From Octopus vulgaris (Eukaryota), in assembly GCA_951406725.2 (NCBI GenBank), contig OX597816.1, forward strand, positions 168,144,001 to 168,208,000: a stretch of DNA of 64,000 nucleotides. Reading direction: 5' to 3'. The translations under genes and the position numbers were made by a program. This document shows, piece after piece, positions 1 through 64,000 of the stretch (position 1 is the first letter of the stretch; each line of letters begins with the position of its first letter). The notes below the pieces were generated by a model. The model did no database searches and was not told the origin of the DNA. It saw nothing but the letters and a program-made list of their open reading frames with translations.

Positions 1-570
1 TCTGTACATTATTCTGAGCTCTGTGAATACATGCATCAGCCACTTGAATTATTTCCCTTAGCTCACATTTTACATCAATGTACAAATTGCAAGTTGATAA
101 AATATCAAGTCTTACAGTCTTAAAGCATACATCACCAAAAAACAATTCTTATGGGTTAGTAGGTTATGAGATTTCCATTCATTTGCCCCAATCTTTTATT
201 GCACAACAGTGTATCCCTTTCAGTGATATATCATCTTGAAACAAAATATAGCAATTAATTTATCTTTTCTATCTAAAGACACACTAACATAAGGTTAATG
301 TGAATACCTTCTACGTTATGTGTCATCACCCTCCGTATAATTGGATACTGTAATTTTGGTTATTGATACTTAACAGGAAAAAATTTATACACACAGACAC
401 TTAAAATATTTACTTGACACGGTGTGCTTAGATTAAATTTCTAAATAGAGCTACATCATGTGCTTAATATAGAATTTTTAACCTCTGTGTGAAAAATATA
501 CCACAAGACTTTCAACAGTTATGGATAAAGAATGATTTGGTTAATATGCAAGAGAAATGTTATATATATA

Positions 571-1820
571 CAGCGGTTGGATAAAATAATGGAAACATCT
601 TAAAATTCCAAACAAATTTATTTTAATATGGAGTAGGACTGCCTTTGGCAGTAATTACAGCTTGAATTCTATGAAATATGGACTCGTACAAAGTTTGAAT
701 TGTTTCCAAAGGAATTTTTTGTCCATTCTTCAGCTAAAACAGTCTCCAGTTCTTGTAGTGATGATGGTGGAGGATATCGACTCCTTACTTGTTTTTCTAA
801 AATAAACCATAAATGTTCAATAATATTGAGATCTGGAGACTGTAGTGACCAGATAAGATGTTCAACTTCACTAGAATGTTCCTTGTGCCATTCCGTAACA
901 ACTTTATCTGTGTGAATTGGTGCATTATCATCCTAAAAGATTGTGTTTCTCTCTGAAAACAGTTCCGCAACCTTATAATAAATTTGATCAGATAAAATGC
1001 TTAAATAGTCTTGACTATTACTTCTGCCACAATGGGAAACTACTGGGCCAGTGGATTTCCAAGATATAGCCCCCACCCTCCCAGATCATCACAGATCCTC
1101 CTCCATGTTTGATAGTTGGAAGAAGGCAGTCTGGGTCAAATGCTTCTTTTGCTTGTCTCCACAAATATACTCGGCTGGTGTTGGAAATAGGGTAAAGGGT
1201 GACTTATTTGAGAAACAACATTCTTTCACTGCTCTAGAGACCAATTCTGTAGGTTTTTACTCCACTCTAAACACTTTGCAACGTTTGTTTTTGAAAGTAG
1301 TGGTTTTCTGATTACAACCCTCCCATGAAATCTAGCTCTGTGCAGCTCCCGGCAAACAGGTTTTGTGGAAACTGGGTTTTTGAGGTGGTCATTAAGCTCT
1401 ACAGTAACTTTGGGAGCTGTACTTTTGTGATCCTTTCTAACAATTAATGTAAGAGTCTGACAGTCTCAATCTGAAAGTTATGGTTTTCTTCTGGAATTTT
1501 GTTTTGAAAAACTGTCATTACTTTCAAGACAGTACTTCTTGATATACCAAACATTTCGGCTGATTTTATTATGCTAGCACCTGCCATATGAGCACCAACA
1601 ATTTGAGCTCTTTGAAAGTCCAATAGATCTGTCATTTTAACGAATTTTAATTACCTTTTTCTGACAATATCTGAAAAGAAACAGCAATTTTAGCAAAACA
1701 TATTAAGCAACACTAATAAGTCAAAAAACATAAAAATAAACAAGCTTTTGACGGTTTTATAGATATTCAAAATTATGATGCTATGATGCTACGTGTTTCC
1801 ATTATTTTGTCCAACCCCTG
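571..1820 (-). mobile_element. Tc1-like DNA transposon, full length but frameshifted
   Basis: TIRs CAGCGGTTGGATAAAATAATGGAAACA / TGTTTCCATTATTTTGTCCAACCCCTG with TA flanks. N-terminal HTH 'MTDLLDFQRAQIVGAHMAGASIIKSAEMFGISRSTV' at 1444-1635. Same family as 19060-20304. Confidence 0.93.
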
Positions 1821-1990
1821 TATATAGGTTTGGTGATACAAACACCAAAACAGAATTCAGAACATCAGTATATATATTTTATTATTAATCAGGAAAAGTT
1901 ACAGAGTAACTCAAAGGCTGAGAGTTCCATTGCTAATGCATAACATTTTCAGCCCTGCCGATTTTTAATAATAAAATACATATATGCATG

Positions 1991-3035
1991 CAGTGTGTTA
2001 AGGTGAAATCTGACAATTTGCATAAAAGGAAACACAATATCCCATCCCAAAATAAAGTATTTTAAAAATATCACTCAGTTTCCAGCATGGCTTCAAGACA
2101 GCTCCAGAACCTGGTACGTGCATTCCTCATTGTGTGTCCCTGGGAAGATCTTCAAACTCTTCTTTGATCTTAGCCTTGATGTTACTGGCAGAATGGTTTG
2201 TGTCTTTCTCAGCTGCACCTCACACATAGAAGTTCACGGGATTACAATTGGTGGGATTAAGAGGTCAGAAACTGGGGCTGGAGAAGTCATAGAAATTCTC
2301 CGATGACACTTCTGATTCTTTCAGGAGGTCTGGCAAAGATCCAAATCCTGCTGCCTTACATGTGGCCTTCCAACAGCAATCCTCTCCAACCGGGATTTGA
2401 TCACAGTCTCCAGCAGCTTCACAAGCCATCCAAGAATTTGGACTGGAGATCTCCATTTCCACTGGCTTCGAGGATCACCTCCCAGTGGTGTCGGGCGTCA
2501 ATGAAGAGGCCTCGACTACAACAAGAAGTTCAAAGTTTTCTTTTTTTTCCAAGGTCTGGGGTCTCCCGCCCTGAAGCCCTAGACCATCACCTAATCACCC
2601 TTACCCATCTTGTTGCTTAACAACAACAACAACAACAGCAGCAGCAGCAGCTTCACAAAGCCTTCTGAATTGAACTTAAGGTCCTGTTCAAATGTGTAGA
2701 ATGGCATGATGTCACCCTCACTAGAGACCACCCAAAGACCATCACAGTCTTGCTGGCCATAGCTTCATAGTCTCTACTGCAGCTGTCCATGTCATGTCAT
2801 GTCATACAGCCTTTACAGTGTTCAGAGAGTCATGATGTCAGCATTTTGATATCTGGTGTGAATCATCACGATACAGGTAATTCTTTTCCAGTCCTTCATG
2901 TTGGCTAACTTTTTCTCAACTACAACTTTTTCTTTATGCTCCCTAAAGCCATTGACTGCTTACCAATACATGAAACAGTCCCCCCCCCAAAAAAAAAGGA
3001 GACATAAAATCATCAAATTTAGCCAAAACACCCTG
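1991..3035 (-). mobile_element. Degenerate Tc1/mariner-superfamily transposon remnant (maT/DD37D-like)
   Basis: Imperfect TIRs CAGTGTGTTAAGGTGAAATCTGAC / ATCAAATTTAGCCAAAACACCCTG. Minus-strand 'SENFYDFSSPSF*PLNPTNCNP' resembles the WPPNSPD(C/L)NP motif. Confidence 0.6.
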
Positions 3036-3057
3036 TGTATATATAATATATATTTCG

Positions 3058-3486
3058 GGATCTTTTCGGTTTGAACGGCAGTTTTTTCTAGCGGTATCAT
3101 GAAATTGCCACCCATAATTATGACCCTAGAATCGATCTATTGCATTTCAGTCTCTTTTATGGTTAGGGTTAGTTAGGGTTAGGGTTAGGGGTGGGGGAAG
3201 GGTATCTTTTTTTTTCACAAATGTAAATAAACCCAATCTGTTTCTTAAACGAGGGACATATTCATACGGCACAGAATGTTTTTTTAACTCAATGGACGTC
3301 ATCGACTGGTTGAAATTGCAGAAATTGAAGAAAAAAAACAACAAATATCTTACAAACTATAGAATTTTCTCAATAAAGCCAAGAGAAAAAGATTTTTTAT
3401 AAACACATTCTACCAGTATACAAAGTTTAAAATTTTTTTAGTTACCTAGAAATTATGATAAAAACTGCCGTTCAAACCGAAGATCT
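3058..3486. mobile_element. MITE family A (GGATCTTTTCGGTTTGAACGGCAG TIR, internal TTAGGG repeats)
   Basis: TIRs at both ends. Degenerate 8-bp TSD (atatttcg/agatttca). Opposite orientation to the copies at 44382, 51202 and 52401. Confidence 0.9.
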
Positions 3487-3719
3487 AGATTTCATGTGTG
3501 TGTGTGCGCGCGCACGTGTATGGCATGACTAAAACATTAAAAATTTAAAACAATTCTATAGACTTTCTCAAAAGTGTTACATATCAGTAGAAAGGGTTGT
3601 TACTGAATTCTTGTGCACTTAGTCTATTTTCCTAAACAGACTTGTAAAGAATAAATTCTCTGTCGACCTTGATGGCAAATATTACCACTTTTTATTATTA
3701 AAAGATCCAACCTTGCCAC

Positions 3720-4010
3720 ATGGGCAAGGAAAGGAAAGTGGTAGCACAGACAGTTTCCTGGGAGGCAAACATCAAAGATGCTTTTCTCAGGGAAGACAGA
3801 AAATACAGTAAGCTGGTTGAACTCTGTGTAAACAATGGATGGAAAGCAAACTGCCTTCCTCTAGAGATAGGTTTTAGAGGATTGGTTGGAATCGGGATTC
3901 ACTCAGTGCTCAGAAATCTTGGACTAGCTGCAAAGGTGACGAAAGATGTTGCAGAAATTTATCAGAAGCTTCTGAGAAAGCAAGCCTTTATATCTATCCC
4001 AAGAGAGAGA
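3720..4010 (+). mobile_element. Non-LTR retrotransposon remnant, restriction-like endonuclease C-terminus (HERO/NeSL-like)
   Basis: 'TVSWEANIKDAFLREDRKYSKLVELCVNNGWKANCLPLEIGFRGLVG' matches the LTVPWE..K..KY..L..GW..C.P.EVG.RG pattern of RLE-type LINEs. Confidence 0.75.
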
Positions 4011-4269
4011 ACAAGTAGAGTAGCAAGAATAAACATTGAGGATGGTCAAAAGATGAGGCCTTGGATCACAACGTCTGATTCAACAAAGCGTGTGCTGTTC
4101 TGTGGGAGAACTGTTACCTACTTCAGTGGGTGGTCCCAGGCAGCTTTGGTATTGAGGCAGAAGGGGCTAAAACGCTGACAGAGCTGAAGTACATTAACCT
4201 CCTCAGTACACAAGAGTTTACCCTAAAGATTACAGGCAAATTAAGTTATTGAAGTATTCATGTTGCATT

Positions 4270-4810
4270 AAGAGTGAATATTTCTTTATAAACAATGTTT
4301 TTTTGGTTTATTTCAGGATGCATAAGCAAAAAGATTTGTTTTTGCTCCCACATGTGATGCTCCTACACAACGTTGGCCATGTGGAGTGAATATTTCTTTA
4401 TAAATAATGTTTTTTTGTTTTAATGCAGTTCCTAATAAGTTTGTGCACAATTAATGTTGTACCATAGCATAATTTTTGTTGAGACAAATTATGCAGCTCC
4501 AACATAAAGTTAGACATGTGAAAAGCAAGGTTGTTCAAGTTGCAATCCAGCAACTTTTAGTGATTGGCAAAAGGAAGTGGGATAGGGAAGTGTAACGGGT
4601 TAAATTGGAATGGGACATTAGATGGTATAACTGGTATGTGACCAATGAAGACGGTGTCACCTTTACCACAACCAGTGAAAATATTTGCCTCAATGCAGAT
4701 CCTCCTAAGTTTGTACACAATTAGTGTTGTACCTTTGCATAATTTTTGTTGAGACAAATTACGGAATAGCATAATAGCTTCCCCTGAACAAGGTACTTTC
4801 ATTTTGCATT
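4270..4810 (-). mobile_element. Helitron PIF1-helicase C-terminal remnant with internal duplications
   Basis: 'IMLFRNLSQQKLCKGTTLIV...IEANIFTGCGKGDTVFIGHIPVIPSNVPFQF..HFPI.L.FA' is typical Helitron Hel domain. A duplicated segment lies at about 4435-4500. Confidence 0.85.
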
Positions 4811-4852
4811 TTGCTAGACAAACAAACAAACAAATAAGCAGACAGAATCTCT

Positions 4853-4906
<54 letters not shown>

Positions 4907-5154
4907 ACATATATGTTAGCAACATATCATGAACAAATAAAAAGTGCAAGTTCCTGAATTTACATAGATCTTCATTTTTTCACTCAGGCTACTTTAAAAG
5001 CCATGTGCCAATAAGAGAGTCTCTGAGTGGTCATTAAACCTACAAGAATAGTGGCTATGTCTCTTTGCAGTTATAACTTATTCCTTTCCAAAAGGACATA
5101 TATTATCCAAAAGGAAATTTCAAGTTAATTCTAATCAAATATTTTTATTTCAAA

Positions 5155-5552
5155 CTAGCAGTATTGCCCGGCGTTGCTTGGGTTTGTAAGGGAAATAACT
5201 ATATAAGCATTTTTAGAGAGTTATAGCTCAAAAATAGCAAAAAAATGCATTAAAAATGGAAAAAAATTATGGTAATTTTTTTTTTTAATCGTTGACTCAT
5301 CGTAGACATTTTTAGAGAGTTACTTCCCTTATATAATAGCGAAAGAAATGCATTAAAATGGAAAAAAATGATGGTAAATTTTTTTTTAAATCGTAGACTC
5401 ATCATAGACGTGCGCTAATACCCAGAAGGGCTCGATATGAATCACGACTATAATATACCTGGTTTTGGTTAAACTGCACTGCAAAATATGGGAGTAGTTA
5501 GGAATCTAAATCGTAGGAGACAGACACACAACTTCACTTTTATATATAAAGA
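5155..5552 (-). mobile_element. Non-autonomous Helitron-like element
   Basis: Minus strand starts TCTTTATATATAAAAG and ends with a CCCAAGCAACGCCGGG hairpin plus CTAG. Homologous to 37676-38067. Confidence 0.85.
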
Positions 5553-6058
5553 CAAGCAGTATCGCCCGGCGTTGCTCGGGTTTGTAAGGGAAATAACTAT
5601 ATAAGCATTTTTAGAGAGTTACTTCCCTTATAAATTCGGGCTTTCTTAGCCATTTTTGTTTTGGTGTCTTCAAGCCATGAAGTCGTTGTTCTAAAAGAAC
5701 GCTGGTTTCCTTCACAACGCATTACGACGTTGATTTCTTTACACTCCCTTCCCCACAGCTTCACGAGGGAGGGAAGGGGGAGAAGCAAACAGGTGCAGCT
5801 GTGAGCGTGGACGCCAACTTCGCCGCCATCAACATACGATGCATTTTATGCATTAAAATGGAATAAAAAATGATGTTAAATTATTTTTAAAATCGTAGAC
5901 TCATCGTTGACGCGCGCTAATAGTCAGACGGGCTCGATATGAATCCCGACTATAAGATACCCGAATTTGGTTAAACTGCACCGCAAAATGTGGGAGGAGT
6001 TAGGAATCTAAATCGAAGGGGACAGACACTCACACAACTAGAGTTTTATATATATAGA
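5553..6058 (-). mobile_element. Non-autonomous Helitron-like element (subfamily variant) abutting the previous copy
   Basis: Same 5' TC..ATATATAAAA start and 3' hairpin, with a different internal segment. Directly adjacent to 5155-5552. Confidence 0.8.
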
Positions 6059-6975
6059 TATAGTACTACCTGGTGGTTGATTCCCTTTTTGAAATTTGAA
6101 ATTAAATTTTATAATTTTTATTTATTTATTTAGATTTAAGTGTTACATTTCTTTACTAGTTCCAGCTATTTGCTATGGTATTACCATCAAGTTCTCTAAA
6201 TTTGACTATTTGCTTAACATATTTCTCTTATTTCTTCTTTTGATTGAAAAGAAACCTATACTTCCTTTGAAGTAATGAAGGCATATTCTATACCTGATCT
6301 TGGAACCCACCCCATAGCAATCAAATTTGTATCTCTATGATTTAATCTTTTCTCTATAGTTTAGGTTCTAAGAAATAGTGGCTCCTCACTATTTTTTATA
6401 TTTTTTATATGTGTGTGTGTATGCATGTGTATATTCTTTAATTACACATTCATGAAATGCAGAGAAGACACATGCATTTATAAATTTTTTTAGTTAAAAT
6501 TCTCATCAGATATAAATGGTTCTAATTTATCATAGAAGCAACAGAGGCTTCACCACCAAAAGGTCAAGCAAGAAAATATTATTAAACAATAGTACAGAAA
6601 TATTTGATTCTTTGAGTGGAATATCTCAGCAGAGCTGTAATTTGATTCTTTGCTGAAACACAAGCAAAAGCCTTTAGATGCTAAAGAAAGTAGTAAATTT
6701 CTTAGAAAATTTATTGGTTAAATCTGATGTTTCAGCTAAAAATAGATTTTGGAGAACTGTGAGAAAAATCTTTAGCATATGAAGCAAAGTGCTTTTTTCA
6801 ATAAAACCAGAGGGCTGACTTAAAAATTTTTATTATCTTCATACTACACTTGATCAGGTATATGTTTCACAAGGAAGAAATTTAAAGATTACAGACCCAA
6901 GTTTAGAAAAATACATGTGATCAGCAATTGGTAGGTTGTGATTCCAATTCTGACTGGGATGAGTCAGTAGCTCAG

Positions 6976-7096
6976 ATTATTATTATTATCATTATTATCA
7001 TTATTATTATTATTATCATTATTATTATTATCATTATTATTATTATTATCATTATTATTATTATTATTATTATCATCATCATTATTATTATTATTA

Positions 7097-7143
<47 letters not shown>

Positions 7144-7160
7144 GTTATTATTATTGTTAT
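6976..7160. repeat. (ATT)n/(ATC)n microsatellite
   Basis: Direct reading. Gives the spurious poly-I/poly-N ORFs. Confidence 0.97.
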
Positions 7161-7480
7161 CTTTTTTTTCCTCTTCTTTCAAATTTGCTTTCATTTCTTG
7201 CCGAGTGTCTTCCCGACTCCTAGGGCAAAGAAACTCATAGTATACATTGGTAGACCATTAAACTAAACTAACTAGTTCGTTCATTTTTTTTTTTTCTTAA
7301 GTTAAATTAAAATACATGGGTAGTAATAGTTCTCACATCGACAATGCTATTCTCAATACGTGTGATGTACCAGTTAAGACAATCTTTTGCACTTCTTGCA
7401 GGGATGGTAAGCCAGGGATCATTCTCATATAATTTTCGGTTCCCTTCTTGATCATTCTTAGTGCTCCTACGATCACATGC
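7161..7480 (-). mobile_element. R4/Dong-like non-LTR retrotransposon 3' end (RLE C-terminus plus 3' UTR) between (TAA)n arrays
   Basis: Minus-strand 'VIVGALRMIKKGTENYMRMIPGLPSLQEVQKIVLTGTSHVLRIALSM*'. The 3' end runs into the (TAA)n tract. Confidence 0.75.
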
Positions 7481-7535
7481 TCATTGAAATTGAGAAAATT
7501 TTAGCTTCTCAAGGCGGTTGTTATTATTATTATTA

Positions 7536-7587
<52 letters not shown>

Positions 7588-7639
7588 GGTGTTGAGCTTG
7601 TATAACCCACAAACCTAGGTCAGCATAGTTTGATGCTAT

Positions 7640-7822
7640 GTTTTAAAAAGCACCCACTACACTCACGGAGTGGTTGGCGTTAGGAAGGGCATCCAGCCGT
7701 AGAAACACTGCCAGATTTGACTGGGCCTGATGAAGCCTTCTGGCTTCACAGACCCCAGTAGAACCGTCCAACCCATGCTAGCATGGAAAACGGACGCTAA
7801 ACGACGATGATGATGATGATGA
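7640..7822 (+). mobile_element. Retroposon 3' tail (RTE-LINE-related SINE family; CCATGCTAGCATGG..(GAT)n)
   Basis: Recurrent motif TTGGCGTTAGGAAGGGCATCCAGC...CATGCTAGCATGGAAAACGGACG(C/T)TAAACGATGATG, seen in about 9 copies in the window. Confidence 0.85.
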
Positions 7823-7849
7823 TAGTAAATTTTGCTCCCAAGAATCATT

Positions 7850-8130
7850 CTTCACCTTCCTTATCATTTAGCCAGCTATCTATTGCTTTTGTAAATGTTT
7901 ACCATTCAGATCCATATATCAATATTTTGCAGAATAGAGCATCTCTAAAAATCTGTATTTAGTAGATTTATTTCCTATATAGTGGGCATATTCTTGGTTG
8001 TTGACCATTCCAGTTCTAGTTCAATTCTTACTTTAACATCTCTCTTTCAGCTTTCTATTAATGACCCTAGATATCTGAAGCCATTTTTTAAATTCTTCCT
8101 TTGGTTAATAGAATACCATAAAAATCTGAT
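7850..8130 (-). mobile_element. Degenerate LINE RT C-terminal fragment (RTE-like)
   Basis: Minus-strand 'FRYLGSLIES*KRDVKVRI' matches the F(K/R)YLGS motif. Multiple stops. Confidence 0.55.
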
Positions 8131-8997
8131 ATTAGTCAATTATTATGTACTGTACTTGAATTATAGAAAGCTTTTAAAATCCTGCAATTGATAAGAATAA
8201 TATTTTTAAAAAGCTGCAGCAGAATTTAGATAAAATACTATTCAGTGCATAAATTACATGCAAACTTTGCAGTTGACAGCAGACCCCAAAAGGATAGAAT
8301 TTGCAGTTTTTAGTTACAGCCATTAGTTGTTCATCTTGTGTTCTCTACAGAAAATTTTGAACTTTATACACCAGATCCTTTCATATTGTGATTAAATGTG
8401 TTATGCAATATTTGACATTACAGCCAAATTTTATTAGTTTCTGTAAGGAACACATGCTTTTTATAGATATAGTACTAACATTTCGATAGATGTTACATAT
8501 TTTGTAAAACAATGACAATTAGGGACACCTTTTGTCAGAAGCCATAATATGTTACTGTATTCGATAAGCAATTTGAATTGTAAATATAGTTTTAAAAGAT
8601 GTTTATATTGCTAATGTTAATCTCCCATTGTCTTTGAATGATTATATTCATATGAACATGACATGTGACAATGCAATTTCTTAAACATACCCATAAAATT
8701 GTTTGGGTTATTTAATTAATAAAGTGTTAGACAATAAGCTTAGTCAAGCTGAATACAATCATAAAACAATGAAGGCATTGATTTCGCCAGTTTATTGCTG
8801 AGATATTTCATTGCTATTATATAAAAATGGCACATCTTGCTACTATGACAACAGTAACCTATTATTCTCAAGAAATCACAAATTTCATAAACTTTGAAGA
8901 CAAAAGTAGTTCTGAAAATAAATATAACTCTTCTCAGCGAAAACATTAGAACAACACTTTAAATATGAGTGCATGTGTGTGTCTGTGTATACACACA

Positions 8998-9061
<64 letters not shown>

Positions 9062-9589
9062 ACATACATGCAATATGTACTCTTGTATATTTACTTTATA
9101 TTAGAAACAAGCTTCCAGATATAAAGTCAGTTTGATAAGAGCTATGCAAGAAACTCAAGTTACTTTCTGGTCAACAAAAATTATAAAATAGTATATTTAT
9201 TCATCTACTGAATTCTATTTCTCCTATTTGAAGTATCAAATATATAATTAATACATACATACAGAGTTTGATAAGTGCATGCTACTTATCACATTGACTT
9301 CAAATCTGAAAGTTTGTTTCTAATACATAAAAAAACAAGTTTCTACATTTGAAGTCAATATGAACCATTTTTGCCTTATATATATTTTTCAAATAGTCTG
9401 GCTATTAAACAGAATGAGGTCTTGAGATGAGATAGAATGCAGTAAAGGAAATGCATATGCATATGCATACACAAACATGCATCACACACATATAGCATGA
9501 CATTCAGGTCTACATATGCATCAATTTGCACATATGAACAAGTATCAATGTAGAAATATACATGAGTTTCATGTAAATAGAATTAGAAT

Positions 9590-9860
9590 TACTGTAAAAA
9601 CCCATGTAATTTGCACACCTGTGTAATTTACGCAGGCGATTTTCAGGATGAAAATTATTAAAGAAAGGCTTCTGCTCACGTAAAATTTGTGCCCAAAAGT
9701 TTTCAGAATTGCCGATATGGCCAGGGGAAAAAGGTTTTCAATTTAGTTGTGTTTAGCATAATTTCACTTACTTATGATTAAATTTTATTAAATTTTTATT
9801 AAATAAAAATAATTTCTGTTTAACAGGTATCACATTGAAAGCTATTAGATTAAAAAGTGT
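9590..9860. mobile_element. Left part of a pogo/Tigger-like non-autonomous element (resumes at about 10760-10900)
   Basis: Similar to 28556-28820. The segment 10760-10900 matches 28830-28966. Confidence 0.7.
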
Positions 9861-10380
9861 GTTGCCTATATAAATGAAATCGGTTTTGCGGGACTGACAT
9901 GTGTCAGTTCATTTTACTCACTCGGTATAGCTTCCTTCTCTTCCCTTATGAGACTGACAATGTCAGTCTGCTTTAGCCATTTAGTTTACCCCTCCTCCTC
10001 CCTCAATCTTAGCATTCCAATAATAAAAATAAATAAATGAAAAATATAACACTGATTGTGTGTGTGTGTGTGTGTGTGTGTCTGTGTGTATATAACTATA
10101 TGAGACTTTGTGTTTAAATGTGTTTGTGTATGTACACATAACTGTATGAGATTGTGCATGTTTGTATGTGTACATAACTGTATGAGACTGTGTGTGTTTG
10201 TGTGTACGTGCATACATGTAGCTGTATGAGAGTGCGTTTGCATGTCTCTGCATAAATGGAAATAACCAAAGTATTATTTTACAAATTGTGAGCATGCATA
10301 TATGATATAATGAAGGAAATAGTTGTATACAATGCTCAGGTGCACGACTACTAAAAGAAAAAAACATCAAGTGTACTACT

Positions 10381-10530
10381 GTCAGATTTCAGGAAGCATT
10401 GAAGTTTCGAAGGATGTAGTGTCTTGACAACTAACAACTGATGCAGGTAGTTTATTCCATGCTTTAGCATTTCTGAGTGTGAAAAACTGTTTCTGAAAAT
10501 CATAGGTGTTGTGTTGTTTTTTGATTTTAT
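10381..10530 (-). mobile_element. CR1/L2-type LINE 3' end fragment
   Basis: 'KQFFTLRNAKAWNKLPASVVSCQDTTSFETSM' is the FF..R....WN.LP motif. Confidence 0.75.
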
Positions 10531-10534
10531 AAGC

Positions 10535-10683
10535 AGGCATTAGGAAGGGCATCCAACCATAGAAACATTGCCAGATCAGACTGGGCCTGGTGCAGCCTTC
10601 TGGCTTCCCAGACCCCAGTTGAACCGTCCAACCCATGCCAGCATGGAAAGCGAACGCTAAACGATGATGATGATGATGATGAT
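10535..10683 (+). mobile_element. Retroposon 3' tail (RTE-related SINE family)
   Basis: Same motif as 7640, with (GAT)n tail. Confidence 0.85.
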
Positions 10684-10904
10684 GAAGCATATGCATGAGT
10701 GTTTGTCATATAGAATTCAAAAAGGTACCCAAGGTTTTGTTGGAAAGATGGAGGATAATCTTGTTTGTAATAAACTTTATTTTACATTTCTTGCCCTCGA
10801 GAGATTATGTCCGATCTTTAGCATACTGCTGTATGTCTTCTCAAACCACGATCACAGGAAAAGTTGTTGATAAAAATTATCAACAAAAACAAAGCTGATA
10901 TATA

Positions 10905-11875
10905 GCCATCAACAACTTCTATTCCTCAACATCCTCATTAAGAAATCCAACAAAACAGAAACAGACGTATACCATAAGCCCACAGACTCCAACCAATATC
11001 TCCTGTTCAATTCACACCACCCCAGATACACTAGAATGAATATTCCTTTCAACCTGGCAAAAAGGATTTGTGCTGTAGTAACTGATACAAGCACCAGGGA
11101 CACATGACTACATGAACCAAAGCATACACTCATCATCAGGAACTACCCACCATTACTAACTGATATAGGTTTTCAACGTGCTCTACAACCCAACATCCAC
11201 AAACTCAGACATCCCAAAGTAAAGAAAGATTTAAAACCAAAAGCCCCTACAATACATATCCACACACAACCCCCTAAACGTTGAAGCCTCAACACCATCC
11301 TCCAGAACATTCCTTTACTAAAAAGGGACCACAGAATGAATCAAATCCTCCAAACACACACCATCATAAAGAGCAAAAGACAACCCAAGTCAATGAAGAA
11401 TCTTCAGGAACAAGCCCAAGTACACTTGTCAACAACGTTGAAACTGTCAGTAAAAAGATGCAGTGGTATATGCGTCAACCTAATTGAGGGATCGGAATTT
11501 TCATTCAAACAGGGTCAATATTTTACAGTGAGAAACAACTTCACATGTGCTTCGGAAAATATAATATATGTGTTAACTTGCTCAGGGTGTTGAGAGCAAT
11601 ACATAGGCCAAACCAAAAACAGTCTATGCCAAAGAATAACCATACAAAAATTCCAGATGAAAATTCGGGAATACAGAAAAATAGCATTAAGCAAACACAT
11701 TGACATTTGCACTACTAACAAACAACCCCACTTCAGAATGTTTCCCCTCTATAAATTCAGGGAAAATGCAACCTATAATCAGTGCATTAGTAAAGAATCA
11801 TATTTTATTCTAACATATAAACCCCTTTTGAATGCTTCCACCATAGATGTCATTACAACAAGGATCTTAGAATAA
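10905..11875 (+). mobile_element. Penelope-like element: RT C-terminus plus GIY-YIG endonuclease (disrupted)
   Basis: 'TDVYHKPTDSNQYLLFNSHHP..NIPFNLAKRICAVV' and 'FTCASENIIYVLTCSGC*EQYIGQTKNSLCQRI..ALSKHID..KESYFILTYKPLLN'. Confidence 0.9.
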
Positions 11876-12329
11876 TACCCATGCAAATATTAAAAATGAT
11901 ATATTTAGAACTATCACTACCCAAGAATTTATTTAGAATTCCAATCATTACTGCTACAACCACAACAGGTCACTTTTAGGTCACTTGACCATTAAAGAAG
12001 ATTCCAAGAACAGTCTACTACTGTCATACCACTCGTACCTTTTTTCTTTCTTTTTCTTTCTCTTCTTTTCCTACTCCTTATTTCTCCTTCTTCTTCTTCT
12101 TTGCTGTCTCTTTCCGTGGCTGCTGCTGCTGCTTAAACAATCAAAATACAGAACCAGCATTCCTCTGCACCCTTATTAACTATTCCTTCAGATCTGCTAT
12201 TACCTACCAGGCCTTCACAAAACTAAAAGAGAGAGACACAGAAAAAACAAAAATCTCCTATGTTTTTTGAAGACTATGGAAATATTTTAAAGAAGCATTT
12301 CATTTAATTTTTTTTCAATTCAGTCAAAA

Positions 12330-12625
12330 AGACTGAATCCAGTACTAAAATGTTCTTCATGATATATAATTTCTACATGGAAAAGGCCTGACAGAAAAAG
12401 AAACAGACTACATCACGAACTTTAAATGTAAACCCAGGCATTTTTACCGCCTCCCTAAAATACACAAGAGCAAGATAATCAATGAAGCCTGCAAACAATC
12501 ACCAGGCAAATATATAAATATCCAAACGCCAGAAGACTTGACTTTAAGATCCATTGTAGCTGGGCAGGCCTGTGAAACCCATCACCTAAGCAATTTTCTA
12601 GACATCCTACTGAAACCCCTGCTCA
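12330..12625 (+). mobile_element. Penelope-like element RT N-terminal fragment
   Basis: 'HFYRLPKIHKSKIINEAC..TLRSIVAGQACETHHLSNFLDILLKPL' matches the FY.LPKIHK...RPIVA motif. Confidence 0.85.
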
Positions 12626-13341
12626 TCGGAATTAAGTATAAAATTCATTTGGAAATGAATTTCTATGAAATTAATGTAATAAAAGGACTTGCTCACTCCA
12701 TTCTCCTTGTTTCTCATCAGTGGGTCCTATTGCTCAACCCATTACTCTTCCTCTCTCTTACAGTAATTCCTAATATTACTCTTCCTCTTTCTTGCTTTTC
12801 TATCTCCTGCCTTATTCCCACAAAACGCTTACTCTGTGCTCTCTCCAATCCATCCTTTCCCAACAATTGATTTGTTTCTTCCATCATATTTTAACTTCTA
12901 CTCTTTTTGGTGGAGGAAGTGTCTCTTGTTGTGAGCAACAAAGTGACCCTACTAGTACCAGTGCCATGAACGAAGTGCCCAGTACACTCTGTAAGTGGTT
13001 AGCAAATCAAATCAAGCAGTTATACAACAGGGGTTGGGAAAATCCTTTAGTTTTGCCAAGGAGGTAACACGTATAGAGCTGGTGCCATGAAAATATACAC
13101 TCAAATCTGATTGTAGAAGCCATACCAAAACTGGGACAATGGAACAAGATATGATCCTCAGATTCATCAAATCTTGTTAAAACATCCACCCCCACACAGT
13201 ATGGAAAACAGATGAAAAATGGTGAAGATTAGGATGATGATGAAATTGTGACAAGAAACAGTTGCAAAGAATCATTTAATTCAGCAAAAATGCTCAACTT
13301 CAATATTTGAAGCACAAGTGGAACATGTCAAAATTTATAGT

Positions 13342-13730
13342 GGATGGAAGCACTCCGTCGGTTACGACGATGAGGGTTCTGGTTGATCCGAATCAACGGA
13401 ACAGCCTGCTCGTGAAATAAACGTGTAAGTGGCTGAGCACTCCACAGACACGTGCACCCTTAACGTAGTTCTCGGGGATATTCAGCGTGACACAGAGAGT
13501 GACAAGGCTGGCCCCTTGAAATACAGGTACAACAGAAACAGGAAGTAAGAGTGAGAGAAAGTTGTGGTGAAAGAGTACAGCAGGGATCACCACCATCCCC
13601 TGCCGGAGCCTCGTGGAACTTTTAGGTGTTTTCGCTCAATAAACACTCACAACGCCCGGTCTGGGAATCGAAACCGCGATCCTATGACCGCGAGTCCGCT
13701 GCCCTAACCACTGGGCCATTGCACCTCCAC
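13342..13730 (-). mobile_element. tRNA-derived SINE family B (octopus OR1-like), full length
   Basis: tRNA-like head with A/B boxes on the minus strand. 12-bp TSD AAAATTTATAGT. Same family as 49814-50205. Confidence 0.9.
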
Positions 13731-14141
13731 AAAAATTTATAGTAAATGGTTAGTTGCCAACCTTCAACTAAAATACACCATAATGCCCCTGGACCACAAG
13801 TAGCGGTAGCCTGTTGATATCGTAGCCTGTGAGCCTTCCTACCACTTCTCCAATACATTTATAACCATCTCAACTATTCCTTTAACATCCAAGAAAATTG
13901 TAATCCTAAATATCTATAACAATTATTGTTCATATCACATGTATATCATTGACACTATCCTTTACAAACAATTTACATGGTATCAAATATCGAGGTTTTA
14001 TTTGTTTATTTATTCAGTTATTCGTTCATTAAGTTTTAATACTGCTGCACTGAAGTGATACTAATTAAAGTGTAAATAATCTATTTATACATCAATATAT
14101 ATCAATAAATCTCTGCAATAAAATTCGAAACTAATCTTATT

Positions 14142-14369
14142 TTAACACTTTAGTATTCACATTTCTCTATCAAAAGTAATGCTTATTTATACACATTGTT
14201 TTGAATTCATCACACATTATCTTGTAGCTTTGAGATTTTGATGATGTGATTGTTTACTTTTAGACGGGCATTGTTGGGTAGGTGTGAGAGACCTGATCTG
14301 TCCAGTTTGAACATAAAGCAGGAAGAATATTTGGGCCTGATATGGCCTGCTTGAAAACGAAAGGTTTAA
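14142..14369. mobile_element. piggyBac-like MITE, degenerate
   Basis: TTAA at both ends with TTAACACTTT / AAAGGTTTAA termini. Confidence 0.5.
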
Positions 14370-15039
14370 TATATGAAATCTGTACATTAATAAAAAACAC
14401 AATTACAGTTTAAATTATGAGAGATATGGAAAGTACTTTTTCCCTAGTTTACAAGATTTTGAGAATCTGCCAAATTTACATCTGATTTAATTAAAGAATT
14501 TTTATAGTAGCTATAAATTCAAGAAACAAGCCACTCACTTAATCATTAAGCTGCTGACCTTCTAAATGGCAAATCTAAAGACACTTGACAAGAAAATTAT
14601 TCCGTATACTTCACCGCTTTAATATCCAGCAAAATATTACATGTACATACATTCTATGAATGATCTTAGGTATTTATTGCATTTACTTATTAAGTGCAAA
14701 ATATTAAGTACATTGAATACATTCTGTAAATCATACATCTACAGAGAACAATAGCACTTTATATTCACATTAGATACACTGTGTATACCCGTCTTTTTCA
14801 GTTGAGGCTATCTGAGAACTGAGGCACATGAAATCACCAACTTGATGGATGGGGGTCTCTGCTGAGGTTGGTGATGGGTCCTTGTTGATTGTGAGCAATC
14901 AAGTTGTTTTTACTAGTATTCACAAGTAGTCCAACATCATATGAAGAAAGGCTGAAGACGCTCGACGACACCATGGTGATCTCATTCTCACTCCCAACAT
15001 CATAAGCAGAAAGTGTAACCTCTCGAAAGAGCTATTCTT

Positions 15040-15326
15040 CACTCCTACTCCAGAGTGTGGGCTGTGGGGTCACTCCAAAAAGCTCTATCTATGACAATTT
15101 CATCTCAATCGAAGGAGAGGGGCTTTCTCCGTCCAGGTTGCGGATCTGTGGAATAAGCTGCCGGATGAGATAGTGCAGATGCTGACGACCGCTCGGTTCA
15201 AAGTCTCTCTTGACCAGAAATGGCCTGAACTCTTTGTATGACCACCCTCCCTGTACATAACTCCCTGTCCCCCTACATGGCCTTGCTTCTGCTTTTTGAG
15301 CCAGTAAAAATTAAATTAAATTAAAA
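15040..15326 (+). mobile_element. CR1-type LINE 3' end
   Basis: 'GHSKKLYL*QFHLNRRRGAFSVQVADLWNKLPDEIV..FKVSLDQKW' plus (AAATT)n tail. A second copy lies inverted at 18470-18622. Confidence 0.85.
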
Positions 15327-15459
15327 CTAAATGTGCAGCTAATTCTAGACTATGAAGTAATTGGATATCAGTTATTTTTGAGCTGGATATCCAGTCAATC
15401 ATCATCATCATCATCATCATCGTTTAACGTCCGCTTTCCATGCTAGCATGGGGAGGCTG

Positions 15460-16600
15460 TTTAGATTGTCAAGTAATGTTCTGAGGTCACAATACAGAGT
15501 GATCCCAAAGAGAAAAGGTACCAGTGTGTTCCCCAAGAGTGTTCTGGCTTTGATGCCAAAGAAACTTGTATCATCATCTGGTGACCTTACCATTGATTTG
15601 GTGTTGTTATAGAATATCATAACTACTACTGTTGTTTCCTTAGGAACACCATAGGTATTTTTTCCATTTTACCATGGTGGATGGAGCCAAAAGCCTTTGA
15701 GATATAAACACACAGTAATACTGTTTCAAGATCTCTGGCTCTTATTCCTTTCAGCAGACAGCAAACTGTGTGTATTTGTACAAGAGTTGATCTATTTTAT
15801 CTGAAGCCATTTTCATTTCTTCTCCAAACTTCCACAATTTCTGGTTGTATCCTGTTGGTTGATAAAAGTGAATTATAAAGTTTTTCAATGATGGTTGTCA
15901 GAGTGATGCCTCTGTCATTCTTTGTAAAACCCAAATTACCTTTCTTTGGAAATGGGAGTATGCAGCCTTCAGTCCATTGTAGACCATATGGCAGAAACCA
16001 AACAGAATATCATTGAATTCTCCTGTTTCCCAAACTTAAGATGGAATGTTATCAAATCCAGTTTTAATGTTGAATATGGAGTTTTTGGTTTTGCTCTATT
16101 GTTTATGGCTGAGTATAGAAATATTTTGTTTATGAGGTTTTTGTGTAGGGTGTTATTTTTTGGTGGTGGATTTTTAAGGATTTCTATTGGGATTTCCATA
16201 TCATTAATTGTAGGGTTATTGAGATTTTTATTTATTTGGTGTTTGTGTGAGTTATCCTCGATATCATTATGATTTATTAATATATTTAATTTGGAAAAGG
16301 TATTTGCCATGTGTATTGATAATTTAAATTTTTATTGGGGTGTTTAGGAAAATAATGTTTTATCAGTTTTTTCAACTCATCAATGGTGAAATCACCAGTG
16401 ATATCAAGGGTATGGTCAATAAGTAATGTTATACCTGCATCAGAAATTGAGGATAAGTTCTCAAGCAAATTTTGAAAATGATTTCTCCACTTTTCTTAGA
16501 AGTTCCTGTGGATATTTAGCTTTAATTTTTGACTTGAGAGTTTTTGCACCTACTTATTTCATTTACTGTCCACCGAGACCAGTGAGGTTTGCTTGTTTGC
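15460..16600 (-). mobile_element. Degenerate RTE-like LINE RT fragment, interrupted by an AT-rich insert at about 16020-16345
   Basis: 'YNNTKSMVRSPDDDTSFFGIKARTLLGNTLVPFLF' (degenerate GVLQGDTLAPFLF) and 'ITGDFTIDELKK'. Confidence 0.7.
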
Positions 16601-16607
16601 TGCAGCA

Positions 16608-16835
16608 TACTCTTTTACTCTTTTACTCTTTTACTTGTTTCAGTCATTTGACTGTGGCCATGCTGGAGCACCGCCTTTAATCGAGCAACTCAACCCCGGG
16701 ACTTATTCTTTGTAAGCCCAGTACTTTATTCTATCGGTCTCTTTTACCGAACTGCTAAGTTACGGGGACGCACACACACACACTGGCATCGGTTGTCAAG
16801 CAATGCTAGGGGGACAAACACAGACACACAAACAC

Positions 16836-16866
<31 letters not shown>

Positions 16867-17032
16867 CATATGTACGACAGGCTTCTTTCAGTTTCCGTCT
16901 ACCAAACCCACTCACAAGGCATTGGTCGGCCCAAGGCTATAGTAGAAGACACTTGCCCAAGGTGCCACGCAGTGGGACTTAACTCGGAACCATGTGGTTG
17001 GTAAGCAAGCTACTTACCACACAGCCACTCCT
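16608..17032 (-). mobile_element. tRNA-derived SINE family A (octopus OK-like)
   Basis: Head GGAGTGGCTGTGTGGTAAG...GGTTC, internal (TA)n(TG)n, tail (AAAAGAGT)n. Multiple copies in the window. Confidence 0.9.
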
Positions 17033-17094
17033 GAGAGAGTTGGAGGTGATGAAAGTTATGGAAAAGTTATAACCCAATTAATTAGAAACAGAAT

Positions 17095-17768
17095 TAGACT
17101 AGATGAAATGCATCTATGGGAAAAAAACTAATATCACAGAGACTGAAGTCATGGAAACAATTAAAATGCTCAAAAGTGGCAAGGCTACTGAGGAGGATGA
17201 AATTCTCTCTGAGATGTTAAAAGCCTTAAATAAGGAAAGTATTCTCTGGATGACTTGTATATGCCAGGTGACTTGAACCGCTAGAAAGATACCAAATCAA
17301 AGGCAATCCAAGGTGATAATCCATATTTTTTTAAATAGGGAGTCAAGGTAGAGTGTCCTAATTATAGAGGAATTTCCTCGTTGAACCTACCCACTAAAGT
17401 CTATGTAAGGTGTCTGGAAAAGAGATATAGGGAAATTGTGAAGCCCAATCTAGCTCAAGAACAGTATAGCTTCCATCCAGGACACAGCACAATTGACCAG
17501 ATATTCACTCTACAACAAGTCTTTGAGAAATTATGGGAATATTGCCAACAGGTGTACACTTTACAGTTGTACATATAGGCACAGGAGTGGCTATATAGGT
17601 GCAGGAGTGGCTGTGTGGTTAGTAGCTTGTTTACCAACCACATGGTTCCAGGTTCAGTCCCACTGCGTGGCACCTTGGGCAAGTGTCTTCTGCTATAGCC
17701 TCGGGCCAACCAAAGCCTTGTGAGTGGTTTTGGTAGATGGAAACTGAAAGAAGCCTGTCGTATATATG

Positions 17769-17820
<52 letters not shown>

Positions 17821-18990
17821 TGTGTTTGTCCCCCTAGCATTGCTTGACAACCGATGCTGGTGTATTTATGTCCCCGTTACTTAGCGGTTCAGCAAAAGAG
17901 ATCGATAGAATAAGTACTGGGCTTACAAAGACTAAGTCCCGGGGTCGAGTTGCTCGATTAAAGGCGGTGCTCCAGCATGGCCGCAGTCAAATGACTGAAA
18001 CAAGTAAAAGAGTAAAGAAAAAAATATCACTTTCTTTGTAGACCACAAAAAGGCATATGGTCATATGCCACAGGACATACTGTGGAGAATTTGCAGGAGT
18101 TTGGGATTAATGAGCAACTGCTGGTTGCTGTGAAGTCGCCTATACAAAATACCATGATATTTACATTTGCACAAATGCTACTAAGTCAAAACCTTTTAAT
18201 GTGGGTGTTGGACTTTGACAGGGATGCATATTGTAATTTCTCCTTTTCATGGCTTTTATAACATGTGCAGCTGTTGTCGCAATGCTGTCAAAATTGGTGG
18301 ATTAGGATTGGTTGGCTGATATTTGCAGACGACCTGGTGCTAGATGACTCATCAGAAGATGATCACATGCATGCACTGAATGGGTTTGTTGTTGAGTGTT
18401 ACATGGCAGGGATGAGAATTACTCTTGTGAAGACTGAGACATTGTTTTTCTCAGAGAAAGTCTTCCAAATTAAGTTAAGTTAAGTTAAGTTAATTTTTGG
18501 GCTCAAAAAGCAAAAAGCAAGGCCATGTAGGGGGACATGGAGTTATGTACAGGGAGGACGTTCATGTAAAGAGTTCAGGCCATTTCTGGTCAAGAGAGAC
18601 TTTGAACCGAGCGGTCGTCAGCAAGTGTAATCTGCATCTTAGTGGAACATCACTGAAATAAGTGGAGAAGTTAAAGTATCTCAGGGTTGTATCCACAAGT
18701 GATGAGAAGCAGGAAGTTGGATTGTATGCTAGAATTGCAGATGTTGCAGTGATGCCCCAGTTCCAGCATTCAATCCTCAGAATAGGAAAAGTTGATAAAA
18801 AAAAAAGCCAACCTCACTATCTTCAATTTTGTTTCCATGCCTATCCTTATCTATGGTCATGAATGTCAGGTAATGATGAAATGAGTATAATTGCAAGTAC
18901 AAGCAGCCAAAATGGGGTTCTTCTGAAAGATCCCTGGAGTAACATTAGCCAACAGGATGTATAGCTCATACCTAACTTATTTCAATGATT
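17095..18990 (+). mobile_element. Degenerate RTE-clade LINE reverse transcriptase, interrupted by a SINE and a CR1 fragment
   Basis: 'KSGKATEEDEI', 'CPNYRGISSLNLPTKVY..EQYSFHPGHSTIDQIFTLQQVFEK', 'LIFADDLVL', 'VEKLKYL'. Confidence 0.85.
17577..18017 (+). mobile_element. tRNA-derived SINE family A (OK-like) inserted in a LINE
   Basis: Full family structure. Splits the RT between QQVY and the VD..KAY motif. Confidence 0.9.
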
Positions 18991-19059
18991 TCATTGGAAT
19001 TTCATTGCAAGATGAATACCCATGACAACAAGCAGATATTACTTATGAATATGGTTATA

Positions 19060-20304
19060 CAGGGGTTGGACAAAATAATGGAAACACCCAACATATTAGT
19101 ATCATCATTTTGAAATATATATAAAACTGTCAAAAGCTTTATTTTTGTGTATTTTGATTTATTATTAGTGTTGCTTAATATGTTTTGCTAAAATTGCAAT
19201 TTCTTTTCAGATATCATCAGAAAAAGGTAATTAAAATTCATTAAAATGACAGATCTATCGGACTTTCAAAAAGCTCAAATTGTTGGTACTTATATGGCAG
19301 GTGCCAGCATAATGAAAACAGCCGAAATGTTTGGTGTATCAAGAAGTATTGTCTTGAAAGTAATGACAGCCTTTGGAGAAAGAAGGAAAACCTCCTCAAT
19401 GAAACAAAACTCCAGAAGAAAACCAAAACTTTTAGATAGAAAGGATCACAAAAGTACAGCTCCCAAAAATTACTGCAGAGCTTAATGACCACCTTGAGAA
19501 CCCAGTTTCCACAAAAACTGTTTGCCAGGAGCTGCACAAAGCTGGATTTCATGGGACAGCTGCAATCAGAAAACCACTACTTTCAAAAATGAATGTTGCA
19601 AAGCATTTAGAGTGGAGTAAAAACCTACAGAATTGGTCACTAGAGCAGTGGAAGAATGTTAATTTTTCAGATGAGTCATCCTTTACCTTATTTCTGACCA
19701 CTGGCCGAGTATATGTGTAGAGACAGCCAAAAGAAGCATTTGACCCAGACTGCCATCTTCCAACTGTTAAACATGGAGGATCTGTGATGATTGGGGGGAG
19801 GGGGGGCTATATCTTGGAAAACTGCTGGCCCAGTGGTTTCCCTTCATGGCAGAATTAATAGTCAAGACTCTTTAAGCATTTTATCTGATCAAATTCATCC
19901 TATGGTTGTGGAACTTTTCTGGAGAGAAACGCTATCTTTCAGGATGATAATGCACCAATTCACACAGCTAAAGTCGTTACTGAATGGCACGAAGAACATT
20001 CTAGTGAAGTTGAACATCTTATCTGGCCACTACAGTCCCCAGATCTCAATATTATTGAACATTTATGGTTTATTTTAGAAAAACAAGTCAGGAGTTGCTA
20101 TCCTCCACCATCATCACTACAAGAAGGGGAGACTGTTTTAGCTGAAGAATGGTCGAAAATTCCTTTTGGAAACAATTTAAAGTTTGTACGAGTCCATACT
20201 TCATAGAATTCAAGCTGTAATTACTGCCAAAAGTGGTCCTACTCCATTTTAAAATAAATTTGTTTGAAATTTTAAGGTGTTTCCATTATTTTGTCTAACC
20301 CCTG
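19060..20304 (+). mobile_element. Tc1-like DNA transposon, full length but frameshifted
   Basis: TIRs CAGGGGTTGGACAAAATAATGGAAACACC / GGTGTTTCCATTATTTTGTCTAACCCCTG with TA flanks. Motifs FSDES, FQDDNAPIH, WPLQSPDLNIIEHLW. Confidence 0.95.
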
Positions 20305-20793
20305 TATGTAAGTTATAGGCATTTTGAAATGGTTGTCCAGATAAGACTTAACATAATCTTTGTCTTCTATTTTGTCTTCCTTTCTTTTGTAATCTGCATT
20401 TTGAGTTCCATGAAGATATGGGCAGGTATAGTGGTGAAGAATACCTGCACACCCACACACACACAACTAATTGCATACCGATATATATACACACACATTT
20501 ATCATCACAAAAACTTTGTTGGTGCTCTACTCAAAATTTAAACACACTAATCGACTTATACCTAGTAGTCCAAAATATTTATTATTACTAGAAATATTTC
20601 ATTTCTAAATCTCTGGCAGCTTGATAAAGTGAAGGCTTGTTGCCAACTTAATGTGTCAGTCCCAGGAAATGGAAGAATGCTACAGCTATTTAGGCCTGGG
20701 AAATACCGTTTCCAGTAGGCTATGTGACAAAAGCATTCTGTGTCCTTATGTTTTCAAAGGGGAGATAAGCACCTCCACTCAGCAAAGCCAGCT

Positions 20794-20836
20794 TCCAGAG
20801 ACTAGTTTCAGAGTCATTGCCCCTCATCAGTCTGGA
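20794..20836 (-). ncRNA. Minimal type I hammerhead ribozyme motif
   Basis: Minus strand reads TCCAGA-CTGATGA-GGGGCAATGACTCT-GAAA-CTAG-TC-TCTGGA. Perfect 6-bp stem I, palindromic ACTAGT stem III, GUC cleavage triplet. G-U at 10.1-11.1. Confidence 0.75.
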
Positions 20837-21049
20837 GTAGCATGGCTTGCTAGCTGTCAATGCTTATTCACCTTTGAAAACATAGAATTTCAAGTGAAAT
20901 AATTTCACTGATCTGCAAAACTAGAAATATTGCATTTCTAAATCTCTCAGTGAGACTTATACAGTAGCATCACAATAAAGTGATGGTTTGTTGCCAACTT
21001 AATGTGGCAGTCCCAGGAAATAGAAGAATGCTACTGCAACAAACCAAAA

Positions 21050-21402
21050 GTTTTAGGTGTGGAAGTAAGGCCTAGAACTGAAGGGCCTTAGAGTTAACCA
21101 AGTAAAAACCAAAGTCTTTGTAAGAAGGAAAGCAGACAAAACACAAATCCCTTCAGGATTACTAGACATAAACTTAATTCTGTTGGAATTGACTGCTCAA
21201 TCTGTAGAAAAAGTGAATGGTAGAAACTCTATAAGATGTACCCATTGTAAGCTATGTACACATAAGAAGTGCTGCAATATCAAAGGAAAGTTAACTGGGA
21301 GGATAGTTTTTGTGTGTGGAAGATGCACAAGTGCAATAAACACTGAAGATGTACAGAAAATAGATTCCATCACATACTACGGGAAAAAAACTAGAAGTAG
21401 TA
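21050..21402 (+). mobile_element. RTE-like LINE fragment with Cys-rich (PHD-like) insert in the RT C-terminal region
   Basis: 'GLRVNQVKTKV', 'NSIRCTHCKLCTHKKCCNIKGKL....FVCGRC'. Confidence 0.75.
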
Positions 21403-21865
21403 CTACTTTTCTTTTTCAAGCCTGGCACTAATTCTGATAAGCCTGGTACTTTTGCTGAACTGCTAAGTTACAGGAATGTAAACACACCAACACCAGTTGT
21501 CAAGCAGTGGTGGGAGATACACACACACACACACACATATAACAGCAGCACACCAAACATCATGATGTTCACTGGCTGTTTGATTTTTATCACTCTCAGT
21601 ACATGACCTCAGAGGGTGCTGTCCTCAGATTGACACCCAAACACTATGAAATGTTTGTATTGAAGTGTCTGGCATGAATACCAAGCAGTACAGCATGTTG
21701 TTTCTAAATTTCTGGCAGAGTGAATTGTGTCATGGTGCTGTTTTTCTCACAGACGGTACCCAACTGACCCTACTATACTGTGTAGTCAACAAAATCAAAA
21801 ACAAACAATGCACATGCACGAAATTAAAAATATAAAATGGCATCAATTTACCCATCGCACCCTGT

Positions 21866-22078
<213 letters not shown>

Positions 22079-22269
22079 CATACCTCAGCTTAAGTCATTT
22101 CAATTTAAGTCTCTCAATTATATGTCAGTTTTCAAAAGTGATATATGGAAAGATAAAAATCAAATGAAGTCATTTTACTCAACTTTACATCTGTCTGCCA
22201 CAAACACTGGAATCGTAAAATCACCAGAAAACCATTAAAAGCACATAAAATCATGTTACTGTACAATAG

Positions 22270-22575
22270 GAGCACTCCGTCGGTTACGATGACGAGGGTC
22301 CCAATGGAACAGCTTGCTTGTGAAATTAACATGCAAGTGGCTGAGCACTCCACAGACACATGTACTCTTCACGTAGTTCTCAGGGAGATTCAGTGTGACA
22401 CAGAATGTGACAAGGCTGACCCTCTGAAATACTAGCACTACACATTTTTGTCAGCTGAATGGACTGGAGCAACACGAAATAAAGTGTCTTGCTTGAGGAC
22501 ACAATGTGTCACCAGGAATTGAACTCACAACCTTATGATTGTGAGCTGAATGCCCTAACCACTAAGCCATGCACC
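22270..22575 (-). mobile_element. SINE family B variant, diverged
   Basis: Shares the GCACTCCGTCGGTTACGA..GTGGCTGAGCACTCCACAGACAC core with 13342. Confidence 0.75.
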
Positions 22576-22719
22576 TGTACAATAAATAAGAATAAAAGCA
22601 TAGAAAACCATATTAAAATACATACAGTAAATGTTAAGATACACACCATAAAGTAGTGTAGCTTAGTGAACAAAATCATGGAATCTTGAAATCACCAAAA
22701 TGTATGTATGTATTGATAA

Positions 22720-23045
22720 TCATCATCATCATCATCGTTTAACGTCCGGTCTCCATGCTAGCATGGGTTGGACAGTTCGACCAGGATCTGGGAAGCCAGA
22801 AGGCTGCACCAGGCTCCAGTCTGATCTAGCAGTGTTTCTACAGCTGGATGCCCTTCATAACACCAACCACTCCGTGAGTGTAGTGGGTGCTTTTTACGTA
22901 CCACCGGCACAGGTGCCAGGGGAGGCTTGCAATGGCCACAATCTGATTGGTGCTTTTTACGTGCCACCGGCACGGAAGCCAGTCAAGGCGACGCTGGCGT
23001 CGGCCACGTTCGGATGGTGCTTTTTACATACCACCGGCACAGGGA
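22720..23045 (-). mobile_element. Retroposon 3' region (RTE-related SINE family)
   Basis: (CAT)n tail and repeated GGTGCTTTTTACGTGCCACCGGCAC units. Confidence 0.85.
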
Positions 23046-23197
23046 TTAAAATAATAATAATTACTGAATTTGTTTTTTAAGCTTAAAAAAGGCTTTTATT
23101 TTACCATGTCTTATTGCAAACTGCTTTCATAAATAAAGCATCTGCAATATATGGTAAACACTGCCAAATTGTATTTGTGAATTTAGATTAGTATTTT

Positions 23198-23330
23198 TTT
23201 TTTTACTGTACTGTATTAAAAAATAAAAAATATTTGTTTGTAAGCTTAAAATAGGTTTTTATAAACTATGTCATCATCATCATCATCATCATCGTTTAAT
23301 GTCCGTTTTCCGTGCTAATGGACGTTAAAC

Positions 23331-23365
<35 letters not shown>

Positions 23366-23438
23366 CATAGTTTATAAAAACCTATTTTAAGCTTACAAAC
23401 AAATATTTTTTATTTTTTAATACAGTTCAGTAAAAAAA
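23198..23438. repeat. Near-perfect inverted repeat centred on a retroposon tail
   Basis: About 23198-23307 is the reverse complement of about 23317-23438. Confidence 0.92.
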
Positions 23439-23547
23439 CAAGGGGGAATGGTTATTATCAATTTAGCTTAGAGACAAATCGATTCAACTTAAGTCTTGTC
23501 TCCTGGAATCAATTAATGATGTAGGGTGAGGTATGCCTATGTGTATG

Positions 23548-23611
<64 letters not shown>

Positions 23612-24151
23612 GAGAGAGAGAGAGAGAGAGAGACAGGCAAAGAGAGTGAGAGAGACACATCCACACACACACCAATACACACAAGCACACACACACACAC
23701 AGATATATACACACATATAAACATACATATACACAATCACTTCAGTCAATACACATACATAGAGGATCAAACTATCAAATATATACATCTACAGAGACAC
23801 ACATACACTCATACTCTATTATACTTTATTACCAAGAATGAATACTGTGATATACTGTAAATAGGGGGTAATATATAGAAAAGTTCATATCTTAACAGCA
23901 TAAATACACCATATCATATAGACTGTTAGCAATGATGAATATGATATATATTGTTACAGACACATAATAAAATAACATGACAAATTATATTTACACAAAA
24001 CTACTATATAAGACAATGAAGCAAAGACTATCAGATTTCAAATGAATGCTTAGAAATAACATATTAAAGAGAAAAACAATTAGTTTTAAATCTCTGAATG
24101 AGAAGTCGGTAGTAACACTACTACAGAGATAAAATCTATTTGTTAATGTAA

Positions 24152-24419
24152 AGTGGCACTCCTGATAAAGACGGTGTTACTACCTTTTTTTAGCCCCAGG
24201 AAAACATCTTTCCCAGCTAGCTACGGATGTACAACTGTGTCTTTATACCCCAAACGAGGGAGCTAATGTCCCCACTCAGCCTGAAACCATTTAAGGCTGA
24301 GTGGGGACATTAGGTCCCTTGTTTCAGGTATAAGTGTTGTGTGTCAGTAGCCACTTTGAAAAGATGTCTTCCTGAGGCTAAAAAAAGGTAGTAACATCAA
24401 CCTAATCAGGACTGCCACT
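24152..24419. mobile_element. Fold-back MITE (almost wholly self-complementary)
   Basis: AGTGGCACTCCTGAT..GTTACTACCTTTTTTTAGCC / GGCTAAAAAAAGGTAGTAAC..ATCAGGACTGCCACT. Inner CTAATGTCCCCACTCAGCCT / AGGCTGAGTGGGGACATTAG. Confidence 0.85.
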
Positions 24420-24604
24420 AATATTGTTAAGTAACAATTAACAGATAGGCACAGGCATGGCTGTGTGGTAAGAAGCTTGCTTTCCCAACCATATGGTTTG
24501 GGGTTCAGTTCCGCAGTGTGGCACCAAACTTGGGCCAACTAAAGCCTTGTGAGTGGATTTGGTAAATGGAAACTGAAAGAAACCTGTCATATATATATAT
24601 ATAT

Positions 24605-25250
24605 AGATATTAGGCAAGTTATTTCCGAGTTCACAGGGGAGAGAAGTTCAATTTAGTGGTACTAAAATGAATTACTGTATTATATACATATATATAGGTA
24701 GGTTTAAGAGACAGAATCACCCTCAAGCAATTCAATCATCATTGAATGTCATTACCCACAATAGGTACATATAGGACTAAATATTAAAATCATCAAAATA
24801 CCTACAATTCTTATTCCAAATTATCAAAATTAATACCTTCAATTCTTATTTCATATCATATACTTTACTACGCGCGTTTCATGACAACATATTCCTCGAT
24901 ATTGTTGAAATAGAATGTCTCTAAATACAATACCATATTAAAATGATTATATTGCCAATCTTCAGGTCTAGCTTATATGAACTTATTTTGCTATTTACAT
25001 CCTATATAAAGACACGATCAACTAAAATTATATAACTAGAAGTTGTTGGAATCATTTTACTTTAGTAAATAATGAACAGAAATGAGGAATAAAAGTAGGA
25101 AAAAGAAATGTTAGTAAAAAGAAATGTTAACTTATGTGTATGGTCATTTTCTCTTCATGAATTAAACATGGCTACCAGCAATCGTATAAGCCAGCATTAA
25201 GAGCTATTTTGCGGGGAGATAATTCTTATTAACATTTAAAAGTTCTTAAA
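24605..25250 (-). mobile_element. AT-rich Penelope-type pseudo-LTR-like unit with hammerhead-like motif (24865-24970)
   Basis: Minus strand CTGAAGA-ttggcaat...ttgtcat-GAAA-cgcgcg-TA. Terminus resembles 32196 and 61575. Abuts (TA)n. Confidence 0.55.
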
Positions 25251-25399
25251 AGCTATTTTCTATTATTTATGATAATAAATCAGGAGAAGCCAGAAGTGAG
25301 TGTATGATGGCAATAGTCTAATATATTCTTCTTAGTTAATTTATTTTATTTAAATGTTAACTTTGATGAATAATAAATTTCTAGGTTGGTAAATAGGTA

Positions 25400-26740
25400 A
25401 ACTAAATTAAAAAGCATAAAGCACCTGTGAAAAAGGGTTTAAGAACAATAACAGCAGATTTTGCAACAACATATCCTAAAGTAAGCCTAATTCCTGGACA
25501 AAAAATATGTGGCTCTTGCAGAAAAATCTTTGCCCACATTTCAAATTGAACCATCATCAGAAGATATGAGAGATGTTACATCAACTACCACTGAAGCAAC
25601 TTCACCATTGACAGATGTCTTTGTAGAAGAAAATGCAGAATTAGAAATCTTCAGCAATGATTTGTCTGAAATAGGAGAATCTCCAATAAAAAAAAAACAA
25701 AAGATGGTTACTACCATCATGTATGCCGAAAAAAAAAAAAAATCAAAAATGCTTTTGCTCAAAAGACGCAAATCATTTCATCTAGAAGGGAAATTGGTAA
25801 ATTATCAAAGGAACTTAAAGATCATCACCCTGAAAGTGAAATAATTAACCAGATAAAAGAAAATTCCCAACAACAGGAAAAAGATGAGAAAAATCTTCAA
25901 ATTTTAACAATTCTGCCAAAAAGCTGGTCTATGAAAAAAATCCCAAAGGAGTTCAATGTGAATGATTGCATGGCTAGACAAGCTAAAAGGCTGGTCTGTG
26001 AGCAAAGGATTTTATCATATTCTAGCTATAGAAAAAGCACATTTCCTCAAGAAACTGCCAATTGTGTTTCTCAGTTTTATAAAAATGAAGCTGAGTTATG
26101 CCAGGAAAAAAGGATTACAAATCAGTAAAGAAAAATGGCAAAAGAGTCCTTGAGCACAAGTACTTCATACTTTGTAACTTAAAGGAAGTCATCCACTTGT
26201 TTAAATCAAAAAATCCTAAAATCAAAATTAGTTTCTCAAATTTTGCAGAGCTAAGGCCAAAAGAATGCATACTTGCAGGTAGTGCTGGTACATATAATGT
26301 ATGTGTTTGCACTATTCATTAGAATGTCAAACTAATAATTTCTGGCATGAAACTATCTGATTTAACCAAGGATATGAAGTTTTACTTGATTAATTATAAA
26401 CAATGTTTGGAATCAGTTACTTGAAACCCAACAACAAATAACTGCTACATGGGCAACTGTTCAAATTGTAATTCCTTGCTAGAAGAGTTTGAAAAATTCT
26501 TATATGAAATGTTAATGTGAATATGATTGATGAAGTACAGTATAAGTAATGGCTAACAACAGAAAGAACAATCCTAGAAAACATATCAAAATCAACAGAT
26601 GATTTTGTTGAAATTTTCTGTTAAAAGCTTAAAGCACTAAAAGCACATGATTTGCAAAGGAACAATCTAAATTTTGTACTTCAAGAAAAGAGTTTTTAAG
26701 TGAATGAGAAACCTTAGTCACAGCAGATTTTTCAGAGAAC
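25400..26740 (+). mobile_element. DNA transposon transposase, N-terminal half (Sola-like family; superfamily uncertain), degenerate
   Basis: 'ILCNLKEVIHLFKSKNPKIKISFSNFAELRPKECILAGSAGTYNVCVCTIH*NVKL', 'ADFSEN'. Confidence 0.75.
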
Positions 26741-26879
26741 CAGATGGCTGCACCAGGCACCAGTCTTGATCTGGCAGAGTTTCTACAGCTGGATGCCCTT
26801 CCTAATGCCAACCACTCTGTGAGTGTAGTGGGTGCTTTTTATGTGCCACCTGCACGGGGGCCAGTCAGGCGGTCATGGT

Positions 26880-27929
26880 TAAATTTACAAAGGCTGTCTG
26901 AATAGCCCAATGTTAAAACATCTGACTTTCTAGGGTACTGAAATGAGGATGAAGGTCCTTTAGGTTCAAGAAAGGTGAGTTTTACTTGCATAGTTTCTGA
27001 GTATGTTTCTAGAACACAGGCTAACCACCAGTCACCGTCATAAATTGAGCTACAAACCCTTTTATATCCTCAAATTGAATAGCATCTTGCATGGAGACTC
27101 TGATTTTAGTATAATTATCTATCGTAAATATCATATTTACCTTCATTTCTGAAGGTGATTTTGGGATAAAGCAATGCAACTTTTGTGCCCCTAGAATTGT
27201 TCTTGCCTTTCTAAATCTCTCTCTCAATAGATTTTCTTCATTCTGTATTTCATCATTTGAGGAGTAGATAAAATTAATTCCAGGAATGTTTTGCTAACCA
27301 TAATCATAAAGTTGTCTTGGAGTCATGATTTGTTAATTGAAAGGACATTATAAACTGCCTGAGCTGCCATTCATTTAATTGTACCTCTTAAGCCATCACA
27401 AGGTCCCTTCTCATGAGAAGTAGCAAAGAAATGGCACTCTACATCAGTTTGGAAACCTCTAGATTAGTAGCATAAACTTATAAAATTCTTACAATTTTCA
27501 TATTGTGAAGTAACACCATCTGAAAAATAGATAATTTTGTTGCTATTTTAAGGTTTTGCCCCGAAGAAAATGTATCAGCTTTTTTATTTATTATTATTTT
27601 GTTTTTGGAAGAGATGGGCTGCTATTGTATCATACTTCATACAGTCAGATATAATAACAACATTGATGTTAGTCATACCATTGTTTTGTTTATAATAACA
27701 GGCAAATGGATGGATAGGGGCTTGGGCATTGTTCCAATGAAATCCTTGTACTGCATCTTGCAAGATGAATGAATAGTTCTCTGAAAAATCTGCTGTGACT
27801 AAGGTGTCTCTTTCACTTAAAAACTCTTTTCTTGAAGTACAAAATTTAGATTGTTCCTTTGCAAATCATGTGCTTTAAGCTTTTGACAGAAAATTTCAAC
27901 AAAATCATCTGTTGATTTTGATATGTTTT
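26880..27929 (-). mobile_element. Inverted C-terminal half of the same transposase
   Basis: Minus-strand 'DFSENYSFILQDAVQGFHWNNAQA', 'FSDGVTSQYEN', 'HFFATSHEKGPCDGL', 'ARTILGAQKLHCFIP'. Confidence 0.75.
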
Positions 27930-28188
27930 CTGGCTTCCGTGCCGGTGGCACGTAAAATGCAGCAATCCGACCGTGACCGTTGCCAGCCTCACCTGGCACC
28001 TGTGCAGGTGGCACGCAAAAAGCACCCACTACACTCATGGGGTGGTTGGCATTAGGAAGGGCACCCAGCTGTAGAAACATTTCCAGATAAGACTGGAGCC
28101 TGGTGCAGCCTTCTGGCTTCCCAGATCCCCGGTCGAACCGTCCAACCCATGCTAGCATGGAGAACGGACGTTAAACGATGATGATGAT
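27930..28188 (+). mobile_element. Retroposon 3' region (RTE-related SINE family)
   Basis: Family motif and (GAT)n tail. Confidence 0.85.
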
Positions 28189-28289
28189 GTATTATGCAAT
28201 TTCTAAGCAGATTTAGACAAAGTCATTTACTCCATGTTTATATAGCTACAATTATGATTTATATAGTACATGTACATATATTCTTATAC

Positions 28290-28437
28290 CAGACATGAGC
28301 AAACTGTGGCATGAGGGAGTTTTTGAATGGCATGCTTAATGAAAAGTTACCTTGAATTGTTTTAGTTCTGTGGTCCACCTGACAATGAGCCATGTCACAT
28401 GCAGCCTACTTCTTGATTAAAAGGTTACCCATGCCTG
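28290..28437. mobile_element. Small hAT-like MITE
   Basis: CAGACATGAGCAAAC / GTTACCCATGCCTG termini. Confidence 0.5.
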
Positions 28438-28555
28438 TCCTACACAACTGTAATCATTATAATTATAACTATTATTATTTTTATTATTGTTGTTATTTTG
28501 ATATATTGCATAATAAATAAAAATTCAAGTAAATTTATGCCTGCAATGAATCACT

Positions 28556-29843
28556 ACTGTAAAAACCCATGTAATTAGTGCACTTGTGTAATTTATACAG
28601 GTGATTTTCAGGATAAAATTTGTTAAAAAATTACTTCTACTCAGGTAAAATTCGCACCCAAAAGTTTTCAGAATTGCTGATATAACCAGGGGAAAAAGGT
28701 ATTCAATTTAGTTGTATTTAGCATAATTTCACTTACTTATGATTAGATTTTATTAAATTTTCAATAAATAAAAATAATTTTTGTTCAACAGGTATCACAT
28801 TGAAAGCTATCAAATTACAAAGTGTTTGTGTTGCTTATAATAAACTTTATTTTACATTTCTTACCCACAAGAGATTATGTCCAATCTTTAGCATACTGCT
28901 GTATGTCTTCTCAAATCAAATCACAGGAAAAGTTGTTAAGAATTACTAACAAAAACAAAGCTGATAAATATGCACAGGTGTTGCAAATTAAGTTTAATTA
29001 CCAATTATGTAAACAGAATTCTCTTCTGCCTATTCTTGTTGGAACCTTTGATACGGAGTATCGAAATTTTAATCCCTTTCACATCTATAAAATGTAAAGC
29101 AAACTTAAAAATTTGTCATTACCCTAATTGTCAGTATGGATAGAACTTATGAATTGTTTACAGCAAAGGAGAAATTAAATATGTTGAATCTGCATTTGAA
29201 CATGACGAGCTGCCGGAAAGTATTTCAATGTTAATGAAGCTAATGTTTGAAATTGGCATACAACAAACTTAAAACTGTGCTAGTAATAAACAAACAAAAA
29301 CGAAACCATGCAATCAAGATCATCCATATTTTTTATGTTTTGTTTTCCAGTTTCAGCTCTTGAGCTGTGGCCATGCTGGGGCACCGCCATGCTGGGGCAC
29401 CACCATATCACTACATTTTTTTTCAGTCAGGAATATCCATATCACTATGTCAATGGTGTTCCATTGCGATAGGTAGAAACTTTAAGCAATGTAAAACATG
29501 GCATGGACTGTGTTTACCGGCATGAACGTAAGACTTCAAAAAGTAGTTAATCATTTAACAGTTTTAGTAAATTTATACAGAAAAAGTAAGCATTAGACCG
29601 TCCAGCATAAATAAAAGTCAACTTCATTATATATAAGTCATTATTTTTTTCTGTAAAAACCTATTCTGACATCAAATGGGACAACTACCTATATGAATGT
29701 TTACGTTTTGTACGATTTTTTCTCAACAACAAAAATTTCAAAAAAATTCCGAAAACGATCTACTCATGTAATTTACACACCCCCTAAAGTGTATTTTTAT
29801 TTTTGCAAAAAAAAAATGCATAAATTACATGGAGTTTTATGGT
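28556..29843. mobile_element. pogo/Tigger-like non-autonomous element
   Basis: TIRs TACTGTAAAAACCCATGTAATT / AATTACATGGAGTTTTATGGTA with TA ends. Confidence 0.75.
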
Positions 29844-29874
29844 ATTTCATTCATTTTATTTTTAAAATGTATAT

Positions 29875-30281
29875 AGGCTTAGGAGTGGCTGTGTGGTAAG
29901 TAGCTTGCTTATGAGCCACATGGCTCCAGGTTCAGTCTCACTGCATGGCACCTTGGGCAAGTGTCTTCTGCTATAGCCTCGGGCTGACGAAAGCCTTGTG
30001 AGTGGATTTGGTAGACGGAAACTGAAAGAAGCCTGTCATATATATGTATGTATATATGTGTATGAAGTTTGTGTGTCTGTGTTTGTCCCTCTAGCATTGC
30101 TTGGCAACCGATGCTGGTGTGTTTACGTCCCCATCACTTAGCGGTTCGGCAAAAAAAAAACTGATAGAATAAGTACTGGGCTTACAAAGAATAAGTCCCG
30201 GGGTCGATTTGCTCGACTAAAGGCGGTGCTCTAGCATGGCCACAGTCAAATGACTGAAACAAGTAAAGGAGTAAAGGAGTA
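29875..30281 (+). mobile_element. tRNA-derived SINE family A (OK-like)
   Basis: Full family structure. Confidence 0.9.
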
Positions 30282-30336
30282 TACTCATGAATTGAGTTCT
30301 CTTGTTTCATTTTGTTGTATGCAAGAGTATGTTTAC

Positions 30337-30471
30337 AACCAATGCTGATCTATCACTACAAATGGTGTGACATCAGTGTTTGTTGCAGGGCTGCAAACAG
30401 TAACATTTACTGTCAACAAATTGTCTGCAAGTTTTGTGCTTTTGAATTCCTTCAGAATAAAAAAATCTTTA
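30337..30471 (-). CDS. Candidate internal exon of an unidentified host gene (KDFFILKEFKSTKLADNLLTVNVTVCSPATNTDVTPFVVIDQHW)
   Basis: Unique sequence. Acceptor CTGTTTTTCCAG, donor GTAAAC, open frame. Boundaries uncertain. Confidence 0.35.
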
Positions 30472-30899
30472 CTGGAAAAACAGGTTGGCACAATGGGAGT
30501 ATCCAGCCATAAACATCCTGTTTCAATTATTTCCCATTTAAGCCATGCTAACTTGGAAAAAGATGTTAAATAAAATGAATGAATGAACCATATCTTCATG
30601 TAGACAGGTAAGGATTGGTAAACAGGAAGGGCATCTGGCTGTAGAAAATTTGCTATCAGTTGTGTAATGCATGTAGATGTTTATTTTTAAAGAGAAAACC
30701 AAACAAACAAGATATAATTACTAATCAAGTATATTAGTTGTAAGTAAGTATGTATTAAAACAAAGACTAGAATTTATGGTACCATTTTTAATTTTGTAGT
30801 TACAATTGTTTCTTTACAATGTCGGAAATACATTTTATGAACATACACAGTACTATTAATAAGATGAATATAATTTATAATATAAAAAATATATACACA

Positions 30900-31422
30900 A
30901 AATCAAAATCATTTTGATGGCTGGCATCCGTGCTAGTGGGGTGCAAAGAGCACCATACGAGTGTGATCGTTGACAGAGAGGCTATTCGAGTATGATCGTT
31001 ACCAGCGTCGCCTTACTGGCACTTATGACTGTGCTAGTAGGGAGCCAAGAACACCATCTGAGCGTGATCGTTGTGATTGCTGCCAGAGCAGCCAACTGGC
31101 TTCCGTACCCATGGCACGTAAAAGGGCACCATTCGAGCGTGATCGTTACCAACGTTGCTTCACTGGCACCTGTGTCGGTGACACATGTAAAAGATTCGAG
31201 TGAGGTCATTGCCAGTACCACCTGACTGGCCCCCGTGCCGGTGGCACATAAAAAGCACCCACTACACTCTCGGAGTGGTTGGCGTTAGGAAGGGCATCCA
31301 GCTGTAGAAACTCTGCCAGATCAAGACTGGAGCCTGGTGCAGCCATCTGGTTGCCAGCCCTCAGTCAAAACCGTCCAACCCATGCTAGCATGGAAAACAG
31401 ACGTTGAACGATGATGATGATG
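30900..31422 (+). mobile_element. Retroposon 3' region (RTE-related family, long copy with internal GAGCGTGATCGTT repeats)
   Basis: Family motifs and (GAT)n tail. Confidence 0.85.
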
Positions 31423-31669
31423 ATACACAGAGGACCAAATATAAACTGATTAGTACAAAGGAACAGACAACAGGGAAGCTGGATGGCATATATCATCTCT
31501 ATCGTTAAACCTAACAACTCCAAACTGAATTAGACACTAGCAATGAGAATTCCTTATTTACAGGGATTTGGAGTAAGCCACAAATGCTAGTTGTGAAAGC
31601 GACAATGTATTAAATTATTTTGTGTAGAGTAGTTGAAGGAATGGGATATATAGGTATTTAGTTACCTAC

Positions 31670-31811
31670 TATTTGTATAACTTGACACAATTTTGTTATC
31701 AATTTCTCTGGCAGCGTAACTGAACTACCTCCGATTCCAATTGGCCAATAACATATTCGTGCCCACTTCCAAATTTGCATAATCTTAAAGAATGCTACAT
31801 GTCTTGCATAC
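31670..31811 (-). CDS. Candidate internal exon (YARHVAFFKIMQIWKWARICYWPIGIGGSSVTLPEKLITKLCQVIQI)
   Basis: Acceptor ..TACTGCAG, donor GTAGGT (or GTAACT 4 nt further). Only one frame open (47 codons). Phase fits the 33408-33474 candidate. Confidence 0.4.
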
Positions 31812-31929
31812 CTGCAGTACGATATTAAATTACAAAAAATTCTCTAAGTGAAACATTGTTGTGATACCATATAATCCTTGCATCTGCATTTATTATGATA
31901 TATATATATATATATTGGAATATTGGATC

Positions 31930-32100
31930 AATATAGTTATGGACAGTCTACTCAGGATTTCATGCCCATAAAGCACTTAGCATTACAATGTTTCTTCAGA
32001 CCCTAATGGTGGCCATTAGGGTTTGAAGAAATGCTGTAGAGCTAAGTGATTTATGGGCATGAAACCCTGGGTAACCGCACAGACTGGCCATAACTATATT
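31930..32100. repeat. ~170-bp fold-back hairpin (mini-MITE)
   Basis: AATATAGTTATGG..CATGCCCATAAA..TTTCTTCAGACCCTAATGG / CCATTAGGGTTTGAAGAAA..TTTATGGGCATG..CCATAACTATATT. Confidence 0.85.
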
Positions 32101-32195
32101 TATCCAATAACTCTACTGCTTTATAACTTAGAGTGTGCTTCTCTTTTCAATTTATGGTTTACTGACAACACACACACACACATATATATATATAT

Positions 32196-33260
32196 AATAA
32201 TATTAGGGAGTATATCCAAACTTACAGGGAAAAATTAGATTTAGGATTAAATCAAATTTCACAGTATAAATATAAATTAAATTAGTGATAAAACCACTAT
32301 TAGGCAACTCAAACAGTGATAAACATAAACCAAAACATAAAATGCAAAAAATAAATATAATTAATATATATAATATATATATAAGATATAAAATTTAAAA
32401 TTTAAATTATTAAAATTAAAAGTTTTTTAATTTGTATTTTTAAATTTTTAAACTTTAAATTTTTTTTTATACAACTAACCAAAAAGTATAAAAAGTTAAC
32501 TATAATATAATAAGTAAAAACACTACGTACGTTTCATGGCTATAATTCAATTCGAATTACAATTAAGTTTAAATTCAATTGAAAATTCGAATTAAAATTA
32601 TAGTCAATCTTCAGGTTAAATAATAATAATAAATAATCAAATAGAGTTAAACATATTGATTAAATTATCTGTAAATAATATTGTTTTTATAAAATTTAAT
32701 GTATTTTTTTTAGAATTTATAGAATTTCTATAAATTTTGATATCCTTACTTATTAATCTCTTATCGCTTATAACTTGTTATTTTTCTTGATCTTGAATTG
32801 ATATTTTTCAGATACTTAAGTCTATGCAAGATATTTATACTATATCCATATAAGTGTAAAAATATTTGTGTATGTGTATATATGCATATATGCACATATA
32901 TTTGTATATATGTATCTGTATGCATTTTTACACTTTTCTGATTCATGGCTTAAAATTAATAGATAGCAGTTATTCCATATGGAAATGCTTTGAGCAGTCT
33001 TTATAGAAACCACCTAATAAGTAATTAATTAAGTACATGGATATTAAACTGATTCTATGTAATCTTCCTTTTTAATGTTTATAATTGATATATATACACA
33101 TTTTATCTATTTTGGTTATGATTTCATTTTTGAAAATCTTAAATTCTATTTTTATACAACATAACAATACTGTTTATAAACATTTCCCTCATAGTGCTCC
33201 TAAATAAAATTTCCTCTCTATTAACATCTTAGGTTTCTTAGTGTCTTGCCACTTTAACTG
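32196..33260 (-). mobile_element. AT-rich Penelope-type pseudo-LTR-like unit with hammerhead-like motif (32520-32620)
   Basis: Minus strand CTGAAGA-ttgactataatt...aattatagccat-GAAA-cgtacg-TA. Homologous to 61250-61575. Confidence 0.6.
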
Positions 33261-33407
33261 GTAATTAACATCATTGTTTAAAGCCTACCCCAACCCTGCC
33301 TCTTTTTATAAACAGTTACTACTCCTGATGTCTTATTAACTCCCTGGGGAAAAGGAATACATATGATAATATTTATGACCAAACCTAACCATGAGCTGTC
33401 AACTCAC

Positions 33408-33474
33408 TCTTGTCCTTTATTCAAAATAGACAGTCTTCTAGTTTTAGATTTAGTAGATGATAGAGATAGATGAA
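33408..33474 (-). CDS. Candidate 67-nt internal exon (HLSLSSTKSKTRRLSILNKGQ)
   Basis: Acceptor TTCATTTCTAG, consensus donor GTGAGT, one open frame. Confidence 0.4.
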
Positions 33475-33785
33475 CTAGAAATGAATTACAACCCTATGAC
33501 TCCACTATGCTCCATGCAATTTTTAGAAGTTGTAGTCTATACTTAGCTACAATATTGACAACATGAATTTTTTCCATCTTCTTGCTCTGTTAAAATATTT
33601 AAGAAAAATTATATCAATGTGTCCTACTTGTTAAAATTCCATTAATTTATTTGTGCAGCTGAAGATGGCACTGCATTTAAAGTGATGTAATGATTGCATT
33701 GTTCAATTAAATGGAGCTGCTTGCAATGGTAATACTGCATTACTACTTGATATCCTGTTGTTTATGTTAATTTTATTCACCTTAC

Positions 33786-33836
33786 TTTGAGCTGTGTGGA
33801 TAATACCGGACTGATTTTGTGCTTCAACTTAAGTAC
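33786..33836 (-). CDS. Candidate 51-nt exon (VLKLKHKISPVLSTQLK)
   Basis: Donor GTAAGG, weak acceptor GAATTAG, phase 0-0 open frame. Confidence 0.25.
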
Positions 33837-34042
33837 CTAATTCAATTGAATTTCAATTATATCTATATATATACGTATACAAGCACACATGAGGGTTTCT
33901 TTGTATGTAATTGTGTATGTATGTATGTACATACATACGTATGTATTTTTTCATGATTATAGCAATTTACCCACTAGATTTATGTATTGGATTATTTATA
34001 CAGTTTACCTAGATGTATCTATTGATGACTTAAATTTGAACC

Positions 34043-34095
<53 letters not shown>

Positions 34096-34097
<2 letters not shown>

Positions 34098-35889
34098 AGG
34101 TTGTCAAGAAAGTTCTTGTGGAATTTTAAATTTTGGTTTTAAATTATGTATTTTCAAATTAATTTCCATCAAATTACTTTGACTTTTAAAGTAATCATTT
34201 TAAAGCCTGTTTTTCACTCTATCTAATTATGTTACTCTTTTTCTTTTTGAATTATTAGGCCATTTTTTCCGGAACGTTGAATACAACATGGGCAAAAAGT
34301 AAATTTGCACAATTTTCTTTTTCCAGTTCAAGCTAGGCCGAAAAGCTGGTGAAACAGCTCACGATATTAATGCATTTGGCCCAGGAACTACTAATGAATG
34401 TACAGCACAATGGTGGTTCACGAAATTTCATAGAGGTGACAAAATTCTTGAAGATGATAAGTGTAGTGGTCGGCCATCAGATGTTGACAATGATCAACTA
34501 AGAGCCTTAGTAGAAGCCAATCCATGCACAGCTTTGAGCTGTGTGGATAATACCGGACTGATTTTGTGCTTCAACTTAAGTACCTAATTCAATTGAATTT
34601 CAATTATATCTATATATATATGTATACATGCACACATGTATTAGACATAAAAAATTAATAGATAGCATGTATATTAGACATAACGTATAAAACAATTTCC
34701 AACCACTTGAAAGATATTGGAAAAACAAAAATACTTGAGAAATGGGTGCCACACAAATTGAATGACAACCAAAAGAAAACAAGCACTGTTTTGTTGTCGT
34801 CCCTTCTTTTACGCAACAAGAACGACCCATTTCTCGACCAGATTGTGACTTGCAATAAAAAGCGGATTCTTTACGACAACCGGTGACACTCAGCTCAGTG
34901 GTAGATGCCGACAAAGCTCCATGGCACTTCCTGAAGCCAAAGTTGCAACAAAAGAAAATCATGGTGACTGTTTGGTGGTCTGTGGCCAGTCTCATCCATC
35001 ACAGCTTTTTGGATCCAGGCAAAACCATTACGGCGGAGAAGTACTGTCAGCAAATGGATGAAATGTATAAGAAACTCTGACAACAACAGCCAGCATTGGT
35101 CAATAGAAAATTACCAATCCTTCTCCACAAAAATGCTTGGCTACATGTCGCATAACTGACCCTACAGTAGTTGATGATGGATGAAAGCACTCCATCGGTT
35201 ACGACGACGAGGGTTCCGGTTGACCCGATCAATGGAACAGCCTGCTCATGAAATTAACGTGCAAGTGGCTGAGCACTCCACAGACACGTGTACCCTTAAC
35301 GTAGTTCCCGGGGATATTCAGCGTGACACAGAGAGTGACAAGGCTGGCCCTTTGAAATACAGGTACAACAGAAACAGGAAGTAAGAGTGAGAGAAAGTTG
35401 TGTTGAAAGAGTACAGCAGGGATCACCACCATCCCTGCCGGAGCCTCGTGGAGCTTTTTAGGTGTTTTCGCTCAATAAACACTCACAACACCCGGTCTGG
35501 GAATCGAAACCGCGAGTCCGCTGCCCTAACAACTGGGCCATTGCGCCTCCACGACAGAAGTTGAGTGAATTGGACTATGAAACTCTGCCTCATCTGCCAT
35601 ACTTACCAGACCTCTCGCCTACTGACTATCACTTTTTCAAGCATCTTAACAACTTCCCACATGAGAAATGCTTCAAAAACCAAGACAATGCCAAACACGC
35701 CTTCAATGACTTCATCACCACCAGAACGCAGGATTTTTATGCTACTGGCATAAATAAACTTGTTTCATGCTGGCAAAAGTGAGTTGATTCTGATGGTGTT
35801 TATTTCAATTAATAAAGTTTTGTTTGAACCGAGACATGTGCATCTGAATTTAAAGGTTAAAAACCGCAAGAACTTTCTTGACAACCTAA
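34096..35889 (+). mobile_element. mariner (DD34D, Mos1/Hsmar-like) transposon, disrupted by a SINE and a templated insert
   Basis: TIRs TAAGGTTGTCAAGAAAGTTCTTG / CAAGAACTTTCTTGACAACCTAA with TA flanks. Motifs WVPH, KIMVTVWW, YLPDLSPTDYHFF. Confidence 0.93.
35176..35552 (-). mobile_element. SINE family B (OR1-like) inserted in the mariner
   Basis: Family sequence. TSD-like ACAG(T/A)AGTTGA. Confidence 0.9.
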
Positions 35890-35993
35890 TATATATTATA
35901 CATACAAATACGTGGACATGTATATGTATGTATTTATGTGTGTGTGTGCATGTGTGTGTGTGTGTCTGTGTGTGTGTGTGTTCATCCTTGTAT

Positions 35994-36412
35994 ATACTCT
36001 TTTTACTCTTTTACTTGTTTCAGTCATTTGACTGCGGCCATGCTGGAGCACCGCCTTTAGTCAAGGCAAATCGACACCAGGACTTATTCTTTGTAAGCTT
36101 AGTACTTATTCTATCAGTCTCTTTTGCCGAACAGCTAAGTTACGGGGACGTAAACACACCAGCATCGGTTGTCAAGCGATGTTGGACAAACACAGACACA
36201 CAAACACACAAACACACACACACACACATATATATATATACATATATATGACGAGCTTCTTTCAGTTTCCATCTACCAAATCCACTCACAAGGCTTTGGT
36301 CGGCCCGAGGCTATAGTAGAAGACACTTGCCCAAGGTGCCATGTAGTGGGACTGAACCCGGAACTATGTGGTTGGTAAGCAAGCTACTTACCACACAGCC
36401 ACTCCTGCACCT
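35994..36412 (-). mobile_element. SINE family A (OK-like)
   Basis: Full family structure. Confidence 0.9.
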
Positions 36413-36649
36413 ATGTATACCTATTTGTATGTATATAAGTATTTTATGTTTATGCTATAAAAAAAAATTTGAAAATTTATGATTTTTCGATCTCCCCCAC
36501 TCAGTTGTTTTAGTAAATAATTTTAAAATATTGGAGAGCCTGAGAAATTCATTGCGGGGATTTATCCCCTGATTTAAAAAAGAGGTATGTAAAAGATAAA
36601 TTAGTTTGATAGCATACTTTTCTGTATATAAATATTTTTTCATACACAT

Positions 36650-37040
36650 AGGCGCAGGAGTGGCTGTGTGGTAAGTAGCTTGCTAACCAACCACATGGTT
36701 CCGGGTTCAGTCCCACTGCATGGCATCTTGGGCAAGTGTCTTTTGCTATAGCCCCGGGCCGACCAATGCCTTGTGAGTGGATTTGGTAGACGGAAACTGA
36801 AAGAAGCCTGTCGTATATATATATGTGTGTGTGTGTATGTTTGTGTGTCTGTGTTTGTACCCCTAGCATAGCTTGACAACCGATGCTGGTGTATTTATGT
36901 CCCCGTCACTTAGCGGTTCGGCAAAAGAGACCAATGGAATAAGTACTGGGCTTACAAAGAATAAGTCCTGGAGTCAATTTGCTCGACTAAAGGCGGTGCT
37001 CCAGCATGGCCATAGTCAAACGACTGAAACAAGTAAAAAA
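36650..37040 (+). mobile_element. SINE family A (OK-like)
   Basis: Full family structure, inverted relative to 35994. Confidence 0.9.
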
Positions 37041-37675
37041 AGAAAAATACACATACACATGACCTCACTTGGTCGGTAGTGGGGAGATTTAAATTACCAA
37101 CTTTTTTCTTCTTTTTTGTTGCTTATATACCCAACAATGAACCACGTGCGTTACTTCCACATCAGCATTCCATAGAATGTCTTCATAAGGAGAAAAATAT
37201 TGAAAAACATCAAAGCATGTGAGAGTGACAAAGAAACAAGGGAAGGTGGGATGTGGGATGTGCTGGAAACAACAGCCAAATCTCCCTTAAATCACATGCC
37301 TATTTCTCTGAAGATATTTACAAATTTGGGGACAGGTTAGCGAAAAGGCTTCTCTCATGGTTTTTAAGTGCATAGTGCCCAAAAACATTGATCATAATCA
37401 TTCCGGTGTTGGGTGGTGAGGCAGGAGTGAGGTGAAAAAAATGATAAATTTTCAAAAATCTTTTTTGCTAAAAATATGCCCCCATCATATCGAAGAGCAT
37501 AGTGAAAAAAATTAGAAAATTTCCTGTCAAAACAGAAATTCCAACTTATGTAGGTGTCTTGATTTTGGCATTTTACCCCCTAGATTTATGTATTGGATTA
37601 ATTATACAGTTTACCTAGACACTTTGTATCTATGTATTTATTGATTTAAATTTGAACCCTATTTTTGAGACTAAT

Positions 37676-38067
37676 CTTTATATATAAAAGTGAGGTTGTG
37701 TGCTGTCTGTCTCCTACGATTTAGATTCCTAACTACTCCCACATTTTGCGGTGCCAAAAGCGGGTATCTTATAGTCGTGATTCATATCGAGCCCTTCTGG
37801 GTATTAGCGTGCGTCTACGATGAGTCTACGATTTTAAAAATAATTTACCATCATTTTTTCCATTTTAATGCATTTTTTTGCTATTATATAAAGGAAGTAA
37901 CTCTCTAAAAATGTCTACGATGAGTCAACGATTTAAAAAAAAATTTACCATAATTTTTTTTCCATTTTTAATGCATTTTTTTTGCTATTTTTTGGCTATA
38001 ACTCTCTAAAAATGCTTATATAGTTATTTCCCTTACAAACCCGAGCAACGCCGGGCGATACCGCTAG
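37676..38067 (+). mobile_element. Non-autonomous Helitron-like element
   Basis: A|TCTTTATATATAAAAG...CCCGAGCAACGCCGGGCGATACCGCTAG|T. Confidence 0.88.
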
Positions 38068-38435
38068 TAATTGATATAAATCATATACTAGTTCGTTTTT
38101 TATATACCCACCTATTTTGTTCTATTAATCACATCTTTTTAAAGACTCAAAACAAGTTCATCTTACTATCTTTCCTTCTACTACATTTTCACCATACTTT
38201 ATTTACTTTATCTAGCTCAGTATATTTTTATATACCATGTTAGTTCAAATATTCTTACTCTCTCTCTCCATTTCTCTCATTCTGTTTAAACTTTCGCCTT
38301 ATTTATCTTTTTGTTGATATTCCTCTATATTTCATAAACACAATATCTGTAAACTTCTCTCTCATTCCTTTAAATTTTCCCTTTCTCTTCTTTCTTTATT
38401 ATTACTACATCCAGGTTATCAATTATAACCAACCT

Positions 38436-38500
<65 letters not shown>

Positions 38501-38614
38501 ATCACACACCATCTTCACATAATAACCACTACATTTAATTTCCTTTCTAATATTTTACAAAATCTCCCTTCTTCCTCTCTATAAAATTTCTTTTAAGTAT
38601 TGAGTAAATCAAAA

Positions 38615-38997
38615 TCGAAATGAAAATCAAAATCAAAATCGATCAACATCAATGGAAATTGTAGCTGTGATACCAGTGCCAGTGGCACGTAAGAGAACCA
38701 TCCGAATGTGGCCATTGCCAGCCCTGCCCCGACTGGCCTCTGTGCCGGTGGCACGTAAAAGGCACCATCCGATCGTGGCCGTTTGCCAGCCTCGTCTGGC
38801 ACCTGTGCAGGTGGCATGTAAAAAGCACCCACTACACTCACGGAGTGGTTGGCGTTAGGAGGGGCATCCAGCCGTAAAAACACTGCCAGATCAGACTGGG
38901 CCTGGTGCAGCTTTCTGGCTTCCCAGACCCCAGTTGAACCGTCAATCCCATGCTAGCATGGAAAGCAGACGCTAAACGATGATGATGATGATGATGA
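38615..38997 (+). mobile_element. Retroposon 3' region (RTE-related SINE family)
   Basis: Family motif and (GAT)n tail. Confidence 0.85.
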
Positions 38998-39257
38998 TTC
39001 TTCCATATATAAATTTGAAGATGTTTTTTTATGTGTATACAGAGTTGAAGAATATCTGTAATCCTATTCTGTTGAACTGAAGATATTGCCTTCACTTGCA
39101 AAATGTACAACAGTACCTTGCAATTTGTAGCATACAACTAATGCAGATGTGTATAATAATTTATTATGCACTGACATGAAATTCTTTTTGCATGATGTTG
39201 GCTGCGAAACGGACATCATCCTATGCATGCCAATTGACGAAATAGATATATTTATTT

Positions 39258-39445
39258 TAGGGAGAGTTTACGAAAAAAGCAAAAGACGAAGACAGGTGGT
39301 GTACAAAACAAACAGATGAATAAGTTTAACGCTCAGGAATAGAAAAAGTCTTTTACGTTTCGAGCCTACGCTCTTCTACAGAAAGGGACACAGAAAAAAA
39401 ACAAGGAGAGAAAAAAATGTGTGTAGTGGCTAACGACCTATCATC
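39258..39445 (-). mobile_element. Penelope-type pseudo-LTR fragment with degenerate minimal hammerhead (39348-39385); partial second copy at 40383-40500
   Basis: Minus strand ..TAGAAGA-GCGTAGGCTC-GAAA-CG-TA. The start AGGGAGA..AAAAGA(C/T)GAAGACAGGTGGTGT recurs at 40383. Confidence 0.5.
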
Positions 39446-39809
39446 TTCTGATTTTCTTAGATTCCATATATGTACATCATCATCATCATTTTACATTATA
39501 TATCATGAGCTCTCCCATCATTAGACGATTTACAAAGGTTTGGCAATTTCTGGCTGAGCAACTACACAGATGATTTGTTTATAATGATCACATGTTTCTG
39601 TTCACATAAGCGCCACTCCCTCCATCAAATTGGCATTATCTGTACAAGTGCACCGCGTGCCACATGTCAAATGATGAAATGATTGCAGAGCAATGCAAAA
39701 TGAAGTGCTTTACTCAAGAACATGATGCAATGCCTGGTCTGGGAATCGAACCCGCGATCTTGCAATCATAAGTGCAACACCTTAACCACTAAGCCATGTG
39801 TCTTCACTA

Positions 39810-40385
<576 letters not shown>

Positions 40386-41001
40386 ATGTATGTGTACATA
40401 TATAGGGAGAATTCACAAAAAAAAAAAATCAAAAGATGAAGACAGGTGGTGTAGACAACAAACAGATGTATTAGTTTAATGATCAGGTCGTGAAAATGTC
40501 TATCCACATCTTCATTTATCTGCCACTTGCTTCTCACACACTTGCAAACTTAGTCACCAATACCACTTCTCTAATATCCTTCTTCCTTTAACTCAAGGGT
40601 ACACCCTGAGACATTTTCATCACCATCTTCTCTCTCTCTCTTTCTCTCTCAACTAGGGTAACTATGTATTTCCTCCGCAGCAATACACCTATTCCTGTTC
40701 CTTTATCATACTTTGATCTCTTATCACCTGGTATAAAGCCACCACCCTAGGTGCAACTCTCCACCTCAGTTAAGGGGTCCTGTTCTGCAAGTTACTTAGG
40801 GACTTCACTAGAGCTGGTGCTATTTACAAAGCATCGACTACACTCTGTAAAGTGGTTGACATTAGGAAGGGCATTCAGTTGTAGAAACCATGCCCAAACA
40901 GAGAATGGAGCTCAGTGGAGTCCTTTGACTTGCCAGCTCCTGTCAAACCATCCAACCCAGGCCAGCATGAAAAACAGACGTTTAATGATGATTTATATAG
41001 G

Positions 41002-41055
<54 letters not shown>

Positions 41056-41177
41056 TGTATGTATGTATGTATGTATGTATGTCATATATGTATGTATGTC
41101 ATACATGTATGTAGACCGTCATACAAACATTCACACATATACAGACCCTCACACTTACAAACACACACACACACTCA

Positions 41178-41216
<39 letters not shown>

Positions 41217-42172
41217 CACACACACACACAAACACACACACACTCACAAACACACACACACACACAGCATATGTATATAGTAGTGTTATTTTAAATGAAA
41301 CCCTTCAGCGAGCTTTAGCAGACCAAAGCTTCCGGTTAAAGTGAAAGCATTTCACTATATTCCGGCACTAAAAGGAAAATATTAATTTTTTTTTAAATAT
41401 TTCCCAAGGCGATGGAATGACAAATCCGTTGGAGCGTCGGACAAAATACTTTGTAACATTTGGTTACGACTCTTTACACTCCGAGTTCAAATAGCACCGC
41501 GATAAACTTTGTTTTCTGCCCTTCCGGGGTTGGTTAAATAAAATGCTTGTCAAGCGTTAAAACCGATTTCAACTATATTATACTCAAAAATGTGTGGCCT
41601 TGTACCGCTGTTAGAAATATATGTAGGTCAGTGTTTTGCGTTCAAATCCTAACATGTTCGGCTTTGCTTTCATTCTTGTGGGGTGGATAAAACACGGTAC
41701 AAATTAAGCTCAATCAACTATACCCTCTCACAAATGTAAAAATCAATACACACACACACTCACGCAATTAAAGGCGCTAATTATAATTTTGGATAATATT
41801 ATTAATCAATTATTATTATCAAACATAGTGGGCCCCAAACTCTTTATTTACTTAATGTCTATTAGTCGGTTATTGTCATCGAAAGTCTCCCCCTGAAGTG
41901 AACTCGGATTACTATAAGCAGATACCACTGTATAAACTAAAATTCCAACGATGAAATAATTAAATTGTTCGTTATACGGGATTAAAAAAAAAAATTTCGA
42001 TGTTTACTTTAACCGGAAGCTTTGTTCTGCTAAACCTCCACACAAAACCTTAGATAACTCTTATTATATCCATATACCTCCCACACTCTCTTCGTCCACA
42101 CATGCATGCATGCATCCATACAGATATAAGACATGTGTGTGTGTGTGGGGGGGATAGATAGATAGATAGATT

Positions 42173-42228
<56 letters not shown>

Positions 42229-42334
42229 CAGAGAGGGAGAGAGAGATACGTTTGTATTAATCGGCATAAATTGCAGAGTGATTCCGGGGTGGTGAGTTTC
42301 CTGACTTGGAACTTATCACCAACCCTAGATAGGG

Positions 42335-42379
<45 letters not shown>

Positions 42380-42480
42380 TGTATGGGTGTGTGTGCATGT
42401 GTGTGAGTGTGTGTGTATGTGTGTGTGCGTGCGTACGTGCGTGTGTGTGTGCGTATACACACACACGTGTAGTGTGTTTA

Positions 42481-42511
<31 letters not shown>

Positions 42512-42821
42512 GTATATACACACACATGTAGTGTATTTGTGTATGCGTGCGCGTATACACACACACACACACACTATAACAAACCAACACTCTGAATACA
42601 AACAACATTCCTTTTCATTATCATAATAACGCAAATCATTATCCAAAATTTAACAATTATCTGATTAAACGCGCTTTGATAAAACTGATTAATATGTATG
42701 CAATTATATGCTTCTCCAAATTAAATTAATTTGAAGATAAAGCGATTTTATAAATTAAATTCTTTTTTAAATGAAAATCGATTACATTACATAAAACTCT
42801 ATGAGTAAAATCGTCATTTAC

Positions 42822-42880
42822 CTGTGTATATCTTCATCAGAAACTCCCAAAAAGCTGAACATTGACGCCCGACGGGACAT
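42822..42880 (-). CDS. Candidate first coding exon of a minus-strand host gene (MSRRASMFSFLGVSDEDIH; ATG near 42872)
   Basis: Minus strand ACA-ATG TCC CGT CGG GCG TCA ATG TTC...ATA CAC AG|GTAAAT. Unique, CpG-retaining sequence with a strong donor. Coordinates approximate. Confidence 0.5.
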
Positions 42881-43100
42881 TGTGGATTACTTGATGAGTG
42901 ATAAAAACCTAAGTGCGTTATCTATCTGAGCTTGAAGTTTCGCTCGTCGTCTGCTGATGAGAAAGGTCGGTTTGGCTCCTGGTTTCAACAAGGGGGACTA
43001 ACTATGAAATCGACATCAACATGTCAAACCAACTGTTTACCGTCGCTTTTTCCGCTTTTCTATTCATAGTAGCAAAACACAAGGTACCTTTAAGGTTAGA
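42880..43100 (-). promoter_or_regulatory. Candidate promoter/5' UTR (CpG-retaining, non-repetitive)
   Basis: Local CpG enrichment (CGCTCGTCGTCTGCTG, CCGTCGC) immediately upstream of the candidate ATG. Confidence 0.35.
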
Positions 43101-43378
43101 AAAAAAAAATGCTTCGTGAAATTAATATGGTGTTTCAAGTTGACAAATCATATTTAATATTTTTGTCGTTTATTCATAACAACGATAAATAAGGAAGTTT
43201 TTAAAAAGAAATATATTTTACTAGGAAAAAATATGAGGAAACAGAAAAGAAAAAAATTGGTGGTTTGTGAGTGTTTTCAAAACTCAATCTCTGTTTGAAG
43301 AAATTTCTGAAACAATGAAAAATCAATTAATTTTGTATCATTTTGCCAGTTTAGTGTTAAAATTTGTTAATAGAAATT

Positions 43379-43750
43379 AGGCACAGGAGTGGCTGTGTGG
43401 TAAGTAGCTTGTTTACCAACCACATGGTTCCGGGTTCAGTCCCACTGCGTGGCACCTTGGGCAAGTGTCTTCTACTATAGCCTCGGGCCGACCAAAGCCT
43501 TGTGAGTGGATTTGGTAGACGGAAACTGAAAGAAGCCCGTCGTATATATGTGTGTGTTTGTGTGTCTGTGTTTTTTGCTTGACAACCGATGCTGGTGTGT
43601 TTATGTCCCCGTTACTTAGCGGTTCGGCAAAATAGACCGATAAGAATAAGTCTAGAGACCAAAAGAATAAGTCCCAGGGTCGAGTTGCTCGATTAAAGGC
43701 GGTGCTCCAGCATGGCCGCAGTCAAATGACTGAAACAAGTAAAAGAGTTA
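43379..43750 (+). mobile_element. SINE family A (OK-like)
   Basis: Full family structure with CpGs retained. Confidence 0.9.
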
Positions 43751-44381
43751 AGGGTATGATATTGATTATGATGACATATTTATACTCTATGCTGCGATTC
43801 TGTTTATTAGTTCTGTATGTTCGGAGAAAAAACTGCAGTAGTTGTAGGGGTTTTATACTTTAATTGCGGTTAGGATCTTGATGTCAACTCTTATCAAAGT
43901 TTTCCAGCAAGGATCATTCATTCTTTTTAATTTCTCTTTAGGATAGTAAGTTCTACTTTGAGGGTTATTCGGCTGTTACTTCTAGCAAGTCCAGTGGTTG
44001 ATTCAAGAAGTAATGTTAACTTATAGTAACAGCAGAAAAGCTTGATGTAGAGAAGGTGGATAAAAATACCTTCTGGTATTCAGTTAAGTATCTTGACATA
44101 CTAATTTCAAGTCCCACCGGGGTTAATTTATCTTTCCTTCTCTGGTGACCAATAAAATAAAGTATGACTCAATTGAACAGTGCATAACCACGTGGTTTCG
44201 AATTCGATTGTACTCCGCGACGACGCTTTGGTCATGTGTCTTCTCTAGTTTTGAGCTGAACTACCTATTGTGAGGGAAATTTGGTAGAGAGAAACTGTGC
44301 GGAAGCCTACCGTGCCCGTGTGTACATATATGTACGTCTGTGTGTGCGCGTCTACGGATGTCTGCGTGTGTGGCAGCTGTT

Positions 44382-44797
44382 GGATCTTTTCGGTTTGAAC
44401 GGCAGTTTTCAACATAATTTCTAGGTAACTAAAAAATTTTAAACTTCGTATACTGGTAGAATGTGTTTATAAAACACCTTTTCTCTTGGCTTTCTTGAGA
44501 AATTCTATAGTCTGTAAGATATTTGTTTTTTCTTCAATTTCGGCAATTTCAACCAATCACTGACGTCAATTGAGGTAAAAAAACATTCTGTGCCGTATGA
44601 ATATGTCCCTCGTTTAAGAAACAGATTGGGTTTATTTACATTTGTGAAGACAAAAATATACCCTTCCCCCACCTTAACCCTAACTCTAACCCTAAAACAG
44701 ATTGAAATGCAATAGATTGATACTAGGGTCATAATTATGGGTGACAATTTCATATGACACCACTAGAAAAAAACTGCCGTTCAAACCGAAAAGATCC
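44382..44797. mobile_element. MITE family A
   Basis: TIRs and perfect 8-bp TSD CAGCTGTT. Confidence 0.95.
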
Positions 44798-45237
44798 CAG
44801 CTGTTAAATGTTCTGAGGTTGATTTAATCCCACGTTATGTTGTCTTACAGCTCAATTCTGACGAGGTCGGTTTTGTCTTTCATGCTCTCGGAATCGATAA
44901 AATAAGTACCACATGAGCGCTGGGGTTGAATGTATTTGACTAGACCATCCCTCATCCACCCCAAAAATTTCAGGCCTTGTGCCTGCAGTAGAAAAAATTA
45001 TTATACTCTTTACTCTTACTCTTTTACTCTTTTACTTGTTTCAGTCATTTGACTGCGGCCATGCTGGAGCACCGCCTTAAATCGAGCAAACTCGACCCCG
45101 GGACTTATTCTTTTTGTAAGCCCAGTACTTATTCTATCGGTCTCTTTTGCCGAACTGCTAAGAAACGGGGACATAAACACACCAGCATCGGTTGTCAAGC
45201 AATGCTAGGGAGATAATCACAGACACACAAACACACA

Positions 45238-45281
<44 letters not shown>

Positions 45282-45365
45282 TACGACGGGCTTAAATCTT
45301 GAAGTGAATCGAATGGCTTTTGTGTGTTTCTTAAATGGCTTATAAACACCTTCCACGCTGCAATT

Positions 45366-45414
<49 letters not shown>

Positions 45415-45564
45415 GTGAAATAGAAAGATGAATAATCTTGTAGTAGATTAATCAAAAGTTTAACCGATACCTTAGTAGCAAAAATCACAGCAGTAAAACA
45501 GCACGGTTGGAGGTACAACCATATGGTGTTGCAACCGTGCGTTGGTGCGGATAATTGAAATTAG

Positions 45565-46346
45565 AACATTATTGGTGAATTGAAGAAATGGAGCTGAACG
45601 CAGATTGAACAGAAATCGTTTTATTTCATTCTACACGTGTTTCGAAAGGCACAAATTACCAAAATCCGATGGAATAATGGGACCATATTGTGTCTTTCTC
45701 TTCAGGAAGAAAATAGGAAATCCGTTGGAAAAACAAAAACAGAACAGAGGCGGAGCAAAAACAAATCGAACTATGCTCCTAAGAGCCCATGGCGAAACTG
45801 TTTATCAGTGTATGTTGAGAACCGGTGGCTGAAGAATTCAACGGGTCAGGCATCGGTCAATCATGTGGGTGAGGGGGCGTAGATGTTCTTTGTGACCGAG
45901 AATAAAGTTCTAACTATTTAAGGAATATTGGATGTTTTATAAGGGGCGAGAAAAAATCTACTCTCGCCCCTTATAAAACATCCAATATTCCTTAAATAGT
46001 TAGAACTTTATTCTCGGTCACAAAGAACATCTACGCCCCCTCACCCACATGATTGACCGATGCCTGACCCGTTGAATTCTTCAGCCACCGGTTCTCAACA
46101 TACACTGATAAACAGTTTCGCCATGGGCTCTTAGGAGCATAGTTCGATTTGTTTTTGCTCCGCCTCTGTTCTGTTTTTGTTTTTCCAACGGATTTCCTAT
46201 TTTCTTCCTGAAGAGAAAGACACAATATGGTCCCATTATTCCATCGGATTTTGGTAATTTGTGCCTTTCGAAACACGTGTAGAATGAAATAAAACGATTT
46301 CTGTTCAATCTGCGTTCAGCTCCATTTCTTCAATTCACCAATAATG

Positions 46347-46348
<2 letters not shown>
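45565..46348. repeat. Perfect palindrome: 387-bp arms with 10-bp spacer (inverted Penelope-type pseudo-LTR)
   Basis: 45565-45951 is the reverse complement of 45962-46348. The ORF track shows identical peptides on opposite strands. Confidence 0.97.
46200..46290 (+). ncRNA. Type I hammerhead ribozyme motif with long stem II (mirror copy on minus strand at 45623-45713)
   Basis: TTTCTTC-CTGAAGA-GAAAGACACAA...TTGTGCCTTTC-GAAA-CACGTG-TA-GAATGAAA. Canonical core, G10.1-C11.1, palindromic stem III, GUA site. Confidence 0.75.
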
Positions 46349-46382
<34 letters not shown>

Positions 46383-46974
46383 GACAGGCTTCTTTCAGTT
46401 TCCGTCTACCAAATCCACTCACAAGGCTTTGGTCGGCCCGAGGCTATAGCAGAAGACACTTGCCCAAGGTGCCACGCAGTGGGACTGAACCCGGAACCAT
46501 GTGGTTGGTTAGCAAGCTACTTACCACACAGCCACTCCTGCGCCCTTATATATTTTCTATTAGCATCAGAAACAATTTTTAGTTGTAATAGCAAAAGCAT
46601 CACCACACTGAAGACTGGTTTTAATGTATCAGTGGATGATATAAACATCGCCAGTCAGAAAGCCGACAAACGGTTGTTTTCCGACTGAAATACCCTGAAT
46701 AATTTCTAATTATTGTACACTCACACTCGCTATTCTCGCCATCGTAAATGCAGTGATCCAGTAAATTGACCAGTTAGAAATATTTGACCTACGATGTTTA
46801 TTGTTCACCAAGTGCAATATAAAATAATTACAAGTTTCAAAAATTCTATCAAAGAGCATTGTTAACAGGTGCAAGAAACAAATAGGATACCGGGGTCGAT
46901 TTAATCGGCTACACTCCATCCCATGATAAAAATCATTATTATTAAGGGTAGTAACAACCGTATCACTTCACCGA

Positions 46975-47420
46975 AGAGTGGGTCATTGTATCGGCAGGTC
47001 TTGAAGAAAATCAAACGTTTCCAACAGCTCACACTTCGTGCAATCGTAAGGATCTGATGGAAGGACTATATCATCAATGAAGAGGTTCTACTCCGGGCCG
47101 GACTGCCCAGTATTAAAGCTACCTTGGCATCGCGTCCACTGTTCGGGATACATCATACGTATACCTCAAATGCACCTCTTCCGTCAACTCCTCTTTGTGG
47201 AGTTGGCCTCAGGCACCAGATCACGTGGAGCCCCTAAATTCCGTTTCTGAGACCAACTCAAGGCCACTCTCCTCCGCTGCTCCATTTACCTAGGAGACAA
47301 TTGTCAAGGACCGTCCAAAGTGGCGGCATATCATCATCATCATCATCAAAGGAACGGACAGATGGAAAATAACACACCTCAAGAGGCAGAGATCAGGCGT
47401 CGAACACGCAAACAGCGACT
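46975..47420 (+). mobile_element. RTE/BovB-like LINE 3' coding remnant
   Basis: 'RFQQLTLRAIVRI*WKDYIINEEVLLRAGLPSI', 'RQLLFVELASGTRSRGAPKFRF*DQLK'. Confidence 0.8.
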
Positions 47421-47609
47421 CGCATTTCCTTGCACCCTGCCAACTTTCCCTTAGCCTGAACATCCACCTCAGGTACCGGCACCCTTCAAGATGAAGAGGC
47501 TCAATCATTCGCTACAGATTAACTACTCGCATATGAGTTAATGCCAACGACCTTGTAATGGTAGACACGGTATGATACGACCCCCACATCATTGGCAAGC
47601 CGTGAAAAG

Positions 47610-48449
47610 GAGATCTTTTCCCTTTGAACGGCAGATTGAGAAATTAATTTTTTTCTAAGTAAACACTTTCAAACTTTGGACACTGGTAGAATGTGTCATA
47701 TAAATCATCTTTTACTCTTAGCGTTTTTGAGAAAAGTTTATATTTACGAATTTATTTCGTGTTAAAGTCGTCGTATTTCGGTAATTTCAACCAATCAATG
47801 ACGTGTATTCAGCTGAATAAAATTACTGCCGTTGTTTGTCAACAACAACTATCGGCGGTATATATTCCGTTTGTCACTGTTATTTATGGCATCGTTCGTG
47901 CGTTTGTACTGGTTTTAGCTTTAGGCTTTTAGGGTTTGGATTAAAGTTTTAGGGTTTTAGAGTTAGAGTTACGGGGAAAAAAATGAAAAATGAAGAGATT
48001 AGAAGAGTAGTGATAGGGGGCAAAAAGTCTTTCCGAAAATAGTAGCTGAAAAAAATAGGAAAAAAACCTAAAAGCAGAAGAAATGCACGAACGATTGTGG
48101 TAGTGCCACGAAGTAAACATGCTTCAGATACATTTGTTTATTCATACAAACATAACTGAGATGAAATATGTCATAAATAACAGTGACAAACGAAATTATA
48201 CACCGCCGGAAGTTGTTGTTGACAAACAATGGCAGTAATTTTATTCAGCTGAATACACGTCATTGATTGGTTGAAATTACCGAAATACGACAACTTTAAC
48301 ACGAAATAACTTCGTAAATATAAGCTCTTCTCAAAAACGCTAAGAGTAAAACATGGTTTATATGACATATTCTACCAGTATACGAAGTTTGAAAGTGTTT
48401 AGTTACAAAAAATTATTTTCTAAATCTTATGGTCAAAAGGTAAATATCC
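47610..48449. mobile_element. Long-TIR fold-back element related to MITE family A
   Basis: About 47611-47890 is the reverse complement of about 48170-48449 (near-identical ORFs on opposite strands). A partial copy lies at 61615-61818. Confidence 0.85.
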
Positions 48450-48902
48450 TAAGTCCGTAGATTCGGGTGGCGCGTTGGGCAAGTGCTAGCAACCCCTTAG
48501 CCTCCGGTGCCAGGGATACAGTGAAGATGTTGGCAGCAGAACGCTGGATAGCCGACAATGCGAAGGAGTCCTAGACCAACAGCTTGAAGATAATTGCAGC
48601 CAAGCGGAAGATCTGTACTGTCAGACAACACTTGGGTGTCAACCTAGCGACTGAGCTGCTACTACGGGGCCGTCTCATCGTTGACCATGCTCTTTGCACT
48701 CTTGTACACTACTTGATTCTTGGCATGGAGGTCCAGTGAAGCAGTCTGATGGTGTGTGTGCGTGGGGGGAGGGATGATGTCATCTGCCTTACTCAATATC
48801 CAAAGGCCCTTTTGTTCCCTAACAGAATAGTCAACGTCAAACTACAACGGACAGCCGACGACGATGATAACGATGGACAACAAAGTGAAAAGAAAACAAC
48901 AG

Positions 48903-49083
48903 GGCGATACTTCGGTATAGGTAGACACGTGACTTTGTTTACATTTCTGAAGATAACAGAAACCCTTTTCTCCCACCCCTAACCCTAACCCTACCCCCCA
49001 CCATATATAAAAAAAAAACCCCTTTCTTGAAATGTATCCGGTACTTCTGGTACTTACACCGGTACATATACCGAAGGTTCGCC
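48903..49083. mobile_element. Small MITE with (CCCTAA) repeats, 8-bp TSD
   Basis: GGCGATACTTCGGTATA / TATACCGAAGGTTCGCC. TSD AACAACAG/AACAACGG. Confidence 0.8.
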
Positions 49084-49122
49084 AACAACGGCCAAAACAT
49101 TCCACGATAAACTACAGATTTT

Positions 49123-49549
49123 GGCGATCTTTCGTCTCTAGTAGACCTTTCCGTCGATTTCCGTAAAAAATTTTTTTTTTTTTACGTATGGGCTTGCGGG
49201 AACTTTTGAAGTAATATACATACATATACACATACACCGAGTAAAAAATTTCAGTTATCTCTTTCTTTCACACATTACACTGTCTCTTCACACACACTAA
49301 CAGAAGCACTTCACTTACACAACATACTGTCTGTCTCCCACACCCCATCAAACACACACACACACACATGTACATCAATGCTTCACATGCACGGTAACTT
49401 CAAAAGAACTTCCCACGTCATACAATCGATGCTTTCTCTTAGTCTCTTTCGCTCTCATTACTTCAAAAGTTCCCGCAAGCCCATATGTAAAAAAAAAAAA
49501 TTTTTTTACGGAAATCGACGGAAAGGTCTACTAGAGACGAAAGATTGCC
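49123..49549. mobile_element. MITE with ~90-bp TIRs, 8-bp TSD
   Basis: GGCGATCTTTCGTCTCTAGTAGACC.. / ..GGTCTACTAGAGACGAAAGATTGCC. TSD CAGATTTT/TAGATTTT. Confidence 0.9.
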
Positions 49550-49813
49550 TAGATTTTTTTTTAAAGCTCGTAATAATGCAACGTTATGTAGGAACTCAAG
49601 AGAATCTCGAACAAACTCTTCTCCACTTCCATTTGAGTTTATTTGGTGACATGTTCATAATCACAACACATTCATGGCATTCACCAAATGTATTAGACGT
49701 TGCTATGCTAGGTAATGTCGATTATAAATTATGATTTTGTTTTCTCCTTTTCATTTTATTCACTGCACTTCTTTTAACTTTGTTGTCCACCGATACAGGT
49801 ACTTAACTGAATA

Positions 49814-50205
49814 GTGGAGGCGCAATGGCCCAGTGGTTAGGGCAGCGGACTCGCGGTCATAGGATCGCGGTTTCGATTCCCAGACCGGGCGTTGTGAGTG
49901 TTTATTGAGCGAAAACACCTAAAAGTTCCACGAAGCTCCGGCAGGGGATGGTGGTGATCCCTGCTGTACTCTTTCACCACAACTTTCTCTCACTCTTACT
50001 TCCTGTTTCTGTTGTACCTATATTTCAAGGAGCCGGCCTTGTCACACTCTGTGTCACGCTGAATATCCCCGAGAACTACGTTAAGGGTGCACATGTCTGT
50101 GGAGTGCTCAGCCACTTACACGTTAATTTCACGAGCAGGCTGTTCCGTTGATTCGGATCAACCGGAACCCTCAACGTCGTAACCGACGGAGTGCTTCCAT
50201 CCATT
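49814..50205 (+). mobile_element. SINE family B (OR1-like), full length
   Basis: tRNA-like head TGGCCCAGTGGTTAGGGCAGCGGACTCGCGG..GTTTCGATTCC. 11-bp TSD TTAACTGAATA. Confidence 0.92.
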
Positions 50206-50589
50206 TAACTGAATATCGTCTTGAGATCTCTAATAATTCCATTCATATTTAGGATGCATTAAAGGAATGTTAAAGGTTTGGGTTTTTTTTTCCTATGAGG
50301 TTACGAGGATTATATGACAAATGTCAGCTGAATTAATTGGGAAAAACAATATTTTGAAAGAAATGATATTTATCTACTATAATACTTTTGTAACATCAGT
50401 TGTAAGAGTTTAGACTTCCATTCCCTACATCAGACTCAAGACATCCAAAATGTGCCTTGGTGTTAGTTTGATATTGTTTATACATAGGTTAACCTTGGTC
50501 AAGCAAATCTATGATCAAAGACGTTCCAGGTATGACCATCCCGTCATTTTATCTATATCGTAGTCGCTGGAACCTGACTTGGCTTTATA

Positions 50590-50810
50590 GGCGGCGAGCT
50601 GGCAGAAACGTTAGCACGCCGGGCGAAATGCGTAGCCGTATTTCGTCTGCCGTTACGCTCTGAGTTCAAATTCCGCCGAGGTCAACCTTGCCTTTTATCC
50701 TTTCGGGGTCGATAAATTAAGTACCAGTTACGCACTGGAGTCGATGTAATCGATTTAATCCCTTTGTCTGTCCCCTCTGTGTTTAGCCCCTTGTGGGCAA
50801 TAAAGAAATA
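50590..50810 (+). mobile_element. tRNA-derived SINE family C with Nin/Deu-like core
   Basis: GGCGGCGAGCTGGCAGAA head, B-box GAGTTCAAATTCC, core CCTTTCGGGGTCGATAAATTAAGTACCAG. Degenerate copies at about 41410, 41630, 44100 and 44850. Confidence 0.8.
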
Positions 50811-51201
50811 TATATTATAGTCTATATTGTTTGAAGGGTCCTTTATTCATGACGGGTGAGAATGATTTGAATGAAATTTGTCGCTCTTTCTTGCAGTTGG
50901 GTGATTGTGTCGGTGTCACTTATTTTATTTTCTATCTTAATACTTTAATCTGAAGAGACTAGCAAGATTGATGCTGATAATGCCTATCTTGAACTACTGC
51001 AAGTTAACAACTGTACGATGAACATAGGTGAAAAGTGGACTCTTTTTTGCAAATTAAAGTTGATTACTTTCCTTGAAGAAATAAAATATTTTGGGATAAA
51101 ATATTTAGCTAGTCTAGTTAGTTATTTAGCTACTTTGAATTATTTTCAAGGCTCATAAAATATTGCTTGTGCATGCAATTGGAAATTATTAGTGGTTCCT
51201 T

Positions 51202-51622
51202 GGATCTTTTCGGTTTGAACGGCAGTTTTTTTAAATAATTTCCACGTAACTAAACACTTTTAAACTTCGTATACTTGTAGAATGTGTTTATAAAACATCT
51301 TTTTCTCTTGGCTTTATTGAGAAAATTCTATAGTTTGTAAGATATTTGTTGTTTTTTCTTCAATTTATGCAATTTCAACCAATCAATTACGTCTATTGAG
51401 GTGAAAACATTCTGTGCCGTATGAAAATGTCCCTCGTTTAAGAAACAGATTGGGTTTATTTACATTTGTGAAGAAAAAAAGATACCCTGCCCCCCACCCC
51501 TAACCCTAACCTTAACTCTAAAATAGATTGAAATGCAATAGATCGATACTAGGGTCATAATTATGGATGACAATTCCATATGACACCGCTAGAAAAAACT
51601 GCCGTTCAAACCGAAAAGATGC
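51202..51622. mobile_element. MITE family A
   Basis: TIRs and perfect 8-bp TSD GGTTCCTT. Confidence 0.95.
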
Positions 51623-52400
51623 GGTTCCTTTTTATTGTTCTTTGAACAAATAAGAAAGAAAAAGAACGGTCAACACGCCATAAGAAATGACTGAAACAAT
51701 TTATGAGCAATTATCATGAAGGTTGCGAATGAAGCTAAAATAATGATTTCTAACATTTCTACAAGGCATTCTCGATTTAATTGTTAAATTGGCTTCAGCA
51801 CGTGAGAAGGAATGAAAATCAAGATCGTCTCCGTCAGGATATGAATTTAGAATATAAAGCGATGTTTGCCTTTTTGTCCAGCACTCAGTTGTTTTGTTTG
51901 ATTTGTTGAGTTTGTATTTTTAAATAAAATCACTGAAGATCTCTTGAAACAAGGAAGTAACAAAGATATTGCTTTGCCTTTTATTTGCTGGCTTTAGTTA
52001 CAAATGTATTTACACAACAACAGATCTAAGAACTGCTCTCCCACCACCCACAAAAGTCAAATGCCTACCTGCATTACATTACATATATATCTGAGGCTAT
52101 AAAAGTCTGCAACACTTTAAAATTTAAAGGGTGCAAGGTTGTGCAAAAGATGGCGAAGACAACAAAACCTATTTTTATTTTTAAAAATCTTTTCTTTATA
52201 ACCTTAGTTTCTAATCAGAATAAACTTTAAACTCCTATCAAGAAGAGAAACATATGCGTAAAAATATGAATGTATATGTGCACCTTTTCTAATTCTTTGA
52301 ATTTTTCATATAAAAATGGGTTTTGTTTCTAAGGATTAAATCATTATCATTTGGATTAAGATAAAGATATAGAAATTATGTCTTGAATTTCAGAAAAGTC

Positions 52401-52815
52401 GGATCTTTACGGTTTGAACGGCAGTTTTTAACATAATTTCTAGGTAACTAAAAAATGTTAAACTTCGTATACTGGTAGAATGTGTTTATAAAACATCTTT
52501 TTCTCTTGGCTTTATTGAGAAAATTCTATAGTTTGTAAGATATTTGTTGTTTTGTTTCTTCAATTTCTGCAATTTCAACCTATCACTGACGTCTATTGAG
52601 GTGAAAACATTCTGTGCCTTATGAATATGTCGCTCGTTTAAGAAACAGATTGGGTTTATTTACATTTGTGAAGAAAAATAGATACCCTTCCCCCACCCCT
52701 AACCCTAACCCTAAAAGAGATTGAAATGCAATAGATCGATACTAGGGTCATAATTATGGGTGACAATTTCATATGACACCGCTAGAAAAAACTGCCGTTC
52801 AAACCGAGAAGATCC
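52401..52815. mobile_element. MITE family A
   Basis: TIRs and TSD GAAAAGTC/GAAAACTC. Confidence 0.93.
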
Positions 52816-53027
52816 GAAAACTCTTGCATATTAAATTGGTAAAATACGAGTATGCATGAACTACCCCACCCCCGTTCTTCAAAGCCATTGCTTAAAAAGT
52901 ATTATAGGTTCGAATATAAACCTATAATTTGAAATGATGTGTTGCATGTTTCGAAGCAATTAGCTATAAATGTCTTGCTTTTTTTTTAGATGAAATTTCA
53001 CACCTTCTAAGCAGCTGGTTTCGGCTA

Positions 53028-53408
53028 TCTCTCTCTATATAAACGGCAGTTTGTCTGTGCGTGTTTCTGTGTGTCTGTTTTCTTGTACCCTCACCCTGAC
53101 CACGGCTTTCAACCGATTCTGATGAAACTTGACACACACATAGCCCAATGTCATAATTCAAAACTAACGCAGCGAAAATTTTGAAAAGTTCCCCCAGTTC
53201 TGAAAAAATTGATAAATTCGACATGGGGTCGAGAATCAGAAACACAAACCACAAACTGTCTAGGGGACGCAACTCCACCTTTTTTAACTCTCAAAAAAAT
53301 TTACCATCATTTTTTTCCATTTTTTGGCTATTTTTTTGCTATAACTCTCTAAAACTGCTTTATAGTTATTTCCCTTACAAACCTGAGCAACGCCGGGCGA
53401 TACTGCTA
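53028..53408 (+). mobile_element. Non-autonomous Helitron-like element (distinct 5' half, shared 3' end)
   Basis: TC..TATATAAACGGCAG start. End CCTGAGCAACGCCGGGCGATACTGCTAG|T. Confidence 0.8.
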
Positions 53409-53459
53409 GTAGTATTATATTTCATTTATTTTTATTTATTTTATTTCCTACACTAAACA

Positions 53460-54400
53460 GCCACGCCAAGCTTGAGTTTGTATTTAATGGAATTTTTAGG
53501 AGATATTACACCAACATTCCTTAGCATCAGAAGTATTTTCTTCATGTTTGTCCCAGGGCAGTTCGGATGGCATTGTATATTGTTTCAACAACACGATCAT
53601 GCTGCATAGAAAATAACTTGATAATGTTTTGGGGAAGCTGTAGATCACCCTGAAATATCTTTCACAATGCTATAGAGTGGGAAAGAAAAAAATAACAAGA
53701 CCACCGGCGTTTACATTTTCGATTTGGTTGTTTCCCCAAGTTCTACAATCAAGTATGAAAATCTCTTTTGACCAAAGGTAATCCCCGCATTAGTTGAACA
53801 CATTTGTTATTAAATTCAGTCTTGCAGTTATTTTCAATTTAGATATTTAAGTCTTCAACAAAGGAATTTATGTTTAAATTGGTCTTTCTTATTACTGAAT
53901 GCCCGAGTGTATATCAACTTCATTTATGCAGAAGAAATGACAGAAAAATATAAAAAACAAGCGTTGGGATATCCCTTTCGAAAACGTTATAGCATCAGAG
54001 AGAGTCGTCGTGCTCTGAGTTAGAAAGAAAAGGGTGGTTGACTAAATCTTCCAATGGTGATTGGTGGAACATTTAGACAGACTGTGATTCCAGCAGCTGT
54101 AACTTACCTGTAATTGACTCACACCGCCACAAAATTCCCGCAAGGATGAAGTCAAGACAACACAGTTTTATTAACAAGAGATTGTTCTGCATTTTCACAA
54201 TCCCTCATTTCTACCTCCTGCCCATTAGTTACAATTTTGTTGGACTTGCAATGGTCTTAGAGTAACTCATTGAGGTAGCTTGAAGCAACAGGCTTCTAAT
54301 TCCAGCTATTGATTGAAGATTTTCAATTCACAATATTACATATGTAAGGCCGTACTGTTTGTGCTATGGCAAGTGAGTTTGGCTTGTTAATTACGAATTA
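53460..54400 (-). mobile_element. Highly degenerate RLE-type (R4/NeSL-like) LINE remnant
   Basis: Minus-strand 'QHDRVVETIYNAIR' resembles the RH(D/N) motif after the zinc knuckle. Otherwise heavily disrupted. Confidence 0.35.
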
Positions 54401-54973
54401 TCTCACTTGAAGTCTTTTGTTCGTATTTTACAATTATCAATTTACTCATAAGAGCTGGAGTTCTCATAAGACATAGTCGGTGATACCAAATATTTTATCT
54501 GGCGGCGCATGTAGCAGACATTTTCCCCTAAATGTTTAGCCCAGGCCAACTTTGAGCAAGCACACCTGTGATAAAATGCATTCTAGCCCCGATTGTCCGG
54601 TCTTTTTTAAGGGTATCTTGAACTACATTTACCAATATCTTTTCCTCATCTAAGCTGGTAGGGTTCGACTTAAAGAAAATTTGACTGCAAACAAGAGCCT
54701 TTGTTGTTTCCTCTCAAGTTTTGCTGTCCAGGTAGCTGGTTTTTAGTAATTTAGTTGTTTTTCTCCGTACACAGCAGTTATCTGTCGGGCACTGTTTCAT
54801 GGCAGATTGACACACGACTGTAGAGTCATATTTATGTAATATAGTGAGCATTGATTGCCCAATATTTATCACATAGAGGCATCACCACCATATGAATTCT
54901 TGTAACATGGAATTCCGAAAGGCAAACCTATATTCCCATTGATTTCCATGTTATAAATTGGGGTATTTCCCGA

Positions 54974-55033
<60 letters not shown>

Positions 55034-55044
55034 GAGAGAGAGAG

Positions 55045-55328
55045 AGAAAATAGTAAAAAGTGAAAAAACTACAGAAGGCTTGTTTTAAAAAGGTTAAAAA
55101 ATATATATTTGAGTCAATATGTCTGAAGAATGTTATAAATTTTTTTCATACGATGACATAGTTTTTGAAGAAATGACCGGTTTCGCGTTCAGCTTTTCTT
55201 CAAAAACTGTCATTGTATGAAAAAAATTTATAACATTCTTCAGACATATTGACTCAAATATATATAAATATATTTTTTAACCTTTTAAAACAAGCCTTCT
55301 GTAGTTTTTTCACTTTTTACTATTTTCT
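55045..55328. repeat. Near-perfect inverted repeat (~130-bp arms, ~21-nt loop) between (TA)n tracts
   Basis: 55045-55173 vs 55195-55328. Confidence 0.92.
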
Positions 55329-55367
55329 ATATATTCAACCACGTGCTTTCACACACCAACTTTCTCA

Positions 55368-55423
<56 letters not shown>

Positions 55424-55426
<3 letters not shown>

Positions 55427-55888
55427 CGGTGCCTTGACTTACAAGTTTAATTTGTTCCGTGACGGAGCTTGTAACTCAAATTACTCGTATGTCAAATCAA
55501 TTTTCCTCATTCAAAATAATTGAAATGTCATTAAACCGTTCTGGGCCCCACAAAAAAAAAAACACTGCAATTTTTTTTTTGTTACATGTTTTTTAATAAG
55601 AAAAAAATTACTTATGAATAACGGATGTTGTATTTAAAAAAACCAATACAATGGGATGTGCTTCAAGAAACCGGTTTTATTAAGTATATGAATCATATTC
55701 GCTGATTTTTCCCCTTTTCGCCACGCTTTCCTCACTTTTATCTGCAGAAGTTTTCGATAAAAACCTATCCAATGAGGTTTGTTTCATCCTCCCTTTCAGA
55801 ATGTTTCTGAAATGAGCTAGGCAGGCGTCATTAAATATCACCGTAGCACGCCCAATTGCAACTTTTTCTGGGTGTTTCTTTTGAAAAA
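55424..55888 (-). mobile_element. Tigger (pogo/TIGD1-like) transposon 3' end
   Basis: TA|CAGCGGTGCCTTGACTTAC TIR. 'KKHPEKVAIGRATVIFNDACLAHFRNILKGRMKQTSLDRFL'. Confidence 0.85.
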
Positions 55889-56345
55889 TGTGCAACGTAA
55901 ATTCGTCTCTCCTTTTATTATATATACGTGCATTCGAACGCAGCAGATAACAGCTAGCCTTTGGCTGCAATTTGGCCCCTGTTGTATCCACTACTCTTAT
56001 TGGTTGGTATTGGCGCAATTTATCTCTTATTCTGTCGCGCCAATTTGCCGCTTATAACCAATCGGAATCTCTAAAATAAATCACGTAAGACAACCTGTTC
56101 TCAACCCAGTTTTGAATCTACAGCTCATTATAAAAACCCAGCTTCTCTTCGTCTCAAAGCCTTTCGCTTTCAGACCAGATCTTGCTGGTAGCAATTTTTC
56201 GCGTTAATCATTGTTTGATCCCTGTTAGACGTAAGCCACATTGTTGATTAATTGTTGAAAGTCCCCCGTAAGGATAAACCTATTGTTTGATTTCACTGTT
56301 GAATTTTTAAATTGTTAGTTGCTGTATTTTGCTGTATTTTTATAA

Positions 56346-57697
56346 TTGTTTTCTTCCTCATTTATGGGTGAAGTAGTGAAAAGAGGAAGGATGGAAAGTG
56401 AACCAGTCCCAGCCGGCACCTATGCTGCAGCCACTGGAAGAAGTTTAACTGCAGACGTACTACAGTTTAGCGAAGTGAAAATGGAGGAAAAAAAGCTAAA
56501 GGAGTTTAACAGACTGATTGAAAAGGAGGGAACCAGTTTGAGGTTGACCCCGCCACAAGAATTGCCAGCGAGCGTAACTAAGCGTTCAGTAGTATATAGA
56601 ACGCTGTCCACGGCAACGAAAATAATTGAAATAGCTAGTGTGGAAGCCATAGAAGAGTGTTTGAAGGAGTTAAAGAACCTCACAACTTTCTATTCCAGAG
56701 GGGAAAATACGGCACAGTTGAGGTAAGGTTCGCTAGCGAGCAAAAAGCGATAAACCACTCCACTATGGTGCTAAGGACACCAGAGTGGGTACTTCTGCCG
56801 ACTTAATGTGGCAAACGAGTGGCCAGGGTAAGGATAGGCAGAGTACGCCCGGAGATTGAGGAGGCGTGGCTGGTGGCAGCCATTATGTACAATATGGAGG
56901 AGGCGAAGGAGAAAGTAATGAGAATGAGAGAGGTAAACTGTTGGTGATACGACCTCGAGGTGGCGCTCCAGGTTAGTTTGCAATACTTGCACAAAATAGC
57001 AGAGGAGGTGATACTGCCGGAGGAAGTGAAATTAAGAGTAGTGGTGGAGAGAAGACCTCCAACCTGTTACCAGTGTGGAATAAGGGGACAAATGAGAGCA
57101 AGGTGTCCCCAGAATGACGTGAAAGGTGAACAGGAACAGCAGCAACAGAGTGACAAGCAGGAGAAAAATGCCGAAGTGGCGACCCCAGTGAGTGAGAAGT
57201 GTTCAGAGAAGGTGGAGGAGGATTATACAGTGGTAAATATGAAAAAGAAAAGGAAGGAAGACGTGAACTCACCCCCAAAGAGTCCACTAAAGAAAGGGAA
57301 AGAAAATAAACAGGAAGAGACACAGCAGAAGATTCCAACAATATCAACAAGGGAAACCAACGTCGAAATTCAAGTGGAAAAACAGGAACAAGTAACAAAA
57401 ATAGAATCAAAAGAGAAATGGCGTATGGTGACATATTCGAAAAACACGGAAATGGAAAAGAGAATAACCAAAATGAAATCGGTGGTGAGAGTGAAGTTAA
57501 CAACGGAACATTATCCAGCGAACACCAAGGCACTTGTAATTGACCAAGAGAGATGTGCAAGATTGAGAGAATTATTTGGAAATAAGATGGACCCAGCAGC
57601 AGTACGCGTGGAGTTTGATGACTTGCCGCCTGTAATAGATTATGATCTGATCTTTTCTTATCACCATTTTATGAACGGTATTAGGTACCGTTCATAA
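56346..57697 (+). pseudogene. ORF1/gag-like zinc-knuckle protein of a non-LTR retroelement (L1/Tx1-like), disrupted
   Basis: 'TYAAAT', 'VEVRFASEQKA', 'LRVVVERRPPTCYQCGIRGQMRARCP' (CCHC with H>Q), 'YTVVNMKKKRK'. One frameshift, two stops, no ORF2. Confidence 0.7.
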
Positions 57698-58215
57698 AAT
57701 GGTGATAAGAAAAGAGGAAGAAGAAAGTAAATGTTTGGAATTTTAATAAAACTGATACAAAAAGGGGAAAAAAGAGAAAAAAGAAAAAGATATAAAAACA
57801 CTAAACTAAAACATTTAAAATTATATTGCTTGCGAGTGGGGAGCATACAGCCATTTCACCTCCATTATTATAATTCATCCTTCATTCGTTCGTTCTGTGT
57901 TTTATATCCCCACTGTAGTGTCCTGTCTGTCCTGGTGCTGTCCCCTCTGTTTTATGACCGCAGTGCCAAAATAAAGAATCACTTTCGGTTCCAGACCTTT
58001 TTAGGTCTAGCCACTGAACACACAAGACACAGCCAGTTCCAGAGACGACACCACAGCAGTCACTTTGAAACTTACCAACTTCATCTAACAACATTACAGC
58101 AACCTCCGTCTTCGTCGCCACCATCATGTTCTTAATGTCGTCAACATCATCTCTCTACGTACACAGCTCAACCAGCAACTCGCTCAGGTTCCAACACTTC
58201 ACTGTTCGTGAATTA

Positions 58216-59377
58216 CCGTATTTGACGGCATATTAGACGCACCCTCATTTCAGCAGGTCAAATTCAGAAAAAAAAGTTTTAAGTGTATTTAAGCATATAT
58301 TGTTTGAAAGCAGTCTAGCAGCACATTACAAAAGCAGAAAACATTGCTGTATAAAAGCAAGCATACAGAAGGAAAGTATACAAATTACAATAGTAATCAT
58401 CTTTTTAACCAGAAAACTCTTCATCATCTTCTACACCAGAAAAGTCTTCGTCATCATCTAATATTTTTTCTTCATAAGCAGCAGGCATTTTTTGTGCAAT
58501 GGATGTTTTTGTACGCATTGATAAACCCTTCCGTTTCATAAACCTGTAACACCAACCTTCTGTTCCTGCAAAGTTCTGTATCCCTCGTTGTTCTGCTACT
58601 CTCATAGCCTCATGAATTATCATTTTGGTAGATACACTTCTCCCTGAGTTTCTCTCATCAAGCACCCACGTTTTTATATCATCCTCAAGTTCTGACCAAT
58701 GTGGGACTGGACAACGAAGGTTATGTTTACCTTTCTGTGCTCTCATCAGCTGCTCTTCTTGCTGTCGCCAGACACGTATCATTTTTTCTGTAGGTGGTGG
58801 CCCCAAAACCCTTGCTGTTGCTCTATTTCCATGCTCCTTGGCATAATCTACCACTCGTAGTTTGTAGGAGATTTTGTAGCTTGATCTTTTTGCTGCCATA
58901 GCCGTGAGGGTGCTTGTACTGTTGTAGTGTGTTTTGTTATGATCATAAACTTTGTTGTACCAAGATATCCAACCTACCTCCGTATATACACGAACTCGCA
59001 ACGATCATGTGCATTCCGTAGTTTTACTCCTCAACGTCAGATGGCATCGAGTTAGGGTTCCGATCAGCTGATATTAGTAAAAGTGTGTCATGGATCGCAG
59101 CCTAACAATTTACGGTAGATTGCTTTGATTTTTACGATAATTCGTATTTTAAAGTAATAATACTGGTAATAATAATAATAATAATTCTAGCAATAAAATA
59201 ATGATGCATGAGTACGGAAAATATCATTAAGGCGTTAGCGTAGGTAGAAATACTTATCGTAAGCTAGGTTAGTGAGCGTCTGGGAGAAGATTAGCCTACG
59301 GGAGGGTCTTAACTTCGCATATTACACGCAGGGCGATTTTTTGGAAAAAAAGTGCTCCTATATGCCGTCAAATACGG
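58216..59377 (-). mobile_element. pogo (POGK-like) internal-deletion derivative with intact TIRs
   Basis: TA|CCGTATTTGACGGCATAT ... ATATGCCGTCAAATACGG|TA. Confidence 0.93.
58405..58899 (-). CDS. Truncated pogo transposase: Brinker-type DBD + CENP-B-type HTH + acidic tail, no DDE domain (164 aa)
   Basis: 'KRSSYKISYKLRVVDYAKEHGNRATAR..EKMIRVWR', 'WSELEDDIKTWV..R..G..VS..F.GTEGWCYRFMKRKGLSMRTKTSIAQKMP', then DDDEDFSG. Confidence 0.75.
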   Translation of the reverse strand: MAAKRSSYKISYKLRVVDYAKEHGNRATARVLGPPPTEKMIRVWRQQEEQLMRAQKGKHNLRCPVPHWSELEDDIKTWVLDERNSGRSVSTKMIIHEAMRVAEQRGIQNFAGTEGWCYRFMKRKGLSMRTKTSIAQKMPAAYEEKILDDDEDFSGVEDDEEFSG

Positions 59378-59833
59378 TACTTCACCATGGATCAACAGCG
59401 AATATACAACCTGCAAGAACTCCTGTACCAAGTGACCCAGGCAGCAGTATCACAGCCACGACTTCACGTTCGACATGTACCTGCAACCGGCTCAGCATCT
59501 TATCCGCAACTTCTTGATACATTATTTCAACTGCCGTGTACAATTGACTACGAACTGGTATTCTCATTCTTGTGTCTATGAACTCCTCACTTCGATGGCT
59601 ATAGACTCTTTCACTATCTACTTCTTCATTGCCATTCTTATATGTTTTTCACACGTACATACATCTATGTTTACACACACACACACACATACAGTTTGTT
59701 CTCATGACTGCCAGTCAATTATTCTGTATACATGACGCACACACAGACACATGTTATTACCTCAATAAATCTTCTCTTAACCATTCTACTCGGCTGTATC
59801 TCTCTTTTCTCTCTGGCACTTATATGTACTATT

Positions 59834-59881
<48 letters not shown>

Positions 59882-59942
59882 ATCGACCATGCGATGTACT
59901 AAAGAGCCATTCCCCTCATCTCGCATCGCACGGTCCCTTACA

Positions 59943-60452
59943 AAAGTCAGAAAGTTTCTCCCACATTCCCAACATTTTCTTTATCACACTTGTAGAGATA
60001 ACCTCCTCCGTATCCCCTATTCCCTGCAAAACCTCCGCGTGCTGCTGTGTCTGTAGCTCCTCTAGATCCTCCGTTGTCAGTTCCTCGGAGTGCTCCTCGA
60101 TGAGCTCGTTGATATCATCTTCATCCATGTCCAGGTTCTCCTCCATCACTGCCGCTTCGGGTTCGAATCTTTCAAAGTCCGTTTCAGATACAACCTCAGG
60201 CCACAGCCTCTTCTAAGCAGGGATCAAGGTCCTCTTTGTAACACACTGCCAGGCCATATCGATAATTCTGAGACATATCACGATGTTATAGTGGTCCTTT
60301 CAGGACTCTCGAAGGGTGAACTTTGTACTCTCCGTCACCTCAAAGCAGAGGCGGAATAGGTGCATGGTGAAGAGCTTCTTGAAGTTAAAAATCACCTGCT
60401 GGTCCATGGGTGGTGTTGGGTGGAAGGTAGAGAACCTTTATAAACTTGTACT
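59943..60452 (-). mobile_element. Tigger transposase DDE/C-terminal part (continuation of 55424-55888)
   Basis: 'KVLYLPPNTT', 'IIDMAWQCVTKRTL..A*KRLWP', 'DEDDINELIEEHSEELTTEDL'. Confidence 0.88.
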
Positions 60453-60459
60453 CTATATA

Positions 60460-61575
60460 AGTATTGATTGTTAAATATGAATTTATAATTTTTTATTTGT
60501 TAATGATAATTTAGATATGTACATTTATTAATTATTATTTTATAATTATTATATCTGAACGTAAATTTTAAGATATTAGTCACTTTGGGATCTAGATCGT
60601 AAAAATGTTTTAATTTAACTATAAGTTTCTTATTATATTTCTAGTCATATTATATTTCTAATACTATTACATTTAATAATAATAGTAATAATAAGTATTT
60701 TATAAAGATAGGCTATACGTTTTTACTTTGGAATTTTTCAATTCTTATTTTGTATTTCATAAATATTTTCTAAAGATATCTATAATATTTATGTAAGTTA
60801 TAATGGACTAATTTATTTATTGTTTATATGTTTATTGATAGAAAAAAATATAGATTTTTAATTACTATATTTGTTGATTATAATTTAGATACTTATTTTA
60901 TAATTATATTATGCGAACTAAAATCTTAAAATACTAAGAGTGATTGTTTTGTAAAATAGTTTGGTAATTAAATATTAGAGCATAACAAGGTTAAAGATAT
61001 TCTATAGTTTATTAATGTTTTTAAGCTAAATTGTATCTTCACAGATAAATACATGTTTCTATCTATTTACTCTATTTTTTTTTACCTTAAATATTTAACA
61101 TAATAAATGTATTGTAGGAAACTGATCCTAACGTTTTAAGTTTCAAATTTAGTTAATGGAGTTTCTTCTATAAGAAAAATCATTATTTTATTCATTTATT
61201 TAATAGATATTGTTTAACTCTATTTGCATATTTATTTAACTATTATTGTTAATCTGAAAAGTGACTATGATTTTAAATTGAATTGATTTTCGATTAAATT
61301 CAAATTTAATTGTAATTCGAATTTAATTATAGCCATGAAACGTACGTAGTTTTTTTACTTATTATATATTGATTATTTCATTTTTATACTTTTTGTGATC
61401 TAGTTATATGTTTTATAAAAATATATTTTAGTTTTTATTTATGATTAGGTTTATGTCTATCATTGTTTGAATTGCATAATAGTGGTTTTTATTTTATATA
61501 TATATATTGTGAAATTTGATTTAATACTAAATTGAATTTTTCCCTGTAAGTTCAGAGTTATACTCCTTAATATTA
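60460..61575 (+). mobile_element. AT-rich Penelope-type pseudo-LTR-like unit with hammerhead-like motif (61250-61352)
   Basis: CTGAAAA-gtgactat...atagccat-GAAA-cgtacg-TA. The 3' end TTTTTCCCTGTAAGTT..ATACTCC.TAATATTAT is shared with 32196. Confidence 0.55.
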
Positions 61576-61818
61576 TATATATATTTATGTATGTATGTAT
61601 CATCGGTTTCTCAATGGACCCGGAAGTTGTTGTTCGCAAACAGCAGCAGTAATTTTCTTCTGCAGAATACACGTCATTGATTGGTTGAAATTACCCAAAT
61701 ACAACAGCTTTAACACGAAATAACTTCTAAAATACAAAATTTTGTCAAAAATGTTAAGAGTAAACCATGTTCCATGTGACACCTTCTACCAGTATCCGAA
61801 GTTTCAAAGTGTTTAGTT

Positions 61819-62860
61819 TGTGGCAAAGGAGATATTGGTTAATGCGGGGTACCTATTTGAATGAGTGCGTGTCAGAAGGCTAGTAACATTTAAATAAATG
61901 TTTGCATAAAAGGCACAACAAAATACCAGGAGACAATGTTCCCTTTTGGCTAACAAACCTGGGAATTTATTCTGGTGTAATCAAGATATTACCGGAGCTT
62001 TGCAGGTAAGCCTTCCCGTTAATCGGAAAGGAATCAAGTGTTCATTCATTAGTAATTGTTCAATCGGTGTATCGTAGATATTAGTCCTCCCGTCAATCGG
62101 GGGCAGTAAACAAATATTCATTCTCTAGTATGTTCCCATGAGTTGGAAAAAATCAGTACATTAAGGTAGAAGTCCTTCTGTCGATGAGTGCTAATTTCTG
62201 ATCAAAGTCCTGTCTGGCTGAAGCTCATCTAACCTGCTTGCCACCCAGTCTACTCGACTACTGGCCTTTCTATTTTAAAACTCGCACTTCACTGCCCGGG
62301 CCGCGTGTATCCTTCCGCGACCAGCAGTGATTGGTTAGTTTAAGCAAAACGACTAAATTAAGCTACCATCGCAAGTTAGTACTAATATGACTTGCTACAA
62401 GTTAAAAAATATTATTAAACAATCTGGCCGTCAAGCTGAATAGATCTGCACAGGACACCACAGAACGTAAACAACATGCTGTAATTCTTTTTATCTCCAC
62501 TAACACCCCCCCTTGGTTTTTTTCTCTCTCATCCTTTCTCTGATTCTTTTCCTCTCCCTTCGCCGTTCTCTGTCTGTCCCACTCTCTCCCTCACTCTTCC
62601 GCCTTTGCTCTCCCTTTGTTCGCAAGTCATCATCGGCCATCTTTCTTTTCCTAATTTGAATTTCTTTCTTTCTCTCCGATCAGCCACAGGGACAAGACGC
62701 ATTTTTTATTGTCTCCTGTCAGAGCTTGTTCCTCCGCGTTCACCAACTCAACTCGTTCAGACTTAGCAGCCCTTCCTGTTTGTTTTCACTGTCCTGTTTT
62801 TGTTACTTCCGCAAAATCCCAAATTTTATTTAATTTGCTTTGCGGGAGCAATTGTTTTGT
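61819..62860 (-). mobile_element. LTR retrotransposon 3' end: polypurine tract plus ~690-bp LTR (61819-62505)
   Basis: Minus strand AAGGGGGGG|TGTTAGTGG...GCCACA. Truncates the fold-back element at 61818. Confidence 0.65.
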
Positions 62861-63051
62861 CGAAAACGTATCTTGTCATTAATTGCTCGAAATACGAAGT
62901 AGAAAAACAGCCGACAACTGATGAAGGGTTATTTTTTTATGTTGCTTGTCTTGTTTTCTATTTGTTTCCTTTGTTGTTCGGAAAAAAGTTCGTATTCCAT
63001 GGTTTCGTATTTCATGTTGTTTACATTCTGTGGTGTCTTGTGCCCATATAT

Positions 63052-63150
<99 letters not shown>

Positions 63151-64000
63151 TATGTATGTATATATATATTCATATATTATTTATGTTATTTTATGACTGA
63201 ACGCCAAGCATCCATTTCCAAGTATATATATATATACTTGTGTGTGTCTGTGTGTTTGCTAGTGTGTTTTTTTTTTAGTTTTTGTTTACTTATACACATC
63301 AGCGAATGAGCAAAAGAAGTACTCTCTGTATAGTTGTTCAATTTGCTAGAAATAACAGCCAAATCCCCCTCTTGTTAGTATTAAGGAAAGGGAAAATATT
63401 TACTCCTCTTCATTATTACGATTAAAATTAATACTTTTGATTTTGTTTGGCTCTATGAATTTAATTTTTTTAATGCTTTTGTCCGTTGCTTGATACAAGA
63501 AATTGGAAAATCTTGACCGAAACAGAGAAATTCTAACATACCAAAAAATATAGAAAGAGACAGAGAAAGTTCTGTTTCCCAAAGTCAAAAGATATGTTTT
63601 TAGCTGGGTGTAATTTTATAATTAAAAAAATTTTTTAATTTAAATTTCAGAACATAAGACTTACCACATTATCTGGTGTATAGCCGCTGTTCAAATGGCT
63701 ACAAAACCTAAAATAAATGTGTGTGTGTATGTGTGTGGTTAGCTCTTTAATAGCCAGGGGTCAATTTAAGTTCAATCGCAGAAAGGAATTCAAAAAGACA
63801 ACATACGCAATTATAAACATACAAACATACTCATACGTACACGCACATACACAAATACATACCTATCAGCCGCTCCCAAACGCCAGTTTGATCCAAAATT
63901 CTGACCACCATTCTTTATATACAAACACACACACATTCAGCTTTTCACTTTTATTTATTACTTTTTTTAATCGTCTATTGCTACTCATCTGCTTTTAGTT

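Follow-up and report, generated by a model that had tools for sequence, protein, structure and literature searches.

A probable retrozyme copy in Octopus vulgaris, from a hammerhead repeat family with Penelope-like insertion anatomy and a LINE lineage that inserts beside the ribozyme in other copies

The window analysed here, a 64,000-nt stretch of Octopus vulgaris DNA, contains on its minus strand a short repeat with a hammerhead ribozyme motif, and the question it raises is whether this repeat belongs to a retrozyme, to the pseudo-LTR (pLTR) of a Penelope-like element (PLE), or to neither. Metazoan non-LTR retrozymes have been described in coral, mussel (~350-390 bp) and axolotl (Rtz331/353), in a study whose main text does not contain the word 'cephalopod' (PMC7229834), and retrozymes have been read as non-autonomous PLE derivatives (bioRxiv 2026.07.22.740005). 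The locus is most likely one dispersed member, 7% diverged, of a protein-free retrozyme family with a 355-nt unit, a non-LTR retrozyme likely mobilised by PLEs; other copies of this family carry a LINE inserted site-specifically upstream of the hammerhead. In open-access main texts, no report was found of a LINE targeting hammerhead repeats or retrozymes, nor of an octopus retrozyme; Repbase and supplementary files may list such families.

The original prediction placed a minimal hammerhead between diverged direct repeats and proposed about 1.3 monomers of a ~333-bp unit. The direct repeats are present on alignment. Instead of flanking a separate core, they are the overlap of a more-than-unit copy composed of unit positions 293-355, a full unit and a tail, with one hammerhead, in keeping with about 1.3 monomers. 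The period is 351 bp in the window (63-nt repeat, 20624-20686 and 20975-21037) and 355 nt in the family majority; a spacing of 333 bp is seen in the outermost 28 nt alone, ~18 nt having been lost from the left copy. The parts of the locus are as follows.

20588..21037, minus strand: whole insertion (locus L106), ~1.3 units of family A, a 355-nt ORF-less hammerhead repeat
20975..21037, minus strand: first unit, 5'-truncated (unit positions 293-355), 96.8% identical to the family A majority
20624..20974, minus strand: one whole unit covering positions 1-355, with 91.8% identity to the family A majority
20588..20623, minus strand: 3' 'tail', i.e., the beginning of the next unit, ending in AT-rich DNA
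20794..20836, minus strand: predicted canonical type I hammerhead, predicted cut after 20800 (from sequence, family alignment and the PMC4209133 definition)
20747..20885, minus strand: long paired arms by which helix I is prolonged into a rod whose tip is the hammerhead (from fold-back match and folding)
20843..20856, minus strand: unoccupied LINE target site (unit 121-134), 14 nt that are duplicated at LINE insertions in other family A copies

The copy diverges by 7.1% from the family A majority, and its tail has ~18 nt deleted relative to the ~58 nt of intact copies. No flanking target duplication is recognisable by eye. The complete unit (20624..20974) has a circular minimum free energy (MFE) of -112.5 kcal/mol (z -6.3). 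In line with the original prediction, no coding ORF is evident: the sole frame overlapping the unit, 89 aa from stop to stop, belongs to the opposite strand and, judged by eye, does not look coding. Because it has a single hammerhead, the locus is a dispersed derivative rather than one of the tandem retrozymes that bioRxiv 2026.07.22.740005 calls 'active', and would release no circle by itself; it is probably an ordinary, dead copy of a new retrozyme family. Two more very abundant repeat pieces (21048-21157 and 21218-21300, with high summed contig depth) lie directly 5' of the unit, and a pair of 99-nt arms, 98% complementary, 49 nt apart and containing ATC/GAT repeats (23195-23441), resembles two inverted copies of a common repeat. 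A decayed transposase fragment, which we take from its motifs to be Tc1/mariner, lies at ~19230-20305 next to the hammerhead repeat, upstream in window coordinates, and a similar stretch is found near 697-733.

Read on the minus strand, helix I of the ribozyme pairs perfectly over 6 bp (20836-20831 with 20799-20794), and encloses the core motifs CUGAUGA (20830-20824) and GAAA (20809-20806), the latter followed by a palindromic ACUAGU and a GUC triplet. Helix II has 4 bp and a 6-nt loop, with two G-U pairs in the window copy, while helix III is weak and palindromic, with 1-2 bp. The canonical metazoan form is described as having a helix I of 6 bp, a helix II of 4 bp and a 1-2-bp helix III with a palindromic loop, and the minimal form (min-HHR) as having a helix I of 4-5 bp and a helix II of 7-8 bp with an extra nucleotide at its 5' end (PMC4209133). 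The helix sizes found here (helix I 6 bp, helix II 3-4 bp) match the former and not the latter, so that, judged by sequence against these definitions, the ribozyme is a canonical metazoan type I hammerhead. The motif at 20794-20836, its perfect stem I and its palindromic stem III thus stand as first proposed, while the label 'minimal' has to be dropped, as does the premise that retrozymes carry minimal hammerheads, the text of PMC7229834 describing canonical ones. Taken alone, the single copy says little. Within the 64-kb window, the loose core pattern is not above chance (9 matches, a number reached by 10 of 100 shuffles); the 53-nt hammerhead fold is weak (z -1.55); and no Rfam hammerhead family matches the window or six sister-family loci, a silence that is uninformative because the motif has a short helix III. 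The hammerhead is accepted as real because of family conservation and covariation, not single-copy statistics. Because helix III is weak and palindromic, self-cleavage would probably take place as a dimer.

The search covered a 2.8-Gb assembly in 227 contigs. With a 447-nt query, 2,724 first-look candidates were obtained, and among the best 40 of these, which were scored, the best non-self copies are 80-89% identical. A 28-mer near the 3' end of the unit has 95 exact matches dispersed in the genome, and the copy number of family A lies between ~560, a lower bound scaled from the 28-mer, and ~2,700. The unit is therefore not single-copy, as might have counted against the original prediction; its many genomic copies keep a conserved core. 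The majority unit, built from 73 fragments, is 355 nt long, with a median copy divergence of 7.7%. Its circular MFE is -125.4 against -84.1 +/- 5.4 for dinucleotide shuffles (z -7.6; none of 60 as low). Copies are typically shorter than 250 nt and mostly single: two intact tandem cores were found by a strict pattern in 2 of 206 locus records, duplicates included. In contigs of four runs presumed to be RNA, family-like pieces are mostly below 95% identity, as are those of neighbouring repeats.

Three sister families, B, D and E, are homologous to A (50-70% identical, 353-362 nt) and keep the hammerhead and the rod fold via compensatory change. The homology of D and E is seen in global scores of 166-347, against shuffle maxima of 86-113. 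Unit lengths in A, B, D and E (355, 353, 362 and 353 nt) and a GC content of 0.41-0.43 fit the definition of retrozymes as ORF-less repeats of 150-450 bp with less than 50% GC and without LTR, PBS or PPT, and their circular folds have z values of -6.1 to -9.5 against mononucleotide shuffles. Family B (353 nt, 5.3% divergence, 2,840 candidates) is 70% identical to A and has the same ends. In an alignment of 22 A and 22 B copies, 8 of the 14 named hammerhead pairs are altered on both sides, and 87.7% of cells pair. All rows were selected for an intact core, within which they show no variation, and the covariation is essentially one contrast between A and B rather than many independent events. 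Compensatory changes fall in helices I-III, and the palindrome of helix III is retained with different letters; across the whole unit, pairing is kept in 16 of 18 double changes. The core variant U3-A8, described in PMC4209133, occurs in family D and in family F, which is known from one locus. Tandem organisation is more evident in these relatives: hammerheads one unit apart occur in 10 of 28 distinct B loci, a query-biased sample, with up to three hammerheads per array, and family D, whose copies are young (362 nt, 99% alike), includes a locus (L441) with five consecutive units of 360-364 nt. More diverged relatives (family C and an intermediate form; L305, L306, L299) were also seen, and these too are preceded by the LINE described below.

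The way in which family A copies end is informative as to their origin. The analysis covers 81 of the 95 28-mer-anchored segments, the other 14 being in loci already counted in other sets. Their 3' ends fall at two fixed points ~58 nt apart (38 at unit 348-4, 34 at 44-66 and 9 elsewhere), while their 5' ends are scattered; polar 5' truncation together with fixed 3' ends indicates reverse transcription. A head-to-head, inverted, 5'-truncated partner accompanies 49 of the 81 segments, and AT-repeat ends are found in 40, against 8.7% of 3,200 random positions, the insertion targets being (TA)n. Among the 47 inverted insertions, 35 combine a plain end with a ~58-nt tail at the other end, and no insertion ends in two tails or is plain on both sides. 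PLEs have been described with just this anatomy, i.e., a partial tandem, an inverted 5'-truncated arm, a tail on one end and a microsatellite target (10.1101/2021.04.23.441226), and two young autonomous PLE families of this genome show the same, with tails of ~70 and ~45 nt against ~58 nt in the unit. The proposed kinship with retrozymes or Penelope elements is borne out by this anatomy, by the conserved canonical hammerhead and by the ORF-less unit; the best reading of these sequence features would be that family A is a non-autonomous Penelope-like element.

Neither 3' end coincides with the ribozyme cut (position 177), and 20 of the 81 segments, the longest of which has 626 nt, start upstream of unit position 174 and thus cross the cut site uncut. 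The template would therefore have been circular or an uncut multimer, and an uncut multimeric linear RNA explains the copies that run through the cut no less well than a circle. A concentration of 5' ends at the cut, with 7 of the 81 starts at unit 174-181 where 1.5 would be expected, was considered as a sign of cleavage in vivo. It was discounted, because a second, partly overlapping set gave only 2 of 30 and because the palindromic site favours template switching. In the mechanism that fits best, tandem unit copies would be transcribed; the transcripts would likely be cut to unit length by the ribozyme and circularised by the ribozyme and a ligase; and the RNA would likely be pasted into TA-rich DNA by a Penelope-like reverse transcriptase acting in trans, the identity of the helper element and the circular form of the template being presumptive. 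A small hairpin with a conserved stem (unit ~322-337) just before the plain 3' end is kept in A, B, D and E and is a candidate recognition signal for the helper reverse transcriptase; no shared counterpart was found in three autonomous PLE families. The end of the tail (unit 45-62; region 20913-20930 of the window) resembles a branch point and 3' splice site. PLE repeats often overlap an intron.

A parent or helper was sought among the PLEs of the genome. Two young, high-copy autonomous families with intact ORFs (717 aa and ~850 aa; L264, L261-L263) end in (TA)n; the repeat of the 717-aa family carries an atypical hammerhead-like core, and no clear core is seen in the ~850-aa family. Three families (Neptune-like, 850 aa; Hydra-like, 717 aa; and an older Neptune-like one, the labels being given from domain order and motifs) were rejected as parents, as their terminal regions are not homologous to the unit. 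No ORF with RT and GIY-YIG domains bounded by the unit was found among the best 40-150 candidates scored per genome search, and an autonomous parent could be rare and have been missed. Copies starting at unit 121 were likewise tried as joined to a PLE parent and rejected, the adjoining sequence being LINE 3' ends. Beyond the tail motif, no shared ORF-like body was found, all 30 loci continuing into the next unit or the flank. Pieces of PLE ORFs are found nearby at only 5 distinct places in 236 locus records, and the unit is thus not regularly joined to a Penelope ORF, let alone always to a full one, as an ordinary pLTR might have been. Only at L152 does a fragment adjoin in sense: a Neptune-like ORF fragment (L152:958-1601) is joined to unit position 305 at an 8-nt microhomology, a single ambiguous case that possibly represents a template switch naming the helper.

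The LINE 3' ends adjoining family A belong to a lineage that, on junction sequences, inserts site-specifically just upstream of the hammerhead in these families, in copies other than that of the window. Family A copies that start exactly at unit 121 join LINE 3' ends, and those ending at 134 join LINE 5' ends. Across the unit families, the LINE enters 26-33 nt ahead of the hammerhead core. When the genome was queried with the LINE only, 26 of 29 distinct 3' ends and 27 of 30 5' ends adjoined a family A or B unit or the duplicated target word, against a background of 2 of 234 windows; without the loci that prompted the idea, the counts are 22 of 25 and 25 of 28, to be compared with the more than 20% of flanks in one repeat that PMC4494074 asks of a target-specific element. 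Of the six exceptions, five involve a LINE end that is incomplete or interrupted. Both junctions and the target duplication were found in L268, L270, L271, L440, L442, L444, L445 and L447, the duplications measuring 13-20 bp (13-14 in A, at L268 and L270; 17 in D; 20 in E). In an 1140-aa subfamily, the last 3' junction lies in family D at all 8 loci, with the 17-bp duplication readable in four; a 1146-aa copy sits in family E (20-bp duplication) and a 1134-aa copy in family F. The 3' junctions have no poly(A) tail. Contigs in runs of the organisms labelled A, B and E, one of which may be the source species, bridge the LINE-unit junction; none does among those listed for D.

The lineage includes intact young copies, and in intact relatives ORF2 combines APE (PF03372), RT (PF00078) and zinc-finger (PF13966) domains. 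The nearest solved relative of the protein is human L1 ORF2p (E ~1e-33), and pairwise identity to the zebrafish pol-like protein BAC82613.1 is 29%; by sequence, the lineage appears to be of L1/Tx1 type. The closest abundant intact subfamily (1148/1166 aa) is 91.5% identical to the E-targeting LINE, yet has other targets: by eye, none of its 24 junctions lies at a hammerhead unit, nor does any of the 7 long loci with a readable 3' junction. At L437, L438 and L443, 3' junctions show the 1148-aa subfamily inserting with a 16-bp duplication in another multicopy sequence, which has no Rfam match at L437, and junctions of the 1148/1166-aa subfamily point to further recurring targets. At G000:C9:59207521-59250363, C5:29182301-29204019 and C2:73045131-73067602, near-intact LINEs of 5.3 kb follow one another head to tail, as many as nine in an array, with the target duplication between them.

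Three other explanations deserve consideration. The unit could be merely the pLTR of an extinct or unsampled autonomous PLE; its copies would then be 5'-truncated insertions and partial tandems, and it would not exist as a circular RNA in its own right. Such an origin would agree with an insertion anatomy that is exactly PLE-like, with a family A that is mostly short and dispersed, and with the close relatedness of retrozymes and pLTRs (bioRxiv 2026.07.22.740005). It is nevertheless unlikely, given that none of the 30 loci followed past the tail motif enters a shared ORF-like body, that PLE ORF fragments are so rarely near, with one adjoining in sense, and that a closed unit of 353-362 nt is retained in four families, which show head-to-tail junctions and arrays. 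The hammerhead, moreover, is of the canonical type, whereas those described from metazoan pLTRs are min-HHRs or atypical variants (PMC4209133). Far less credible is a chance or dead motif in a satellite or MITE-like repeat moved at the DNA level. The Rfam silence, the unenriched loose pattern and the weak 53-nt fold would suit it, as would the finding that 8 of 9 Xenopus retrozyme dimers remained uncleaved in vitro (bioRxiv 2026.07.22.740005), but the compensatory changes between families in helices I-III, the helix III palindrome kept with different letters, the U3-A8 variant in D and F, the polar 5' truncation with fixed 3' ends and the absence of terminal inverted repeats make it highly improbable.

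The remaining alternative concerns the LINE: one or a few LINE-in-unit chimeras might have been amplified whole by the Penelope machinery, without any sequence-specific targeting. LINE 3' pieces joined to the unit with no upstream target half within 9 kb (L266, L267, L269), a LINE piece adjoining an inverted unit arm (L273), and the lack, among 30 loci, of any short 5'-truncated LINE with an upstream target half within 1.5 kb would all be expected from such hitchhiking. As against this, LINE subfamilies 81-86% identical in ORF2 occupy families D, E and F with differing target sequences and duplication lengths; the duplicated stretch reproduces sequence variants found locally in the host unit (L270, L447); tandems of the form LINE-duplication-LINE are met with repeatedly; and full 5-6-kb insertions with both halves are common though unit copies are so short. 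Amplification of chimeras is, as a general account, distinctly unlikely; it may add copies, because some LINE 3' pieces lack the upstream unit half, but it cannot be the source of the LINE-unit pattern.

R2 elements, mentioned in PMC4209133 and PMC4494074, are site-specific LINEs of a transcribed repeat that carry their own 5' HDV-like ribozyme. The present lineage resembles them in being a site-specific LINE in a presumably transcribed repeat, beside a presumably self-cleaving RNA, and differs in that the ribozyme is that of the target and not of the LINE, whose use of it is hypothetical. It is conceivable, although rather doubtful, that the lineage is specialised on retrozymes and borrows their ribozymes: where an intact LINE has entered a tandem array at its usual distance from the core, the same-strand hammerheads on its two sides (as at L441 and L446) would excise it from a read-through transcript, perhaps in circularised form, with target sequence at both ends aiding return to the same site. 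Such borrowing would account for the conservation, in five target families, of position relative to the hammerhead rather than of sequence, and for 3' junctions without poly(A).

Family A shares with the metazoan non-LTR retrozymes of PMC7229834 an ORF-less unit of 350-360 nt with 41-43% GC, tandem copies, a canonical type I hammerhead with a weak palindromic helix III and a highly self-paired circular fold. It differs in being mainly dispersed and truncated, in being known here from genomic sequence, and in that its insertion anatomy (tail, inversions, TA targets) has been mapped. The pLTRs of PLEs of the Neptune and Hydra clades likewise have partial tandems, an inverted 5'-truncated arm, a tail on one end, a preference for (TA)n and a hammerhead in the repeat (PMC4209133, 10.1101/2021.04.23.441226). 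Unlike these, family A has no ORF, a canonical instead of a minimal hammerhead, a tail of ~58 nt against the 30-40 in print, and no homology to the three autonomous PLE families of this genome. As for the LINE, target-specific Tx1 LINEs include Tx1 in Tx1D, Keno in U2, Tx1-Mar in Mariner-N4, and Kibi/Koshi, their targets being snRNA genes, DNA transposons, microsatellites and some 'satellite' listings (PMC4494074, PMC4640811). The octopus lineage resembles this clade in its APE-RT-zinc-finger ORF2 and CCHC ORF1, in its insertion at one fixed position of a multicopy element, and in its target duplications, re-insertion in tandem and switching of targets within the lineage. It departs from it in that the target is a ribozyme-bearing retro-repeat and that the insertion sites hold the same place relative to the hammerhead from one target family to the next although the local sequence is not conserved.

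The PLE footprint of the family and the retrozyme-targeting LINE are the points that merit follow-up. Mobilisation of retrozymes by PLEs has so far been proposed mainly from co-occurrence and sequence relatedness, and family A shows a PLE footprint copy by copy. The young family D, with 99% identical copies and arrays, is a ready substrate for tests of cleavage, circle formation and mobilisation. Among the LINEs, endonucleases and their differing targets form a natural series of pairs, with ORF2 identities of 81-92%, which is useful for studying the evolution of target specificity. The LINE would add a third tier to the system, in which a PLE helper mobilises a retrozyme and the retrozyme is in turn parasitised by a LINE.
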